Assembly (NCBI GenBank): GCA_965205485.1
Contig: OZ242180.1
Location: 3,328,001-3,392,000, forward strand
Reading direction: 5' to 3'
DNA: 64,000 bases
Source of the DNA: Candidatus Latescibacterota bacterium
GTDB lineage: Bacteria; Latescibacterota; UBA2968; GCA-2709665
In this document: positions 1-64,000 of the stretch, in pieces
How positions within the stretch are numbered: the first letter of the stretch is position 1
Layout of the letters: every line of letters starts with the position of its first letter
Translations under genes and position numbers: made by a program
Notes under the pieces: generated by a model
Told to the model about the DNA's origin: nothing
The model's database searches: none
What the model saw: the letters and a program-made list of their open reading frames with translations, nothing else

Positions 1-1
1 C

Positions 2-667
2 TGCGCATATGTCGGCGCCGTGGAACGGGCCGGCGGTTGCCCGGTGATTCTCCCGATGGTCGATCGACAGGCGGCGCTTGCGCCGGTGCTGGATCTGATC
101 GACGGGCTGATTATTACGGGAGGTCCGGGCATTACGGACGGTCTGATCGGCGTGCTTCCCGACGACCTCCCCCCGGTAGATCCGATCCGGGCTCAGACGG
201 ACAACTGGATTTACCGAGACGCACGGAAACGGGACCTGCCAATGCTGGGCATCTGCTACGGTATGCAGTTCATCAACGCCAGATTCGAAGGCGCGATCTA
301 CGCTGATATACAGGTCCAACTCGGCAAATGCCCCCATTCCCCCAAACGTTCGGAACAGCTTCCGCTCCGGCACCGCGTTCGGACGCTGGCGGACACCTGG
401 CTCGCAAGCCTGACCGGCCGGCCGGGCGAGCCCCTCGAAGTGAACAGCTCCCATATCCAGGCCATCGAGAGGCCCGGTAGCGGGCTTCGCGTCAATGCGG
501 TAAGCAATGACGGTGTTATCGAAGGGATAGAGACGCAGGACGGACGCATCATTGGCCTGCAGTTTCACCCCGAGGCGATGCCAGGTACGGTGTGGGACCG
601 CGTATTCGAACATCTGGTTTCAATTTCGCGGGCCGGCAGGAACAGGGAAACCGTCGACCGGGACTGA
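2..667 (+). CDS. Peptidase C26 / gamma-glutamyl-gamma-aminobutyrate hydrolase family (class I glutamine amidotransferase-like), 5' truncated by window edge
   Basis: DGLIITGG, LGICYGMQ (catalytic Cys), VNSSH, GLQFHPE (His-Glu); frame open from base 2. Confidence 0.85.
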   Translation, partial: CAYVGAVERAGGCPVILPMVDRQAALAPVLDLIDGLIITGGPGITDGLIGVLPDDLPPVDPIRAQTDNWIYRDARKRDLPMLGICYGMQFINARFEGAIYADIQVQLGKCPHSPKRSEQLPLRHRVRTLADTWLASLTGRPGEPLEVNSSHIQAIERPGSGLRVNAVSNDGVIEGIETQDGRIIGLQFHPEAMPGTVWDRVFEHLVSISRAGRNRETVDRD

Positions 668-760
668 AATAATCGCGGCGGCCGGCGCCGTTGTCGTTCC
701 GGAGTGTTGCAAATTGCGGGCGTTACCGTTCAATGGTACGAATTCAGGAAGGAAACCCGG

Positions 761-1420
761 ATGAGAGAGCGACCCGTTTACTGCTGCAGAAGCGTCTCAA
801 CGCCGCCGCCATTGGATGGGAACATTGCCGGAACCGTGTGGGCGTCGGCAGAGAAAGTCAACCGGGCATTCCATCTGATTGGGACCCGGGCCGACCCGCC
901 CGGCTACTTCCTGGAAGCCGCGGCGCTATGGGACGACGAGGCCCTCTACGTATGTCTTGTATCCGATCCTTCCCCCGTTCCCGTGACGATGCGGGAGCGT
1001 GACGAAGACCTGTTCAACGAGTGTGCGGTGGAGGTCTTCCTTCGAGCGGGAAGCGGCTACTATGAAATCGAGGTGAATCCTCTGGGCGCCGTATTGGATC
1101 TTTACTTCCCGCGGGAGGAAGAGACCGACTGGCGGGCGATGGCGAAATTCGACGTGCCGGGGCTGGTGTGGACGGTCGGGGAGGTGGATGCGAACGGCCG
1201 CTGGTGCGCGCAACTGGCCATCCCGTGGGACGGCGTACCTGAGGTGAGCAGAGCGCGACACGACGGCATGGCCTGCATTTTCGCCAATTTTACGCGAAGC
1301 CAGAAGTTACCGGACGGAAGGTATCATCTGACCACGTGGGGGCCCGCGCAGAATGCGTTTTGCGAACTTGCGAATATGGGCTGCGTCGTACTCTCGTCCC
1401 GCGAACAGGCGGATCGATGA
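761..1420 (+). CDS. Carbohydrate-binding family 9-like (DOMON-like) protein
   Basis: PPLDG..W, LWDDEALYV, VEVFL, YYEIEVNPLG motifs; ATG 761 after GAAGGA. Confidence 0.65.
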   Translation: MRERPVYCCRSVSTPPPLDGNIAGTVWASAEKVNRAFHLIGTRADPPGYFLEAAALWDDEALYVCLVSDPSPVPVTMRERDEDLFNECAVEVFLRAGSGYYEIEVNPLGAVLDLYFPREEETDWRAMAKFDVPGLVWTVGEVDANGRWCAQLAIPWDGVPEVSRARHDGMACIFANFTRSQKLPDGRYHLTTWGPAQNAFCELANMGCVVLSSREQADR

Positions 1421-1986
1421 ACGAAGGAGCCCCCCCTGCCGCGCGCGGCCGGACTCGACCGGCAGATAGGTTCTGGACGACTGCAAACGGACTGAGCCTG
1501 CTCCGCGCCGTGTTGACCGGACCGGTACTCTGGATGATCTGGATGGGTCCGGCGTATAAGTGGTATATGTTCTCCGTTGTCATGGCGATGATTATATCCG
1601 ATATTCTGGACGGATTTCTCGCACGGCGCTCGGGGACCGTAACGCGGTGGGGAAAGATCCTGGACCCGCTTGCCGACAAGGTGGCCATCGATGCGATCGC
1701 GATCATGCTGGCGATTGTGAAGGGATTGCCGCTCTGGGTCGTTGCCGTGGTTGTCGGACGGGATGTTGCCATTGTAGCAGCAGGCGTTTTCTTGCTGAAA
1801 CGGGACCGAATCGTACACTCTTCCAATGTCTGGGGCAAGCTGACCAGCTGTGCGATGAGCGTCCTGCTGATTGCCTACGCAATGGACGCTCAGCCTCTGA
1901 AAGCCCCCTTTTTGTACCTGTCGGCGCTGCTCCTTCTGGCTTCGTCCGTAAGCTATACGCGCAGATTTCCTATCGAAAGGCGGTAG
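1417..1986 (+). CDS. CDP-alcohol phosphatidyltransferase (PgsA-like)
   Basis: SDILDGFLARR...GKILDPLADK signature; ATGA overlap with upstream stop. Confidence 0.9.
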   Translation: MNEGAPPAARGRTRPADRFWTTANGLSLLRAVLTGPVLWMIWMGPAYKWYMFSVVMAMIISDILDGFLARRSGTVTRWGKILDPLADKVAIDAIAIMLAIVKGLPLWVVAVVVGRDVAIVAAGVFLLKRDRIVHSSNVWGKLTSCAMSVLLIAYAMDAQPLKAPFLYLSALLLLASSVSYTRRFPIERR

Positions 1987-2010
1987 AGCGTCAGGCGTGA
2001 TTCTACCCAC

Positions 2011-2694
2011 TTGCGAATCAGTGTTATTATTCCCGTTGTCAATGAAGCAGAAGTCATAACCGGATGCCTGGCGCAGTTCCGAGGACAACGGAACGTTGAA
2101 GTGATCGTGGTCGATGGCGGCAGCCGGGACGGTACGCAGGACAGGACCCGGGCAGCCGGAATCGCGCAGCTGGTGACGTCGCCGAGATCGTTCCGATCCG
2201 CGCAGATGAATCGCGGGGCGGGGTCGGCCTCGGGGGACGTGCTGCTGTTTCTGCACGCCGATACGTTCCTCCCTGACGGCGCGATCCGGATGATCCGGGA
2301 ATCGCTCGAGGATCCGGTCGTGGCGGGTGGAAGCTTCCGCATGGGGCTTTCCGAAGATACGTGGGTGTTCCGGACGATCGCCTTCCTCTCCACGATGCGG
2401 TCCAGGTATCTCGGGGTTACCTACGGCGACCAGGGAATATACGTCCGCCGGGAAGTCTTCGACCGTGTGGCCGGTTTTCCGGAATTGGCGCTTTTCGAGG
2501 ACTCGGAGTTCTGTGCCGCCGTGAGGAAGCTGGGACGTTTCGTGCTGCTGGACGGCAGCGTCCGTACGTCCACTCGCCGTTGGCGGCGTTGGGGGGTCGT
2601 GCCCACGATTCTCTGGATGTGGACGTTGCGTATCCTGTTTCTGTGTTCAGTCTCGGATAAGCGGCTGTGCCGTCTCTATCGCGACGTGCGTTGA
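2011..2694 (+). CDS. GT2 glycosyltransferase (TIGR04283-like)
   Basis: ISVIIP, VVDGGSRDGT, QMNRGA, LFLHAD, YGDQG, ED, TSTRRW motifs. Confidence 0.85.
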   Translation: MRISVIIPVVNEAEVITGCLAQFRGQRNVEVIVVDGGSRDGTQDRTRAAGIAQLVTSPRSFRSAQMNRGAGSASGDVLLFLHADTFLPDGAIRMIRESLEDPVVAGGSFRMGLSEDTWVFRTIAFLSTMRSRYLGVTYGDQGIYVRREVFDRVAGFPELALFEDSEFCAAVRKLGRFVLLDGSVRTSTRRWRRWGVVPTILWMWTLRILFLCSVSDKRLCRLYRDVR

Positions 2695-2714
2695 ACAGAT
2701 CGAGGAGGCTTGGG

Positions 2715-3782
2715 ATGAACGCGGCGCGACTGGGTTTTGTCGGCCTGGGGTACATTACGGTCAATGCCCATCTTCCGCCACTGGCCGTACTGGCGGAAAA
2801 AGGCCATGTGACGTTGCAGGCATTCTGCGACGCAGACGGTGGAACGGCCGCCAGCCAGGCGCGGACCTTCGGTGCGAATGCAGTATACACGGACCATCGT
2901 GAGATGTTCGATAAGGAGGATCTGGACGGCGTCTACATCTGCATCCCGCCCACCCTGCATACGGATGCCGAATTGATCGCCGCGGAGAAGAGGATCCCGG
3001 TAATGGTGGAGAAACCACAGACGCTCGACATCGCGCAGGCCGTCCGGTTCAGCGAGGCGATCAGCAAATCGGGGGTCCCTTCTCAGGTTGGTTTCATGAG
3101 CAGGTATTACACGACCGCGGAGTTCCTGAGGGACCGGGTCTCGGAGCGGACGCCCAGACACGCCCTGGTCCAACTGCTCTACAGTGGCGGTCACATTCGC
3201 TACTGGACAAGCCGATTCGAACTCTGCGGCGGATCGTTCGTGGAGAATACGATTCACATGGTGGACCTGCTCAGATTTTTCCTGGGCGACATCACGGAGG
3301 TTTCCGCGTTTTATCATTATCGCAAGCCCGGGGAAGGTCCCGATCCCATCAATCTGCCCCATGTGTACGACGTGAATTACCGCTTCGAGAGCGGCGTCGT
3401 GGCCAGTGTGACCACCTCGCGCGTGCTGACGAACGTCAATTCGTCCAGGCGGGAGGTGCTGGTCGTATGCGACGATTCGCTGATGGAGTGGTCGGCGGAA
3501 CGGGTCGTGGAAAACGGTGAGACGGTCTTCGAGCCGACGTGCGCGGACAATCCGTTCGCCATCCAGGCTCGTGAATTTGTCAAAGCGATCCGTTCGGGCG
3601 ACGCGTCCGGACTGCGAAACGGGTACCCGCAGGCGTTGAACAGCCTGGCCGCGGTGTTGGGGGCGAATGCGTCCGCCTCCGAAGGGGGTGCGCTGATACG
3701 GCTGGACGATTTCGTGTCCGGTACGGTCGGCGCACGGGATCGAGTCCACGCAAATGCGGGTGCGGCGACCGGCGCTTCATGA
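2715..3782 (+). CDS. Gfo/Idh/MocA family oxidoreductase
   Basis: GFVGLG Rossmann motif, VEKP, ENTIHMVD; GAGGAGG RBS. Confidence 0.88.
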   Translation: MNAARLGFVGLGYITVNAHLPPLAVLAEKGHVTLQAFCDADGGTAASQARTFGANAVYTDHREMFDKEDLDGVYICIPPTLHTDAELIAAEKRIPVMVEKPQTLDIAQAVRFSEAISKSGVPSQVGFMSRYYTTAEFLRDRVSERTPRHALVQLLYSGGHIRYWTSRFELCGGSFVENTIHMVDLLRFFLGDITEVSAFYHYRKPGEGPDPINLPHVYDVNYRFESGVVASVTTSRVLTNVNSSRREVLVVCDDSLMEWSAERVVENGETVFEPTCADNPFAIQAREFVKAIRSGDASGLRNGYPQALNSLAAVLGANASASEGGALIRLDDFVSGTVGARDRVHANAGAATGAS

Positions 3783-3798
3783 ATAGGGGGTGTGGTCG

Positions 3799-4266
3799 AT
3801 GAGCGATATCAGATATTTCACGCCGGTGGAGGCCAACCGGACCCTGCCGCTGGTGAAGCGCATCGTTGCCGACATCCAGGCATCCGGACGCCGGCTGAGG
3901 CGCCTCGCCGAGAAACTCGGGCCTGCAGCGGCCGACGATGCCGAAATCAGGAAACTGATTGCGTCGCTGAATGAGTTCTTCGAGGAACTGGAGGGCATCG
4001 GCTGTTCGTATAAAGATCCCAATTTCAACCTCGGCCTTGTAGATTTCCCCGCCGTGATTGACGGCGAGGAAGTGCTTCTGTGCTGGCGAAGCGATGAGCC
4101 GGCCGTCACCCATTACCACGGTCCCATGGAAGGTTATCAGGGGCGCAAGCGGATTCCCGATGAATTGCTTCGGGAACCCGGAACGGATCAGGGAGAGGAG
4201 CAGTACGATGACAGTTCAGGAACTGGCGAGCCGGTTTCCGGAGATCCCGGCCGATCTGCACGGTGA
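3799..4266 (+). CDS. DUF2203 domain protein
   Basis: FTPVEANRTLP, KD..GLVDFP, LCWR..EP..HYH..EGY.GR pattern. Confidence 0.8.
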   Translation: MSDIRYFTPVEANRTLPLVKRIVADIQASGRRLRRLAEKLGPAAADDAEIRKLIASLNEFFEELEGIGCSYKDPNFNLGLVDFPAVIDGEEVLLCWRSDEPAVTHYHGPMEGYQGRKRIPDELLREPGTDQGEEQYDDSSGTGEPVSGDPGRSAR

Positions 4267-4546
4267 GCCGCTGCTGGCGGCGTTCGCGGAGGCGTTTGAC
4301 GCGCAACTTGAAATTGCTCACAAGCCCAGCGCCTGCGCGGAGGAGCATGACGCGGGCAACCATTTCTATCTGAAACTGATCGGGCCGATCGACATCTACC
4401 GGTACGGACTCTACGACCGCGAACGGGTGCTGAAAGAGATCGGGCAACTCGTTGAAGGGCATCGGTCCGATCCCGACGGGTTCCCGCGCGGGTTGCTGCC
4501 GGAACAGGTTGCGCGGCAGGAGGTCAGAGGACCGGGTTGCGGATAG
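4208..4546 (+). CDS. Hypothetical protein
   Basis: ATG 4208 after GGAGAGGAG; plausible composition; ends GPGCG. Confidence 0.6.
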   Translation: MTVQELASRFPEIPADLHGEPLLAAFAEAFDAQLEIAHKPSACAEEHDAGNHFYLKLIGPIDIYRYGLYDRERVLKEIGQLVEGHRSDPDGFPRGLLPEQVARQEVRGPGCG

Positions 4547-4618
4547 GCCGAAGCCCGCGGTGTTCCGGGTATTGTGGCGGCGGCGTCGCCTGCAGAGCGA
4601 CTTTATCAACGGACTGTT

Positions 4619-6019
4619 ATGGCACAGCACGCGCTTCATTTTCGGACGGCCACAGAACTCGCCGGTCTGTACCGCAGCGGCCAGGTTTCGCCCGTGGAGG
4701 TAACCGAAGCGTATCTGGAACGGATCCATCGGTATCAGCACGGGTCGAAAGCCTTCATTACGGTAACCGCCGATCGCGCGCGGGCGGATGCGAAAGCCGC
4801 GGAACTGGCGCTCCGGTGCGGCAACGATGCCGGGCCGCTGCACGGCGTGCCGATCGCATTGAAGGACCTGTGCGATACCGCGGGCATACGCACCACCTCG
4901 GGAGCCCTGGCGAGGAAGGACTACGTGCCCGCGGCCTCCTCGACGGTCGCGAAGCGACTGGCGCGGGCGGGCACGGTGCTGCTGGGCAAGACGAACCTCG
5001 TGGAATATGCCTTCGGTCCGTTCGGAATCAACCCTCACTTCGGCACGCCGCCGAATCCATGGGACCCGGAGCGGGTTCCAGGCGGGTCCAGCAGCGGATC
5101 CGGTCTGGCGGTGGCGGCCGGTCTGGCTGCTGCCGCGATCGGAACGGACACGGGCGGTTCGGTGCGTATTCCCGCGGCATACTGCGGCGTCGTCGGTCTC
5201 AAGACCACAACGGGCCGCATTGGCACGGCGGGGGTCATGCCGCTTTCCTGGACGCTGGACACGATCGGACCCATGGCCAGATGTGTTGAAGACGCCGCGC
5301 TGATGTATTCGGCGACCGCGGGTGCGGAGACCGGAGACACCACGGCACTCGATTTGCCGGTCGGCGACGTCATGGGTCTCCTGAAGAAGGACGTCACGGG
5401 CCTGCGGCTCGCGGTGGTCCGCGAGCCGTTCTTCAGAGGGGCGGACCCGGACGTCGTCTCTCTTGTGGAAGACGCGATTCAGGTCCTTGCCGGCCTGGGT
5501 GCTGACGTCCGGGAAATGACGTTTCCCGAGGCGGTTCAGGCCGAAAGAGAGGAAGATAACCTCAGGCTCCTGCGGACCGAGGCGGTCGTTGTCCATCGCG
5601 AGGCGTTGACGGAAGCGCCGGATTCGTTCGGCTCCGACGTCCGTGCGCGTCTTCAGGTCGAGCCGGGCCTGCTGGCCGTCGATCTTGCGGAGATCCAGCG
5701 CAAACGTGCCGAAATGATGGAGACTGCGGCGGCGAGGTTGAGAGACGTCGAGGCCGTCGCCGGTCCCACGATGTTGTCTCCCGCGCCGTGTTTGAGCGAT
5801 CTGGACCGCGGCGAGCCGCACCGCTTGCTCACGCGGCTTGTAAACTGGCTGGGTCTGTGCGCGATATCCGTACCCTGCGGATTCACGTCCCGGGGACTTC
5901 CGGTGGGACTGCAGCTGACGGGCAAGCCCTACGACGAGGCGACGATTCTGCGGCTGGCCTACGCGTACGAGCAGGCGACGGACTGGCGGGCGGCGCACCC
6001 GCCCGGCTATTCGCCGTAA
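4619..6019 (+). CDS. Amidase signature family protein (GatA/AtzE-like)
   Basis: GVPIALKD, GGSSSGS, GTDTGGSVRIPA (Ser-cisSer-Lys triad). Confidence 0.92.
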   Translation: MAQHALHFRTATELAGLYRSGQVSPVEVTEAYLERIHRYQHGSKAFITVTADRARADAKAAELALRCGNDAGPLHGVPIALKDLCDTAGIRTTSGALARKDYVPAASSTVAKRLARAGTVLLGKTNLVEYAFGPFGINPHFGTPPNPWDPERVPGGSSSGSGLAVAAGLAAAAIGTDTGGSVRIPAAYCGVVGLKTTTGRIGTAGVMPLSWTLDTIGPMARCVEDAALMYSATAGAETGDTTALDLPVGDVMGLLKKDVTGLRLAVVREPFFRGADPDVVSLVEDAIQVLAGLGADVREMTFPEAVQAEREEDNLRLLRTEAVVVHREALTEAPDSFGSDVRARLQVEPGLLAVDLAEIQRKRAEMMETAAARLRDVEAVAGPTMLSPAPCLSDLDRGEPHRLLTRLVNWLGLCAISVPCGFTSRGLPVGLQLTGKPYDEATILRLAYAYEQATDWRAAHPPGYSP

Positions 6020-6095
6020 GGGGACGATTGCGTCGACACCACATCGATTGACAACTGAAAATCAATACGAAGACTCAAAGCAAGGGGAGCGCGAT

Positions 6096-7682
6096 ATGCT
6101 GGTGGGATACGTGAGTGATGAGCGCTATGTCGCGATGTCCGACGTGGCCCTTGAGTTCAGGGACGCGTCGGGAAACGCGGTGCCCGCACGTTCGTCGGCA
6201 TCGGGTGCGGTATACGCGGACGTTTCGCCCGGGCGGTATCAGGTGGTTCTGGCGCGGCATGGTTACGGGTCGAAGATTGTCGATTTGGAGGTGAAGCCCG
6301 ATGAACCCCATCAGTTTCGTCTGTTGAAGGACTGCCTCATGGGCTACGTGTGGCCCAAGTGCGTCAGGTCGGGCGATCGCTCCGAATTCCGCGTGCATTC
6401 ACACGAACAGTACAAGCTGGAGTTGTGGCGTTACGGCTGGAAAAAGGAACTCATCAGGCCAGTCGGGTGGTACGACGAGCACGGGCCGCGGGCCACCGTG
6501 CAGCTGACTCCCGACGGCGACTATACGCAGGTGGGCGCACAGTGGAACAGGTTCGGCTATACCAGCCCGGGTCATAAACAGCTGGTCACGGCGCCCGAAC
6601 GGTCCGGTCTCTACTATTTTCATGCGAAAACGGAGTCCGGTCTGTTCTTTTCGTTTCCGTGGGTTGTCGCGCCGGCCCGACCGCGGGCGAGAGTGGCCGT
6701 GCTGGCGTCGAACATCAACTGGAACTGCTATAACAACTTCGGCGGGCGCAGCAACTATATTCACCCTGACAGGATGCCGCCCACACCAACCATCAACGCC
6801 CGGCTCGAATTGAAACGCTACACCGATCCGGAGCACATCAACTACGATGCGGAGGAATACCTGCCGCTTTCTTTCGAACGACCTGAGCCGATCAATTTCG
6901 TGCCGGAGGATGAACAGGTAACCGACCCGATCGAAGGGCGGGCGCCGAATCACGTCGCGCCGGCGGAATGGCGGTTGATGGGTTGGCTCGAACGGGAAGG
7001 GTTCGAGTACGACCTCTACTCGGAGACACAACTGCACTTTGGAGCGCTCAATCTGGACGATTACGCCGTTTTGATTCTGGGTCCCCATCCTGAATACTGG
7101 TCCGCCAGGATGTATTACGAGGTGAAGGACTGGGTCTTCAGCCGCGGCGGCAGGCTGATGTATATGGGCGGCAACGGGCTGAACTGCGAGGTGGAGTTGC
7201 CGGACGAGGAAACAATGATCGTCCACAACGGAAACCTTCGTCAACAGAGGGACGGACGATTTGAAAGCCGGATGCACATGCGCCAGGAATCCGAGGCCAA
7301 CCTGCTGGGTGTCGTGTTCACCGATGCCGGCATTATGACAGCGGCGCCTTACCAGGTCGTCGACGCAGGACACTGGGCATTCGAAGGCACCGGTCTCCAG
7401 GACGGCGATATCTTCGGCCGGGAGTGCCTGCATATGCGAATTCCGGGAGGGGCGTCGGGGCACGAAACGGACAAGATCTCGCCCAGATTCTCTCCCGAGA
7501 ACGTGAAACTGCTCGCCCGCGGGACCAACGACAACGATGGCGGCGCTCATATGGTCGTTCACGAGCCGGACGGGGGCGGCGCCGTCTTCTCGACGGGGTC
7601 GATCACCTGTATCAGTTCCCTTCTGGTCAGCGATGAACTGTCACGGTTGACGGGCAACGTGCTGAGGCGGTTCCTGGCGTAA
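6096..7682 (+). CDS. N,N-dimethylformamidase beta-subunit family protein with N-terminal beta-sandwich
   Basis: YNNFGGRSNY, LSFERP, WLEREG, HPEYWS, GGNG, GHETD, VFSTGSI. Confidence 0.78.
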   Translation: MLVGYVSDERYVAMSDVALEFRDASGNAVPARSSASGAVYADVSPGRYQVVLARHGYGSKIVDLEVKPDEPHQFRLLKDCLMGYVWPKCVRSGDRSEFRVHSHEQYKLELWRYGWKKELIRPVGWYDEHGPRATVQLTPDGDYTQVGAQWNRFGYTSPGHKQLVTAPERSGLYYFHAKTESGLFFSFPWVVAPARPRARVAVLASNINWNCYNNFGGRSNYIHPDRMPPTPTINARLELKRYTDPEHINYDAEEYLPLSFERPEPINFVPEDEQVTDPIEGRAPNHVAPAEWRLMGWLEREGFEYDLYSETQLHFGALNLDDYAVLILGPHPEYWSARMYYEVKDWVFSRGGRLMYMGGNGLNCEVELPDEETMIVHNGNLRQQRDGRFESRMHMRQESEANLLGVVFTDAGIMTAAPYQVVDAGHWAFEGTGLQDGDIFGRECLHMRIPGGASGHETDKISPRFSPENVKLLARGTNDNDGGAHMVVHEPDGGGAVFSTGSITCISSLLVSDELSRLTGNVLRRFLA

Positions 7683-7706
7683 GACCCTTGGCGATCGGAG
7701 CGTAGC

Positions 7707-8609
7707 GTGCTATTCGACACGCATACGAACCTGTTGTGGTATCCGGACCATCTGTCGGATGAATTCATCGAGTCGGCGCTTGCGGCCAAGAAGGCGAAGA
7801 TGCGATTGTCGCCCGACGTGTACTACGCCGACGACGCCAGGGACGAGCGCAATGCGTTCGATGCCAGGCCCGAGCAATTGCTGGAGGCCACGGAAGACTG
7901 CGACCGCGCCATCGTGTTCGGCCTGCGTGCGCCGCACGTGGGAATCGACGTGCCCCAGGAACTGGTTGCCGGATTCGTGGACGAAAACCCGGAACGGTTC
8001 TTTGGCTGGTGTTCGGTCAACCCGAACGACGCGGATTGTATCGATCAACTGGTATATTGCGTGGAGGGCCTCGGGCTGCGGGGGTTGAAGGTGGCGCCGA
8101 TCTACCAGAACTGGGACCCGCAGGATCCCCGTCACCTGCCGTTCTTCAAAATGGCGGAATCGCTGGGTATTCCGCTGAATATCCATCAGGGGACCTCTTT
8201 CGTCCGGTTCGGCCCGTTGAAGTACGCGAATCCCATTCAACTCGAGGATATCGCGATTGCGTGTCCCGATCTTCGCATCGTCATTTCCCACATGGGGCAT
8301 CCCTGGGAAGATGAATGCGTCGTGCTGATCCGGAAGCATCCAAACCTCTTCACGAACGTATCCGCGATCCACTACCGTCCGCGGCGGCACTACCACGCCC
8401 TCATGTCGGCGATTGAATACGGCGTGGAACACAAACTGATATTCGGATCCGACTTCCCGTCGGCCACGGCGGCGCAGGTCATCGCCGGACAGTGGAAGGT
8501 GAATGACGTGGTCAGGGGGACCGGTTTCCCGACGGTCCCGGACGAGGTGATCCACAATATCATCTACGAGAACTGGAAGCTTGCCCTTCCCGAATATATT
8601 GGACGATAG
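7707..8609 (+). CDS. Amidohydrolase family 2 (metal-dependent TIM barrel)
   Basis: DTHT, IHQG, SHMGHPW, FGSDFP. Confidence 0.88.
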   Translation: MLFDTHTNLLWYPDHLSDEFIESALAAKKAKMRLSPDVYYADDARDERNAFDARPEQLLEATEDCDRAIVFGLRAPHVGIDVPQELVAGFVDENPERFFGWCSVNPNDADCIDQLVYCVEGLGLRGLKVAPIYQNWDPQDPRHLPFFKMAESLGIPLNIHQGTSFVRFGPLKYANPIQLEDIAIACPDLRIVISHMGHPWEDECVVLIRKHPNLFTNVSAIHYRPRRHYHALMSAIEYGVEHKLIFGSDFPSATAAQVIAGQWKVNDVVRGTGFPTVPDEVIHNIIYENWKLALPEYIGR

Positions 8610-8649
8610 TCGGCCGGAATCTGAGATTCCAAACTCACAATGAGAGGCC

Positions 8650-9894
8650 TTGATGAGCCGATTGTATTATAGCGAAGAAGGGCGGGTGATGCCGACGCTT
8701 TGCGAGGAACTGACGACGTTCCGCCGGGTCCGCAAGAGGCTGGCGTTGCCGGCTACCGACGCGCCGGGGCAGGTCTATCTCCTTGCCCGGCCCTATCCTG
8801 ATAACGCTGCTTCGCTTCGAGTGGCCGTGAACGGCGTTGAAGTCATCGCGATCGAGCCCGATCGGCCGGGCGCGTATTCCTGGTATGAATTCCCGGTGTC
8901 GGACCTGAGGGCCGGCGACAACACCTTCGAACTGTGGACCGACGGGACGGCGATGGACGGCTGGTCTCTCGCGATGGAAGCGGGACGCGCCGGAACCGGC
9001 AGCGGGGTCAGTGACGACGGCGGGGAGACCTGGCGGAGCGACCGGATGGGTTATCTCAACTCGGTCCTGGGCGAGTACGTCGTCCGGGTGCGGCTGGCCG
9101 AGGGCGAGGACCCGCCGCCTCCCGCCATGGTCTGGGAGGTCGCCAGGTCGCCCAGGCTGTTGTCGTTGAGGCGTTTGCTGCCGCCGGTCGCAAGAGACCA
9201 GGGGCCGCTGATCAACCGGGTCCGCGCGTTAACGTCCTGGCTGGCGTCCAGCTGGGAGCATACCAACTCATTAAGGGCGGGCCAATACGCGCCCTGGGAC
9301 GCCGAAACCCTGCTCGCATGGGCTCCCCGACAGGCCGGACACAATGGCAAACGCCCGGTGGCGATGTGCGTACACTACGCGGCGGCGTTCGTGAGCTGCG
9401 CCCAGGCGGCGGGCATCCCGGCTCGGTGCGCCGTACTCACCGAGGCGGTCAACGGTTTCAACGGACATTTCGTGGCCGAGGTCTGGTTCGAGGAGTACCG
9501 CAAGTGGGCCGTGGTGGATCCGAACACCGATGCGCTTTTCATCAGGAATGGGGTACCCATGTCGATGGGCGAGGTGCAGGCCGAGGGAGAAAGCCTGAAG
9601 ACTTATGTCGAATACGGGCCGGGGGCGGAGTACCAGAGGACGTTCCCGCATATGGTTGAATTCGCCCGGGAGAATCTTGAGAAGGGGGTGTGCTTCGGGC
9701 ACCGGAGCGTGTGGTTCCGGAGCGACCTGCTGGGACGACCGGAATTTTCGCCGCCCGCGCACGGATCCCTGAGCTATTGCGAGACCGGCCTGGTCTGGGA
9801 GCAACGCGACCTGGCCGAGGGGTTTGGAATGTTTCCTTATTTCGGCGGCGAAGGCTACTTCGATGCCGCACCGGCGGGATTCGGTGACCGTTGA
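8650..9894 (+). CDS. Transglutaminase-like domain protein
   Basis: MCVHYA (Cys), GHFVAEVW (His), WAVVDP (Asp) triad; start may be 8653. Confidence 0.75.
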   Translation: MMSRLYYSEEGRVMPTLCEELTTFRRVRKRLALPATDAPGQVYLLARPYPDNAASLRVAVNGVEVIAIEPDRPGAYSWYEFPVSDLRAGDNTFELWTDGTAMDGWSLAMEAGRAGTGSGVSDDGGETWRSDRMGYLNSVLGEYVVRVRLAEGEDPPPPAMVWEVARSPRLLSLRRLLPPVARDQGPLINRVRALTSWLASSWEHTNSLRAGQYAPWDAETLLAWAPRQAGHNGKRPVAMCVHYAAAFVSCAQAAGIPARCAVLTEAVNGFNGHFVAEVWFEEYRKWAVVDPNTDALFIRNGVPMSMGEVQAEGESLKTYVEYGPGAEYQRTFPHMVEFARENLEKGVCFGHRSVWFRSDLLGRPEFSPPAHGSLSYCETGLVWEQRDLAEGFGMFPYFGGEGYFDAAPAGFGDR

Positions 9895-9959
9895 AGCGAC
9901 GACCGACGGCGTTCGCGGTCGTGCAAAGCCGGAGTCATCGTCATGATGGGAGTCCCGTG

Positions 9960-10946
9960 ATGAAAATTGGTACGCGAATCGATCCGGCTTGGCTGGACCG
10001 GCCGGAGGACCTGAGGTTCCTGCGGCAGATCGGCGTGGACGTGGTGGATGTGACGCTGGATATCTTCCCGGGATACAGGGAGTCCGGGCAACTGCGTCGC
10101 GAAAGCCTGGAGCGCGTGGTGGAGGTGGTGGACGGCGCCGGCCTCAAGATCGAACGGGCGAACGCCACCAACAACTATATGCGCGCTGTCTACCTGGGTG
10201 AATCGGGTGCCGCTGAGGAACTGGATCATCTCGTGGCGAACGTCGCGCTCTGCGGGGAATACGGATTTCCCGTCGTCGGGATTCAGTGTTTCCAGGCCGC
10301 CCAGTTCGGAGGGTTGCCTCGCGGCGTGTTCGAGTGGGTGGAAGGCCGGGGCGGCTACCGGCACCTGAGGGTCGATTTGCGGGACGCGCTGAACAGACCC
10401 GCGCAGGACGGCGCGCCCACGCACGAGGAACTCTGGGAACGGACGTTGGAGATCTTTCGGGCGACGGTGCCGGTCGCCGAAGCAGGGGGCACACGGGTCG
10501 CGATGCATGGGAACGACCCTCCCGTGCCCAGCCTGCATGGCGTACCTCAGATTCTGCACGATTTCGCGTCGTTCGATCGGTTGTTCTCGGAGGTGCCGTC
10601 GCCCGCAAACGGGATGACCTTCTGCGTGGGCACACGGTACGAGTCGGGCGAGGACGTATTCGAGGGAATCCGGCGGTTTGGCGGGCAGGGGAGGATCTTT
10701 CACGTGCATTTTCGAAACGTACGGGGAACCATTCCCGAAACCGGGGGTTATGAGGAGGTGAGTCCGGATCTGGGAGACCTGAACATGTTTCAGGTCGTCC
10801 GGGCCTTGCACGAAGTGGGATTCGAGGGCGCCATCGACTACGACCATATTATGAAGTTGGCCGGTGACGCGGAGGGGCGGGCCTATATAGCGCTATGCGT
10901 CGGGCAGATGCACGGATTCCTGCAGGCGCTCGAAACGGACCGTTAA
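9960..10946 (+). CDS. Mannonate dehydratase (UxuA)-like protein
   Basis: HGNDPP, NGMTFCVG, VHFRNVRG, GDLNM, DYDH. Confidence 0.8.
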   Translation: MKIGTRIDPAWLDRPEDLRFLRQIGVDVVDVTLDIFPGYRESGQLRRESLERVVEVVDGAGLKIERANATNNYMRAVYLGESGAAEELDHLVANVALCGEYGFPVVGIQCFQAAQFGGLPRGVFEWVEGRGGYRHLRVDLRDALNRPAQDGAPTHEELWERTLEIFRATVPVAEAGGTRVAMHGNDPPVPSLHGVPQILHDFASFDRLFSEVPSPANGMTFCVGTRYESGEDVFEGIRRFGGQGRIFHVHFRNVRGTIPETGGYEEVSPDLGDLNMFQVVRALHEVGFEGAIDYDHIMKLAGDAEGRAYIALCVGQMHGFLQALETDR

Positions 10947-11018
10947 CGGGTGATGCACACTGTGGCAGACGCCCTGCACGGCCGATGTTCAGCGGGCTGA
11001 ACGCAGACATACCGGGAG

Positions 11019-13648
11019 ATGACTCTGAGCGTTGCCATGGCTGAAACGGCGGAATTCGTTGTTGATCTTGCGCGGGCCTCGCGTGCTTCGCTCGATCAGG
11101 TTGGCGGAAAAGCGCGAAACCTGGGGCGTCTGCTTGTCGGGGGATTCCGCGTTCCGGACGGATTCTGCGTGACAGCGGACGCCTGTACGCGGTTTCTGGA
11201 ACACAATGGGCTTGATCCCGCCGGCGCGACCGAGGAGACGGTTGCCGGGGGTTCGTTTCCCGAATCCGTGGAACAGGCCATCAGGACGTCTTCCGAATCG
11301 CTCCTCCGCCAGGGCGCAGGACCGTTGCAGTGCGGTCGTCCGGCGCCTCCGAGGACGGCAGCGCATTTGCGTTTGCGGGTCAGTTCGAGACCTACCTGAA
11401 CCTGACGGATGTCGCTTCCGTGCTCGAACACGTCCGGATGTGCTGGGCGTCCGCATGGAACGTCCGCTTGCGAACCTATGCCCCGGAGCTGATTCCCCGT
11501 ATTGCGGTTGTGGTCCAGGAAATGGTGGCGGCGGAGAAGTCCGGCATCCTATTCACGCAAAACCCGGTGGCGTCAGGCGCACCGGGTATTTTCGTGGAGG
11601 CAAACTGGGGACTCGGCGAGACGGTGGTCGGGGGGGAGGTTTCGCCCGATTCTTACGTGCTGGACCGGAAATCGGGCCGTGTTGTCGAGAAACGTATCGC
11701 GCATAAGCTGTGGCGGCTCCTGCCGGGCGACCGCCGGGCCGAACCCATGCCGGAGGAGCTCCGGAATGCGGAAGCGCTTTCTTCTGATGAACTGAGCACG
11801 CTTTGGCGGCAGGGCACGAAGATCGAGGCTTTATCCGGGGGCCGACCCCAGGACATCGAATGGGCGTTTTCCGGGAGCCGGCTTTTTCTCCTGCAGACGC
11901 GTCCGATTACCACGGCGGTGTCCCGCCCGCGCGGCGCATGGTCTCGGGGGATCTGCGACGACCTCTGGTCCGAGGCCCTCTGTCCGATGGCCGCGTCCAT
12001 CATTGCCGGTCGTCTGAGCGAAGCCTATACCTTCCAGCGTCCCGCGCGGCGCCTGGGCATGAGAGCATTTGTACGCGATGACATCTTGAATGTGATCGAC
12101 AGCTATATGTACGTGAATGCGGACGCAGTGGCGCAGGCGCTCCGCCTGATCCCTGAAAGACTGACCGCAGATGACGCCCTGGATATCCTGCCCAGGAGTC
12201 TCCAGGCGGAGGTCAAGGGTTCGCCGCGGACCTGGCGGCGGATTCTCCCGGCACTGCTGCGCCTTCCGGGCCTGCTGATGACTGAACCCTACGGTCTGAT
12301 TCACAGCAATCACCGGCGGGTCAGGCAGGCGTTTTTCCCGGTATTCAGCCGGCGGATTCGGGCCATAGAGCGCCAAATTTCCTCGGCGAGGGCTCCGGAT
12401 GACCTGCTCGAGGCCGCGGATCGTCTGAATGAACTGGCCATGCGCCAACAGGGGCATGTCAACCAGTGGAGCTACGCATTCGCGATGAACTGCATCTGGG
12501 TGCTGCGAATGATGGTGGTCCGCTGGGCGAAGCTCGACATGGAAGTTTTCAAGGATCTGCTGATGGTCCCTGTTAGAAACAAGACTTCGGAGGCCAACGC
12601 CGCCCTGGAGGAATTGACGGAGGAGATCCGGAGCGACGCCGGACTGCGGCTGGTGTTGGAAAACGGCACGGACGCGGCGTTCCTGAAACATCTGCGGGCG
12701 GGCGAACGCCGCTTTGCTTCCAGGTTCGATGCATTCATCCAGGTGTACGGGGTTCGCGCCACAAATCGGGATTTCACCATTGCGCGCTGGCGGGAACGCC
12801 CGGAAATCGTTGTTCAGATGCTCCGACAGAACCTCTGCGCGGAACCCGTATCGCTGCGAAGAGATCCGCGGGAAACGATGCAGACGGCGGAATCGACGGT
12901 ATTTGAATGTCTGTCCGAAAAACCTTGGGGAGCGGTGCGTGTTCCGGTGTTTCGGTACGTATTGAGATATGCGAGGATCTATCTCGGACTTCGTGAGGAA
13001 TTGCGATTCCACCTCGACAGACTGTTCGCCGGGTACCGGGCTGTTTTTCTGGGGCTCGCAGACCATCTTGTACACCGAGGGCTGCTTCGCCGGAGGGATG
13101 ACGTGTTTTTCCTGACCTGTACCGAAGTCGAGAACGCGTTCCAGGGCGGCCCCCTGCCATCCGAAGATGAAATCCATCGACGGATCGCGGATTTCGAACG
13201 CGCGCGCGTCAGACAGCCGTTTTATTTCTGGATTGACGGGCGCGGTGAGAATCCGGTCGCCGACAATAGTCAGGATGCACAACGGTTGGAGGGCGTTGGA
13301 ACCAGCCCCGGAACGGCTACCGGGTTTGCCAGGCTGATACGCGGGCCGGAGGATTTCGGGACACTTGGGCAGGGTGAGGTGCTGGTTGCATTGGGTACGG
13401 ACCCGGGATGGACGCCGCTCTTCCGGCGGGTGAGGGCGGTCGTCACGGAAATTGGCGGGGTCCTGAACCACAGTTCGGTGATCGCAAGGGAGTATCAGGT
13501 CCCCGCGGTCGTGGGGGTGTCGGGCGCCACGCGGCGCATCCGCACCGGAGACCGCGTGACCGTGGACGGGAGTCGCGGTGTTGTCGAGATTCACGGCGAC
13601 GTGAGCGGGTCCCCTGTATCTCGCGATCGGGCAGACGAGGCCGGATAG
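11019..13648 (+). pseudogene. PEP/pyruvate-binding (ATP-grasp) + PEP-utiliser protein, RPH/PigC architecture; frameshifted near 11327
   Basis: GGKARNL...VPDGF in ORF 11019 continues as VRSS..ED..FAGQF, QDIEW, LQTRPIT, TDPGWTP, GGVLNHSSVIARE in ORF 11330; TTGCA appears one base short of TTG GCA. Confidence 0.8.
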
Positions 13649-13848
13649 GGGACCGGACACGGAGATCTTCAGCGTGCTTCCGTATAACTTTCTTGTTTTT
13701 AACTATTTGGGACAATATGGATCCTTTGTGCCGTCGGACTGCGGATTTGCCGGTCAGCGAATCGGTTGCCAATAAGCGCACGTTATTGTAAATTTACTCT
13801 TCTGTATCGGAACTTCTATTAACCGTTTTTCGTTTCGGCGCAGCGCCA

Positions 13849-14538
13849 ATGACGTCGATTTCCGAGAATCTGAGGCGGGTCCGTGAACGCATCGCCCGGG
13901 CCGCGGAGCGTGCGTCGCGGCAGGCGCGGGATGTGACCCTTGTCGCGGTTTCCAAGACGAAGCCCGTCGAGGTCATCGGGGAAGCGGTGGAGGCGGGGGT
14001 CCGGGTGCTGGGCGAAAACCGCGTGCAGGAAGCCGAGACGAAGGTTGGTAACGTCGCGGAAGCCGTGGAATGGCATCTCGTGGGACATCTCCAGCGTAAC
14101 AAGGTGAAGAGTGCGCTGCACATGTTCGAGCTGATCCATTCGGTGGACAGTCTGCGGCTTGCAAAGGAGATTGGAAAACGCGCCGTGCAGGCCGGAATCT
14201 GCGCACGGACGCTCGTACAGGTGAATACTTCCGGGGCGGACTCGCAGTTCGGAGCCGCGCCTCACGAAGCAGTCGACCTTGTCGGGCGGATTTCAGAGGT
14301 GGAAGGCGTGGGTGTGGAGGGGTTGATGACGATCGGCCTGTTCCTTCCGGACCCCGAGGCGGTGCGACCATGTTTCGTACAACTGCGGGAACTGAGTGAA
14401 GAGATCGAATCGGCGCGAATACCGGGTGTGTCGATGACACACCTGTCGATGGGGATGACGGGGGATTTCGAGGTGGCGATAGAGGAAGGCGCCACGATGG
14501 TGCGCGTCGGATCGGCGGTCTTCGGCTCGAGACAATGA
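13849..14538 (+). CDS. yggS: PLP homeostasis protein YggS
   Basis: LVAVSKT, GENRVQE, WHLVGHLQRNK, HSVDS, LSMGMTGD, VRVGSAVFG. Confidence 0.97.
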   Translation: MTSISENLRRVRERIARAAERASRQARDVTLVAVSKTKPVEVIGEAVEAGVRVLGENRVQEAETKVGNVAEAVEWHLVGHLQRNKVKSALHMFELIHSVDSLRLAKEIGKRAVQAGICARTLVQVNTSGADSQFGAAPHEAVDLVGRISEVEGVGVEGLMTIGLFLPDPEAVRPCFVQLRELSEEIESARIPGVSMTHLSMGMTGDFEVAIEEGATMVRVGSAVFGSRQ

Positions 14539-14595
14539 CGGACGGGCAGCGCTCCCGGCGGTCGGCGGCAGAGGGCGTCCAAGTCAAGGATTACA

Positions 14596-15198
14596 ATGTT
14601 ATACGTCTTGTTGCAGGTCATTGACTATTTGCGTGCGGCCGTCAATTTCGCGGCATTCGCTGTGGTGGTGGTCGTTATCGTCCTGATGGTCCTGCGATGG
14701 ATACTGTTCAGGGCGCAGCCCTTCGGGCGGCTCGCCCAGGTCGTTCGGGAATGGACCGACCCCATGATCTGGCCGGTGGCGCAGAGCCTGCCGGCGTCCA
14801 ACAGTCTCAGCATTGCGCCGCTGTTTGTGATTCTGGCGGCGTTGCTGGCCGCGTTTTTTCTGAAGTGGGTCAGCAACGATGTGCTGCTGGCGCTGGAAGG
14901 GGTGGTTCGGGCATTGATGAACGTGGCTTTTCTTCAGGTCATCGGCTGGCTCTTTTACGGCGCGATTTCCGTCTTCCTGGTGTTGATCCTCGCCCGCATC
15001 ATTGTCTCCTGGATGCCCTTTCTGCAAAGCGGGCGGCTGGTCTGGACGCTGTATGCGCTTACCGAGCCCGTCATGGCGCCTTTCCGTCGCATGATTCCGC
15101 CCCTTGGGATGTTCGATCTGTCTCCCATTCTGTTGATCCTGCTGTTGAATTTCGCAAAGGGCGCGGTTCTCGCCGTCTTCGGACTGGGCGCGTCGTAG
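14596..15198 (+). CDS. yggT: YggT family membrane protein (tandem domains)
   Basis: WTDP and LTEPVMAPFRRMIPPLGMFDLSP repeats; follows yggS. Confidence 0.9.
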   Translation: MLYVLLQVIDYLRAAVNFAAFAVVVVVIVLMVLRWILFRAQPFGRLAQVVREWTDPMIWPVAQSLPASNSLSIAPLFVILAALLAAFFLKWVSNDVLLALEGVVRALMNVAFLQVIGWLFYGAISVFLVLILARIIVSWMPFLQSGRLVWTLYALTEPVMAPFRRMIPPLGMFDLSPILLILLLNFAKGAVLAVFGLGAS

Positions 15199-15229
15199 GG
15201 TCGGATTTCCGTAAGGACTGAGTGGATCC

Positions 15230-16117
15230 ATGACAGACATGAAGCCACTACGCCTTGGCGTAATCGGCGGGTCCGGGTTCTACGAGATGGACGGCGTCAG
15301 GGTTGTGCGGGAGCACGACGTGGACACGCCGTTCGGCCGGCCATCTGACCTGATGGTTGAAGCGGAGATCGACGGACGCACGGTCGTCTTTCTGCCCCGG
15401 CATGGACGCGGACACAGGTTGTTGCCGTCCGAGGTGCCATACCGCGCCAATATCCATGCCCTGAAACAGCTGTGCATAACCCACGTCCTCGCGGTCGGCG
15501 CCGTGGGAATCATGAAGGAACACATCGCGCCGGGAGACATGGTCGTTCCGGACCAGGTTTTCGACCGCACAAAGGGGAATCGGGCGTCAACGTTCTTCGG
15601 CGGCGGGGTTGTCGGGCACGTGTCCTTCGCCGACCCGTTTTGCGCCGGGATGCGCAGTCTGGTTGTGCAGGCGGCGAAGGCAGGGGGCGCTTCGGTCCAC
15701 GACGGCGGTACGTACGTCTGCATGGAAGGGCCGCAGTTTTCCACCCGGGCGGAGTCGCACTTCTATCGCCGGGCCGCCGACGCTACGGTGATCGGAATGA
15801 CGGCGCTTCCAGAGTCCAAACTGGCGCGTGAGGCGGAAATGTGCTACGCCGTGCTGTCGATGGGCACGGACTACGATTGCTGGCACGAGCAGGAGGGGGA
15901 CGTCGATATCGAGTCGGTTCTGGCCATCCTGAAGGCGAATACCCGGACGGCCAATGCGGTCGTGAAGGAAATCTCGGGGATGCTGCCGGAAGCGTCGGAC
16001 TGCGAGTGTCAGCGCGCGGCGCGGGATGCGATCATTACGGCCCCAGGCGCCGTTCCCAAAGAAGCGAAACGCCGGCTGAGCGTCCTTTACGGACACTATC
16101 TGGACGGGACGGGATGA
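15230..16117 (+). CDS. mtnP: S-methyl-5'-thioadenosine phosphorylase
   Basis: GVIGGSG, FLPRHG, EGPQFSTRAES, IGMT..PE..LARE, TDYDCW. Confidence 0.95.
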   Translation: MTDMKPLRLGVIGGSGFYEMDGVRVVREHDVDTPFGRPSDLMVEAEIDGRTVVFLPRHGRGHRLLPSEVPYRANIHALKQLCITHVLAVGAVGIMKEHIAPGDMVVPDQVFDRTKGNRASTFFGGGVVGHVSFADPFCAGMRSLVVQAAKAGGASVHDGGTYVCMEGPQFSTRAESHFYRRAADATVIGMTALPESKLAREAEMCYAVLSMGTDYDCWHEQEGDVDIESVLAILKANTRTANAVVKEISGMLPEASDCECQRAARDAIITAPGAVPKEAKRRLSVLYGHYLDGTG

Positions 16118-16584
16118 TCGACGAACAATGGTACAAGAGACCCGACGGCGTACCGGAAGCCGTTTCGGCGGGTGGCGTGGTTGTCAGGGTGGATGGCGGC
16201 CGGGTGATGGTGGCGCTGATTCGGGAGCAGTCCTACGAGGAGTACGTGCTGCCCAAAGGACACGTGGACGAGGGCGAGTCCGTCGAGGAGGCTGCGCGTC
16301 GGGAGATCGAGGAGGAGGCAGGGTTTACGGAACTGGAATTGATCCGTCCGATGGGCGTTCGGAAGAGGATGAACTATCGTCGAACGGAGTGGAAGACCAC
16401 GCACTATTTCCTCTATCGGACCGAGCAGGTGGACGTCGTGCCAACCGACGTCGAAAATCACGAAGTCGTGGACTGGTTTCCGGTCGACAGGCTGCCCGTG
16501 ATGATGTGGCCGGAACAGAAGGACCTGTTACGGGAGAATAAGCACCGGATCCTCGCAATGGTGAACGGCCGGTCAACTCGATGA
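16114..16584 (+). CDS. NUDIX hydrolase
   Basis: SAGGVV and Nudix box GHVDEGESVEEAARREIEEEAG; ATGA overlap. Confidence 0.92.
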   Translation: MIDEQWYKRPDGVPEAVSAGGVVVRVDGGRVMVALIREQSYEEYVLPKGHVDEGESVEEAARREIEEEAGFTELELIRPMGVRKRMNYRRTEWKTTHYFLYRTEQVDVVPTDVENHEVVDWFPVDRLPVMMWPEQKDLLRENKHRILAMVNGRSTR

Positions 16585-16722
16585 CCCCCAAAAGCGTCCG
16601 CCGGTACGCTTCCGCCTGAACGAGTCGGCAGTGCGGCGTGCAGGGACGTGGGACCGCATCGGCAAAGAATCCGGAATCATCCGCGGTTTCCCCGAAACCA
16701 ACAATGACGGTGAATAGCGTTC

Positions 16723-19700
16723 ATGGCGACGGTTAAAGAGGCAGAAAGCGCGTTTGAAGACGTTTCCGGCGGAATGGATTTTCCCGGAATGGAGAGGGAG
16801 ACCCTTCGGTTCTGGGAGGAAAACCGCACGTTCGCGAAGTCGGTGGCAACCCGGCCGGAATCCAATCCGTTCATCTTCAACGACGGGCCGCCGTTCGCCA
16901 GCGGGCTTCCGCATTACGGGCACCTGCTGGCCTCCATTATCAAGGACGTCGTACCGCGGTACTGGACGATGCGGGGATATCGCGTGGACCGGCGTTTCGG
17001 CTGGGACTGTCACGGGCTCCCGGTGGAAAACGAGGCCGAGAGGCAACTGGGCCTGAAGTCCAGGAAGGACATCCTTGCATTCGGCGTGGATCGATTCAAC
17101 GAATTCTGCCGTGAACAGGTACTCCAGTACACCGCCGAGTGGAAGCAGGTCATCCAGCGGTGCGGTCGGTGGGTGGACTGGGACCACCAGTACCGGACGA
17201 TGGATCCGGACTTCATGGAGTCCGTGTGGTGGGTGTTCAAGAGCCTCTGGGAGAAGGACCTGGTGTATGAGGGATACTATTCCCTCGCCTACTGTCCCAG
17301 ATGCGCCACCCCGCTCTCCAATTTCGAGGTGAATCTCGGGGGCTACCGGGATACCCAGGATCCATCCATCACGGTGCGGTTTCGCGTACGCGGGCAGGCG
17401 AATACGTCGATTCTGGCCTGGACGACCACACCGTGGACCCTGCCTTCGAACATGGCGCTCGCGGTTGGAGAAGACATCCCGTACGTGCGCGTCTACATGG
17501 AAGACGGCGAGCAGCTGATCCTTGCGGAACCGCGTTTCGACGCCGTGTTCGGCAGTCGCGGCGGGGAGGCGCTTCGGGTGGAGCCGGAACCGGTCGCAGC
17601 ACTGCTGGAAATGCGTTACGAGCCGTTGTTTACCTACTTCACTGATCTTGCGAAAAACGGCGCGTATCGCGTAGTTGCGGCCGATTTCGTGTCGACCGAC
17701 GAAGGCACAGGGATCGTGCACGTCGCCCCCGGTTTCGGCGAAGACGACTATCAGTTGGGTGTCGAAAAACGTATCCCGGTCGTGTGTCCGATCGACGAGG
17801 ATTGCGCGTTTACGGACGCAATACCGGAATATACCGGTCGATTTGTAAAGGACGTCGATCGCGAGATCGTGCGGCGGTTGCGAACGGAAGACCTGTTGTT
17901 TTCCGAGGGCACGCTGGTTCACAGCTATCCTTACTGCTGGCGGTGCGATTCTCCCCTGATCTATCGCGCAATCTCAACCTGGTTCGTTGCAATCGAGCCG
18001 ATCAAGGAGATGATGATTGCCTCGAATCAGCGGGTCCGCTGGGTGCCGGAGCACATCAAGGACGGACGATTCGGCCGTTGGCTGGAGGATGCGCGCGATT
18101 GGGCGATCAGCCGGAACCGCTACTGGGGCACGCCTCTGCCGGTTTGGCGCAATGCGGAAACGAAGGAGACGATCTGTGTCGGTAGCCGTGAAGAACTGGA
18201 ACGCCTGAGCGGGCAGAGGGTGGAGGACCTTCACAAACATCTGATCGATCACATCGAAATCCCCAGCCCCAGCGGCAGAGGCGTCCTGAGGCGTGTGCCC
18301 GAGGTTCTGGATTGCTGGTTCGAGTCCGGGTCCATGCCCTACGGCCAGACGCACTATCCGTTTGAGAACCGGTCGTTTTTCGAGGCGAATTTCCCGGCCG
18401 ACTTCATTTCGGAAGGCCTCGATCAGACCCGGGGCTGGTTCTATACATTGACCGTTCTCGCCGCGGCGCTGTTTCAGGAGCCGGCGTTCAGGAATTGCAT
18501 TGTTTCCGGTATGCTGCTTGCCGAGGACGGACGCAAGATGAGCAAGCGCCTGAAGAACTATCCTGAACCCACCGAAATGCTGGACGCGTACGGCGCTGAC
18601 GCGCTGAGGCTGTATCTGTTGAACTCGCCGGCGCTGAAGGCCGAGGAGTTGAGAATCAGCGAACGCGGAATTCAGGAGAGCCTGCGTTCGGTCATCATTC
18701 CACTGTGGAACGCGTACGGCGGCATATTCGTCACCTATGCGAATATCGACGGCTGGACCCCCGCCCGGGCCCGGGGGGCGCCGCGCACGCACGAACTGGA
18801 CCGCTGGATCCTTTCGGAATTGCAGACCCTGCTGCATGAAATGAATGCAGAAATGGCGGCCTACCGGCTGTACAGGACTGTGCCGGTCATGGTTTCGTTT
18901 GTAGAGAAGTTGACGAACTGGTACATCCGCCGCAGCCGCCGCCGCTTCTGGAAGTCGGAAGACGACGAGGACAAGGCGGCTGTCTATGAGACGCTCTACG
19001 AGGTGCTGGTTACGCTTGTCAAGGCGATGGCGCCCGTGCTTCCGTTCGTGACCGAGCAGATCTATCAGAATCTGGTCAGACGAGTCGACGGGGAGGCCCC
19101 GGAAAGCGTACACCTGTGCGATATGCCGCAGGCGGACGAGACGTTGAGGGACCCGGAACTCGAGGCGCAGATGCATCTGGCGATGCGCGCTGTCGCTCTG
19201 GGCCGGTCGCTTCGCAACCGTCACGACCTCAAGGTGCGTCAACCGTTGCGCCGGGTCTACCTGCTTCCGCCCGATACGGCCGGTCGAAAAGCACTCACGT
19301 CCATGCAGGTTCTGATCGCCGACGAACTGAACATCAAAGAGGCCGTGTTCGTGGAGGACGAGACCGAGTTGAGCGAAATCTCGTACAGACCCAACTTTCG
19401 CGCGCTGGGGCCGCGTTTCGGGAAACGCATGAAGGAGGTTGCCGGTCGCATCGCCGAACTGGCGCCAGGGGACGTCGAACGTCTGCGAACCGGGGGGAAA
19501 CTGGCGTTTGCAGGAGGAGAAATCGGTCTCGAGGATCTGGAAATCCAGCGACGGGAAAAAGACGATGTGGTGGTGGCCGTCGAGAACAATCTGTGCGTAG
19601 GGCTGGACGTCCACCTCGACGAAGAGCTGGTCGACGAGTGTACGGCGCGCGAATTCGTAAACCGGGTACAGAACATGCGCAAGGAGATGGGTTTGCAGGT

Positions 19701-19893
19701 TGTAGACCGCATTCGCGTTGGGGTAAAGGGAGAAGGCTGTCTCGAGCGTGCGGTCGCCCGCCATCGGGCATACGTCAGCGGGGAGACGCTGGCGGAGGAC
19801 TTGCTGGTGGGTCAACTGCCGGACGCCAGTCCGTTCACCCGGGAATGGCAGGTGAACGGACTGCGCGGCACAATCGGCGTTTCGCGCAATTGA
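16723..19893 (+). CDS. ileS: Isoleucine--tRNA ligase, type 2
   Basis: DGPPFASGLPHYGH, GWDCHGLP, WTTTPWTLP, DQTRGWF, KMSKR, NWYIRRSRRRFW. Confidence 0.98.
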   Translation: MATVKEAESAFEDVSGGMDFPGMERETLRFWEENRTFAKSVATRPESNPFIFNDGPPFASGLPHYGHLLASIIKDVVPRYWTMRGYRVDRRFGWDCHGLPVENEAERQLGLKSRKDILAFGVDRFNEFCREQVLQYTAEWKQVIQRCGRWVDWDHQYRTMDPDFMESVWWVFKSLWEKDLVYEGYYSLAYCPRCATPLSNFEVNLGGYRDTQDPSITVRFRVRGQANTSILAWTTTPWTLPSNMALAVGEDIPYVRVYMEDGEQLILAEPRFDAVFGSRGGEALRVEPEPVAALLEMRYEPLFTYFTDLAKNGAYRVVAADFVSTDEGTGIVHVAPGFGEDDYQLGVEKRIPVVCPIDEDCAFTDAIPEYTGRFVKDVDREIVRRLRTEDLLFSEGTLVHSYPYCWRCDSPLIYRAISTWFVAIEPIKEMMIASNQRVRWVPEHIKDGRFGRWLEDARDWAISRNRYWGTPLPVWRNAETKETICVGSREELERLSGQRVEDLHKHLIDHIEIPSPSGRGVLRRVPEVLDCWFESGSMPYGQTHYPFENRSFFEANFPADFISEGLDQTRGWFYTLTVLAAALFQEPAFRNCIVSGMLLAEDGRKMSKRLKNYPEPTEMLDAYGADALRLYLLNSPALKAEELRISERGIQESLRSVIIPLWNAYGGIFVTYANIDGWTPARARGAPRTHELDRWILSELQTLLHEMNAEMAAYRLYRTVPVMVSFVEKLTNWYIRRSRRRFWKSEDDEDKAAVYETLYEVLVTLVKAMAPVLPFVTEQIYQNLVRRVDGEAPESVHLCDMPQADETLRDPELEAQMHLAMRAVALGRSLRNRHDLKVRQPLRRVYLLPPDTAGRKALTSMQVLIADELNIKEAVFVEDETELSEISYRPNFRALGPRFGKRMKEVAGRIAELAPGDVERLRTGGKLAFAGGEIGLEDLEIQRREKDDVVVAVENNLCVGLDVHLDEELVDECTAREFVNRVQNMRKEMGLQVVDRIRVGVKGEGCLERAVARHRAYVSGETLAEDLLVGQLPDASPFTREWQVNGLRGTIGVSRN

Positions 19894-19998
19894 TTTTCGC
19901 ACGGCATTGGAGCAATATGGGTTTCGGGCCTCACGCTCGCAGGACGGCGTCGGCATCCGGCTCGTGCGCGAGTATTGAATTGACAGGCGGAGAGGACG

Positions 19999-20382
19999 AT
20001 GAACGAGAAAGATCTGAAATACTTCCGTGAGATCCTGGAAGAAAAGCGGTTGTCCATCGTTCAGGACCTGGGGATGCTGGAGCAACGATCCATGCACGCA
20101 ACCTCCGAAGAGGCGTCGGGAGGGCAGATTTATTCGGATCACATGCCGGAACTGGGCAGCGATTCGATCGAGCGGGAGAAGGCGTTCCTGTTCGCTTCCC
20201 GGGACGGCGCGTATCTGACGCAGGTGGAGGACGCGCTCGAACGCATCAAGCGCGGGACGTTCGGAGCGTGCAGGGTCTGCGAAAAGGGGATCCCGAAAGC
20301 GCGTCTTGAGGCCGTTCCCACCACCCGGCTGTGCGTACCCTGCAAAGAAGAGGAACAGCGGCAGGGTACACGCGCCACTTAA
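19999..20382 (+). CDS. TraR/DksA C4 zinc-finger protein
   Basis: ALERI..GTFGACRVC..IPKARLEAVP..LCVPC. Confidence 0.92.
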   Translation: MNEKDLKYFREILEEKRLSIVQDLGMLEQRSMHATSEEASGGQIYSDHMPELGSDSIEREKAFLFASRDGAYLTQVEDALERIKRGTFGACRVCEKGIPKARLEAVPTTRLCVPCKEEEQRQGTRAT

Positions 20383-20432
20383 TTCGAATTTACGGCGACG
20401 GGCTCAAGCTATCCGTTGCCACGGGAGGCGAT

Positions 20433-20897
20433 GTGCGGAGCCTCTGGATTTCGGGTGTCGTCCTCATTCTGGACCAGGTGTCAAAGCGGATGGTGATGGA
20501 ATCGATGTTTCTCGGCGAGTCGATTCCCGTACTGGGCTCATTCTTCAGGTTGACCTATATACAGAACCCCGGCGCCGTGTTCGGCTTGAGGCTTGGCGGA
20601 AACGTCGCTCACCTGGTGTTCGCCGGTCTGGCGTTGATTCTGGTGGCGGTGATGTGGCTCCGCCTGCCCGCCCATGAGCGGGTGGCTTCGGCCGGTCTGG
20701 CGCTTGTGCTGGGCGGCGCCATCGGCAACGTCATCGACCGGATCCGCTTCAGCGCGGTGATTGATTTTCTGGATTTCGGATTCGGATCCGTTCGCTGGTG
20801 GGTGTTCAACGTCGCCGACGCCGCCGTCACGGTCGGAGCCGTGCTGTTGATACTCGGCTGTGGAATACTCAAGGGCGGAAAGGATGAGGCAGTTTGA
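20433..20897 (+). CDS. lspA: Signal peptidase II
   Basis: DQVSK, NPGAVFG, GAIGNVIDR, VIDF, FNVAD; GTG after GGGAGG. Confidence 0.95.
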   Translation: MRSLWISGVVLILDQVSKRMVMESMFLGESIPVLGSFFRLTYIQNPGAVFGLRLGGNVAHLVFAGLALILVAVMWLRLPAHERVASAGLALVLGGAIGNVIDRIRFSAVIDFLDFGFGSVRWWVFNVADAAVTVGAVLLILGCGILKGGKDEAV

Positions 20898-21852
20898 AGT
20901 TAACGTCCTTCCGGAACACGCGGGCGGTCGACTCGACCGGATGCTGGCCGGCGTCTGCGAACCGCTCTCCCGGTCCAGAATCCAGGCGTTGATCGCCTCC
21001 GGAAGAGTACTCGTAACGGGCAGACGCGTTCGATCCAGCTACCGGGTTTCGGCCGGCGAGAAGGTCGTGGTTCGTCTGCCCGCTCCCGAGCCGGCCGGAC
21101 TCGGTCCAGAGGAGATTCCTCTGGATGTTTTCTTTGAGGATGCCCATCTGCTTGTCGTGAACAAGCCGGCAGGCATGGTCGTACACCCGACGGGCGGCCT
21201 CCGGTCTGGCACGCTGGTGAACGGTCTCCTTGCCCATTGCGACGGTCTTTCTGGAATCAACGGCGTACTTCGTCCCGGAATCGTCCACCGGCTGGATAGA
21301 GAAACCTCGGGCCTGCTGATGGTGGCCAAGGATGACGCGGCGCATCGGGGGCTTGCGTCGCAACTGGAGTCGCGGACGGTGGTAAGGCGTTATTCCGCCT
21401 TCGTGTGGGGTCAACCAGAAGCGAAGAGCGGCCGAATCGAGGCGGCCATCGGCCGGAGTTCCGCGGACCACAGGCGCATGGCCGTGGTGGATACCGGCGG
21501 CCGCCGGGCCGTCACCCGGTACGAGGCAAAGGCGTTCCATGGATTCGCTTCGACCCTGGAATTGAGTCTGGAAACCGGGCGAACCCACCAGATTCGCGTC
21601 CATCTCGCCCACGTCGGCCATCCGGTCTTAGGCGATGCCGTGTACGGTGGAGGGGCGAAACGAATTCGTGGCATTTCGCCGTCCCACCGGAATGCGGCCA
21701 GGACGGTCCTGAATGCGGCGAGCCGTCAGATGTTGCACGCCGGGTGCCTCGGATTCGTCCATCCGGTCACGGACAAAGCGCTGGAATTCCACGCGGAGCC
21801 GCCTGAGGACATGCGTCGCGTCCGCGAGCTGCTTTCATCCGTCGGCCGCTGA
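20884..21852 (+). CDS. rluD: RluA-family pseudouridine synthase with S4 domain
   Basis: RLDR S4, VNKPAGMVVHP, HRLDRETSG, TGRTHQIRVH, GDAVYG, LHA. Confidence 0.92.
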   Translation: MRQFEVNVLPEHAGGRLDRMLAGVCEPLSRSRIQALIASGRVLVTGRRVRSSYRVSAGEKVVVRLPAPEPAGLGPEEIPLDVFFEDAHLLVVNKPAGMVVHPTGGLRSGTLVNGLLAHCDGLSGINGVLRPGIVHRLDRETSGLLMVAKDDAAHRGLASQLESRTVVRRYSAFVWGQPEAKSGRIEAAIGRSSADHRRMAVVDTGGRRAVTRYEAKAFHGFASTLELSLETGRTHQIRVHLAHVGHPVLGDAVYGGGAKRIRGISPSHRNAARTVLNAASRQMLHAGCLGFVHPVTDKALEFHAEPPEDMRRVRELLSSVGR

Positions 21853-21884
21853 AGCGACAGCACGGTCCGCCGGCTCTGCCACAC

Positions 21885-21919
21885 AAAAAAAGCGTCAACC
21901 CGATCGGGTTGACGCTTTT
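21885..21919. terminator. Bidirectional intrinsic terminator between convergent rluD and ferredoxin
   Basis: Perfect 32-bp palindrome AAAAGCGTCAACCCGATCGGGTTGACGCTTTT (21888-21919) with A/T tracts on both sides. Confidence 0.88.
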
Positions 21920-21945
21920 GCATATGACACGCGGCCGTTAACGGT

Positions 21946-22680
21946 CTACAACGTCCCCACGGGGATTCCGTATGCCTCTTCAACCTGCTGGGTATCCACC
22001 ATTTCGATGGCCTCCCAGGGGCAGATGTGTACGCACTGGATACATCCGATACAGTCTTCCAGACGGACTTCACAGAACGTGCCGATGCCGTCCAGGCCGG
22101 CGTCGGCAACGTCAACTTCCTCGATACAGTCCGTCGGACAGACTTCGATGCAGGCGTTGCAGCCTGTGCAATAGTCCGGATTGATGATGGCGATATGCCG
22201 CGGCCGCTTCTTCTTGGCCGTCATGCCGGAGCGGGAATCCAGCCACAGGTGTTCGTGGTAGTCGACGCGTTCTTTTTTCGCGACCCGCTCCGGACGGTAG
22301 ACCTCTGACTTTGGAGCGAATTCCAGCGTGCCCTCCGCGTGGGCGTGGCTGAGGCGGTACCGGTCCGAGGTAACGAGCTGGTCGGGGTCGTCGTCGTAGA
22401 CGAAACTGACCATGTCGTAACGGATGCCCACGGTGCGTCCGGCGCGTCCGTTCAGTTTGAAATGGATTCCGGGCCTGAATTCCAGAATGGCAAGGCCGGC
22501 GGGTTCTTTTTCAACTTCCGCGACGGCAGTCGCGGCGTCCGATTCAGCTTTGGCCGCGTCGGGCGCGGCTTCCGCGGCGTCGCCAGCGCCCTCTTTGGCT
22601 TTCCGCATGGCTTCGGCCTTGGCCCTGGCGCGCGCCACCCGGTCGGAGATGTTGTCAAACTGGGTAAGGTCGACGTTCAC
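21946..22680 (-). CDS. 2[4Fe-4S] ferredoxin-domain protein with N-terminal DRVARARAKAE motif and unknown middle domain
   Basis: CTGCNACIEVCP and CIGCIQCVHICP; GTG 22680 preceded by GGAGA (ATG 22725 is an alternative start). Confidence 0.88.
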   Translation of the reverse strand: MNVDLTQFDNISDRVARARAKAEAMRKAKEGAGDAAEAAPDAAKAESDAATAVAEVEKEPAGLAILEFRPGIHFKLNGRAGRTVGIRYDMVSFVYDDDPDQLVTSDRYRLSHAHAEGTLEFAPKSEVYRPERVAKKERVDYHEHLWLDSRSGMTAKKKRPRHIAIINPDYCTGCNACIEVCPTDCIEEVDVADAGLDGIGTFCEVRLEDCIGCIQCVHICPWEAIEMVDTQQVEEAYGIPVGTL

Positions 22681-22738
22681 TGAGTCGTTATCTCCGTCTT
22701 GAATGTGCCTGACTGCGTGACTCATACGATTCAGGGCT

Positions 22739-22767
22739 AAAATAAGGTCTTCCACCGGGGTTGTCAA
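22739..22767 (-). promoter_or_regulatory. Sigma70-type promoter for ferredoxin gene
   Basis: Minus strand TTGACA-17 nt-TATTTT. Confidence 0.6.
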
Positions 22768-22818
22768 GGATGAATCGGCGGCCGAACGGCGCGGAATTTC
22801 TGTGAAACAACACCGATC

Positions 22819-22848
22819 TTGACAGCGCGTGTGGCCTCTGGTTATATT
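22819..22848 (+). promoter_or_regulatory. Sigma70-type promoter for HEAT-repeat gene
   Basis: TTGACA-18 nt-TATATT. Confidence 0.55.
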
Positions 22849-22916
22849 GGAACCCGTGTTCTTGCGGATCGGCTCGAACGTTAACACAACGTGTTTATTG
22901 ACACAGAGGCTGTGGT

Positions 22917-23825
22917 ATGGACCAACCGACTCCCGACGAGGAACTCAGAAAAATCGCCGAAGACGCCTCCGCCCCGGTTTCGGACGCGGACGTCTCGCGG
23001 GCAAGGCTGGTCTCGCAGTTCGTCATTTTTCCCGTGGCGATCATTCTGGTGGCGCTCGCAATATATCTGGGATTGGGGCTGTTGACGGTCGAGCGAAAAA
23101 CGGCGGAGGACTATCTCAATACAATTCGGGTGGGCGGAATCAACAGCCGGTGGCAGGCCGCGTACGAACTGGCCACCGTGCTGGACCAGGAACAGCGGGA
23201 AGGACGGATCGGCCGCAGGTTCGTCGGAGAGTTGATCCGGGTGTTCGAGGCCTCCCGGTCGGACGACCCCCGTGTCCGGCGCTTTCTGGCCGCGGCCATG
23301 GGGAGGGTGAGGGATCCCGAACTCGTGGGCGTTCTGATTGCAGCGCTGGACGATCCGGATGACGAAACGCGGATCAACGCGATGTTTTCACTCAGGGCGC
23401 AGGGAGATCCGGGGGCCGTACCGCACCTCATCAGGATCGCTTCGAACGACGATGCGGGACTGCGCAAGGCGGCGGTGTACGCCCTTGGAGGGCTGGACGA
23501 CCCCCTCGTGCCGCCGGCGCTGGAGCAGGCGCTTCACGACCGTGCGCCCGACGTTCGCTGGAACGCCGCCCTCCAGTTGGCCGTGGCGGGTAACAGCGCG
23601 GGCCTGGAGGTGCTGGAAGAGATGCTGAGCCCGGGGTACCTGGAAGGATTCGATCGTATAAGCGGCGAGGGGAGGCGCAATATCCTGGTCGAAGCGATCA
23701 GGGCCGTGGGCATGCTCAACGCGACGTCACTGGCCCCCGCGCTGCAGCGCCTTCGTGAGACAGACCCGGACCTGCGGGTCCGACAGGCGGCCATTGAAAT
23801 CCTGAATGGCTGGGAAGCGAAATGA
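22917..23825 (+). CDS. Membrane-anchored HEAT/PBS-lyase repeat protein
   Basis: One N-terminal TM helix, then repeats of D.D..VR..A..ALG. Confidence 0.85.
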   Translation: MDQPTPDEELRKIAEDASAPVSDADVSRARLVSQFVIFPVAIILVALAIYLGLGLLTVERKTAEDYLNTIRVGGINSRWQAAYELATVLDQEQREGRIGRRFVGELIRVFEASRSDDPRVRRFLAAAMGRVRDPELVGVLIAALDDPDDETRINAMFSLRAQGDPGAVPHLIRIASNDDAGLRKAAVYALGGLDDPLVPPALEQALHDRAPDVRWNAALQLAVAGNSAGLEVLEEMLSPGYLEGFDRISGEGRRNILVEAIRAVGMLNATSLAPALQRLRETDPDLRVRQAAIEILNGWEAK

Positions 23826-23851
23826 GCGGCTGGAATCGATGGAATTGCAGT

Positions 23852-23895
23852 GGGGGATCCGGCCTGTACAGACTCGCGTCGGATCCCTCTTTTTT
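23852..23895 (+). terminator. Intrinsic terminator after HEAT gene
   Basis: GGGGGATCCGGC...GTCGGATCCCTC stem followed by T6. Confidence 0.75.
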
Positions 23896-23931
23896 GTCCC
23901 CGGGCAGGCGCGAATCTTCCCAAAATCCCGC

Positions 23932-23960
23932 TTGACAATTCGGGGTGGTTTGGATATATT
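23932..23960 (+). promoter_or_regulatory. Sigma70-type promoter of Rieske/cytochrome b/oxidase operon
   Basis: TTGACA-17 nt-TATATT. Confidence 0.7.
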
Positions 23961-24083
23961 GGCCCGGTGCCGGTGGCGCCGTAAGTGATGCAATTTCCGG
24001 TATTTCTTTAACTTATATCGTTTATTATTCAGTCCTGACGAATTCCCGCACAAAAACCGACCGCCCGGTTTCCGGGGTGCCCA

Positions 24084-25034
24084 ATGGCGGAAGATAAAAT
24101 CGACCTTTCGGAATTCGACGAAATACCCGATCGGGTGGCCAGGGCCAAGGCCAAGGCGGAAGCGCTTCGCAAGGCCCGGGAGGCCGCCGGAGGCGAAACG
24201 TCCGCGCCGAAGCCGGCCGACGAAGCTCCCGCGCAGGCCCCGGCCGAACCGGGTGGAGATTCCGGGCCATCCGAAGTGGATCTTTCGTCGCTGGACGAGA
24301 TCCAGGACCGCGTTGCCCGTGCGAAGGCCAAAGCCGAGTTGATGCGAAAGGCCCGCGGGAGTGGTGGAGCGGCGCCCGCACGCGCGCCGGTCAAGAAAGC
24401 CGCGTCCACCGCGGACCGCGCCGCCGCCGCCCGGGCTTTAACTCAGAAGACCGACGAGCCGGCCGCGGAGCGCGTGATCGTGCAGACCTCGCCGGCGCCG
24501 CCCGAAATCCGCCCCGGTCCGGAGAGAACGCAGGCCGTTGCCGAAGGCGGCATGACCACCCGGCGCGGGTTTTTCACCTGGCTGACCCTTGCGTGGGCGT
24601 CGTTCGCGGTCGCGTCCGGCGCCGGGCTCCTGGGTTTTGCGCGCTTCCTGTTTCCGAACGTGCTGTTTGAGCCGCCGCAGTCTTTCAAGATCGGGTTTGC
24701 GGAAGATTACGACCTGGGCGTGGACGAACGCTGGAAAGACAAGTTCAGCGTCTGGATTGTCAAGACCACGCAGGACATGTTCGCGCTCATTTCGGTGTGC
24801 ACGCATCTGGGGTGTACGCCCAACTGGCTGGGCAACGAACAGAAATTCAAGTGTCCCTGCCACGGCAGCGGATTTTATATGACGGGCATCAACTTCGAGG
24901 GTCCGGCCCCGCGTCCGCTGGAACGGGCGCGCATCGTGCTGGCCGAGGACGGGCAGGTGCTGGTCGACAAGACCCGCAAATTCCTGTACGAGAAGGGTCA
25001 CTGGGACAATCCGGAGTCCTTTTTGCGGATCTGA
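24084..25034 (+). CDS. qcrA: Rieske [2Fe-2S] subunit of quinol:cytochrome c oxidoreductase with ~156-aa N-terminal extension
   Basis: CTHLGC, CPCHGS, GPAPRPL; Tat-like TRRGFF plus TM helix. Confidence 0.93.
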   Translation: MAEDKIDLSEFDEIPDRVARAKAKAEALRKAREAAGGETSAPKPADEAPAQAPAEPGGDSGPSEVDLSSLDEIQDRVARAKAKAELMRKARGSGGAAPARAPVKKAASTADRAAAARALTQKTDEPAAERVIVQTSPAPPEIRPGPERTQAVAEGGMTTRRGFFTWLTLAWASFAVASGAGLLGFARFLFPNVLFEPPQSFKIGFAEDYDLGVDERWKDKFSVWIVKTTQDMFALISVCTHLGCTPNWLGNEQKFKCPCHGSGFYMTGINFEGPAPRPLERARIVLAEDGQVLVDKTRKFLYEKGHWDNPESFLRI

Positions 25035-25060
25035 ACGGGGCAGACGGCGGAATCGCCCTT

Positions 25061-25224
25061 AGAAGCTGTCTTAAAATTCCCAGCGGTCTTCGCACGGCTG
25101 CAAAAGCGCCGGTCGGCGTTGGTCAAATCCACCCGTATAGACAAATATGGGCGGATTTTCCCGCCTTGACCGCCACTTTTTCGCTCGCGCTCGGGAACTC
25201 ACCGGTAATTTTAAAACAGCTTCT
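25061..25224. mobile_element. MITE family B, complete copy (~164 bp)
   Basis: 18-bp terminal inverted repeats AGAAGCTGTCTTAAAATT / AATTTTAAAACAGCTTCT (17/18); homologous inverted copy at ~56860-56993. Confidence 0.8.
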
Positions 25225-25278
25225 TAACACGTTTTTCTTTTCTGTTTCAGCATCGCGGTACAATCGGGAGAATACGGT

Positions 25279-26064
25279 ATGCCGAAGATCTCGGGCCTTC
25301 TGGACCGGACCAAGCGCTCTCAGATCTGGAAGTCCATCTTCAGGCACGACGTGCCGAGAGACGAACGCGGTCGCGCGCAGGTGGTGCTGACCAACGTATT
25401 CTTGCATCTGCATCCCGTGCGCACGCCAAAATCGGGAATCAGGGTGCGCTACACGTGGTGTATGGGCGGGCTCACCTTCTTTATTTTTCTGATCGAGACC
25501 ATCACGGGCATTCTGCTCATGTTCTACTACCGGCCCACCCTCGAATACGCCTATACGGACATCATCGATCTGGGCGAGCAGGTGCCGCTGGGAATCATGC
25601 GGGAGATTCACCGATGGGGCGCCCACGCGATGATCATTACGGTCTGGCTGCACATGTTGCGCGTGTTCATGACGGGATCGTACAAGCCACCCCGCGAATT
25701 CAACTGGGCGATCGGCGTCATTCTGCTGCTTCTGACGTTGCTGTTGAGCTTTACAGGGTACCTGCTGCCCTGGGACCAGCTTGCCATCTGGGCCATTACG
25801 GTGGGGTCGAATATGGCGCGGGCAACCCCTTTTCTCGGTCACGAGGGGCCCGGAGCGGCATTCCTTGTGCTTGGCGATATCAATCTGGTGCACGCAGGCG
25901 ACGATGCCCGATTCGCGCTGTTGGGGGGCCGCTTTGTCGGGGAAGGCGCGCTGCTGAGGTTTTATGTCCTGCATTGCCTCTTCATCCCGTTCGTGGCGGC
26001 TGTACTCATGGCCGTTCACTTCTGGCGGGTCCGAAAGGACGGCGGAATATCCGGACCGATGTAG
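25279..26064 (+). CDS. qcrB: Cytochrome b6-like N-terminal cytochrome b subunit
   Basis: WCMGG (heme ci Cys), [27 protein letters not shown]-x14-H. Confidence 0.93.
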
Positions 26065-26109
26065 ATACGGCCGGGACCTGGTAGAATTCGGGATTCACCG
26101 AGGAAGACG

Positions 26110-27186
26110 ATGGACTTACTGAAGGGCTTCGTCAACTGGCTTCTCACGCCTGAATATTTCCTGCCGTTGTTTGCCATTCTCTTCTTTCTGGCTTTGCGGA
26201 CCCGCTGGGTATGGACGGTCCGTTTCGGCCTCCCCGCCCTGATCGCCTCGATCGTATTCTTCCTTGTAAGTTTCCAGGATGAGAATTTCCGCATCATCGT
26301 GACCAAGGGTGACAATATCCCCATTGTCATGTTGCTGTTTCTGGTGGGTTTCTTTGTCTGGTACAGCCTGAAACAGGGGTACGACAACGACGAACGCATC
26401 GCGCGGGGCGAAGGGCCGGTTGAGAAGGCGGAATTCAAGGAGAAGGTCCTCACCTGGCCCCATCTGGTCTACACGGAGTTGATCTGTCTGACCCTTGCGA
26501 CAGTCTTCCTGATTCTCTGGTCCGTGCTCATCAAGGCGCCCATCGAGGAGCCGGCCAACCCGGCGAAAACCCCCAACCCGTCAAAGGCGCCCTGGTATTT
26601 CCTGGGGCTGCAGGAAATGCTGGTGTATTACGATCCGTGGATTGCGGGGGTCGTCCTGCCCACCCTTGTCATCGTGGGCCTCATGGCCATTCCGTATATA
26701 GACCGGAATCCCAGGGGGCTGGGTTACTATACGTTCAAGGAACGCCGGTTCGCCATTACGGTGTTCCTGTTCGGTTTTGTGGTGTTATGGGTGATGCTGA
26801 TCATGATCGGTACGTTTCTGCGCGGTCCGAACTGGAACTTTTTCGGGCCATACGAATTCTGGGACGTACACAAACTGGAAGCGCTGGTCAACGTCAATCT
26901 TTCGGAGTATATCTACGTCCAATGGCTGGGTACGGGACTGCCATCCTTCTGGCTGACGCGCGAGATATGGGGTTTCCTGCTGGTCATCCTGTACTTTCTA
27001 TTGCCGCCCCCATTGCTTGCGCAAACGGTGTTCAAGGATTTCTACAAGAACATGGGATTCGCTCGCTTTAGCGTGATGGTTTTCTTCTTCCTCTGCATGG
27101 TCGCCCTCCCCATCAAGATGTTGCTTCGCTGGCTGTTCAACCTGAAATACATTGTCGCCATTCCGGAATATTTCTTCAATATCTGA
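26110..27186 (+). CDS. Cytochrome b subunit IV-like (PetD-like) with extra TM helices
   Basis: TWPHL, PANP..TPNPSKAPWYFLGLQE, PYIDR. Confidence 0.85.
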   Translation: MDLLKGFVNWLLTPEYFLPLFAILFFLALRTRWVWTVRFGLPALIASIVFFLVSFQDENFRIIVTKGDNIPIVMLLFLVGFFVWYSLKQGYDNDERIARGEGPVEKAEFKEKVLTWPHLVYTELICLTLATVFLILWSVLIKAPIEEPANPAKTPNPSKAPWYFLGLQEMLVYYDPWIAGVVLPTLVIVGLMAIPYIDRNPRGLGYYTFKERRFAITVFLFGFVVLWVMLIMIGTFLRGPNWNFFGPYEFWDVHKLEALVNVNLSEYIYVQWLGTGLPSFWLTREIWGFLLVILYFLLPPPLLAQTVFKDFYKNMGFARFSVMVFFFLCMVALPIKMLLRWLFNLKYIVAIPEYFFNI

Positions 27187-27291
27187 GGATTCCTGTTTGT
27201 CTTCCGGCGCTGCTGCAGCATACCGTGGAATTTCTGAAGGGGTTGGTGGACGCGGCACTAAGGGCATATGCCGCCTCCCTGGAGCCGTTCG

Positions 27292-30200
27292 ATGAATGAG
27301 CCGAGGCGCTTCATAGACTTTGTCTACAACGTAGACAAAATGAACATGATTTTCGCCATCTCCAGCGTGGTGCTGGTTATCGCCGTGGTCTGGATGGTCT
27401 GGGACGACTACGACCGGGAATGGAAGGGTTTTCAGCGGGAGGCGATGGCGCTGGAGGCCTATAACACCGAGGCGGAAATCAAACTGGCGCAGGAGAACAT
27501 CGATCAGGACGCGCTGAAATCGATTGAGGACGAACTTGCGGGAATCGAGGCGTCGATCCAGGCGCACCAGAAACGATTCGATTCGGCAACGGCCGAGTTG
27601 AAGCGGCTCACACAAGCGGAGTGGTACAGCGCCGATCAGAGGCTGAAGTTCGAAAAAGCGCAATACGACGTGGTGAAGTTTGAGTATGAAGACGCTGCCA
27701 AAGCGGGACGTAAGAAAACGGCGGCGAAGAAAAAGGCCGAGATGGAGGTTATGGAGGCCCGGATTTACGAATTCCGGCTGGCTCTGGAGGCCGTGGAAGA
27801 AAAGCAGGCCGCGCAGCAGAAGATCATCGACGACGTCGCCGGGCAGCGACAGGCGCTGGAGTCCAGGCGGCGCTCGCTGAATAAGGATGAAGACAACCTG
27901 AGGCGCAAATTGACGGGTCTTGTGCCCAGTTTCCCCAACGTGTTCCGAAACCTGCCGATGGTGGATTTCATCGATCCATCCATCAAGGTACGGCAGGTCG
28001 TCCTGGCCGATCTGAGGAACGAACTCAACTTTACCCGGGTTCCGCGGGTGGACCGGTGTACCACGTGTCACGTAAACATCGACCGTCCGGGCTACGAGCT
28101 GGACCCGGAATCCGGCTGGTTCAGGAATGAAACCCTCAAAACCTACATGGAGACGGTCTACGCGGATCAAGACGTCCGGCTCGGCCGAACCCGGGCGTTT
28201 GCCACCCATCCGAGGCTGGATCTCTTCCTGAGCAGCGGCTCGCCCCATCCGATCGACGAGTCAGGGTGCACCACCTGTCATCTCGGTCGCGACCGGGGGG
28301 TGACGTTCAAGAATACCGCCCATACGCCGAGCGACGACGTCGAGGCCGCCCGCTGGAAGAAGCTGTACGGCTGGAAGAAGATGAAATACTGGGACCACCC
28401 GATGCTGCCCGGCCGCTACGTGGAATCCACGTGCGCACAATGCCACGCGGGCGTTGTCGACGTGCCGGAGGCGGACGATCTGAATCGCGGCATCCATCTC
28501 GTGCGCACGCTGGGTTGCCACGGTTGCCACAAGATCGCGAAACACACGCTTCAGGACCTGCGCAAGGTCGGGCCGGACCTGCGCAAGGCAGCCGGCAAAC
28601 TGGATCAGAATTGGGCCGTGAAGTGGGTGCGTGACCCCAAGGGGTTCCGGCCATCCACCAGGATGCCCAAGATTTTCGATCTGGCCAACGTGAGCGGGCC
28701 TGAAGATATCGCCCGCAATACGGCCGCGGTCAACGCCGTTGTGACGTATATCTTCGACAAGTCCGAACGGCCCGAGTACCCGACGCCGCCCGTACAGGGC
28801 GATGCAGGCCGGGGCGAGCGCCTCGTCGAAATGGTGGGCTGCAAGGCGTGCCACGTGGTGGGCGCGGACGACAAGTTGGGCCAGGAGTACGGGCTGCGGA
28901 ACTTCGGACCGAACCTGAACGACGTGGGCAGCAAGCTGTCGGAGGGATGGCTGTTCGCATGGCTGAAGGAACCCACGGCCTATTTCCCCGATACACGGAT
29001 GCCGAATCTGCGGCTGACCGACCGTGAAGCGGCCGACATCACGGCCTATCTGCTCACCCTTCGGAATACGGAGTTTGAAGCGCGGCAGGTGGCGGCGGTG
29101 GACCCGCAGGTGCGCGACGACCTGGTGTTGAACTATCTGCGCAGCAGGCTGCCCGTGAAGACCGCGAAGGAACAACTGGATCAGATGTCCGGCCATGAGC
29201 GGGACATCTGGCTGGGCGAGAAGATTATCTCCCGGCAGGGCTGCTTCGGGTGCCACCTCATCCCTGGGTTTGAAGATACACAGCCCATCGGCACGGAACT
29301 GACCGAAGAAGGCAGCAAGGACCTGGACAAGCTGGATTTCGGTCTGCTGGCCAAAAAGCCGGGTTCCTACAACACCGATCCCGACGCCATTCCCTATACG
29401 CGACACGACTGGTTCTATAAAAAGCTCAAACAGCCCCGGGTCTTCGACAAAGGTAAGGTGAAGCTGTACGACGACAAGCTGCGCATGCCCCAGTTCGGTC
29501 TGAGCGACGAGGATGCGCACGCGCTGACTACGGCGCTGCTTAGCATGAACAGGAGCCAGGCGGGCACCGATGCAATCAAGCGCCTGTCTCCCGATGAAGT
29601 CGATATCGAGAAGGGCCGCTGGCTGGTCTACGACAGGAACTGCAAGGGCTGCCACGTTGTGGAGAATCAGGGCGGGGCCATCCAGGATCCTCTCGTGGAG
29701 GCGTACGGAGACGAGGAAGTCCCGGCCGCCGACGCCGTGGGATTCGTGCCGCCGTCCCTCAACGGAGAGGGCAGGAAGGTGCAGCCGGACTGGTTCTTCG
29801 CCTTTCTGAAGAACGTGCAGCCTGTCCGACCGTGGCTCGAGGTGCGGATGCCCACGTTCGGTTTCGAAGACCCGCAGGCCATCGACCTGGTCACCTATTT
29901 TTCGCGTCTGGACAAGGAGCAGTTCCCCTACGCGACCTTTGTGGATAAACATTTGAGCTCAAAAGAGATGCGCGGCGCGAAGAGGCTGTTCAGCGCGGAT
30001 ATCTACAACTGTTTCACCTGCCACCAGCAGGGCGATATCAAGCCCACGGGCGATCCGGCAAGCTGGGCGCCCGACCTGAAACTGTCCAGGGAGCGGTTGA
30101 AGCCCGCGTGGATCAGGGACTGGCTGTGGGATCCGCAGAAGCTGCAGCCGGGCACCAAGATGCCCACGTTCTTCGGCGACGAAATGACCTACCTCCCCGA

Positions 30201-30345
30201 GGAAATGGCCGCCTATCTGAAGCTGCCCGAGGGGGTCAGGCCCGAGGACGGCCTGCTCGTATTGCCGACCGACGTCGTCATCGAGGCGCTCACCGACTAC
30301 ATCATCCACGGCCTCCACCAGGATTCACGGCTCACCAGACGATAG
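27292..30345 (+). CDS. Membrane-anchored multiheme (8 x CxxCH) cytochrome c with N-terminal coiled coil
   Basis: CTTCH, CTTCH, CAQCH, CHGCH, CKACH, CFGCH, CKGCH, CFTCH; repeated GP.L...W..P...MP class-I domain tails. Confidence 0.92.
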   Translation: MNEPRRFIDFVYNVDKMNMIFAISSVVLVIAVVWMVWDDYDREWKGFQREAMALEAYNTEAEIKLAQENIDQDALKSIEDELAGIEASIQAHQKRFDSATAELKRLTQAEWYSADQRLKFEKAQYDVVKFEYEDAAKAGRKKTAAKKKAEMEVMEARIYEFRLALEAVEEKQAAQQKIIDDVAGQRQALESRRRSLNKDEDNLRRKLTGLVPSFPNVFRNLPMVDFIDPSIKVRQVVLADLRNELNFTRVPRVDRCTTCHVNIDRPGYELDPESGWFRNETLKTYMETVYADQDVRLGRTRAFATHPRLDLFLSSGSPHPIDESGCTTCHLGRDRGVTFKNTAHTPSDDVEAARWKKLYGWKKMKYWDHPMLPGRYVESTCAQCHAGVVDVPEADDLNRGIHLVRTLGCHGCHKIAKHTLQDLRKVGPDLRKAAGKLDQNWAVKWVRDPKGFRPSTRMPKIFDLANVSGPEDIARNTAAVNAVVTYIFDKSERPEYPTPPVQGDAGRGERLVEMVGCKACHVVGADDKLGQEYGLRNFGPNLNDVGSKLSEGWLFAWLKEPTAYFPDTRMPNLRLTDREAADITAYLLTLRNTEFEARQVAAVDPQVRDDLVLNYLRSRLPVKTAKEQLDQMSGHERDIWLGEKIISRQGCFGCHLIPGFEDTQPIGTELTEEGSKDLDKLDFGLLAKKPGSYNTDPDAIPYTRHDWFYKKLKQPRVFDKGKVKLYDDKLRMPQFGLSDEDAHALTTALLSMNRSQAGTDAIKRLSPDEVDIEKGRWLVYDRNCKGCHVVENQGGAIQDPLVEAYGDEEVPAADAVGFVPPSLNGEGRKVQPDWFFAFLKNVQPVRPWLEVRMPTFGFEDPQAIDLVTYFSRLDKEQFPYATFVDKHLSSKEMRGAKRLFSADIYNCFTCHQQGDIKPTGDPASWAPDLKLSRERLKPAWIRDWLWDPQKLQPGTKMPTFFGDEMTYLPEEMAAYLKLPEGVRPEDGLLVLPTDVVIEALTDYIIHGLHQDSRLTRR

Positions 30346-30354
30346 TTGGAACTT

Positions 30355-30438
30355 AGGCCGTCTTAACGATTGGAAATAATAGAGGAACGTCAGCCGGCGC
30401 GCCGCGCGAAGACCGCTGGGAATTTTAAGACAGCTTCT
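30355..30438. mobile_element. MITE family B, internally deleted copy
   Basis: GCCGCGCGAAGACCGCTGGGAATTTTAAGACAGCTTCT identical to end of the 56993 copy; degenerate left end AGGCCGTCTTAACGATT. Confidence 0.65.
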
Positions 30439-30462
30439 AACGAGGAAGAGAGGGGACGCAAG

Positions 30463-31209
30463 ATGAAACGACGTGGATTGATCGCAGCATTCATGACCCT
30501 GAGCTTCGCCGGTTTCGCGTGGAGTGACGCGACGGCGGGCGCGACGGTTTCCGGAACCATCAAATTGGAGCTGCCCGGCGGCAAGAAACCGGGGCGGAAG
30601 AAAATTCAAATGGCGGCCGACCCCGTATGTGCGGGAAAACACACCAGCGGTCCGGCATTGAGCGAGGTCGTGTTGGTTGAAGACGACGGAGGCCTGCACA
30701 ACGTGTTCGTGTACGTCAAGAAGGGTCTGGAGGGCAGGAAGTTCGACCCGCCGGCCGAGCCCGCCGTTCTGGACCAGCAGGGCTGCATCTACGTACCACA
30801 CGTTATGGGCGTCAGGGCAGGGCAGCCGATCACCGTGCTCAACAGCGACGGGACCCTGCACAATATCCACCCGAAGCCGCAGAACTCCGCCGAAATCAAC
30901 AAGGCGATGCCGAAGTTCATGAAGAAGACCACCATTTCGTTCGCAAATTCGGAGGTGATGGTACCGGTCAAGTGCGATGTGCATCCCTGGATGCAGTCCT
31001 ATATCGGCGTGATGGATCACCCGTTCTTCGCCGTCAGCGGCGAGGGCGGCAAGTTCGAGATCGCGGGGCTGCCGGCAGGCACATACACGATCGAGGCGTG
31101 GCACGAGAGCGAGCGGCTGGGCACGATGACGCAGGAAGTGACGGTCGCAGAGGGCGAGTCAAAATCCCTGGAGTTCATGTTCAAGATCAAGCCGAGAAAG
31201 AAAAAGTAG
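30463..31209 (+). CDS. Exported cupredoxin-like / carboxypeptidase-regulatory-like domain protein
   Basis: Signal peptide; LDQQGC.Y.PHV, NSD..LHNIH, KCDVHPWM; GLPAGTYTIEAWHE. Confidence 0.8.
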   Translation: MKRRGLIAAFMTLSFAGFAWSDATAGATVSGTIKLELPGGKKPGRKKIQMAADPVCAGKHTSGPALSEVVLVEDDGGLHNVFVYVKKGLEGRKFDPPAEPAVLDQQGCIYVPHVMGVRAGQPITVLNSDGTLHNIHPKPQNSAEINKAMPKFMKKTTISFANSEVMVPVKCDVHPWMQSYIGVMDHPFFAVSGEGGKFEIAGLPAGTYTIEAWHESERLGTMTQEVTVAEGESKSLEFMFKIKPRKKK

Positions 31210-31281
31210 GCGCAATCCTCAGGATCGACCATGCGGGGTGGGATTTCGGGTCCGCCCCCCATAAATACTGGAGGGTCCCGA

Positions 31282-32052
31282 ATGCAAGAAAAGGTGTACG
31301 GTTACTGGCTGCCAATTGACATCTCAACCCACGGCGCCGTCGTGGATTGGCTGATCAATTGGCTGCACGTGTTCATGATCGCGTTGTTTCTGGGTTGGGG
31401 CGTCTTCTTCGTCTACTGCCTTGTCCGCTACCGGAGGAGGGCGAACCCCGATGCGTCCTATGATCCCGTTAAGGGGAAAGTCGCCAAGTACGTGGAATAC
31501 GGCGTGATCGTCGTCGAGGCCGTGCTGCTGGTGGGACTGTCCATGCCGCTCTGGGCAGACTTCAAACACGCGTTTCCAAACGAATCCGAAGCGCTGGTGG
31601 TGCGGGTGGTGCCCGAGCAGTTTGCCTGGAATATCCACTACTCGGGGAAGGACGGGAAATTCGGACGGACGGCGCCCGAGTACGTGAGCGCCGAGAATCT
31701 GCTTGGGCTGGACCCCGACGATCCTGCCGGCAACGACGATTTCAATTCCATCAACAACCTGCATATCGTGAAGGACAGGCCCGTCATCGCGCACATTTCG
31801 TCGAAGGATGTCATTCACAGCTTTAAAATTCCCGTGATGCGCCTGACGCAGGATGCGATTCCCGGACAGGACATCCGGATCTGGTTCGAGGCAACCAGGG
31901 CCGGAACGTTCGACATCGCCTGTGCTCAATTGTGCGGTCTGGGGCACTATCGCATGCGCGGGCAGTTGACGGTGGAGTCGGAAGAGGCGTTTCAGGCCTG
32001 GTTTGACGAGCAGTCCGGCGCAGCCGACGAAGAAGACGATTTTTCCTTCTAA
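31282..32052 (+). CDS. coxB: Cytochrome c oxidase subunit II
   Basis: QFAW, DVIHSF, CAQLCGLGHYRM CuA ligands. Confidence 0.95.
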   Translation: MQEKVYGYWLPIDISTHGAVVDWLINWLHVFMIALFLGWGVFFVYCLVRYRRRANPDASYDPVKGKVAKYVEYGVIVVEAVLLVGLSMPLWADFKHAFPNESEALVVRVVPEQFAWNIHYSGKDGKFGRTAPEYVSAENLLGLDPDDPAGNDDFNSINNLHIVKDRPVIAHISSKDVIHSFKIPVMRLTQDAIPGQDIRIWFEATRAGTFDIACAQLCGLGHYRMRGQLTVESEEAFQAWFDEQSGAADEEDDFSF

Positions 32053-32064
32053 GGAGTCCCGTTT

Positions 32065-33855
32065 ATGGCTGAGCACGAACACGGTGACCACGGACACCAC
32101 GAGATGCCCTTCTGGCAAAAGTACGTATTCTCTACCGATCACAAGGTCATCGGGATCCAATACGCCGTCACGGCGCTGGTTTTCCTTTTCCTGGGCTTCT
32201 GCCTGATGATGATGATGCGCTGGCAACTGGCCTATCCCGGACAGCCCATGCCGTGGATCGGGGGTTTGTTCGGCGAGATAAATATGCCGGAAGGCATCAT
32301 GGTGCCCGAGTTCTACAACCAGCTGGGCGCCATGCACGGCACAATCATGGTCTTTATGGGCGTGGTCCCGCTGGCGGTCGGCGGCTTCGGAAACTACGTG
32401 CTGCCGCTTCAGATCGGCGCGCCGGACATGGCGTTTCCGAAGCTGAATATGGCGAGTTACTGGGTGTTTGTCCTGGGCGGCATCATTATGCTGGCCAGCT
32501 TTTTCGTGCCCGAGGGCGCGGCGCAGTCCGGCTGGACGTCCTATCCGCCCCTGGCCAACATCGCGCCGACGGGGCAGACATGGTGGCTGTGGGGCATGGT
32601 CGCCCTGATCACGTCCTCGCTTCTGGGTTCTGTGAACTTCATCGTAACCACGGTGCAGATGAGGGCCGAGGGACTCTCGTTCTTCCGGTTGCCGTTCTTC
32701 GTTTGGGCGCAGTTCGTCACGGCGTTTCTGCTGCTTCTGGCGTTTCCGCCGCTCGAGGCCGCCGGCGTTATGCAGCTGATGGATCGGATCGCGGGTACCA
32801 GCTTTTTCATGCCGAGCGGACTGGTCGTAACCGGACAGCCGCTGGAGGTGAGCGGCGGCGGCAGCCCGCTGTTGTGGCAGCACCTGTTCTGGTTTCTCGC
32901 GCATCCGGAAGTCTACGTGCTGATTCTTCCGGCGATGGGAATTGTCGGCGAGATCGTGGCCAACAACACGCGCCGGCCGCTGTGGGGATATCGCACGCTG
33001 GTCTACTCCATTGTCTTCCTCGGGTTCATGTCGTTTATCGTCTGGGCGCACCACATGTTCATGACCGGGATGGGGACGACAATCAGTACCTTCTTCCAGG
33101 CCACGACCATGATCATCTCCATTCCCTCGGTCATTATCCTGACGGCGTTCGCGTTGAGCCTGCACGGCGGGTCCATCCGGTTTACGGTACCCATGCTGTT
33201 CTGTCTGGCGTTCATTCCTATGTTCGCCATCGGCGGGTTGACCGGGCTGCCGCTGGGCCTCACGGCCTCGGACCTGCATCTTCACGATACCTATTACGTG
33301 ATCGGCCACTTCCACTACGTGGTGGCGCCGGGGACGATTTTCGCGCTGTTCGCGGGGATCTATTACTGGTTCCCCAAAGCCACGGGCCGCATGATGAACG
33401 ATGCGCTGGGCAAGCTGCATTTCTGGACCAGCCTGATCTTCATGAACGGTGTGTTCATGCCGATGTTGTTCGTGGGGATGGCCGGGGTTTCCAGACGCCT
33501 GTACGACCAGACGCAGTACGCTTACGGGGCGCAGGTGCAGGGCCTGACTGCGATGAGTTCCTGGTCTGCATGGCTGCTGGGGCTGGCGCAGATCTTCTTC
33601 ATCGTCAACTTCATCATGAGTATCCGGAAGGGCAAAAAGGTGGAGTCGGACAATCCATGGCAGGCCACCACGCTCGAGTGGGCGACGCCCACGCCCCCGC
33701 CACACGGGAATTTCGCGGTGACGCCCAGAGTCTACCGGGGGCCCTACGAATACAGTGTGCCCGGTGCTTCAAGCGATTTCACGCCGCAGCACGCTTCTGA
33801 AAACGGGCAGGTTGCCCAACCCGAACCGGCGCCCACGCCCGCCCACGACGATTGA
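32065..33855 (+). CDS. coxA: Cytochrome c oxidase subunit I (A1 type)
   Basis: TDHKVIG, MHGTIM, HPEVY, WAHHM, HDTYY..GHFHY. Confidence 0.97.
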   Translation: MAEHEHGDHGHHEMPFWQKYVFSTDHKVIGIQYAVTALVFLFLGFCLMMMMRWQLAYPGQPMPWIGGLFGEINMPEGIMVPEFYNQLGAMHGTIMVFMGVVPLAVGGFGNYVLPLQIGAPDMAFPKLNMASYWVFVLGGIIMLASFFVPEGAAQSGWTSYPPLANIAPTGQTWWLWGMVALITSSLLGSVNFIVTTVQMRAEGLSFFRLPFFVWAQFVTAFLLLLAFPPLEAAGVMQLMDRIAGTSFFMPSGLVVTGQPLEVSGGGSPLLWQHLFWFLAHPEVYVLILPAMGIVGEIVANNTRRPLWGYRTLVYSIVFLGFMSFIVWAHHMFMTGMGTTISTFFQATTMIISIPSVIILTAFALSLHGGSIRFTVPMLFCLAFIPMFAIGGLTGLPLGLTASDLHLHDTYYVIGHFHYVVAPGTIFALFAGIYYWFPKATGRMMNDALGKLHFWTSLIFMNGVFMPMLFVGMAGVSRRLYDQTQYAYGAQVQGLTAMSSWSAWLLGLAQIFFIVNFIMSIRKGKKVESDNPWQATTLEWATPTPPPHGNFAVTPRVYRGPYEYSVPGASSDFTPQHASENGQVAQPEPAPTPAHDD

Positions 33856-33930
33856 CCCCGTCGCCCGGCACGTTGGAACCCGGGCATCGGTCCGAGAAAA
33901 CATACGAATCCTGGTCAAAGGAGATAAACG

Positions 33931-34530
33931 GTGTCTGTTGAAGAAATCCCACACACGGTGGAGCCGCATCCGATAACCGGGGTGTACAACGGGAAATTCG
34001 GGATCTGGCTGTTCCTGGCTTCCGAGGTCATGTTGTTTGGCGCGCTGTTTTCAACGCTGGTCCTGCTCAGGGTGGGCGCGCCAAGCTGGCCGCATGGCTG
34101 GGAGTTGCTGAACGTCCCGCTGGCCACGCTGAATACGTTCGTACTCATTGCCTCGAGTGTGACGATGGTGATGTCCTGGGCATCCCTGAAACTGGACAAT
34201 TTCGGCAGGTTCAAGCTCTACTTAGGACTGACGGTCCTGCTGGCGTTCGTGTTCCTGGTTGTGAAGTACTTCGAATACACCCACAAATTCCATCTTGGCA
34301 TCTATCCGTCCACGAGTACGTTCTACGCCACGTACTTTACGATGACCGGCCTGCACGGGTTGCACGTGGTTGGCGGCATCGTGGTGAATCTCTACCTGCT
34401 TTTCCCCGGAAGCAAGCTCTGGCATACGGCGCCGGAGCAGTTTGCCAACCGGATCGAATGCGCCGGGCTCTACTGGCACTTTGTGGATCTGGTCTGGATC
34501 TTCCTGTTCCCGATTCTATATTTGCTGTAA
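33931..34530 (+). CDS. coxC: Cytochrome c oxidase subunit III
   Basis: WLFLASEVMLF, NT..LI.SS, TGLHGLHV, YWHFVDLVW. Confidence 0.95.
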   Translation: MSVEEIPHTVEPHPITGVYNGKFGIWLFLASEVMLFGALFSTLVLLRVGAPSWPHGWELLNVPLATLNTFVLIASSVTMVMSWASLKLDNFGRFKLYLGLTVLLAFVFLVVKYFEYTHKFHLGIYPSTSTFYATYFTMTGLHGLHVVGGIVVNLYLLFPGSKLWHTAPEQFANRIECAGLYWHFVDLVWIFLFPILYLL

Positions 34531-34540
34531 GGAGCGTGGT

Positions 34541-34858
34541 ATGGCTGAGAGCGCTGAAGAGATCAGAAAACACGTGCGGGTCTACATTCTGGTGTTTGCC
34601 GCGCTGGCCGTGCTGACGGTTGTAACGGTCGGCGTCTCCTATCTCCAGATCGAGTCGATCGCGGCTACGGTCCTGATCGCGCTGTTCATCGCGAGTATCA
34701 AAGGCGGGCTGGTCGCCGGTTATTTCATGCACCTGGTATCTGAAAAACAGATCATCTACTGGGTGCTGGCGCTGACGGTCGCCTTTTTTGTGGTCCTGAT
34801 GTTGCTGCCGTCCTTTACGGAATTCACTGGCGTGGGCGAAATGGACGGGCAGTCGTGA
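34541..34858 (+). CDS. Cytochrome c oxidase subunit IV family
   Basis: Three TM helices; IASIKGGLVAGYFMHL motif. Confidence 0.88.
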   Translation: MAESAEEIRKHVRVYILVFAALAVLTVVTVGVSYLQIESIAATVLIALFIASIKGGLVAGYFMHLVSEKQIIYWVLALTVAFFVVLMLLPSFTEFTGVGEMDGQS

Positions 34859-34871
34859 TTCGGAGGACGCA

Positions 34872-35078
34872 ATGTCTCTGAAGGCATTCCACGTGGTCTT
34901 TGTCACCGTTTCCATTCTCTGCTGTATGGGATTCGGCGTCTGGGCGATTCAGGACTGGGTCGCAACGGGCAACGGAACGAACCTCGCACTGGGCGTGGCC
35001 TCGTTCGCGGGGTGCGGCGTCCTGGTCTGGTACGGCCTCTGGTTCCTTAAAAAGCTCAAGGGATGGAGTTATCTGTGA
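34872..35078 (+). CDS. Small two-TM membrane protein in cox operon
   Basis: MSLKAFH.VF start, GGAGG RBS. Confidence 0.75.
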   Translation: MSLKAFHVVFVTVSILCCMGFGVWAIQDWVATGNGTNLALGVASFAGCGVLVWYGLWFLKKLKGWSYL

Positions 35079-35365
35079 GACGCGCCTGTGTTGCCGCGGC
35101 CGTGTCCGTTGGCGTCATGCTTCCCGAGATGGTTCGGGCCTGCGCCGTATGTTACGGGGATCCGGAATCCGATATGGCGAAAGGCGCTGCCGCGGGGGTT
35201 CTGGTGCTGATGGGCATCGTCGTGTCCGTGCTGGGCGGAATTGTGGGCGTGACGATCTTCTGGGTGCGCCGGGCGCGACGTTTCGGGAACGTGGGGAGTC
35301 TTTCCCGGGGCCGACCGGGAATGCTCGGTTTGAACGGCAAATGGCTTGCCGCCGACGCGGAATAG
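35075..35365 (+). CDS. Small membrane protein with ACAVC motif
   Basis: Signal-like N-terminus, CAVC, TM helix; GTGA overlap with upstream stop. Confidence 0.65.
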   Translation: MRRACVAAAVSVGVMLPEMVRACAVCYGDPESDMAKGAAAGVLVLMGIVVSVLGGIVGVTIFWVRRARRFGNVGSLSRGRPGMLGLNGKWLAADAE

Positions 35366-35405
35366 GCGGGGTTGGCGGGTGAGCCTGACGGAAATGGAAT
35401 TCGCA

Positions 35406-36398
35406 ATGTCGAAGGGGTATCGCTGGCTGCACCGGTTCTCCGTGTTCACGGCTGGCGCGACCCTTTTTTTAATTTTCGCCGGGGCGATGGTCAGCAGTAC
35501 GGGTTCGGGGCTGGCGGTCCCGGACTGGCCGCTTTCGTATGGGATGTTATTTCCGCCCATGGTCGGCGGTATCTTCTACGAACACGGCCACCGGATGGTG
35601 GCGGCGTTCGTGGGAATCCTGACGACCGCGCTTGCCATCTGGTTGTGGCGGCGGGAAGAGCGGCGCTGGTTGCGTAACCTGGGTGTGGCCGCCCTGGCTG
35701 CGATTGTCCTGCAGGGTCTGCTCGGCGGGTTGACGGTACTCTATCTCCTGCCCACGTGGATTTCCGTGAGTCACGCCTGCCTGGCGCAGGCCTTTTTCTG
35801 TCTAACCGTGGGCATTGCGCTGTTTACGTCGGCCGGCTGGCGGGCTGAGGCGGAACCGATGCCGGAGACGGGGGGGACGCCGCTGAAATGGCTGGCCTCG
35901 GCCGGCACGTTGGTGGTCTTCATCCAGCTTGTACTCGGCGCGCTGATGCGGCATACCGAATCCGGCCTGGCCATTCCCGATTTCCCGCTTTCCTTCGGTC
36001 GTCTGGTTCCGCCGTTCTCCGAATTGACCGTGGATGTGACGGACCCGTTTCCCATTTCAATCGAGACGTTTCGGACCCGTGTTGCCATTCACTTTGCCCA
36101 TCGGGCGTGGGCGGTCGTCGTGTCCGGTGTTCTGGTCTGGACGGCGTACCGCGTCCTGCGCACGCAGGGGACCCGGCCCGATCTGACGAGGCCCTCCGTG
36201 GTTTTGCTGGCGCTGCTTTTTGTTCAATTGGCGCTGGGGGCCCTTGTAATCTGGACGGGCAAGGCGGTCGCTATAACAACGTCGCACGTGGTCGTGGGAG
36301 CGATGGCGCTTGCCACCAGCCTGGTACTGACGCTGCGTGTATGGCGGATTTGCGTTGTTGTAAACCCCGAGGTCGTCTCTGTGTCTACAGGTCGCTGA
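35406..36398 (+). CDS. ctaA: Heme A synthase COX15/CtaA
   Basis: SGLAVPDWP, EHGHR, QGLLGG, HFAHR. Confidence 0.9.
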   Translation: MSKGYRWLHRFSVFTAGATLFLIFAGAMVSSTGSGLAVPDWPLSYGMLFPPMVGGIFYEHGHRMVAAFVGILTTALAIWLWRREERRWLRNLGVAALAAIVLQGLLGGLTVLYLLPTWISVSHACLAQAFFCLTVGIALFTSAGWRAEAEPMPETGGTPLKWLASAGTLVVFIQLVLGALMRHTESGLAIPDFPLSFGRLVPPFSELTVDVTDPFPISIETFRTRVAIHFAHRAWAVVVSGVLVWTAYRVLRTQGTRPDLTRPSVVLLALLFVQLALGALVIWTGKAVAITTSHVVVGAMALATSLVLTLRVWRICVVVNPEVVSVSTGR

Positions 36399-36419
36399 TC
36401 TCTGGAGGTCTTTTGTTCC

Positions 36420-37322
36420 ATGAAACCGCGTGTTGAGGCCGGGACGGCGGATGCGGCACTGTCGTGGGCGCGCTTGATGGACTATCTGGCCCTCACCAAG
36501 CCCAAAATAACCATATTTGTCGTCCTGAGTACAACGGTTGGATTCGTTCTGGGTGCGGCCGGTGTCTTCGAGTCCGCTCGACTCCTTCATACGCTGCTGG
36601 CGACGGTCCTGGTCGCGAGCGGATCGGCCGTTCTGAACCAGTTTCTGGAACGTAAAACGGACGCCCGGATGGAACGTACGGCGAGCCGCCCGTTGCCTGC
36701 CGGGCGCCTGTATACTGAGGAAGCTTATCTGTTCGGGCTGCTGCTGTCCGGAACCGGCATCCTATATATGGGGCTGCAGATCAACTGGCTCGCCGGCTCT
36801 CTGGCAGGGCTGACAACGGTCATCTATCTGTTCATGTATACGCCGTTGAAGCGGATATCGACGCACAACACGTTTGTCGGCGCCGTTGCGGGCGCCTTGC
36901 CGCCAATGGGAGGCTGGGCCGCGGCGCAGGGGGAGATCGGCGGCGGCGCGTGGCTGTTGTTCGGCATCCTGTTCCTCTGGCAGTTTCCACACTTTTACTC
37001 TATCGCATGGATTTACAGGGACGACTACGCCAGCGGCGGATTCAAGATGATTTCCATCGACGATCCGGCCGGCCGCCGGACAGCAACGCAGATCGGCCTC
37101 TACAGCGCCATCCTGCTGGCTTTTTCCTTCCTGCCGTGGCTCGCGGAATTGACCGGTCTGCTCTACGCGGCCGTGGCGGCGGCAGTGGGGATCTGCCTCG
37201 CCTATTCTGTTGTTGTATTTTCCAGAACCCGGTCGGAGAAGAACGCGAGACGGCTGCTGCGCACGACGCTGGTCTATCTGCCTCTGCTCTGGTTCGCCCT
37301 ATTGTTCGATACGTTGCTGTAG
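36420..37322 (+). CDS. cyoE: Heme O synthase (protoheme IX farnesyltransferase)
   Basis: LTKP, D.RM.RT..RPLP, YTPLKR, GALPP, WQFPHF. Confidence 0.95.
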   Translation: MKPRVEAGTADAALSWARLMDYLALTKPKITIFVVLSTTVGFVLGAAGVFESARLLHTLLATVLVASGSAVLNQFLERKTDARMERTASRPLPAGRLYTEEAYLFGLLLSGTGILYMGLQINWLAGSLAGLTTVIYLFMYTPLKRISTHNTFVGAVAGALPPMGGWAAAQGEIGGGAWLLFGILFLWQFPHFYSIAWIYRDDYASGGFKMISIDDPAGRRTATQIGLYSAILLAFSFLPWLAELTGLLYAAVAAAVGICLAYSVVVFSRTRSEKNARRLLRTTLVYLPLLWFALLFDTLL

Positions 37323-37493
37323 TTTAGTCGGGCGCCGCGAACCAGGTTATTGCCGGGTGATAGGGATTGCCTATCACCTTTCTCTTTTCGGATGGTGTCG
37401 CTTTCCTTTGTCTGGCTGACCTGATATTTCCGCGGGCCTCGCGCCGCCGTTACGTCAGCCAGGCGGTCTCAAGACAGCTTTCGCGGAGTTCTT

Positions 37494-38435
37494 TTGTCGC
37501 TTGCCATCGCAGTTGCCGGATTGCGCCATTGTTACGGAAACCGGAGCGCGCTTGACGGAATCGACCTTCGAATCGAGAGGGGCGAGGTCTACGGCCTGCT
37601 GGGCCCTAACGGCGGCGGGAAGACGACCCTTTTTCGCATCCTGAGCACGCTTCTCGAACCCTCCGAAGGAACGGTTCGCATTTTGGACCGTGACCTGCTT
37701 CGGGATGCCGCGGATATTCGCGCCCGAATCGGTGTGGTGTTTCAGCATGCCAGCCTGGACCTCAAACTGACGGTTCTTGAAAACCTGCGCCATCAGGGCC
37801 ATCTGTACGGTCTGCGCGGGCGCGGCTTGATGGAGCGGATCGAATCGGTTCTCCGGAGCGCCGGCCTCACGGATCGCGAGAACGACAGGACGGAGGAGCT
37901 TTCCGGCGGACTTCGGAGGCGCGTGGACCTGGCGAGAGGACTCCTGCACCGGCCGGAACTTTTGTTGTTCGACGAACCCTCCAGCGGATTGGACCCGCTC
38001 GCGCGCAGAACGCTGTGGGATGACTTGCGGAAGCTTCGGGAGGAAGAGGGCGCCACCGTCCTGCTGACCACGCATTTCATCGAAGAGGCGGAGCGATGCG
38101 ACCGCGTGGGCATACTGGACCGGGGGCGGCTTGTCGCGCAGGGTGCGCCGGACGCGCTGAAGCGTTCGATGAACAAAGACGTTCTGGTGATCGAAGCCGA
38201 ACATACGGAGGCACTGAGAGCCGAAATCAAAGCGCAGGTGAGCGTAACATCGGCGCTTGTGGACGGAACCCTGCGCATCGAGTGCGACGACGGGCAGGCG
38301 ATGATGGCTTCACTGTACGCCGGTTTCCGGGAACGGATCTCTGCAATCAGACTGGGACGGCCCACATTGGAGGATGTGTTCATCCGGGAGACGGGGCGTC
38401 CGTTCGAGACGGCGGAGGGCGGGAATGCCGGATAG
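37494..38435 (+). CDS. ABC-2 type transporter ATP-binding protein
   Basis: GPNGGGKTT, LSGG, DEPSSGLDP, TTH, PTLEDVF. Confidence 0.93.
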   Translation: MSLAIAVAGLRHCYGNRSALDGIDLRIERGEVYGLLGPNGGGKTTLFRILSTLLEPSEGTVRILDRDLLRDAADIRARIGVVFQHASLDLKLTVLENLRHQGHLYGLRGRGLMERIESVLRSAGLTDRENDRTEELSGGLRRRVDLARGLLHRPELLLFDEPSSGLDPLARRTLWDDLRKLREEEGATVLLTTHFIEEAERCDRVGILDRGRLVAQGAPDALKRSMNKDVLVIEAEHTEALRAEIKAQVSVTSALVDGTLRIECDDGQAMMASLYAGFRERISAIRLGRPTLEDVFIRETGRPFETAEGGNAG

Positions 38436-39234
38436 CCCGCGCCACGGCGAAGGGTTTTTCCTCCCGGCGGCGACGCTGTGGAAGCGGGAGCTCGTGCGAT
38501 TCGCGAGAGACCGGCACCGGCTGCTTGGCGCGATCCTGCAGCCGTTCGTATTCTGGCTGCTGCTGGGCATCGGAATGAGCGCGTCTTTCGCACCCGCGGG
38601 CATTGCGGGGACGATGAGTTACCTGGAATATATCTATCCCGGCGTCCTCCTGATGGTCCTGCTCTTCACGGCCATTTTCTCCACGATTTCGGTGGTTGAG
38701 GACCGCAGAGAGGGGTTTATGCAATCCGTACTGGTCGCTCCGGTTTCCCGGAGCGGTGTGGTGATCGGCAAGGTGCTGGGCGGTACGACGCTGGCCGTGT
38801 TGGAAGGGGCGGTTTTCCTGTTGTTCGTATATCAACTGGATATTCCGGTCAACCCGGCTTCTCTCGCCGCAACCGTGGCGTTTCTGTTTCTGGTGGGCCT
38901 GGCGCTCACAGGCCTGGGTTTCGCAATCGCGTGGCGAATGGCGTCCACGGCGGGGTTCCATGCCATCATGAACCTCTTCCTGCTGCCGATGTGGGCGCTC
39001 TCGGGGGCATTGTTCCCGCTTTCCGGCGTGCCGGACTGGCTCGCGTGGGTGATGCGGATCAATCCGTTGACCTATGGCGTTGCAGGCGTTCGGCATACGC
39101 TGTACATGGAGGCGCCCGAACTGGCGGGAAGGGTGCCGTCGTTCGAGGCGTGTCTTCTTGTGACGAGCCTGTTCGTTGTCCTGACGTTGGGTATTTCCAT
39201 GTTTTTGATCAGGCGGCAGGAAGGAGTGAGATAG
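38425..39234 (+). CDS. ABC-2 type transporter permease
   Basis: DRREGF..LVAP, LSGALFP, NPLTY. Confidence 0.92.
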   Translation: MPDSPRHGEGFFLPAATLWKRELVRFARDRHRLLGAILQPFVFWLLLGIGMSASFAPAGIAGTMSYLEYIYPGVLLMVLLFTAIFSTISVVEDRREGFMQSVLVAPVSRSGVVIGKVLGGTTLAVLEGAVFLLFVYQLDIPVNPASLAATVAFLFLVGLALTGLGFAIAWRMASTAGFHAIMNLFLLPMWALSGALFPLSGVPDWLAWVMRINPLTYGVAGVRHTLYMEAPELAGRVPSFEACLLVTSLFVVLTLGISMFLIRRQEGVR

Positions 39235-39239
39235 ATACG

Positions 39240-39872
39240 ATGGGCGCACCCAGGCAGGTTCGTGTATTCTGGTTGGTGCTGACAGGCGCGACGCTATTGA
39301 TGCTGACGGTGGGCGCGTTCCTGTTCCTGCGCGAAGTCAAGGCCATACGGGCCCATTCGCAGCGGTTGCCGGTTCTGAGCGAGGTCCCGGAGTTCGTGCT
39401 CCTGGAACGCAGCGGCGATGAGATGGGTCTGTCGGAACTGCTCGGCAATGTCTGGGTTGCGGACTTTATCTTCACGCATTGCGCCGGCCCCTGTCCGCTG
39501 CTTTCAGCGCAGATGCAGGCGCTTCAGGCTCCTCTAAGGAAGTATCCGGACGCGCGGCTGGTGTCTTTTTCGGTGGATCCGGAGCGGGATACTCCCGCGG
39601 TGCTTTCCGGGTATGCGGACCGCTATCTGGCGGATGAAGATCGCTGGCTGTTTCTGACAGGTGAGAAGACCGAGGTTTACAGCGTCATTCGTAACGGCTT
39701 TCAACTGGGTGTGGGGGGTGTGGAAGAAGGCACGGACCAGATTATGCACAGCCTGCGCTTTGCGCTGGTGGACAGGCAGGGGCGGGTCAGGGCCTATTAC
39801 GATGGGACCGATCCCGGCCTCGCGAAGAAGCTGTTGCCCGACATGAAGATGCTGTTGAAGGAAAGCGAGTGA
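39240..39872 (+). CDS. SCO1/SenC copper chaperone
   Basis: FIFTHCAGPCP, SVDPERDTP, W.FLTG, HS. Confidence 0.93.
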   Translation: MGAPRQVRVFWLVLTGATLLMLTVGAFLFLREVKAIRAHSQRLPVLSEVPEFVLLERSGDEMGLSELLGNVWVADFIFTHCAGPCPLLSAQMQALQAPLRKYPDARLVSFSVDPERDTPAVLSGYADRYLADEDRWLFLTGEKTEVYSVIRNGFQLGVGGVEEGTDQIMHSLRFALVDRQGRVRAYYDGTDPGLAKKLLPDMKMLLKESE

Positions 39873-40080
39873 GTTTCCCTGCGCTATGCCGGACGGCACA
39901 AGCTCCCATTCAGTTGATGTCCGGCGGCCGCCTCACGGATTCTGTGGCGGCGTTCGCCGGCAATCCCGTCTGTTTGATGGAACTCGATAGCCGCCAGAGA
40001 GTTAGAACGGGTGTTCGGATCCGGCTCCGTTTATGGTGCAGCGAGGCAAGGAGTCTATCCACGGGGTTTTCCCGCCTGTC

Positions 40081-40800
40081 ATGTTTTTTCCAAGGAATAT
40101 CGTGCGCTGGACACCGGTGTTGTTCTGCCTGGCTACCCTTGCTGGCTGTGGTCTGCTGGACAGACAGGAACAGCCGCAGATTGTGGAGCTTTCCACGGAC
40201 CAGGATGACTATCCATCCGTAGGCCGCGGAAGCAAGGTCCAGATTACGCTCTTCACTGAAGACGCGGACAACGACGAACTGGACTATCTGTGGACCGACC
40301 TCAGGAGGGAAGAGGGCGGGCAGTTCGCTGCGAGCAACCAGGATTCCCTGAGAGGGCTTTTTCAGGACTCGGTGACCGTCGTCTGGATCGCGCCCATCGT
40401 AACGGGCGTCTATACGCTCAAGGTTCAAGTTGACGACGGGAAATCAGGCACCATTACAGAGGGAATGGTCGAGATTCACGTCACCCAGGGAGCGCCCGTG
40501 GCGGATGCGGGGATTGATCGTACCGTCCCATACGCGAGCGGACTCCGCGTGACGCTGGACGGCACGGGAAGTTCGGACCCGGACCGGGACCCCCTCCGGT
40601 ATACCTGGACGCAGCTCGACGGACCCGGGGTCGATTTCGACGCCGAGAACAGCATGCCGGTCTTCCGGGCCGTTGCGCCGGCCGACTTTATCTTCGAGCT
40701 GAGCGTCCGAGACGATATTGTCGTTGCCGAAGGTGCGATTACAAGCGAACCCGACACCGTGACCGTACGCGTGGACGACCGTCTGGGGTTTGATTTCTGA
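40081..40800 (+). CDS. Lipoprotein with Ig-like/PKD domains
   Basis: Lipobox LAGC; PVADAG.D, VTLDG.GSSDPD.D.L.Y.WTQ. Confidence 0.78.
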   Translation: MFFPRNIVRWTPVLFCLATLAGCGLLDRQEQPQIVELSTDQDDYPSVGRGSKVQITLFTEDADNDELDYLWTDLRREEGGQFAASNQDSLRGLFQDSVTVVWIAPIVTGVYTLKVQVDDGKSGTITEGMVEIHVTQGAPVADAGIDRTVPYASGLRVTLDGTGSSDPDRDPLRYTWTQLDGPGVDFDAENSMPVFRAVAPADFIFELSVRDDIVVAEGAITSEPDTVTVRVDDRLGFDF

Positions 40801-40828
40801 AAGCTTTTCACGCTGGGCAATGAATCAG

Positions 40829-40858
40829 AAAGCAGGCGTTGACCTGCTTTTCTTTTTT
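40829..40858 (+). terminator. Probable intrinsic terminator
   Basis: AAAGCAGG-cgttga-CCTGCTTT followed by T-rich tail. Confidence 0.6.
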
Positions 40859-40873
40859 GCGGTATCGGAGGGA

Positions 40874-42130
40874 ATGTTGGCGCGGGTTTCAGAGAATTCG
40901 GTCTTCATCACGGTGGAGAAGGGCGCCCACCTCCTTGGGGGGATGCTGCTTCTGGTGGGTGTGGCGCGTCTTCTCGGGGAAAGCGGACTGGCCGATTACG
41001 CCTTTGTCATTGGCCTGACCGCTTTTTTCGTTCCAATTCTGGATGCGGGAACGAACAACAGGATCATCAAAGCCGCGGCTTCGAGTCCGGCGGAGGGCCG
41101 CGTCGCGTGCCTGGAGGCCCTGTCGTTCAAGCTGGTCCTGGCCCTGCCCGCACTGGTGGTGATGGCAGGGGTTGCGTGGGCGATAGGCGCCGGGCCGGAT
41201 GTGACGCTGGCCGTGCTGCTCGTGGGCGTTTCCACGGTTTCGATGAGTATGGGGGACGGGCTCAATGCGGTTTTCAAAGGCCTCCAGCGCTCGGGAACCT
41301 GCGCCCTGCTGATGCTGGGACTTAACGTCCTCCTGCTGGCAAGCGGGGTTGGCGCGATGATTGCCGGCTGGGGTCTTGTCGGCGTCGCATCGTGCTATCT
41401 GGTCTGCCGGGCGGGCTATCTCGCGGCCGGGTTCGTCCTGGTCCGGAGGGCGGCGGGTGAACTTGGCCCTGTTCTTCGAGCGGAATTCAACCGGCATCGG
41501 ATCGTAGACGGGTTGAAGCATCTGCCCGCGGTGTATTACCTGATCAACCTGTTGAGTCTGAATTACCTTGCGATCTATCATCAGACCGGAGGCGGCGCCG
41601 AAGCCGGATTTCTGGCCGTCGGGTTCCGTCTGGCGGCGGCGCTGCTCATTCTGATCGGTGCGAGTTTCGAGGCCGTCCTGCCCGCGCTCAGCACACGGCT
41701 GACCGATGGGCAGGCGTTCATGAAACTCGTCGTCCGGTCTGCGGTTACGCTGACGGGAATTGCCCTTGCGGCTTCGGTGGCCGTGCAACTGATGCTTGGA
41801 CCGGCGGTAACGTGGCTTCTGGGGCAGGCATATCTTCCCGCGTTGCCGTTCGCAATGCAACTGGTCTGGTGTGTGCCGCCTTTTGTGTTGTGCGGCGTGG
41901 CACACACAACGCTGCTCGCTGCCCACGAGCAGGGTCGCGCGGCAGGGTGGATGGCGGTGCTGGTTGTCGTTGGCGCGGTCGCGAGTGTCTTCGCGTACCA
42001 ATACCATGGCCCCGTATTGACGGCGTTTGTTCCCGCGGTCTCCGCATGTGCGCTGGGTGTTGTACTATGGTGGCTTGTGGGAAGCCGTAGAGAGGTGATC
42101 CATGGGTCCGCGGCCGGGCAGGGTTCATAG
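40874..42130 (+). CDS. Oligosaccharide flippase (Wzx/MOP)-like membrane protein
   Basis: Many TM helices; VARLLG...DYAFV..LDAG pattern. Confidence 0.72.
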   Translation: MLARVSENSVFITVEKGAHLLGGMLLLVGVARLLGESGLADYAFVIGLTAFFVPILDAGTNNRIIKAAASSPAEGRVACLEALSFKLVLALPALVVMAGVAWAIGAGPDVTLAVLLVGVSTVSMSMGDGLNAVFKGLQRSGTCALLMLGLNVLLLASGVGAMIAGWGLVGVASCYLVCRAGYLAAGFVLVRRAAGELGPVLRAEFNRHRIVDGLKHLPAVYYLINLLSLNYLAIYHQTGGGAEAGFLAVGFRLAAALLILIGASFEAVLPALSTRLTDGQAFMKLVVRSAVTLTGIALAASVAVQLMLGPAVTWLLGQAYLPALPFAMQLVWCVPPFVLCGVAHTTLLAAHEQGRAAGWMAVLVVVGAVASVFAYQYHGPVLTAFVPAVSACALGVVLWWLVGSRREVIHGSAAGQGS

Positions 42131-42294
42131 TGTCCTGTCCCAAAAATTCCTCACCATTCGACCGACGATTCATCCCGTCTCGCTACGTTGCCCTCGCTCG
42201 CCGACCATACGCAGGTCGCCTGCGCTCAGGCGCCTTGCGAGCCGGGCGACTCGGCGGTCGAATTTAGGCAACTTATTTCCGGGACAGAACACTA
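42128..42294. mobile_element. MITE family C (IS630-like ends) between convergent genes
   Basis: TIR TAGTGTCCTGTCCC / GGGACAGAACACTA (13/14); internal inverted pair TTCGACCG / CGGTCGAA. Confidence 0.7.
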
Positions 42295-44418
42295 GAAAAG
42301 GCTGAGTTGTATGCCCGCGGGTTGTTTCCGGAGTGGAAAAAGTCGATCGAATTCAATTTCGCCGAAGACGCCACGGAAGCGTCCCGCCATATCGTGCAGT
42401 CTTCGCAACAGATATCCCCTGTCTTCGTCGTTGTCGTAGTTTTCGATTCGTGCCAGGCTGCCGTCGTTTCTCTGGTACACCGCAATCCTGTCTCCCGCCT
42501 TACTTCCCTCTGCGGCGACGGCCAGTCGCCTCAGGTTCGGATTCGAGAACGTTTTCTCGGTGACGGTCTCCCTGCGGCAGATGTCTGCCCGATCGAATTG
42601 ACCGGCCCCCAGACCGTCCGCATACTGCATGTACAGGGCCGACGCGGCATCGGACTGCCGGTTGATCAGCAGCGGGGCGAGCTTCCGGACGAACTCACGG
42701 AAGACCCGTTCGTCGCGGCGGCTGCGCAGGCTGCTGCCCTTGACGATGAGGCGTTCGTCGTAGTCGACCAGAACGTAGTTCTTGGCTTTGAGGCTGAGCA
42801 TGCCCCGGAACCTGCCGTCGTGGGAAAGGCGGATGCCGTCGGGCAGTTCCCGGGACAGCGCTTCAACGAAATCGTACTCTTCACTCTCCGATCGGACTCC
42901 GGGGGGCACCACGAAATACACACCGTCGGTATCCGCTTCGATGAGGCGTGCGCCCCGCTCCCGCAGCATTGTCACAACCTGCCGGGCGATCTGCTGGCCG
43001 AGGCTCGTGACGCGTGCCGCCGCCCTGTAGTCGTTGAAATTCGCCCTTCCGTACGCCAGGTATCCGTAGAACGAGTTGATCAGGAGTTTGTAACTTCCCT
43101 GCAGGCCGTCCCAGTAGGAACGGTCCGCGTCGGTATCGGCTTTTTTCAGGCTGGCTTTCGCCTTGAGGCGTCGTCCGGTCAGGCGCCTCAGCATCGGCAG
43201 GAACACGTTTTCTGTGTCGGAAACGGGTCGAATGCCGTAGTTTAACATAATTGACGGGTAGAGGCTCTCCACGTCCGCCTTGACAACCCGGTTGAAGACG
43301 CCCGAGGCGAAGAGTTCGGTATATCCTCCCCCGAAAGGCTCGGAGTGCCGAGGCCTCGGCACGGCGAGGCCACGCCGGAGATAGGCGCCGATCATCAGGG
43401 CGTTGATCTTCTCGCCCGGTCCGGTAATTGCTGCATCCTGAAGCCGGTAAGGCAACACCTGGGTCTGGTAGAACTCGGTGGTGGCGACCATTTCGCTCAG
43501 TGCTCGCACGTCACGGACGTCGTCCAGCGCGTAGTCCGCGACCCGGCCCGGGTCGTCTCGCCAGGTCTTGTGGATATCGGCCCCCTCGATGAAGACGCGG
43601 TCCCCACGCTCCAGGCCAAGCGAACGGACGGCGTTCTTCAGGCCGTAGCTCTCCAGGCGACCGCCGATGTCGTATCGCTGGACCTGGTGAAGGGTGTCGA
43701 TAATGTGACGGCCGTGGATGGTTGCGGGGCGAAACGTGGGACTTCGGGCGCCCACCCTGTACCGGCGCATGCCGTTCCCGGCCTTCAGTTCGGAGCCGTC
43801 GCGGCCCCAGGGCAGGCTGACGTTTAACGCGCGGGCGCGCACCTGGATGTAATTGAGGTCGAAGTCAAAGATGTTGTGGCCTTCGATGATGTCCGGGTCG
43901 CGGCTCCGGATGCGGTGATTCAGCGCCTCTAGCAGTGCGCCTTCGGACATCCCGCCGGCGCCGAGTACTTCCTCGTAATTCCTGTTGTCGGAAAGCGCGG
44001 CCAGGATGATGCGTGCGTCCCGCGCTTGGGGATTCAGCCCTGTGGTTTCGATATCCAGCTGAAGGCGATGGGCGTCATTGTAACGCAGGCCGCGATAAAG
44101 CGTGTTTCCGGAAAGCATCAGGTGCTGTTTGACCGGGTTGTTGAAGTCGAAATGGACGATGCCGTCGGCGGACAGGCGTCCGCGGGCATCCAGAAAATCG
44201 CTCCAGGAGTGGAAGTGAACCAGAAACCGGAACTGGCCGCCGCCTTTGAGATGGCTTATCTTCCTTACGCCGGCGAGGCCGGCCCTGTCGCACTCCTCGG
44301 GCGCCTCGACCAGCAGCCACGGTGAAAAAAGATGGGTCTCGCGTCCGGCCCGGGTATAGTACGCCATCTTGTTGCCGTCAACCAGTTCGACAGCCAGGAT
44401 TTCGGATTGTGGACGCAT
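42292..44418 (-). CDS. polB: Family B DNA polymerase with 3'-5' exonuclease domain
   Basis: LDIETTG, GHNIFDFD, YALDD, DVESLYPS, KLLINSFYG, ADTDG, KNY; C-terminal QLSLF; start uncertain. Confidence 0.93.
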   Translation of the reverse strand: MRPQSEILAVELVDGNKMAYYTRAGRETHLFSPWLLVEAPEECDRAGLAGVRKISHLKGGGQFRFLVHFHSWSDFLDARGRLSADGIVHFDFNNPVKQHLMLSGNTLYRGLRYNDAHRLQLDIETTGLNPQARDARIILAALSDNRNYEEVLGAGGMSEGALLEALNHRIRSRDPDIIEGHNIFDFDLNYIQVRARALNVSLPWGRDGSELKAGNGMRRYRVGARSPTFRPATIHGRHIIDTLHQVQRYDIGGRLESYGLKNAVRSLGLERGDRVFIEGADIHKTWRDDPGRVADYALDDVRDVRALSEMVATTEFYQTQVLPYRLQDAAITGPGEKINALMIGAYLRRGLAVPRPRHSEPFGGGYTELFASGVFNRVVKADVESLYPSIMLNYGIRPVSDTENVFLPMLRRLTGRRLKAKASLKKADTDADRSYWDGLQGSYKLLINSFYGYLAYGRANFNDYRAAARVTSLGQQIARQVVTMLRERGARLIEADTDGVYFVVPPGVRSESEEYDFVEALSRELPDGIRLSHDGRFRGMLSLKAKNYVLVDYDERLIVKGSSLRSRRDERVFREFVRKLAPLLINRQSDAASALYMQYADGLGAGQFDRADICRRETVTEKTFSNPNLRRLAVAAEGSKAGDRIAVYQRNDGSLARIENYDNDEDRGYLLRRLHDMAGRFRGVFGEIEFDRLFPLRKQPAGIQLSLF

Positions 44419-44534
44419 GGTTCGCAGCCCGGTTGAATTCTGGACGGGATCGGGTCTCGTACAATACAATATAGCCAAGTGACGCGCGTCCCGGAAGGGC
44501 AATGCGGAAGAACGCCCCCGGCGGAGTTACGAAA

Positions 44535-45281
44535 ATGAACCGACTACAGCCTGAGACCGGATCCGCCCCTCCCGCGACTGAGCGGTCGCGAACGGCGCTG
44601 CTGCTTCGCGCTGGCACGTGGGTCGTGCTGGCGGTATCGTTGTCGGGGCCGGCGTGGTGGGCCTGGACGCAGGAGCCCGATGCCGCCGGCCGGGCGGTCG
44701 GTTTCCTCGCGGCGTTTCCCCTGTTTCTGATTCTCGTCGATCTCTGGACCCTCGCAATCGCCCGATTCTGGCGTCCTTCGCGTTCGCCTCTGAGGGTGCC
44801 GGCCCGAACTCCGATCGTCCTCGCGATCCTGCATACGGGGCTCTGGCTGTGCATGCGCTATCTGCTCGCGCCCGAAGTCCTCGATCGCTCCGGTGTGTCG
44901 GCCGGCGGGGAAGGGGACCTGGCGATACGATGGGGGATGGCGCTGTTGTTCGGCGTGCTATGGATGGTGGGAACCGTCGCCGTCCTCCTTGAAATCAGGC
45001 TCTTGCGCTGGGTGCTGATCTCGGAGGATACGGCGGTTGTTGAAGAGAAACCTGAAGAAGCCGAAGAACCGTCCGACATGCCCGCCGGGCCGGAGCACAA
45101 CTACGAGGTGCAGACGATCCTGAATGGACTGGGATACGAAACCGGACCGGTAGACGGGGAACTGAACGACGCCACCCGGGAGGCGTTGAGAAAGTTCCAG
45201 GCCGATGCCGGATTGGAACCGACCGGGGAGGTGACCATGCTGACCGTCATCGAATTGCGGAACCGGTGGGGGGAGAGGTGA
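44535..45281 (+). CDS. Membrane protein with C-terminal peptidoglycan-binding domain
   Basis: About 4 TM helices; VQTILNGLGY..GPVDG...TREALRKFQ..GL.PTG. Confidence 0.85.
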   Translation: MNRLQPETGSAPPATERSRTALLLRAGTWVVLAVSLSGPAWWAWTQEPDAAGRAVGFLAAFPLFLILVDLWTLAIARFWRPSRSPLRVPARTPIVLAILHTGLWLCMRYLLAPEVLDRSGVSAGGEGDLAIRWGMALLFGVLWMVGTVAVLLEIRLLRWVLISEDTAVVEEKPEEAEEPSDMPAGPEHNYEVQTILNGLGYETGPVDGELNDATREALRKFQADAGLEPTGEVTMLTVIELRNRWGER

Positions 45282-45421
45282 CGCTTGTTTTGAGAGCGAC
45301 CTTCCAGAGGCCGCTCGATGCATTGATGGGAGAATGGGAGACAGTTTTTAATTAGAGACGATGCCACCATAGGAAGCATTCCTGAACATGTTCGGGCTAC
45401 AAGCTTCAGCGTGGATTATTC

Positions 45422-45490
45422 CCCGAACGTTCGCAGATCTTCGGATCAGGTACGTATTGCCGTGACTGTTCGGTAATACCGTAGTTAGCC
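45422..45490 (+). repeat. Degenerate attC-like site
   Basis: CCCGAAC...GTTAGCC(GCAAT) ends about 70 bp apart. Confidence 0.35.
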
Positions 45491-45498
45491 GCAATTGA

Positions 45499-45689
45499 CC
45501 TTGATTCGTCAGTCTTCGGGGACGTTAATTCGAATATGTGCGAGTTAATAAAGGCGATTAGACTGCTGATTACCAGGATACATCAGGTCACTGGACGTGA
45601 AGGGAAAAAATGTCCTTCTATACGTCGATATTGCCCCGTTTCGGAGGGTTTTATCGCGTCGCCGCGTTGCTGTTTATTTCCGATTGAGG
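45499..45689 (+). mobile_element. MITE-like repeat family A, copy 1
   Basis: CCTTGATTCG...AATTCGAATATGTG...AAGGCGATTAGAC...CAGGATACA...CCGCGTTGC...ATTGAGG; four homologous copies. Confidence 0.85.
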
Positions 45690-45796
45690 TTAACAGAGCA
45701 TTGATTTCCAAAGGTAGTTAGACAGCACGAGACAGCCTGTCCGTACTTTTACTGTCCAATTACGACGCAATTCTTACAGCAACACAAGAGGATATA

Positions 45797-46716
45797 ATGG
45801 ACATTTCTACTGAACCGTGCCCTGGGCAGCTACGCCAACACTCTTACGCCGTGGTGCGCGGTTTGTTCGACGCAGCGACGACAGAAAGGCTGCGCGAGAT
45901 CTGTGAGCGAGTGCTGGAACAGTGGCGGCGCGCTCCTCGCTGTGACAATCCACCGGTGGGGCCCCAGGCCAATTACATGAGGCACCTGAACGACCCGGAA
46001 TATCACCGCGATCACCCCGACGATCTTGCCTTTCTGCTCAATGCCATGGGGTCGCCCCAGGTTGTCGAATCGCTGAGCGCAGCCCTGGATGAAGAATTCC
46101 TCTTCGCCTTGAGCAGTCTCTACTTTAATCCGACCGGAGAAAGCCAGGACGGATTTTGGCACAAGGACAAGATCGGTGCAGAAGCAGACGTATCCCGGAG
46201 ACCGGAGACCGGAGCCGGGTTGCAGATGCAAATCGCATTGGTCCCTACGGACGATCTCGAAGTGGTGCCGGGGTCTCACCTGCGTGACTACTCCCCGAAG
46301 AGCACGCGATCTGCGTCGCCGATGATGGGATCCACAACCGCTCGAACGATATGCCAGGCGCCGTTCGTCTCCACCAGGAACCCGGTGACGCGGTGCTGTT
46401 TACCCAGTTGTGCATTCATCGGGGCCGCTATCACACCGACAAGCTCAGGCGCTCGTTGATGATCTCGGTAAAAAAACGGGCCGCCGCAGAGTTCACGATG
46501 CGCCAGCGGGGGCTGAACTACGCCAGTGACCAGCCATGGTTTTTGCTGCCGCAATACTTCGATGGCGTCAGTGAGGATGCGCGAGCGTTCTTCCAGGAAT
46601 TCGTCGGCTTCTACGCCCCGCATTGGCGTGCCCGGCTGACGGAGGTGTTGAAGTACTCGAGTCTGGTACAAAGGCTGGTGGAAGCCGGCGAGCCGTACCC
46701 GTTTTTTGGTGAGTGA
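45797..46716 (+). pseudogene. Phytanoyl-CoA dioxygenase (PhyH) family, frameshifted at C-run 46293-46296
   Basis: WHKD, VVPGSH in first ORF; PGDAVLF..IHRG..RR in second ORF. Confidence 0.8.
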
Positions 46717-46820
46717 GAAGTCTGTCGGTAATTCCGGAGTTATGGGCCATGCGTCCCCAGGCATCGTAGCTGCCGGAAGGGTGCGAAACACCGGAAGCCG
46801 TCCAGAATCAGCAGGAGACT

Positions 46821-47504
46821 ATGACTTCCTTGAATTCCAACCAGGATGGCGCCCGATACGACGGCTGGGCGACGTGGTACGATGAATATCTCAAGATGCC
46901 ATTCTACGAGAACATCCCGGCTCATCTATCGCGTTTGGTTGGACCCGGCTCAGGACTCTGTGTGGACATTGGTTGCGGAACAGGTGTGCATCTCCAGCTA
47001 CTGCAATCGCTTGGCTGGTCCGTGATTGGAGTCGACCTTTCAGCCGACCAGCTTCGACTGGCAAGTGATCGCTCTCCGAGGGTTGTCCAGGCCAATGCGT
47101 GTAGTCTGCCTTTCTCGTCAGCCACGTTTCGACGCGTCGTGTCGGTATTGACACTTACTGATTTCGATGATGTAGGGCCATTCTTCTCGGAAGCACACCG
47201 CGTCCTGGATCGTCACGGGCGTTTCGTTATCCTGGGCACACATCCCTGTTTTCTGGGACCATTTGCGACCATCGAGAGAGACACGGGAATTGCCAGGATC
47301 CATCCGGGTTACCGGGAAACAGCACGAGTTTTCGAAGGTCCTGGATTGGGTGAGGGCATTCGGTCGAAGGTGGGTGTCCGGCACGTTCCTCTTGCCGAAC
47401 TCTTCAACAAACTGCTCGCTGCTGACTTGCGGCTCGAATCAGTTGCCGAATTGGATGGTGACACGCTCCCATCTCTGCTGGCGTTCGTTGCAACCAAAGC
47501 CTGA
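46821..47504 (+). CDS. Class I SAM-dependent methyltransferase
   Basis: VDIGCGTG, GVDLS, LPF, RVL..GRF, HPCF. Confidence 0.9.
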   Translation: MTSLNSNQDGARYDGWATWYDEYLKMPFYENIPAHLSRLVGPGSGLCVDIGCGTGVHLQLLQSLGWSVIGVDLSADQLRLASDRSPRVVQANACSLPFSSATFRRVVSVLTLTDFDDVGPFFSEAHRVLDRHGRFVILGTHPCFLGPFATIERDTGIARIHPGYRETARVFEGPGLGEGIRSKVGVRHVPLAELFNKLLAADLRLESVAELDGDTLPSLLAFVATKA

Positions 47505-47696
47505 CCTTGATTCGTAAGTTTTCAGATGACGTTAATTCGAATATGTGCTTGTAAATAAAGGCGATTAGACTGCGGATTACCAGGATACACCAGGACACTG
47601 TACGTGAACTGAAAAAATGTCCTTCATGACGACCATTTCGTCCTGTTTCGAAGGGTTTCGTCGAGGTACCGCGTTGCGGCTTTTGCGGAATTGAGG
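47505..47696 (+). mobile_element. MITE-like repeat family A, copy 2
   Basis: Homologous to copy 1; flanked by direct CTGA/CTGA. Confidence 0.85.
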
Positions 47697-47794
47697 CTGA
47701 TTGCTCAATAGATCGACACATCGGGGGAAATCTGAAGGCTTGCGCGCAATCTCTGCACGTTCGTTATTGACTGGCTCAGGATCTCGGAACTGAT

Positions 47795-48592
47795 ATGAAC
47801 CGCATACACGAAGCCAACCGTCAGCTGTGGAATGATCAGGTCGCTATCTGGGAAGAAAGGAGCAACCGAGAAGGTCGGTGGCACCGATGCCACGAAGATC
47901 CTGATCTGGCGTTCGAAGGTGGAGCTCTTCAACTGATTCAGACGTTTACTGGCGGGTTGAGCAACAAGAAGGCATGCGTTATCGGCAGCGGTGACAATAT
48001 GGCAGCGTTCGCTCTTGCAGGCCTGGGTGCGCAAGTTACGTCGACGGACATTTCGGAAGAGCGATTAGCGATGGGGTCACGTAGAGCTGAGCAACTCGGT
48101 CTATCAATCTCATTCGTTCGATCGGATGCCGCTTATCTGGAATCGTTGGCCGATTCGAGCTTTGACCTCGTATGCTCCACAAATGGGTTTTTTGTGTGGA
48201 TCGCCGATCTCGAAGCGGTTTTCTGGGAGGTCGCTCGAATTCTAAAACCCGGTGGCTCTTTCGTGTATTTTGATATCCACCCATTTCAGCGACCATGGAA
48301 GGACCAGGGGATCCCAATTGAGATGGAAAAGTCGTATTGATCCACAGGTCCATTTCAGCCGCGAGATAGAGACTCTTATGAATTCCACTGGACTTTGGCT
48401 GACCTTTTGAACCCAATGGCTACGGGGGGACTGATGTTGGTCAAGGTCCTGGAGCGTCCGGCTCGCGACACACGGTATTGGAAGGAGTCCTCTCAATGCG
48501 ATGTTGAGGACGAAACCATCATGGATTGGAGTGAGAATCCCCGAGCTGGACTCCCCGTATGGCTGACCGTTGCGGCGCGTAAGACAGTTTAG
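47795..48592 (+). pseudogene. Class I SAM methyltransferase with in-frame TGA at 48338-48340
   Basis: GSGD, TDIS, FDLV, RILKPGG, HPF; same frame continues through HWTLADLLN to 48592. Confidence 0.8.
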
Positions 48593-48612
48593 CGGGAGAG
48601 TCGAGAAACGTC

Positions 48613-48711
48613 GTGCAACAGCACGGTTTTCGCTACGGCGCTGGACGCGCCTGGGTCCTGTCGGACAACCCCTCGCCAAGCTCGGGTTCGCAAACCGGCG
48701 AAACGTTATAT
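48613..48711 (+). repeat. attC-like site
   Basis: R'' GTGCAAC...inner arms CGGTTTTCG/CGCAAACCG...R' GTTATAT; homologous to the 58665 site. Confidence 0.65.
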
Positions 48712-48783
48712 GCCATGGCAGTTTTGACACTGTTGTGAGAAGCAAGAGGGACAGACCGTACCTGGAACCTCCTGAGATGGTCA

Positions 48784-49074
48784 ATGTCCGAGATAATTGA
48801 GCCGCTCAGCGCAGATCGGGTGAACTGGTTGGCGGAGGAGTTTGCCAAGCGCGCCTGTTCGAAATCGGATGGATACTTCGCACAATGCTTTGACGCGCAG
48901 GAACGCGGGGAGATGATCGTCCTCGTTTCCCGAAACGGCGAAAAGCTCTTGGGATTCCTGAAAGTAGTCTGGAGTCAGACGTACGAGCCGTTTCGTGATC
49001 AAGGCATCCCAGAAATTCAAGATCTCAATGTTGTGTCAGAGGCAAAACCATCCCCACACCAGTGGGCTATCTAA
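48784..49074 (+). pseudogene. Truncated GNAT N-acetyltransferase
   Basis: LLGF..V.W...Y.PF...IPEIQDLNV then stops before the acetyl-CoA motif A. Confidence 0.65.
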
Positions 49075-49190
49075 TAAGGCTGGGCGCAAAAAGCGCTTTG
49101 GTTTCCGCCCGATTCAAGTTATATTTTGGGAAATAGTTGTATTTGTTTGGCTTAATGGATATTTTCGAGCGAAGGATCGGAGGCCATTAC

Positions 49191-49493
49191 ATGTCTGCAA
49201 AGACGCTAGACCAGCATATTGAGACAACTCCTGGCGTTTCAGGAGGAAAACCGCGCATTGCCGGGCATCGTATTACCGTGCAAAATATCGTGATCTGGCA
49301 TGAGCGGATGGGAAAAAGCGCGGACGAAATTGCGACAGAATATGACCTGACCTTGGCGGACATTTATGCGGCATTGAGTTACTATTTTGATCACCGTGAT
49401 GAGTTGGACCGGGATATAGAAGAAAGTGAGGAATTCGGTGAAACATTACGCCGACAAAGCCTTTCCCGACTGAAATCAAAGCTCCAGGAATAG
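49191..49493 (+). CDS. DUF433 antitoxin-like protein
   Basis: TPGVSGGKPRIAGHRITV, LTLADIYAALSYY. Confidence 0.92.
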   Translation: MSAKTLDQHIETTPGVSGGKPRIAGHRITVQNIVIWHERMGKSADEIATEYDLTLADIYAALSYYFDHRDELDRDIEESEEFGETLRRQSLSRLKSKLQE

Positions 49494-49500
49494 GAGCCAC

Positions 49501-49830
49501 ATGGCTAAGGTCAGATTCTATACCGATGAACACGTCTCGAAGGCTGTGGTGATGGGATTGCGCCAAAGGGGAGCAGATGTTCTCACCGTTAGTGAAGCAG
49601 GTCTACTGGGCGCCTCAGACGAGGAACATTTGAGGAAGGCACGGGCAGAAGGACGGATTATTTTCACTCAAGATATCGATTTCTTACGCCTGTCTGCGGC
49701 AGGCATCGAGCACACAGGGATCGTCTACACATCTCAGGTCACTACGACAGGCGGTATTATCCGCGGTCTTATGTTGATTTATCAGGTCTTGGAAGCGGAA
49801 GAAATGGAAGGTCACATTGAGTATTTGTGA
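49501..49830 (+). CDS. DUF5615 PIN-like toxin
   Basis: FYTDEHV, LR..G.DV, GASDEEHL..A, TQD.DF. Confidence 0.88.
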   Translation: MAKVRFYTDEHVSKAVVMGLRQRGADVLTVSEAGLLGASDEEHLRKARAEGRIIFTQDIDFLRLSAAGIEHTGIVYTSQVTTTGGIIRGLMLIYQVLEAEEMEGHIEYL

Positions 49831-49874
49831 CGACTTAATGCAGAGGTCTGAGAGAGAAAAAAAAGGGAAAACAG

Positions 49875-49904
49875 AGGGGTGATGGTCGCCCCTTCTTTAT
49901 TTTT
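49875..49904 (+). terminator. Probable terminator after TA pair
   Basis: AGGGGTGA-tgg-TCGCCCCT plus T-rich tail. Confidence 0.55.
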
Positions 49905-49926
49905 CTAATGACAAAAACGGCACTCC

Positions 49927-50023
49927 GTCTAACACCAAACTCCCGGCTGCGGTCGCTGCGCTCCCTCCGACCCAACCATTCCTCGTTCCTCGGTCGGGTT
50001 CGGGAAGCGGCAAGACGTTATGT
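49927..50023 (+). repeat. attC-like site
   Basis: R'' GTCTAAC, inner CTCCCG/CGGGAAG and CCGACC/GGTCGG arms, R' GTTATGT. Confidence 0.75.
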
Positions 50024-50055
50024 GAAATGCATTTTGGACAATTCTCGAACGCAGG

Positions 50056-50850
50056 TTGACGTTGATAGTCCAAGATCTACCATACCCGGTCCAAGCCCAT
50101 CTGAAGGGTTTCGTCTCAAATGGCGACAATCTCAGGACTGAATCGTGCGCCGATGTATTTTCATTTGCGCACCCGAGCAAGCAGGGTTTGTTCCTCAAAA
50201 TCAGAGATACGCTCGCTGCGCCACAAGAATCAGATCTTCGTGCCGAAAAAGCGGCCATATCCTGGTTGCACGACAAACTGAGTGTGCCTGGCATGGTCTG
50301 CTTCCACGAGGAAGACAATACTCAGTATCTGCTGATGACCCGAATCGCTGGCGTCTCTGGTGTCCACGAAGACGCCACGACAGATATCCCTGGTCTGATA
50401 CGTCTGTTCGCTCATGGACTTCGCGAGATTCACGCAGTTCCAGTCGATTCGTGTCCATTGAATTGGCGCTTTGAACGCTATTTTGCGTGGGCGACAGACC
50501 TGATTGATTCAGGAGTGCTGGATGGTCAGATCCCCGAAGGCGGCACCAGAAATGTCCTGCGGGATGAACTGGCAGGCATACAAGCCGACCTGCCGCCAGA
50601 AGACGTGGTGTTCACCCACGGGGATTATTGCCTTCCCAACATCATAATCCTCAATGGCCACCTGAGTGGCTACATTGATTGGGGTTATGCAGGTATGGGA
50701 GATCGATATCTCGACTTTGTCGCCGCGTACAATACCATTCGCAGAAATCTGGGTGGGAGGTGGGTTTCCTTGTTTTTTCGAGAGTATGGACAAGAATTGG
50801 ATCCGGCCAAGTTGAGCGTGTATCAAAGGATCCATGACTTTGTAGACTAA
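50056..50850 (+). CDS. Aminoglycoside 3'-phosphotransferase-like protein
   Basis: LFLK, E..AISWL, YLLMT, THGDYCLPNII, YIDWG..G.GDRY.D; start uncertain. Confidence 0.88.
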   Translation: MTLIVQDLPYPVQAHLKGFVSNGDNLRTESCADVFSFAHPSKQGLFLKIRDTLAAPQESDLRAEKAAISWLHDKLSVPGMVCFHEEDNTQYLLMTRIAGVSGVHEDATTDIPGLIRLFAHGLREIHAVPVDSCPLNWRFERYFAWATDLIDSGVLDGQIPEGGTRNVLRDELAGIQADLPPEDVVFTHGDYCLPNIIILNGHLSGYIDWGYAGMGDRYLDFVAAYNTIRRNLGGRWVSLFFREYGQELDPAKLSVYQRIHDFVD

Positions 50851-50869
50851 GAGGGAAATAGCGCACTTC

Positions 50870-50942
50870 ACATAACCCGTCCGTCCCCGGCTTCGGGCAT
50901 ACTCCCTTCGCGCAACCTCTATTCCTGAACTTTAAGTTAGCC
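50870..50942 (+). repeat. attC-like site
   Basis: R'' ACATAAC 20 bp after the APH stop; R' GTTAGCC. Confidence 0.65.
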
Positions 50943-51044
50943 GCAGTCTCTCCCACCAATTAAGCCTCATACATCAAAGGCTGTGAATTTTACGTTGCCT
51001 TTCTACAGGTTTCGTTAACAGGATCATTACATAAAGAGGACTAA

Positions 51045-51428
51045 ATGTCGAACCCGGAAAATTGGAAAATAACAGCTACAAGACCAGTCTTAATCGTCTC
51101 TGATATTGACCGTGCGGTTGATTATTACACCGGTATTGGCTTTGAGGAGATATTTAGAAATGATGTCGTTTACTCCGTTTTGAGTATGGATGAACATATC
51201 ATCCACTTGGGAACGAAGATGGGTACCGGTGCAGGTTTGTCGGCAGCAGTAGTCGAAATGAGCGGTGTTAATGAATATTTCGCTTTCCTTAGCCGACGAA
51301 ACGTCAGAATCCACCGGGAACCAGCAGATCAATTCTACGGAATGAGAGACTTCCAGGTGATGGACCCGGATGGCAATATTATCACTTTTGGGGAGCCATT
51401 GAAAGACAGCAACACGGTTTCTGAGTGA
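51045..51428 (+). CDS. VOC/glyoxalase/bleomycin-resistance family
   Basis: PVLIVSDI..AVDYY..GF, DQFYGMRDF.V.DPDGN. Confidence 0.9.
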   Translation: MSNPENWKITATRPVLIVSDIDRAVDYYTGIGFEEIFRNDVVYSVLSMDEHIIHLGTKMGTGAGLSAAVVEMSGVNEYFAFLSRRNVRIHREPADQFYGMRDFQVMDPDGNIITFGEPLKDSNTVSE

Positions 51429-51584
51429 TGTCTTCAGATATCGGGATCTTGTCAACTTGCGGTCAATTTACAAGCCCGAAAGCTGTTTTTTGCTTGACGG
51501 CCAGTCAATCGTCAAGAAACGGCCCTGAATTCTGTTTCTGTACCAGGTCCAGTACAAGTACATCCTAACCGAACATGCGATTAA

Positions 51585-51775
51585 CCTTGATTCGTAAGTC
51601 TTCGGGGGCGATAATTCGAATATGTGCTTGTAAATAAAGGCGATTAGACGGAGAAAACCCAGGATACACCAGGTCACTGGACGTGTAGGGAAAAAACGTC
51701 CTTCTATACGTCGATAGCGCCCCGTTTCGGAAGGTTTTATCGCGTCGCCGCGTCGCTTCTTTTTTCGGATTGAGG
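51585..51775 (+). mobile_element. MITE-like repeat family A, copy 3
   Basis: Homologous to copies 1, 2 and 4. Confidence 0.85.
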
Positions 51776-51781
51776 CTGATC

Positions 51782-52730
51782 ATGCGGTATCGCCGCCTGG
51801 GAAGAACAGAACTGCAGGTCTCGGAACTCAGTTACGGTGCGGCACGGGGCGCGTCGCAGGACCGGGCGAAGTTCATTGCCACAGTACACGCAGCGATCGA
51901 GAGCGGCGTCAACTTCGTCGACACCGCCGCCGACTACGGCAACGGTGACAGCGAGAGCGCGCTTGGGCGAAGCGTTGCGGGGCCACGACCCTATCATTGT
52001 CGAGACCAAGTATCAGCCTTACGATGGCTGGGGCGGCGATGCGGCATACACGGGTTCAGCGGCGGCATTGACCTCCTCTGCCGAGGAGAGCCTGCGCCGC
52101 TTGCGCCGTGATCGTCTTGATATTCTTCTCGGCCACGGCATACGCACGCTCGAATCTCTGGACCGTTTTATGAACGATGGCTGCTACGAGGCCATGTCCA
52201 GGCTGCGTGAGCAGGGCAAGGTCCGGTTCATCGGTATCAGCGAGCTCTCCACGGTTGACGGAACACACGAGATCCTGAAGCGCGCGGTTCCCACCGGCGC
52301 CCTGGACGTGGTCATGCTCACGATCAATTTTCTGCTGCAAAACGCGGTGGAATCGGTACTGCCGCTGTGTGCCCGGCACGACGTCGGCACGGCGGTGATG
52401 ATGCCGCTGAACCAGGCGAGCCACGAGTCCGGTCTGGTCAGTGTGCCGGCGGCGCTGGAGTGCGTGCGGCGGCATGTCGCGGCCGGTTATCTGCCGTCCC
52501 GGCCGCCGTACACGGATCCGGACCTGTTTGATTTCCTGAAGCCCTACAGTGTGCCCGCTGCGGCGCTGCGCTTCGTGCTCGCGCAGGACGTGAGCACATG
52601 CTGTGTCGGGACCCGCAGGCCGGAACGGTTTCGCGAGAACCTGCCAGTGGTTGACCCGCCGTACCTCGATACACCGCGGGTGGAGAAGCTGCGCGAACGC
52701 TTCGGGCGAATTCATGGCCACGTAAGATAG
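51782..52730 (+). pseudogene. Aldo/keto reductase, frameshifted at G-run 51965-51967
   Basis: MRYRRLGRT..VS..G, DTA..YG.G.SE..LG, then ETK, SLRRL..D, GKVRFIGIS in the next frame. Confidence 0.85.
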
Positions 52731-52782
52731 GCGGAATGATGAAGACTTCTGCACCTTCATGGGCATGCCGGGAGCGCGGACA

Positions 52783-53757
52783 ATGAAGATCCTGCAAGTC
52801 ACATCGCCGCGCGAGTTCGAGATTCTCGACGTCCCGGTTCCCCAGCCCGGTCCGGACGAGGTGCTGATGCGTGTCACGGCGGTCACGACCTGCCCGCAGT
52901 GGGACCTGCACCTGCGTCACAACGACCCGATGTTTGTCGGCCGTGCATTCCACTACCCGTACACGCCGGGCAAGCCCGGCCACGAAGCCGTCGGCCGGAT
53001 CGAGGCTGTTGGGGAACGTGTGGCAGGTTTGAAGGCAGGTGACCGCGTGTGCGCCTGGCGCGATAGCGGCGATGGGCATCACGGTTGCTATGCGCAATAC
53101 GTCGCGATCGACGCGGCAAGAGTCATACGCGTCCCCGGAGAATTGCCCGACGAGGCGCTGGCTCCACTCGAACTGGCTATGTGCGTAGGCGCCTGCTTCC
53201 GGATGCTGCGCGATATGGACGCAATCCTGGGCCGTTGTTTCGGCGTCTGCGGCCTGGGCCCGGCCGGACTGGTGGCGCTGCAGATGGCCAGAGCCGAGGG
53301 CGCCAGGGAAGTATACGGGTTCGACTTCATATCTGACCGCCGCGCCATGGCCGAGCGTCTCGGCGCGGCAGGTTGCTACGACCCGCGGGCCGACTTGTCG
53401 GGGAAGTTCCCGGCGCGGCCGGAACGGCCAAAGCTCGAGTCGGCCGTGGACTGCGTCGGCGCGAAGGCGTCGGTGGAGTTCCTCATGGACCGGACTCAGG
53501 ACGCCCTGGCCCTGTTCGGCGTGCAGCGCGAAGACTACACGTTCAGCCCGCGGCATTATCGCGGGCTGCGGCTGTGCGGGTACAAGGGCCACTCGCGCGA
53601 ATCGGCCGAGTATGCGCTCGACCTCATCCGCCGCGGCAAGCTCAACCTGGCCGCGCTGGTCACGCACAAGCTTCCGCTCGAACGCTACGCTGAAGGCGTA
53701 GACCTTTTGGAGAACCTTAAGGCCGTCAAAGTCTGTTTCCTGCCGTGGGAGGAATGA
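52783..53757 (+). CDS. Zinc-binding (MDR) dehydrogenase
   Basis: PGHE.VG, GDRV, GLGPAG. Confidence 0.88.
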   Translation: MKILQVTSPREFEILDVPVPQPGPDEVLMRVTAVTTCPQWDLHLRHNDPMFVGRAFHYPYTPGKPGHEAVGRIEAVGERVAGLKAGDRVCAWRDSGDGHHGCYAQYVAIDAARVIRVPGELPDEALAPLELAMCVGACFRMLRDMDAILGRCFGVCGLGPAGLVALQMARAEGAREVYGFDFISDRRAMAERLGAAGCYDPRADLSGKFPARPERPKLESAVDCVGAKASVEFLMDRTQDALALFGVQREDYTFSPRHYRGLRLCGYKGHSRESAEYALDLIRRGKLNLAALVTHKLPLERYAEGVDLLENLKAVKVCFLPWEE

Positions 53758-53899
53758 AACTGATGGGAAATTGGCGATAGAACCCGGTATCGTTCTGACA
53801 GTCCACGGGGCATCAAGCTTCTTCGATTCTTGCGGAAATGTGCTGAATGCTTTCTATTGCGAGCGTCTCCCGCGGGCTTGCAGGTTGGGCGAGGGAATA

Positions 53900-54643
53900 A
53901 TGGACGTAGACTACGACCGACTGGCGGAACACTACAGGAACCACAGAAGACCCGATCCAAGGATAGCTGCGCGGATCCAGTTCCATATTGAGGGTGCCAG
54001 GCGCGTGCTGAATGTCGGCGCCGGCATTGGATCTTACGAGCCGGATGACTGTGAGGTCGTGGCTATAGAACCGTCCCAAGAGATGCTCATGAAGCGAGAG
54101 AACGCCAAGGTTGCATTGGCTCAGGGCGTTGCAGAAGCGTTGCCGTTCAGAGACAATGTATTTGATGTCGCAATGGGGATTCTAACCGTACATCATTGGT
54201 CAGACACTGTGTTGGGTCTGCGGGAAATGGTCAGAGTGTCGAGAGACAAAGTCATACTCTTCACCTGGATAGGCTACGGCAATGATTTCTGGCTCGAGGA
54301 CTATATCCCTGAAATAGCTGGAGTCGACTGTGAGCTGTTTCCAACATTGGCAGAATTGTATGAAATACTTGGTGGGATTTCAGTGGAGACAATTGAGATA
54401 CCATATGATTGCTCCGATGGGTTCATGTGTGCGTATTGGCGAAGACCCGAGGCATACCTGGACCCGGGGGTAAGGAATGCCATATCGACGTTTTCGCGCG
54501 TATCCGGTATTCAAGAGGGATTAACCCAACTGCGAAATGATATTGATGACGGCATTTGGTGCAAGAAGCATAAGCACCTGCTTGAGAGGGAGAGTCTGGA
54601 TCTGGGGTATAGGCTGGTCGTGTGTAGAGTTCAATGCGCCTGA
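53900..54643 (+). CDS. Class I SAM-dependent methyltransferase
   Basis: RRPDPRIA, NVGAGIGSYE, AEALPF, HHW, AYWRRPEAYL. Confidence 0.9.
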   Translation: MDVDYDRLAEHYRNHRRPDPRIAARIQFHIEGARRVLNVGAGIGSYEPDDCEVVAIEPSQEMLMKRENAKVALAQGVAEALPFRDNVFDVAMGILTVHHWSDTVLGLREMVRVSRDKVILFTWIGYGNDFWLEDYIPEIAGVDCELFPTLAELYEILGGISVETIEIPYDCSDGFMCAYWRRPEAYLDPGVRNAISTFSRVSGIQEGLTQLRNDIDDGIWCKKHKHLLERESLDLGYRLVVCRVQCA

Positions 54644-54694
54644 CCCATTCACCGGTGCAGATTCAAGAAGCTGCGCTTCCATAGGACAGATATC

Positions 54695-55504
54695 ATGAAG
54701 TCTGTTGCCCAAATCTACGACGAGAACGCGACACGTGAATGGAGGCGTTTGGAGAATGCCCCCTTTCGGTCCATTGAGTTCCTCGTTGCCATGGACCGTA
54801 TTCTCAAATACCTTCCCAAAACGGGTAAAGTGTTGGATGCTGGAGGGGGGCCAGGACGATATGCCATCGAATTATGTCGTCGGGGATACCAGGTTGTTCT
54901 CCTGGATCTTTCGGAAGAATGCTTGAATCTGGCCAAGAAGAAGATCCTGGGGGAGCCGAAGGGTGTTCAGGAGCGACTGATGGACCTGGTCGCAGGCGAC
55001 ATCCGAAACCTTTCTGGCTTCGTAGACGATTCATTTGAGGCCGTCATGTGTCTTGATCCTCTCTCTTACTTGTGTGAGGTTCAAGAGAGGAGAAAGGCGG
55101 CCTCAGAGCTGTTTCGGGTTACAAAGCCGGGTGGCGTGGTATGTATCGCCGTTCGGGGATATCTGGCTGTTCTTCGTCATATATTGAAGCGGTTTCCGCA
55201 GGAAATTCTGGATGATTCTTTCAACGATCTGGTCAGGACCGGAGACACCCTTGTGCAGGGAGTGCCAGTTCATTTTTTTCGAGCTCAAGAGGTGTGCCGT
55301 CTCACCGAGTCCATAGGATTGGTGACGCTTGAAATGTGTGGATGTGAGGGGTTATCCACCGGGCTCGAAGAAGCGACTGACGCTCTGGCAGAAGATACTG
55401 CTCGATGGGACTGTTGGATGGATTTGGTTCTGAAGACGGCGTCTGAACCAGCGGTAGTGGATATGGCCCCTCACATGCTCTACATAGGTAGAAAACCAGA
55501 TTAA
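54695..55504 (+). CDS. Class I SAM-dependent methyltransferase
   Basis: EWRRL, LDAGGGPGRY, LDLS, RVTKPGG. Confidence 0.9.
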   Translation: MKSVAQIYDENATREWRRLENAPFRSIEFLVAMDRILKYLPKTGKVLDAGGGPGRYAIELCRRGYQVVLLDLSEECLNLAKKKILGEPKGVQERLMDLVAGDIRNLSGFVDDSFEAVMCLDPLSYLCEVQERRKAASELFRVTKPGGVVCIAVRGYLAVLRHILKRFPQEILDDSFNDLVRTGDTLVQGVPVHFFRAQEVCRLTESIGLVTLEMCGCEGLSTGLEEATDALAEDTARWDCWMDLVLKTASEPAVVDMAPHMLYIGRKPD

Positions 55505-55636
55505 AGCCTTATGGTGCGCGCAATATGGTTTCCCTTGATCGGCATCGCCTTGATGGGACCGCCAGCGGGTAACAGCCATTTGCGGAGACCCCACCCAACC
55601 GCAACCCGAATTCACGAAAGGATAGGAGTCAAATCG

Positions 55637-56755
55637 GTGAACCGTCTGTTCCTGTCAATGTTCCTCACTCTGTGCAGCACAGGTCATGCTGATGCATCCG
55701 ATGATTGGAGGATTGGAACTCCGGCCGGGCAAGGTCTGAATGCGGATACGATAGCGGAGGGTCTGGCCAGGATCCGGGATGGGGAGTACAAGAATCTCCA
55801 CAGCTTTCTGATTGCTCGGCGAGGCACTCTCGTACTGGAGGAGTACTTTGCGGGCACCGACGGGTGGAGGGGGCATGTCGTATTCGACAAGGACCGGCTG
55901 CATGACACACGCTCAGTTTCAAAGAGTGTAACGTCCGCGCTCGTTGGAATCGCCATTGACAAGGGCTTTATCGATTCTGTTGATGTGCCGATGCATCAAT
56001 TCTTCCCGGATCACTCAGCGCACATAACAGAAGGGAAAAAACAGATCACTTTGAGACATCTGCTGACGATGACATCCGGGTTCAGGTGGGACCAATCGGG
56101 AGCGCATCAATCTGAGCCTGGTTCTCCAAACTCGGAAGCTCAGATGGAGAACAGTGACGACTTCATTGGATATGTACTGTCATCTGACATGTCTGACGAA
56201 CCCGGCAGGCGTTTCAACTACAATAGCGGATGCGCAATTCTTCTTGCGGGGGTGATCAAGAAGGTTTCCGGCCTGCACGCAGATGCTTTCGCTGACGAAT
56301 ATCTCTTTGGACCTGTGGGCATCCGTCGGAGTGATTGGTGGCGGACAAAGACAGGATTGCCGCAAACCCATGCTGGTCTTCGTCTCAGACCCCGTGATCT
56401 GGCCAGGATCGGTCAGCTGTACCTGGACCGTGGGGTGTGGAACGGAGTCGAGGTACTGCCTGCGGATTGGATCGAAGAATCTGTTCGCTCTCAGTTTGGA
56501 AATGAACGATATGGGTTCGGCTGGTGGCTGGATCGCTTCAGTGTTGCCGGACATCCTGTCAAGACCTTCGTTGCGGAAGGAAATGGCGGTCAGTTCCTGT
56601 TCGTGATTCCCGACGTTGAGATGGTGATTGTCTTCACAGGCGGGAATTACGGATCCGCAGTCGCCAACCAGGTCTTTCGCATCGTAACAAGGCATGTCTT
56701 GCCTGCGGTGACAGACCACCCCGCAGAAAGCAAAGGAGAGACCGATGGTGAGTGA
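55637..56755 (+). CDS. Exported serine hydrolase, beta-lactamase class C-like
   Basis: SVSK (SxxK), LLTMTSG, FNYNS, DLARIG, YGFGWW, GNGGQ; signal peptide; AGGAG RBS. Confidence 0.88.
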   Translation: MNRLFLSMFLTLCSTGHADASDDWRIGTPAGQGLNADTIAEGLARIRDGEYKNLHSFLIARRGTLVLEEYFAGTDGWRGHVVFDKDRLHDTRSVSKSVTSALVGIAIDKGFIDSVDVPMHQFFPDHSAHITEGKKQITLRHLLTMTSGFRWDQSGAHQSEPGSPNSEAQMENSDDFIGYVLSSDMSDEPGRRFNYNSGCAILLAGVIKKVSGLHADAFADEYLFGPVGIRRSDWWRTKTGLPQTHAGLRLRPRDLARIGQLYLDRGVWNGVEVLPADWIEESVRSQFGNERYGFGWWLDRFSVAGHPVKTFVAEGNGGQFLFVIPDVEMVIVFTGGNYGSAVANQVFRIVTRHVLPAVTDHPAESKGETDGE

Positions 56756-57397
56756 CTACTCGTCCTTGATGGAGGAGCTGGACAGAAATTCGCGTACGGC
56801 AGACTGGTTTTCGGACGGGTGGGAAACGCGACTGGACACGTTTCCTGAGAAGGTTTTTTCGGTGAGTTCCCGAGCGCGAGCGAAAAAGTGCGGTCAAAAT
56901 CGCCCATATTTGTCTATACGGGTGGGTTTGACCAACGCCGACCGGCGCTTTTGCAGCCGCGCGAAGACCGCTGGGAATTTTAAGACAGCTTCTAGAGTGG
57001 GGGATCAGGGCTTCAACTGTTCAGGGACCTGTGGTTCAATCAAGACGGAATGGGTATCCATTTCGAGACCTGGATTACGGACCGTGAAATGCAACAGAAG
57101 AAGACACGTCTTGTCATGCACGTGCTTCATCAAGACACATTCCCGGGAACTCGATTGAAGCGCGCGGCTTTCAGCCGGCCTTTTGTGAAAGAAGCACGCG
57201 GTATGATTGAGACATGGAAGGGATACAAGGTGTCGAACAGCACGATGAAGGTTTTCAGTCGTGACGTTCGCTTCGGCGACGATGACCTCATTGAGAAACT
57301 CTCTGCGGAATTTGCGAAAGTGCAGCAACTTGGCTGCATCGTCGATCAGATTCTACACGATGAGATCGGAGTCCAGCGTTTGAACCTTGATTCGTAG
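56745..57397 (+). pseudogene. Hypothetical protein interrupted by a MITE family B insertion
   Basis: N-part MVSDYSS...DTFPE, then MITE, then LQLFRDLWFNQDGMGIHFETW...; 3' end runs into repeat A copy 4. Confidence 0.55.
56860..56993 (-). mobile_element. MITE family B, inverted copy with one end lost or degenerate
   Basis: Reverse complement closely matches 25061-25205. Confidence 0.8.
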
Positions 57398-57565
57398 GGA
57401 CGTTAATTCGAATATGTGCTTGTAAATCAAGGCGATTAGACGGCGGATTACCAGGATACACCAGGTCACTGGACGTGTAGGAAAAAAGTCCTTCTATACG
57501 ACGATAACGCCGATTTTCGGAGGTTTTTATCGCGTCGCCGCGTTGCTGTTTTTTTCGGGTTGAGG
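57385..57565 (+). mobile_element. MITE-like repeat family A, copy 4
   Basis: Homologous; short internal deletion near the left end. Confidence 0.85.
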
Positions 57566-57570
57566 TTAAT

Positions 57571-58543
57571 TTGGTGGATAAGGGATCCCTCAAGGTTCTA
57601 TCAAAGGACGAAAGAACAGCAGCATTGCACGCGCTGGCCGAAGCCAGTCTTGCTGACTTCGGTTTGACCGGCGGCTCGCCCGTGTTGCTGCAGGATCTCG
57701 TGAACAGCTCATTCCGGGTTCAACATGACAGGGGGCAGTGGTATCTTCGTATTTACAATAGCGACAGGCATGATACATCAGTTATCGAGTCTGAACTCCT
57801 GTTCCTGGAAGCGCTCGCCAAAGGGGGCTTTCCAGCGCCTCAGCCGTTGCGTAAGCACAGTGATGGGATGCTTTGGGTGGCGTCGCAGAGACGCAATTCG
57901 AATATCGATATGCTCTTGGCTACCGGGAGAGATATTGCAACATGACAAGACGTCACAGCACTATGCCAACTTAGGTGCCATGTTAGCAGAACTCCACGAG
58001 TTTTCCGGAAAATGGAATCCGCCCGAGGGGTTCGTACGTCCACGTTGCGACAGTGAAGGTGTATACGGCAGTCACGGTGCTTCAGGAGAGCAAGTCATGC
58101 GAGGCTGGGACAACATTGACGATCCGCTTCGCTCGGATCTTGAAGATGCGAAAAAAGCACTTGAACAAGCCGAGAAAGCCATTGGAACGGATCGCGGTCG
58201 CTACGGCTTGATCCACGCTGATCCAAGTTTCAGCAACGTCCTGTTTGATGGGGAAATACCATACCTGATCGATTTCGATGATTTAGGGTACGGCCACTAT
58301 GTCTTCGATCTCGCCGTTGTCCTTGCTGGCGCATGGGGCAAGCCTGATTTCGAAGGGAATCGCGCGGCTTTGTTCGAAGGATATGGGCAAAGACGAAAAT
58401 TGTCGCAGGCAGAAATAGGCGCATTGCCCGCAGCCATGGCAGCACGAGCGGCCTCGCTCATTTTCTGGGCTGCGGCTCAGTCATCGCAGCATCCATGGAT
58501 TGAAGGTCAGTGGCAACGCCTCAAGAAATACATGGAATCATGA
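57571..58543 (+). pseudogene. APH/homoserine-kinase-type-II-like phosphotransferase, frameshifted near 57880-57920
   Basis: N..FRV..YLRIY..SEL..L in first ORF; WLPG, LAELH, LIHAD...N, IDFDD.G.G in second ORF. Confidence 0.8.
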
Positions 58544-58664
58544 TCGAAGGAAGGCATCGAAAAGCCAGACGCACTCGACGGGCTTACGCCCGCGCGGGGC
58601 CTGCGGCCTCAGGAGCCAGTAGGAGAGATACTCCCGGCCCGAAGTAGAGTTAGAAACCCACATC

Positions 58665-58759
58665 GCTTAATACCTCGGTTGCCTCTGCGGCGGATTGGCG
58701 CGTTGGCCCGCGGCAACCCCTCGACGGGCTCGGGGTTCGGCAACCGGAAAACGTCAGGT
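58665..58759 (+). repeat. attC-like site ending in non-canonical GTCAGGT
   Basis: CGGTTGCC/GGCAACCG arms; shares CAACCCCTCG..GCTCGGG.TTCG..AACCGG..AAACGT with the 48613 site. Confidence 0.6.
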
Positions 58760-58830
58760 GACACTGGCGCAAAGACAGAATCCAACTGCCCCAAAGCTCC
58801 ATATAGCGGTCAAAAACAGAAGAAAGACAC

Positions 58831-59454
58831 ATGAACCAATCCCCGGTTTTGCCTCAATGGGCACCCCGTGTATCGCGTCATAGCATTGCTGAATTATACG
58901 CAAAGGACGCAAAAGGGATAAGAGACGAGGAACTCGCAGATGATGTTGGTATTGCCCTGTTTGCGCGAGTCGAAAGTTGCCTTATTGCGACAGGGGCGAT
59001 GCGCGGGGAAGTCAAGTGTCCCAGTTGCGGAAGTTTCATCCATCGCGACTTGAAGCCTTGCCGCCGGGATGACCCAATCGAAATGCTTCAATGTAATTCT
59101 TGTGAGTGGCAACTGTCCTGGCCTGAGTATCACAAGACGTATCGTAGGAAGCGTCTCGGATCTGCCAGGCTTGATGTACCGTTTCGTGAGTTTCTCAGAG
59201 GGTTTGCAAAAGCTCAATCATATCAGCAAAGGATGATCCTGATTGATACTTTGCTCCATATCTACCACGGCGAATTGGAAGGGCCGTTAGGGGGGCCAGG
59301 AACCGCTAATCTGATCGGCGGCAAAATGTCCGATGTTGCGATTTTCTTGAACCAGCTTACCTATGGAGATCAGAGCACGCCAGGATTGGTCGATCAGTTG
59401 GAGGAATGGCGGAAACTTGCCAGGCGAGCACCTTATGGGACTGAGGATGTGTGA
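58831..59454 (+). CDS. Hypothetical protein with zinc-ribbon (CPSC...CNSC)
   Basis: ORF bounded by cassette-like cores; two CxxC pairs. Confidence 0.75.
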   Translation: MNQSPVLPQWAPRVSRHSIAELYAKDAKGIRDEELADDVGIALFARVESCLIATGAMRGEVKCPSCGSFIHRDLKPCRRDDPIEMLQCNSCEWQLSWPEYHKTYRRKRLGSARLDVPFREFLRGFAKAQSYQQRMILIDTLLHIYHGELEGPLGGPGTANLIGGKMSDVAIFLNQLTYGDQSTPGLVDQLEEWRKLARRAPYGTEDV

Positions 59455-59542
59455 CTGAAAGCAAGGCAAACACCAGGACGCTTAATGCGCCTGCCCTATT
59501 ACTGCTCCTGTATTTCATGGACTTGGAGGAGTGCGACAGCAT

Positions 59543-59657
59543 CACCTGACATGTTGCTCCCGGCTCGCTACTCTCGGCCCAAAGGGTTGTGGCTGATTGT
59601 AAAACCACTGATTGACTTCCCGCACACAGCCCGTTCGGGAGCCACTGAACGTTACAC
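59543..59657 (+). repeat. attC-like site beginning with non-canonical CACCTGAC
   Basis: GCTCCCG/CGGGAGC arms as in the 49927 site; R' GTTACAC. Confidence 0.62.
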
Positions 59658-59922
59658 GCAGGCGGCGCTGAGTTGCCCAACAACCCCACCCTGGCAAATC
59701 GTGCACAGACCCAAGAAACCATCCCATCCGCAGCGAACACACATACATCGGGCTTCTTCGATCTGTCTTCCTGGCAACAGAGAATACGATCCGCCGGGGT
59801 TTGTTCTTACGCGGGTCGAGTGCGTATCGGAAAAAAGGCCCCAGTTCGAACCGACCGCACCCCAAAGCTCAGACGCAAGTAAAGGGCGCGGAGAGAGGTA
59901 CGTTCGGAAAGGATGAAATGAA

Positions 59923-61224
59923 ATGGAAGAGCGACAACTTTTCGGAGGCTTCGCTCGAACCGACGTCACGCCCGAACTCGGCATTCTACTGATGGGCTAC
60001 CCCGATCCGGACCGGAAAGCGGAGTCTGTCCGCGACCCATTGCAGGCAAACGCCCTTGTTTTGAAGCAAGGAGAGACGACAGCGGTCCTGATCAGTCTGA
60101 CGATCTGCATTCTTGATGACGCAGGTGTAGAAGCGATTCGGCGGGGTATCCAGGAACAGACCGGCATACCTGCGGACAGTATCGTCGTCTGTACTGCGCA
60201 GACGCATTCCGCCCCCTGCACCATGACGTGTTGGGGATGGTGCGATAGGGACGAGACCTATGTCGATCTGCTCGTGAGCGAGAGCATCAAAGCGGCTGTG
60301 AAAGCCAGTCAGAATTTGAAGAAAATCCAGGTCGGCATTGGTACGACTGAAAGCGATGTGGGCGTAAATCGCAGGGCGATCAAGGCTGACCACTCGGTTG
60401 GGCTGGGATACAACCCCTGGGGAATCTACGACCCGGAAATGACGGTTGTCTGCTTTCAAAGCGCAGACGGTCCTCTGGCGACCCTGATTCACTACGGCGC
60501 ACACCCCACCGTTCTTTCAAGCAAGAGCAGAGCGATCTCGCGCGATTGGCCTGGGGTGATGATCGATCGGGTCGAAGACCTTACTGGCGCTCCGGCGCTT
60601 TTTGTCAACGGTGCGGTGGGCGATATAGCTCCCCGGAGCAATATCCTTGGTTCTGTCGGAGACGGAGAGGCCGCGTTGCTGGAGGTCGGCACGCGGGCGG
60701 GGATGGATGCCATGCGGGCCATTCGCGCCATCAAGGAATTCCGTAACGTGGAGCTGGGCGTCACGACCGGTGCATACCAATTACCCTACAGGCCTTTGCC
60801 CCCGGAGGATGAAGCCAGCCGCAATCTTGCAGAGGCTGAGCTTCATCGGAACGAATACGGTAGAGGCATGTGTGAATACAAATATTGGCAGGCCGTTGTC
60901 AGATCTCAGCAGGCCGCGCCAGTTTCCGGCAAGAACTATCTCCAGGTCATTCTGCGCCTCGGTCCGATCGCGATCGTGCCGTTTCCGGGAGAACCATTTG
61001 CTGAAATCGTCCTTCGCCTTCGTGATTTCAGTCCTGCGCAATACACGCTCTGCGCCAGTACATCCTGTGGGAGCAACGGGTACTTCGTTACGCGTGAGTC
61101 CCTGGACCGGGGCGGGTATGAGGTCTGGGTAGCGAGAGCGATGGGAGCGTATATCCTGGCGGAGAATATTGATGATGTGCTCGTAGAGAAAAACTTGAGG
61201 CTTCTTACGGAAGCCTACGCATAA
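59923..61224 (+). CDS. Neutral/alkaline ceramidase-like N-terminal domain hydrolase
   Basis: G.AR.DVTP...LMGY, DPL.A.AL, THSAP, NRR, YGAHP, SRDWPG, NGA.GD, PGEPF, GYE. Confidence 0.75.
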   Translation: MEERQLFGGFARTDVTPELGILLMGYPDPDRKAESVRDPLQANALVLKQGETTAVLISLTICILDDAGVEAIRRGIQEQTGIPADSIVVCTAQTHSAPCTMTCWGWCDRDETYVDLLVSESIKAAVKASQNLKKIQVGIGTTESDVGVNRRAIKADHSVGLGYNPWGIYDPEMTVVCFQSADGPLATLIHYGAHPTVLSSKSRAISRDWPGVMIDRVEDLTGAPALFVNGAVGDIAPRSNILGSVGDGEAALLEVGTRAGMDAMRAIRAIKEFRNVELGVTTGAYQLPYRPLPPEDEASRNLAEAELHRNEYGRGMCEYKYWQAVVRSQQAAPVSGKNYLQVILRLGPIAIVPFPGEPFAEIVLRLRDFSPAQYTLCASTSCGSNGYFVTRESLDRGGYEVWVARAMGAYILAENIDDVLVEKNLRLLTEAYA

Positions 61225-61533
61225 GGAAACGCATAACGCGGGATGAGGAGACGGACGCGACGGCGCCCTGGATCCTGGACGAGGCGTCGGGTCGGTGAAA
61301 AGGGGGGCTTCCTGCCCAATCCACGTTCGAGCCGGTTTTCCTTGCTCTGAGCGGACACACAATGTATCTTAAACACAGTAACAAGCCGACTGGTTTTTGC
61401 TACGCCCATGTACTCCCCCCACATGGTATCCCCGACCTGACGACGATCCACTTCCGAAAGCCAGCCTCTACGACGATCGCTGTTCCCTTGAGTGTCTCCC
61501 CCCAGAGGCCTTCACCTGAACAGGACCATACCC

Positions 61534-62586
61534 ATGCTAAATGAATCCCAGATCAGAGAACTGGTGGCCGACAGCGGGGCACGCGTCAACGAAGGGCGTC
61601 CGATCAAGCAGATTATCGCCGATGGTGATCTTCCGCGACTCGATGGCTGCACCATCCTGGAGGGGAAGGTATCGGACTCGGTGTTTGGCGAGAACCTCGC
61701 GACCAACGAAGGCCAGCCGATCCGGCTGATGTTCCGGAACAACCGGATATCGACGCACGATGTGAATCGCGGGGCCATCCCGTTCAAAGATCAGGTGCTG
61801 GCTGCCAATCATGACCACATGTTGCGTCTGGTGGAACACGTATTGGGCAGTTCTCAGTTCAAGGTGCCTGGTCTTCAGGCCAGTTCGACGGTGATTCCGT
61901 CAGAGAATCTGAAGCTGATCATGGTGGAGAACGTCCTTCGGATGTATAACGCCGAGAGTAGCACCTCGACGTCCCTCTTTCAACACTGGCTGCAGGCCAG
62001 GGAGGCGGGTGAGGCGACGCTCGACTATGCGGGCCATCAGATCGACGTGGATCAGTTGTCCGCCAATGGCGTGCTGCCATACCTGATGGATACGCCGAGC
62101 ACCAAGGACAAGGTGGATCGTACGATCGATCCACAGTATCTCTTTGACAACAATGTCTGCACGCCCGGCCAATACAACGAGCTCCGCAACGCATCCATCA
62201 TGGCTTTCGGGATGGTCTCCCAGTATCTCGCCGAGCGCGGAATGATCCTCGTGGACACGAAGACGGAACACGGGGTCAACACAGAAGGTCGGATCGTGGC
62301 GGCAGACGAATTGTACACGATGGACTCAAGCCGCTTCTGGCGTATGGACGGCGGCGGACAGCCGCTGACGCGGAATGGCAAACCGGTTTCGTTTTCGAAA
62401 GAATTCGCGCGAGGAATGGTTACGGAGAAGGACCAGCAGTTCACGGAAGAGCAGGCGGGAGAAATCGCTGTCCGCTACATTCAGGGTCTGCAGCATCTAA
62501 CGAGCGAGGCATTCGAGCCGGATCTGCGGCCTCGCGATCAACGCATCGTTGAATCGACCAATCTCATTCTGGACCATCTGCTATAG
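61534..62586 (+). CDS. purC: SAICAR synthase
   Basis: GKV, RISTHD, IPFK, TPSTK, LVDTK.E.G, DE..T.DSSRFW, SKEF.R. Confidence 0.88.
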   Translation: MLNESQIRELVADSGARVNEGRPIKQIIADGDLPRLDGCTILEGKVSDSVFGENLATNEGQPIRLMFRNNRISTHDVNRGAIPFKDQVLAANHDHMLRLVEHVLGSSQFKVPGLQASSTVIPSENLKLIMVENVLRMYNAESSTSTSLFQHWLQAREAGEATLDYAGHQIDVDQLSANGVLPYLMDTPSTKDKVDRTIDPQYLFDNNVCTPGQYNELRNASIMAFGMVSQYLAERGMILVDTKTEHGVNTEGRIVAADELYTMDSSRFWRMDGGGQPLTRNGKPVSFSKEFARGMVTEKDQQFTEEQAGEIAVRYIQGLQHLTSEAFEPDLRPRDQRIVESTNLILDHLL

Positions 62587-62706
62587 ACCGAAACGGGCGC
62601 AGGTCGACACTGCCCTTCTCCTCGACCTTCCGGGTGATGGCGTGCCGGAAGGGGTAAGGCCGGTGAAGGTGGCGTGGGTTGGACCTCATCGAGGAGGTGA
62701 AACGAA

Positions 62707-62736
62707 CGGGGCTTACGTCGTGCGACGTAAGCCCCG
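62707..62736. repeat. 14-bp perfect inverted repeat (hairpin) in the purC-LamG intergenic region
   Basis: CGGGGCTTACGTCG-tg-CGACGTAAGCCCCG. Confidence 0.75.
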
Positions 62737-62813
62737 CTGCGTTATACGGAGCAGAAACAGCCCGGACGTTCTGCGGAACGCAAGTCAGACCTTTCGGAGA
62801 TACGAGTGTCAAT

Positions 62814-64000
62814 ATGGGAACGAAGATAGGGCTGATCCTCCTCTCCCTCGCCGTCGGCGCCGCGGCGGCGGAGGAGGGCCTCGTGGCGCACTACATGTTC
62901 GATGAGGGGGCCGGCTCCGTGGCCGGCGATGCCTCGGGCCACGGCCTCCAGGGCGCCATTCACGGGGCCGAGTACGTGGAACTGGATCAGGGCTACGCCC
63001 TCCGCTTCGACGGGGTGGATGACTACGTGGAGATCCCGGACTCGGAGATGCTGAGACTCTCCGATGCGGTCACGGTGACCTGCTGGGTGAACACGTCCGT
63101 CAGATCCGGGCAGACCGTACTGTCGAAGAACGGCTGCAGCACGCTGCGCCAGAACTACCGGCTCAGCCTCGGCCAGAACGCGGTCCGGTTCTCCCTGGTG
63201 GAGTGTCCCGAGCACGGCAAGAGCGCCGCCGGCGGAGGCGTCCGGCAGGACAGCTGGTTTCACCTGGCCGGCAGGTACGACGGCGACGGGATCAGGGTTT
63301 ACGTGAACGGCGGCCTGAGAGGGCGGTACGGTGAGCCCTTCGCGACCGGCACCCTGGAGGCGCCGATGTACATCGGCGCCAGCTTCTACGGCTCCGGCCT
63401 GGGCGGCCACTTCACGGGTCAGATCGACGACGTCCGGGTGTACAACCGCGCCCTGTCAGACCGGGAGATCGTCACTCAATACGAGGCGGAAAAGGACCTG
63501 AGGATATCGATGCGGGATCGCCTGATGGCGCAGACCACGCCGGTGGTGGAGAGGGACACCAGGCCGCCGGCGCTCGTGCTCCCCAGCCCCGCGCCGGACA
63601 CGAGGGTCGACGGTTCGCCGGTCATCTCGGCTGTCTTCGATGACGAGGGCTCGGGCATCGACGTCGCCTCCGTGCGGGTCCTGCTGGACGGCGAGGACGT
63701 CACCGCCGGCGCCGCCGTAGCGGAGGGCGGATTCACCTTCTCGGAGACCGGAGCCCTGGAGGACGGCATCCACCAGGTGGAGGTGGTCGTCAACGACCGC
63801 GCCGGCAACGCCGGCAATCGACTGCGCTGGCGCTTCGGCGTCAACGAGCCGGTTTCATTGGAGTCGCGTTTCGACGGGGACGTGTTTCGCGTCAACGGCG
63901 AGCCCTTTTTTCCGGTGGGAATCTACTCGTCGAACGTCTCACCCACGAGCAGGATGCCCTATATCGCCCAGGCGGCCGAGGCCGGGATCAACTACAAGCT
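62814..64000 (+). CDS. Exported LamG-like jellyroll protein with Ig-like domain and probable downstream glycoside-hydrolase-like region (runs off window; absent from ORF track)
   Basis: MGTKIGLILLSLAVGAAAA signal; LVAHYMFDEG, ALRFDGVDDYV, WFHLAG.YDG, F.GQIDDVRVYNRAL; VNGEPFFPVGIY. Confidence 0.85.
   Translation, partial: MGTKIGLILLSLAVGAAAAEEGLVAHYMFDEGAGSVAGDASGHGLQGAIHGAEYVELDQGYALRFDGVDDYVEIPDSEMLRLSDAVTVTCWVNTSVRSGQTVLSKNGCSTLRQNYRLSLGQNAVRFSLVECPEHGKSAAGGGVRQDSWFHLAGRYDGDGIRVYVNGGLRGRYGEPFATGTLEAPMYIGASFYGSGLGGHFTGQIDDVRVYNRALSDREIVTQYEAEKDLRISMRDRLMAQTTPVVERDTRPPALVLPSPAPDTRVDGSPVISAVFDDEGSGIDVASVRVLLDGEDVTAGAAVAEGGFTFSETGALEDGIHQVEVVVNDRAGNAGNRLRWRFGVNEPVSLESRFDGDVFRVNGEPFFPVGIYSSNVSPTSRMPYIAQAAEAGINYK

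Follow-up and report, generated by a model that had tools for sequence, protein, structure and literature searches.

Why does one short segment of 28 residues recur on two divergently encoded proteins of a bacterial respiratory locus, once at the N-terminus of a ferredoxin-containing protein and twice in a Rieske protein? The question arises from the window analysed here, a stretch of 64,000 nucleotides from a Candidatus Latescibacterota bacterium, and we suggest that the segment, called the tag below, probably serves as a handle, so far undescribed, by which ferredoxin or another electron donor is brought to the membrane. A preliminary description of the window had pointed out the motif of about 28 residues in both proteins and an Ala/Pro-rich linker behind each copy. 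Both observations are borne out: the translations are exact at the three positions listed here, the copies share 20, 19, and 21 of 28 residues in pairwise comparison (54–60 of 84 bases), and the linker is seen after all three. The features of the locus are the following.

21888..21919, minus strand: terminator-like hairpin behind the fusion gene (consensus scan)
21946..22680, minus strand: fusion gene, 244 aa from GTG 22680; tag, linker, SH3-like domain, 2[4Fe-4S] ferredoxin
21949..22254, minus strand: 2[4Fe-4S] ferredoxin part, residues 143–244, net charge -11
22315..22491, minus strand: SH3/Tudor-like small beta-barrel, about residues 64–122 (pLDDT 82; pN/pS 0.066; no Pfam match)
22501..22590, minus strand: Ala/Pro/Glu-rich linker, predicted disordered and weakly constrained (pLDDT <50 at residues 31–62; pN/pS 0.53)
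22591..22674, minus strand: tag copy at the fusion N-terminus, residues 3–30, predicted short helix and long helix (pLDDT 72–80, helix 14–30; pN/pS 0.14)
22739..22767, minus strand: sigma-70-like promoter candidate of the fusion gene, 10 of 12 (consensus match)
22819..22848: promoter candidate of the HEAT gene (consensus match)
22917..23825, plus strand: HEAT-repeat protein, single membrane helix at the N-terminus, outward-facing repeats probable
23932..23960, plus strand: candidate sigma-70-like promoter (consensus match, 11 of 12) ahead of the long Rieske start
24084..25034, plus strand: Rieske [2Fe-2S] protein (316 aa), of which about 157 residues form the cytoplasmic tail
24099..24182, plus strand: tag copy 1 in the Rieske cytoplasmic tail, residues 6–33 (pN/pS 0.074)
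24276..24359, plus strand: tag copy 2 in the Rieske tail, residues 65–92 (pN/pS 0.043)
24402..24446, plus strand: conserved third short helix of the tail, residues 107–121 (pN/pS 0.055)
24471..24554, plus strand: conserved beta/Pro-rich segment before the Tat motif, residues 130–157 (pN/pS 0.061)
24555..24659, plus strand: twin-arginine motif (R160-R161) and uncleaved membrane anchor (from sequence; topology per PMC7317946)
25279..26064, plus strand: short cytochrome b (PetB-like), CMGG candidate haem ci motif at residue 61
26110..27186, plus strand: extended subunit IV (PetD-like), APWY Qo motif at residue 160
27268..30345, plus strand: octahaem cytochrome c with eight CxxCH, followed by haem-copper oxidase genes

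Judged by its split cytochrome b and its WCMGG and APWY motifs, the host operon is assigned to the APWY-clade Rieske/cytochrome b complexes. These traits are shared with the clade as described in PMC4122944 (probably subfamily G of PMC5600118); unlike the host operon, the clade is treated in the relevant passages of both papers with no mention of a Rieske tail, tag, or adaptor, and PMC4122944 gives haem ci binding at WCMGG of APWY-type complexes as unverified. The Rieske domain (PF00355 at residues 221–280, 32.6 bits against a cut-off of 20.3) lies C-terminal to the twin-arginine motif TRRGFF (residues 159–164) and a single membrane helix, and the arginine pair had been correctly placed near residue 160, after the tag copies. 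The same account had the Rieske gene starting at 24084 and named Met 24552 as the alternative. An ATG precedes tag copy 1 by 4–6 codons in 30/30 loci examined, whereas the position of Met 24552 holds a Met in just 16 of 34 tagged Rieske proteins; the long start, and with it translation of the tail, is thus well indicated by comparison. RNA data came from one metatranscriptome in small share, and its contigs touch only the Rieske core and petB/petD, leaving the tail uncovered and the run uninformative on this point.

The divergent gene had been called a ferredoxin. A ferredoxin domain is indeed present, but it forms the end of a fusion in which an SH3/Tudor-like domain stands between the linker and the 2[4Fe-4S] domain. 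Its start is most likely GTG 22680 and not 22887, as set by the ORF finder, because GGAG is found 10 nt upstream, the promoter-like site 22767–22739 falls within the longer ORF (the consensus scan gave three promoter sites against 0.6 expected), and full-length homologues are mostly 241–252 aa. Fold searches with the whole fusion are dominated by ferredoxin matches, and the SH3-like domain by itself returns generic Tudor/SH3/KOW matches (Z 5–7.5). In the single-chain model of the whole fusion (pTM 0.35), nothing indicates that the tag packs against the ferredoxin of its own chain.

In two outgroup genomes, G077 and G079, a membrane-anchored adaptor carries the tags together with the SH3-like domain, which is common to this adaptor and the fusion. 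The ferredoxin next to it is encoded by a gene of its own (72–76% identical to the ferredoxin part of the fusion) and has no tag. Because the ferredoxin is untagged wherever it stands alone, the tag by origin would belong to the adaptor, and that of the fusion appears to be inherited from it; a tag on the ferredoxin, as first described, thus holds for the fusion and not for the ferredoxin as such. The beta/Pro-rich segment at Rieske residues 130–157 is missing from the outgroup-family Rieske proteins, and their tags are closer to those of their own adaptors (22.9 of 28) than to other Rieske tags (19.8).

Within the source genome, the tag is confined to this locus. An HMM of the copies searched against 93,138 six-frame ORFs of the 5.1-Mb genome found only the three, the next-best match having E 0.44, or E 0.18 with a 28-row profile. 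Differences between the copies are mainly synonymous (pN 0.17–0.24, pS 0.65–0.80). An in-frame repeated DNA element of the RPE type was considered and rejected, as there are three copies at one locus with mostly synonymous differences and not many dispersed copies conserved as DNA. Eight of the 28 positions are invariant across 43 copies, and pN/pS is 0.04–0.14 in the tags against 0.3–0.5 in the linkers, so that the tags are conserved almost as strictly as the Rieske core and are under selection close to that on folded domains. The cytoplasmic module on a flexible linker that the preliminary description had proposed is supported, as a translated and strongly selected one. According to the models, the tag would be a small two-helix hairpin at the free end of a disordered Ala/Pro-rich arm, with an acidic first half (-3) and a basic second half, the long helix (+5).

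That no described domain matches the tag also holds in the searches made here. Pfam has no family for a 33-residue tag at E up to 10, a Pfam scan of 34 tag members at E up to 1 gave one chance-level match (1/34, E 0.13), an NCBIfam scan of whole carriers found no family for the tag or the middle domain, and neither of the two had a match in a PDB sequence search. No nucleic-acid-binding family matched the tag in the Pfam scans, and the ESM Atlas yielded no usable match for fusion residues 1–150 or a NuoI repeat, which shows neither novelty nor absence. No description was found in the literature, as far as main texts go and, in one query, for literal motif strings. A small helical docking domain between Ala/Pro-rich flexible linkers is known from the PSBD (PF02817) of 2-oxoacid dehydrogenase E2. 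The tag is like it in these respects and differs in sequence and context, and the PF02817 (PSBD / E3-binding domain) profile did not match it.

Among 168 Latescibacterota genomes, 30 carry the tag on both genes, all of them in one class, and in 30/30 loci examined it is found on the Rieske protein and on the divergent gene; since the carrying genomes are kin, such counts amount to few independent events. The Rieske protein has a single copy in 8 of the 30 genomes. Four genomes encode this Rieske type untagged. In G048, the untagged Rieske protein bears another kind of helical module in tandem on similar linkers, with a Rho_N match below threshold (E 0.038). Searching the 168 genomes with a broader profile added no carriers, and weak 12-residue matches in G081 and G082 were rejected as chance. 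Strong HMM matches fall in the same Rieske, fusion, and adaptor families or their fragments and not in unrelated low-complexity proteins, and most weak matches are respiratory proteins. Among the carriers are two membrane proteins with a START domain, P0115 and P0117, which are not known redox proteins; P0114 turned out to be an unrelated repeat protein and was rejected.

Related tags were found on complex I elsewhere. On marine contigs (five gene maps) they sit on NuoI or NuoC of nuoABCDHIJKLMN operons that lack NuoEFG, and among 32 complete loci out of 80, 16 have the tag on NuoI only, 12 on NuoC only, 4 on neither, and none on both. When a profile built from marine NuoI tails alone is run on the 93,138 ORFs, the Rieske ORF comes out on top (E 7.5e-6), followed by the fusion ORF (E 0.57); hhalign gives 94–95% probability between marine and window tags. 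This reciprocal detection suggests that both belong to one family, and D11, R15, A18, and K19, on the helix face opposite the hydrophobic core, are invariant across the Latescibacterota and marine tags. Actinomycetota carry related tags on NuoI, NuoC, and subunit IV. Here the NuoI/PetD hairpin aligns with the tag at 96–97% over the long helix only (21–22 columns), and the best two matches of an actinobacterial profile are the window ORFs (E 3.8e-5 and 0.0094), with seeds first found by the window's own pattern; the likeness may be convergent. The cross-family homology as a whole rests on 19–28 aligned columns. In all five Actinomycetota genomes with two nuo operons, the 11-subunit operon without NuoEFG is tagged and the 14-subunit operon is not. 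The broader notion that tagged genomes lack NuoEFG was rejected, since the five tested Actinomycetota and the source genome also encode a 14-subunit operon, and the absence of NuoEFG thus holds per operon only. The source genome's own 11-subunit nuo operon has no tag, and 81 of 147 Actinomycetota genomes with this subunit IV show no tag match. The ferredoxin upstream of tagged actinobacterial subunit IV genes is untagged in 19 of 20 cases, the flank of the twentieth being too short, and most of these operon ferredoxins are just mildly acidic by a rough count. Two unannotated actinobacterial proteins also carry the tag, and in G388 NuoI and an unrelated protein share a tag region of 45 residues without a single difference.

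Known systems offer partial parallels. In cyanobacterial NDH-1, ferredoxin docks on a basic surface of NdhI/H/V/O, and NdhS is argued to act only indirectly (PMC7021789). NdhS, NdhV, and NdhO are small parts near NdhI/NuoI of a complex I without NADH module that aid ferredoxin docking through basic residues, as the tag may do, and the SH3-like fold of NdhS has its counterpart in the middle domain of the fusion; they are separate folded subunits, as opposed to a tethered 28-residue tag, and have no sequence match to it. For b6f, a ferredoxin site has been proposed next to haem cn (PMC9342900). The SH3-fold protein PetP, on the cytoplasmic face of cyanobacterial b6f and 15.9 Å from haem cn at the predicted ferredoxin site, may be seen as an analogue of the SH3-like domain, but it has neither tag nor ferredoxin and is proposed to compete with ferredoxin, unlike the fusion. 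The likeness is one of analogy: PetP is absent from the best 50 structural matches and has no sequence match, and PetP, PsaE, and NdhS are all absent among the structural matches listed for this common fold; the domain has no PDB sequence match under E 0.5. A loose similarity to RnfB/RnfC had also been suggested. The C-terminal 40-residue repeats of RsxC/RnfC (PMC10587187, which in the passage concerned gives no function for them) are, like the tag, Ala/Lys-rich, variable in number, spaced by Ala/Pro, and carried by an Fe-S subunit in the cytoplasmic part of a membrane redox complex, and the ARAKAK stretch is common to both. By eye, only R15-A16-K17-A18-K19 match; the repeat has no N-terminal DLxxFDxI helix and no D11-R12, and its C-terminal place and host complex differ, so that the unit does not align over the whole tag.

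How might the tag work? Our preferred reading, held tentatively and at somewhat less than an even chance, is that it is a tethered arm catching a cytoplasmic electron donor, probably ferredoxin. It would be a portable docking tag on cytoplasm-facing subunits of respiratory complexes without an NADH-input module of their own, binding an acidic 2[4Fe-4S] ferredoxin and holding the donor near the entry site, which would be, in the window, the haem ci/Qi face of a b6-like complex of APWY type and, elsewhere, NuoI in the 11-subunit complex I. In the source genome, the domain held by the Rieske tail would be the ferredoxin of the divergently encoded fusion, whose tag would derive from the membrane-anchored adaptor beside a free ferredoxin in the outgroup family. 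A predicted complex of the fusion with Rieske residues 62–157 is a weak pass (0.34 against 0.00 for the best control, without an interface), with at least 55% of contacts agreeing between runs and partner pLDDT of at least 46. Of 157 solved pairs, 116 reach the mark, as do 2 of 215 mismatched ones; at scores of 0.60 or less it is reached by 18 of the 157 solved pairs and by both mismatched ones. The prediction lends weak support to contact between the Rieske tail and the ferredoxin protein.

The ferredoxin-catching arm is favoured by the selection on the tag, the tagging of both genes, the untagged stand-alone ferredoxins, and the restriction of tagging to the 11-subunit operon; the charge of the ferredoxin part as against the basic long helix, the NuoEFG-less marine operons, and the residues invariant across families point the same way. 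It is opposed by the tag's being optional (untagged nuo, subunit IV, and Rieske cases), by the non-redox carriers and mildly acidic actinobacterial ferredoxins, by the single-chain model, and by the selection on the fusion's tag although its ferredoxin is covalently attached, where a pure ferredoxin-catcher would need none. A complex without an interface, moreover, cannot separate tag–ferredoxin from tag–tag or Pro-rich/SH3 contacts.

The main rival, which we consider unlikely, is that tags pair with each other, acidic half to basic half, zipping the fusion onto the Rieske tail and, in Actinomycetota, linking the 11-subunit complex I to the b6-type complex in a loose supercomplex. It amounts to the tag-mediated pairing that was the main idea of the preliminary description, and it is favoured by the self-complementary charge, the presence of at least two different tagged proteins per genome (in the 30 loci and the five Actinomycetota), and the closeness of outgroup Rieske tags to those of their adaptors; it would explain the retention of the tag by the fusion after loss of the membrane anchor, and the weak complex pass is compatible with it. 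Two tags on one chain, however, would pair in cis and so compete, the tag is limited to one subunit in marine operons, and tagging specific to NuoEFG-less operons is not predicted without extra assumptions. Rather improbable is a common hub without redox function, be it anionic lipid, a scaffold, DNA, or an assembly factor, to which the tag binds and which positions tagged complexes in the cell. The non-redox carriers, the basic conserved face, the alternative module of G048, and the identical region in G388 are in its favour, but it leaves the untagged 14-subunit complex I of the same genomes unexplained, and the tag matches no nucleic-acid-binding family.

The neighbouring HEAT-repeat protein had been proposed as a partner recruiting both carriers, and in the loci mapped its gene does lie between the two tagged genes. 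Its repeats, however, probably face outward because basic residues stand just before the single N-terminal membrane helix (26 rows), the gene is retained in the untagged operon of G048, and no such gene was seen by eye in three tagged actinobacterial operon maps; it is an unlikely partner, to which we give very little credence. Hardly tenable, and largely refuted, is that the tag is a low-complexity Ala/Lys helix or in-frame repeat without specific function, or that the Rieske tail is untranslated. The C-terminal half is indeed rich in Ala, Lys, and Arg, and the one RNA run is silent on the tail, but the contrast in pN/pS with the flanking linkers, the invariant positions, the restriction to three copies, and the conserved start codon all stand against it.

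On the broadest version, which we regard as doubtful, a single, undescribed family of tethered hairpins has spread in three or more bacterial lineages among Rieske, subunit IV, NuoI, NuoC, and an SH3-like adaptor. It would be a ferredoxin-catching arm that replaces the missing NADH module where complex I has 11 subunits, and that supplies electrons to haem ci where a b6-type complex is non-photosynthetic. According to PMC11238625, it is an open question what donates electrons directly to the 11-subunit complex I. A tag found on the NuoEFG-less copy of complex I and missing from the NADH-type copy of the same genome, and found also on ferredoxin-linked b6-type complexes, offers a direct bait for the docking partner, and the window adds a fusion/split pair that ties tag, SH3-like domain, and ferredoxin to the cytoplasmic face of a b6-type complex. 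If the broadest version holds, a synthetic peptide of 30 residues should capture the electron donor that has long been sought for both complexes.

We find the 28-residue motif, here called the tag, in three copies on two divergent genes of the window, as follows:

21946–22680, minus strand: fusion gene (tag, linker, SH3/Tudor-like barrel, 2[4Fe-4S] ferredoxin)
22591–22674, minus strand: tag copy of the fusion
22917–23825, plus strand: HEAT protein gene
24084–25034, plus strand: Rieske open reading frame, 316 amino acids, with a twin-arginine pair at residues 160–161 and then one hydrophobic helix
24099–24182, plus strand: first tag copy of the Rieske protein
24276–24359, plus strand: second tag copy of the Rieske protein

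The translations quoted in the preliminary description were confirmed, and the copies have 19–21 of 28 residues and 54–60 of 84 bases in common. When a profile of the copies was run against 93,138 six-frame ORFs, these three were the only ones found in the 5.1-Mb genome, the next-best ORF reaching E 0.44 (E 0.18 with a larger profile). No Pfam family lies over the tag, NCBIfam matches in both carriers cover Fe-S domains and leave the tag uncovered, and PDB sequence searches gave chance matches only. This agrees with the earlier statement that no described domain matches it, as does the literature searched at the level of abstracts and text passages, where the tag was nowhere described. By eye, the likeness to Rnf proteins is limited to an ARAKAK stretch that the tag shares with the RsxC repeat of PMC10587187.

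The Rieske protein most probably starts at 24084 and not at the alternative Met 24552, since an ATG lies 4–6 codons ahead of the first tag copy in 30 of 30 Rieske loci (the window, L031–L058 and L126), each with a loosely defined SD-like word, whereas among 34 tagged Rieske proteins the residue at 24552 is Met in 16, Ile in another 16 and Ala in the remaining 2. Most bacterial Rieske proteins retain their Tat signal as a membrane anchor and carry the Fe-S domain outside (PMC7317946), and therefore the tail of about 157 residues before the twin-arginine pair should face the cytoplasm. For the fusion gene the most likely start is GTG 22680 (244 aa): a GGAG precedes it by 10 nt, the longer ORF contains a promoter-like site, and full-length homologues mostly measure 241–252 aa. 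As uncorrected proportions pooled over pairs of 15 genus-level sequences, pN/pS is 0.074 and 0.043 for Rieske tag copies 1 and 2, 0.142 for the fusion copy and 0.32–0.54 for the linkers, while the Rieske core stands at 0.035 and the ferredoxin at 0.024; Rieske tail segments 107–121 and 130–157 are constrained as strongly as the tags. From this selection and the conserved start codon we infer that the tail is translated; a tail that has no function, or is never translated, can practically be ruled out.

Besides the Rieske protein, the operon encodes a short cytochrome b that contains CMGG, a subunit IV that contains APWY, an octahaem cytochrome c and a haem-copper oxidase. It belongs to the APWY clade of PMC4122944, a paper that regards haem ci binding at WCMGG as still needing verification. 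Tags occur in 30 of 168 Latescibacterota genomes, all of one class and always at this single locus, with two copies in 8 and three in 22. All 30 also have the close Rieske type, which is untagged in four genomes of other classes, and the second Rieske paralogue of the outgroup genome G079 is also untagged. In the second, untagged APWY-type operon of G079, a gene for a small 2[4Fe-4S] ferredoxin (L132:8397–8654) lies between those of subunit IV and the multihaem cytochrome. In G048, from another class, the tail position of the tag is filled by another helical module: an untagged APWY-type Rieske protein (L124:1495–2559) carries this unit of about 37 residues twice, again on Ala/Pro linkers, and it gave a Rho_N match below threshold (E 0.038). 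Between the Rieske gene and petB of the window, a 170-bp element (25057–25226) with 21-bp terminal inverted repeats coincides with a spike in read depth. BLAST finds 131 matches to it across the genome, of which 92 are at least 120 bp long, and it looks like a MITE-type repeat.

What had been described as a ferredoxin does carry a ferredoxin domain and an N-terminal tag, but is a fusion, with a predicted beta-barrel between the two. In the model (pTM 0.35) the tag forms one short helix and a helix at 14–30 (pLDDT 72–80), followed by a disordered linker, a small beta-barrel and the 2[4Fe-4S] domain. Modelled alone (pLDDT 82), the barrel matches SH3/Tudor/KOW folds at a generic level, with Z up to 7.5. 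The same barrel occurs in an adaptor family of 13 proteins, which have one or two tags, a C-terminal hydrophobic helix pair and no Fe-S motif. In the outgroup genomes G077 and G079 it is the adaptor gene that stands in the divergent position, and behind it comes a gene of its own for an untagged ferredoxin, 72–76% identical to fusion residues 143–244. Because related stand-alone ferredoxins are found in the second operon of G079 (38%) and in Actinomycetota (30%), the likelier direction is a fusion of adaptor and ferredoxin with loss of the membrane anchor. PetP, an SH3-fold protein beside haem cn of the cyanobacterial b6f complex at a predicted ferredoxin site (PMC9342900), would be an attractive analogue, also joining an SH3 fold to a cytochrome b6-type complex; it is absent among the listed structural matches of the barrel and gives no sequence match. 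Fused lineages have a conserved Pro-rich segment before the Tat motif (24471–24554) that is missing from the Rieske proteins of the outgroup, whose adaptor is itself anchored in the membrane; the segment is a candidate ligand of the SH3-like domain.

Among 1.84 billion representatives the tag search gave 31 matches. These are not merely unrelated low-complexity proteins: the strong ones are the Rieske, fusion and adaptor families or their fragments, and among the weak ones are NuoI tails, START-domain proteins of the membrane and a single unrelated repeat protein. P0115 and P0117, two START/SRPBCC-domain proteins with a membrane anchor, each have three tag-like repeats at their end, which most resemble the marine NuoC copy. 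We followed 80 marine metagenome loci, probably of few lineages, through a NuoI query. In these, either NuoI ends in 1–5 copies of a unit of about 56 residues, the first half of which matches the tag, or NuoC has a single copy at its N-terminus. In the 32 loci with both genes complete (48 of 80 being incomplete and outside the count) only NuoI is tagged in 16, only NuoC in 12, neither in 4 and both in none. A profile from the marine NuoI tails alone ranks the window's Rieske protein first in its genome (E 7.5e-6) and the fusion second (E 0.57). Five marine gene maps read nuoABCDHIJKLMN, with nuoE, nuoF and nuoG missing. Close behind the 11-subunit operons of L147, L171 and L212 lies nqrA, a gene of the sodium-pumping NADH:quinone reductase. 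The window's own genome has an NADH-type nuo operon (C1:1355705–1367483), followed by Mrp-like antiporter genes and with no NuoI or NuoN in its gene map, and an 11-subunit operon (C1:4242905–4253681); the tag is absent from both.

A look-alike with a longer first helix occurs in 72 of 351 sampled Actinomycetota genomes, 66 of which carry this subunit IV type, itself present in 147 of the 351 (71, 65 and 135 without 12 genomes marked unpublished). Its homology to the tag is less secure, because the profiles, at 96–97% probability, align over the long helix only and the seeds were found with the window's own pattern. The fetched loci, part of the matches, gave 60 distinct carrier ORFs: 28 NuoI tagged C-terminally, 20 APWY subunit IV tagged N-terminally, 2 NuoC, and 10 other or partial, of which two are unannotated proteins and most others cut or frameshifted pieces. 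An untagged small ferredoxin lies upstream of 19 of the 20 tagged subunit IV genes. Five genomes that encode both types of nuo operon were checked, and in all five the tag is on the 11-subunit operon and absent from its 14-subunit counterpart; the tagged frame beside NuoI in G295 looks frameshifted. In G388, NuoI (L285:5181–6005) and an unrelated unannotated protein (L286:6005–8185) share an identical tag region of 45 residues, which suggests recent copying, and G281 has a similar tagged protein (L299). A second short conserved helix follows tag and linker in the window (24402–24446) and in L257, L287 and L293. Its pattern by eye, S/T-x-x-D/E-R and then alanines, is similar in the Rieske and actinobacterial subunit IV tails, and the whole tail may have moved between these genes.

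On a helical wheel V13, A16, A20 and M23 of the Latescibacterota tags share one face, which would pack on L3, F6 and I9. Since D11, R15, A18 and K19, invariant in the marine family too, fall opposite this packed face, the tag resembles a hairpin that exposes its conserved surface. It is carried at either terminus, in variable copy number, by different subunits of complexes that have no NADH input of their own; free ferredoxins lack it. The simplest reading, which we hold tentatively and just short of probable, is an arm that catches a cytoplasmic electron donor, probably ferredoxin. In NDH-1 ferredoxin docks on basic surfaces around NdhI (PMC7021789), and the donor of the 11-subunit complex I is described as unresolved (PMC11238625). 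For the proposed tether between ferredoxin and bc complex, the full fusion with two 4Fe-4S clusters and Rieske residues 62–157 gave a predicted complex score of 0.34 against 0.00 for the best of three controls. Of 157 solved pairs 116 attain the mark used, as do 2 of the 215 mismatched ones; at scores of 0.60 or under, only 18 of the 157 solved pairs attain it, and both mismatches. Between runs, contacts agreed to at least 55% with partner pLDDT of at least 46, in output without an interface, so that a contact between Rieske tail and fusion is weakly suggested, its touching parts unspecified.

Several observations speak against the donor-catching reading. The fusion keeps a selected tag despite its attached ferredoxin, which is better explained by pairing of tags with each other, a less likely reading but the main rival. 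The 11-subunit nuo operon of the window's genome is untagged, no match turned up in 81 of the 147 actinobacterial genomes that have this subunit IV, and some carriers are no known redox protein; this leaves room for a non-redox hub as binding partner, a somewhat more doubtful rival. The HEAT protein, proposed earlier as a common partner, is very improbable: an N-terminal membrane helix, itself directly preceded by basic residues, comes ahead of its repeats (26 rows, topology inferred), and its gene is kept in an untagged operon, that of G048. Overall the tag looks to behave like known tethered docking modules but belongs to none of those compared.
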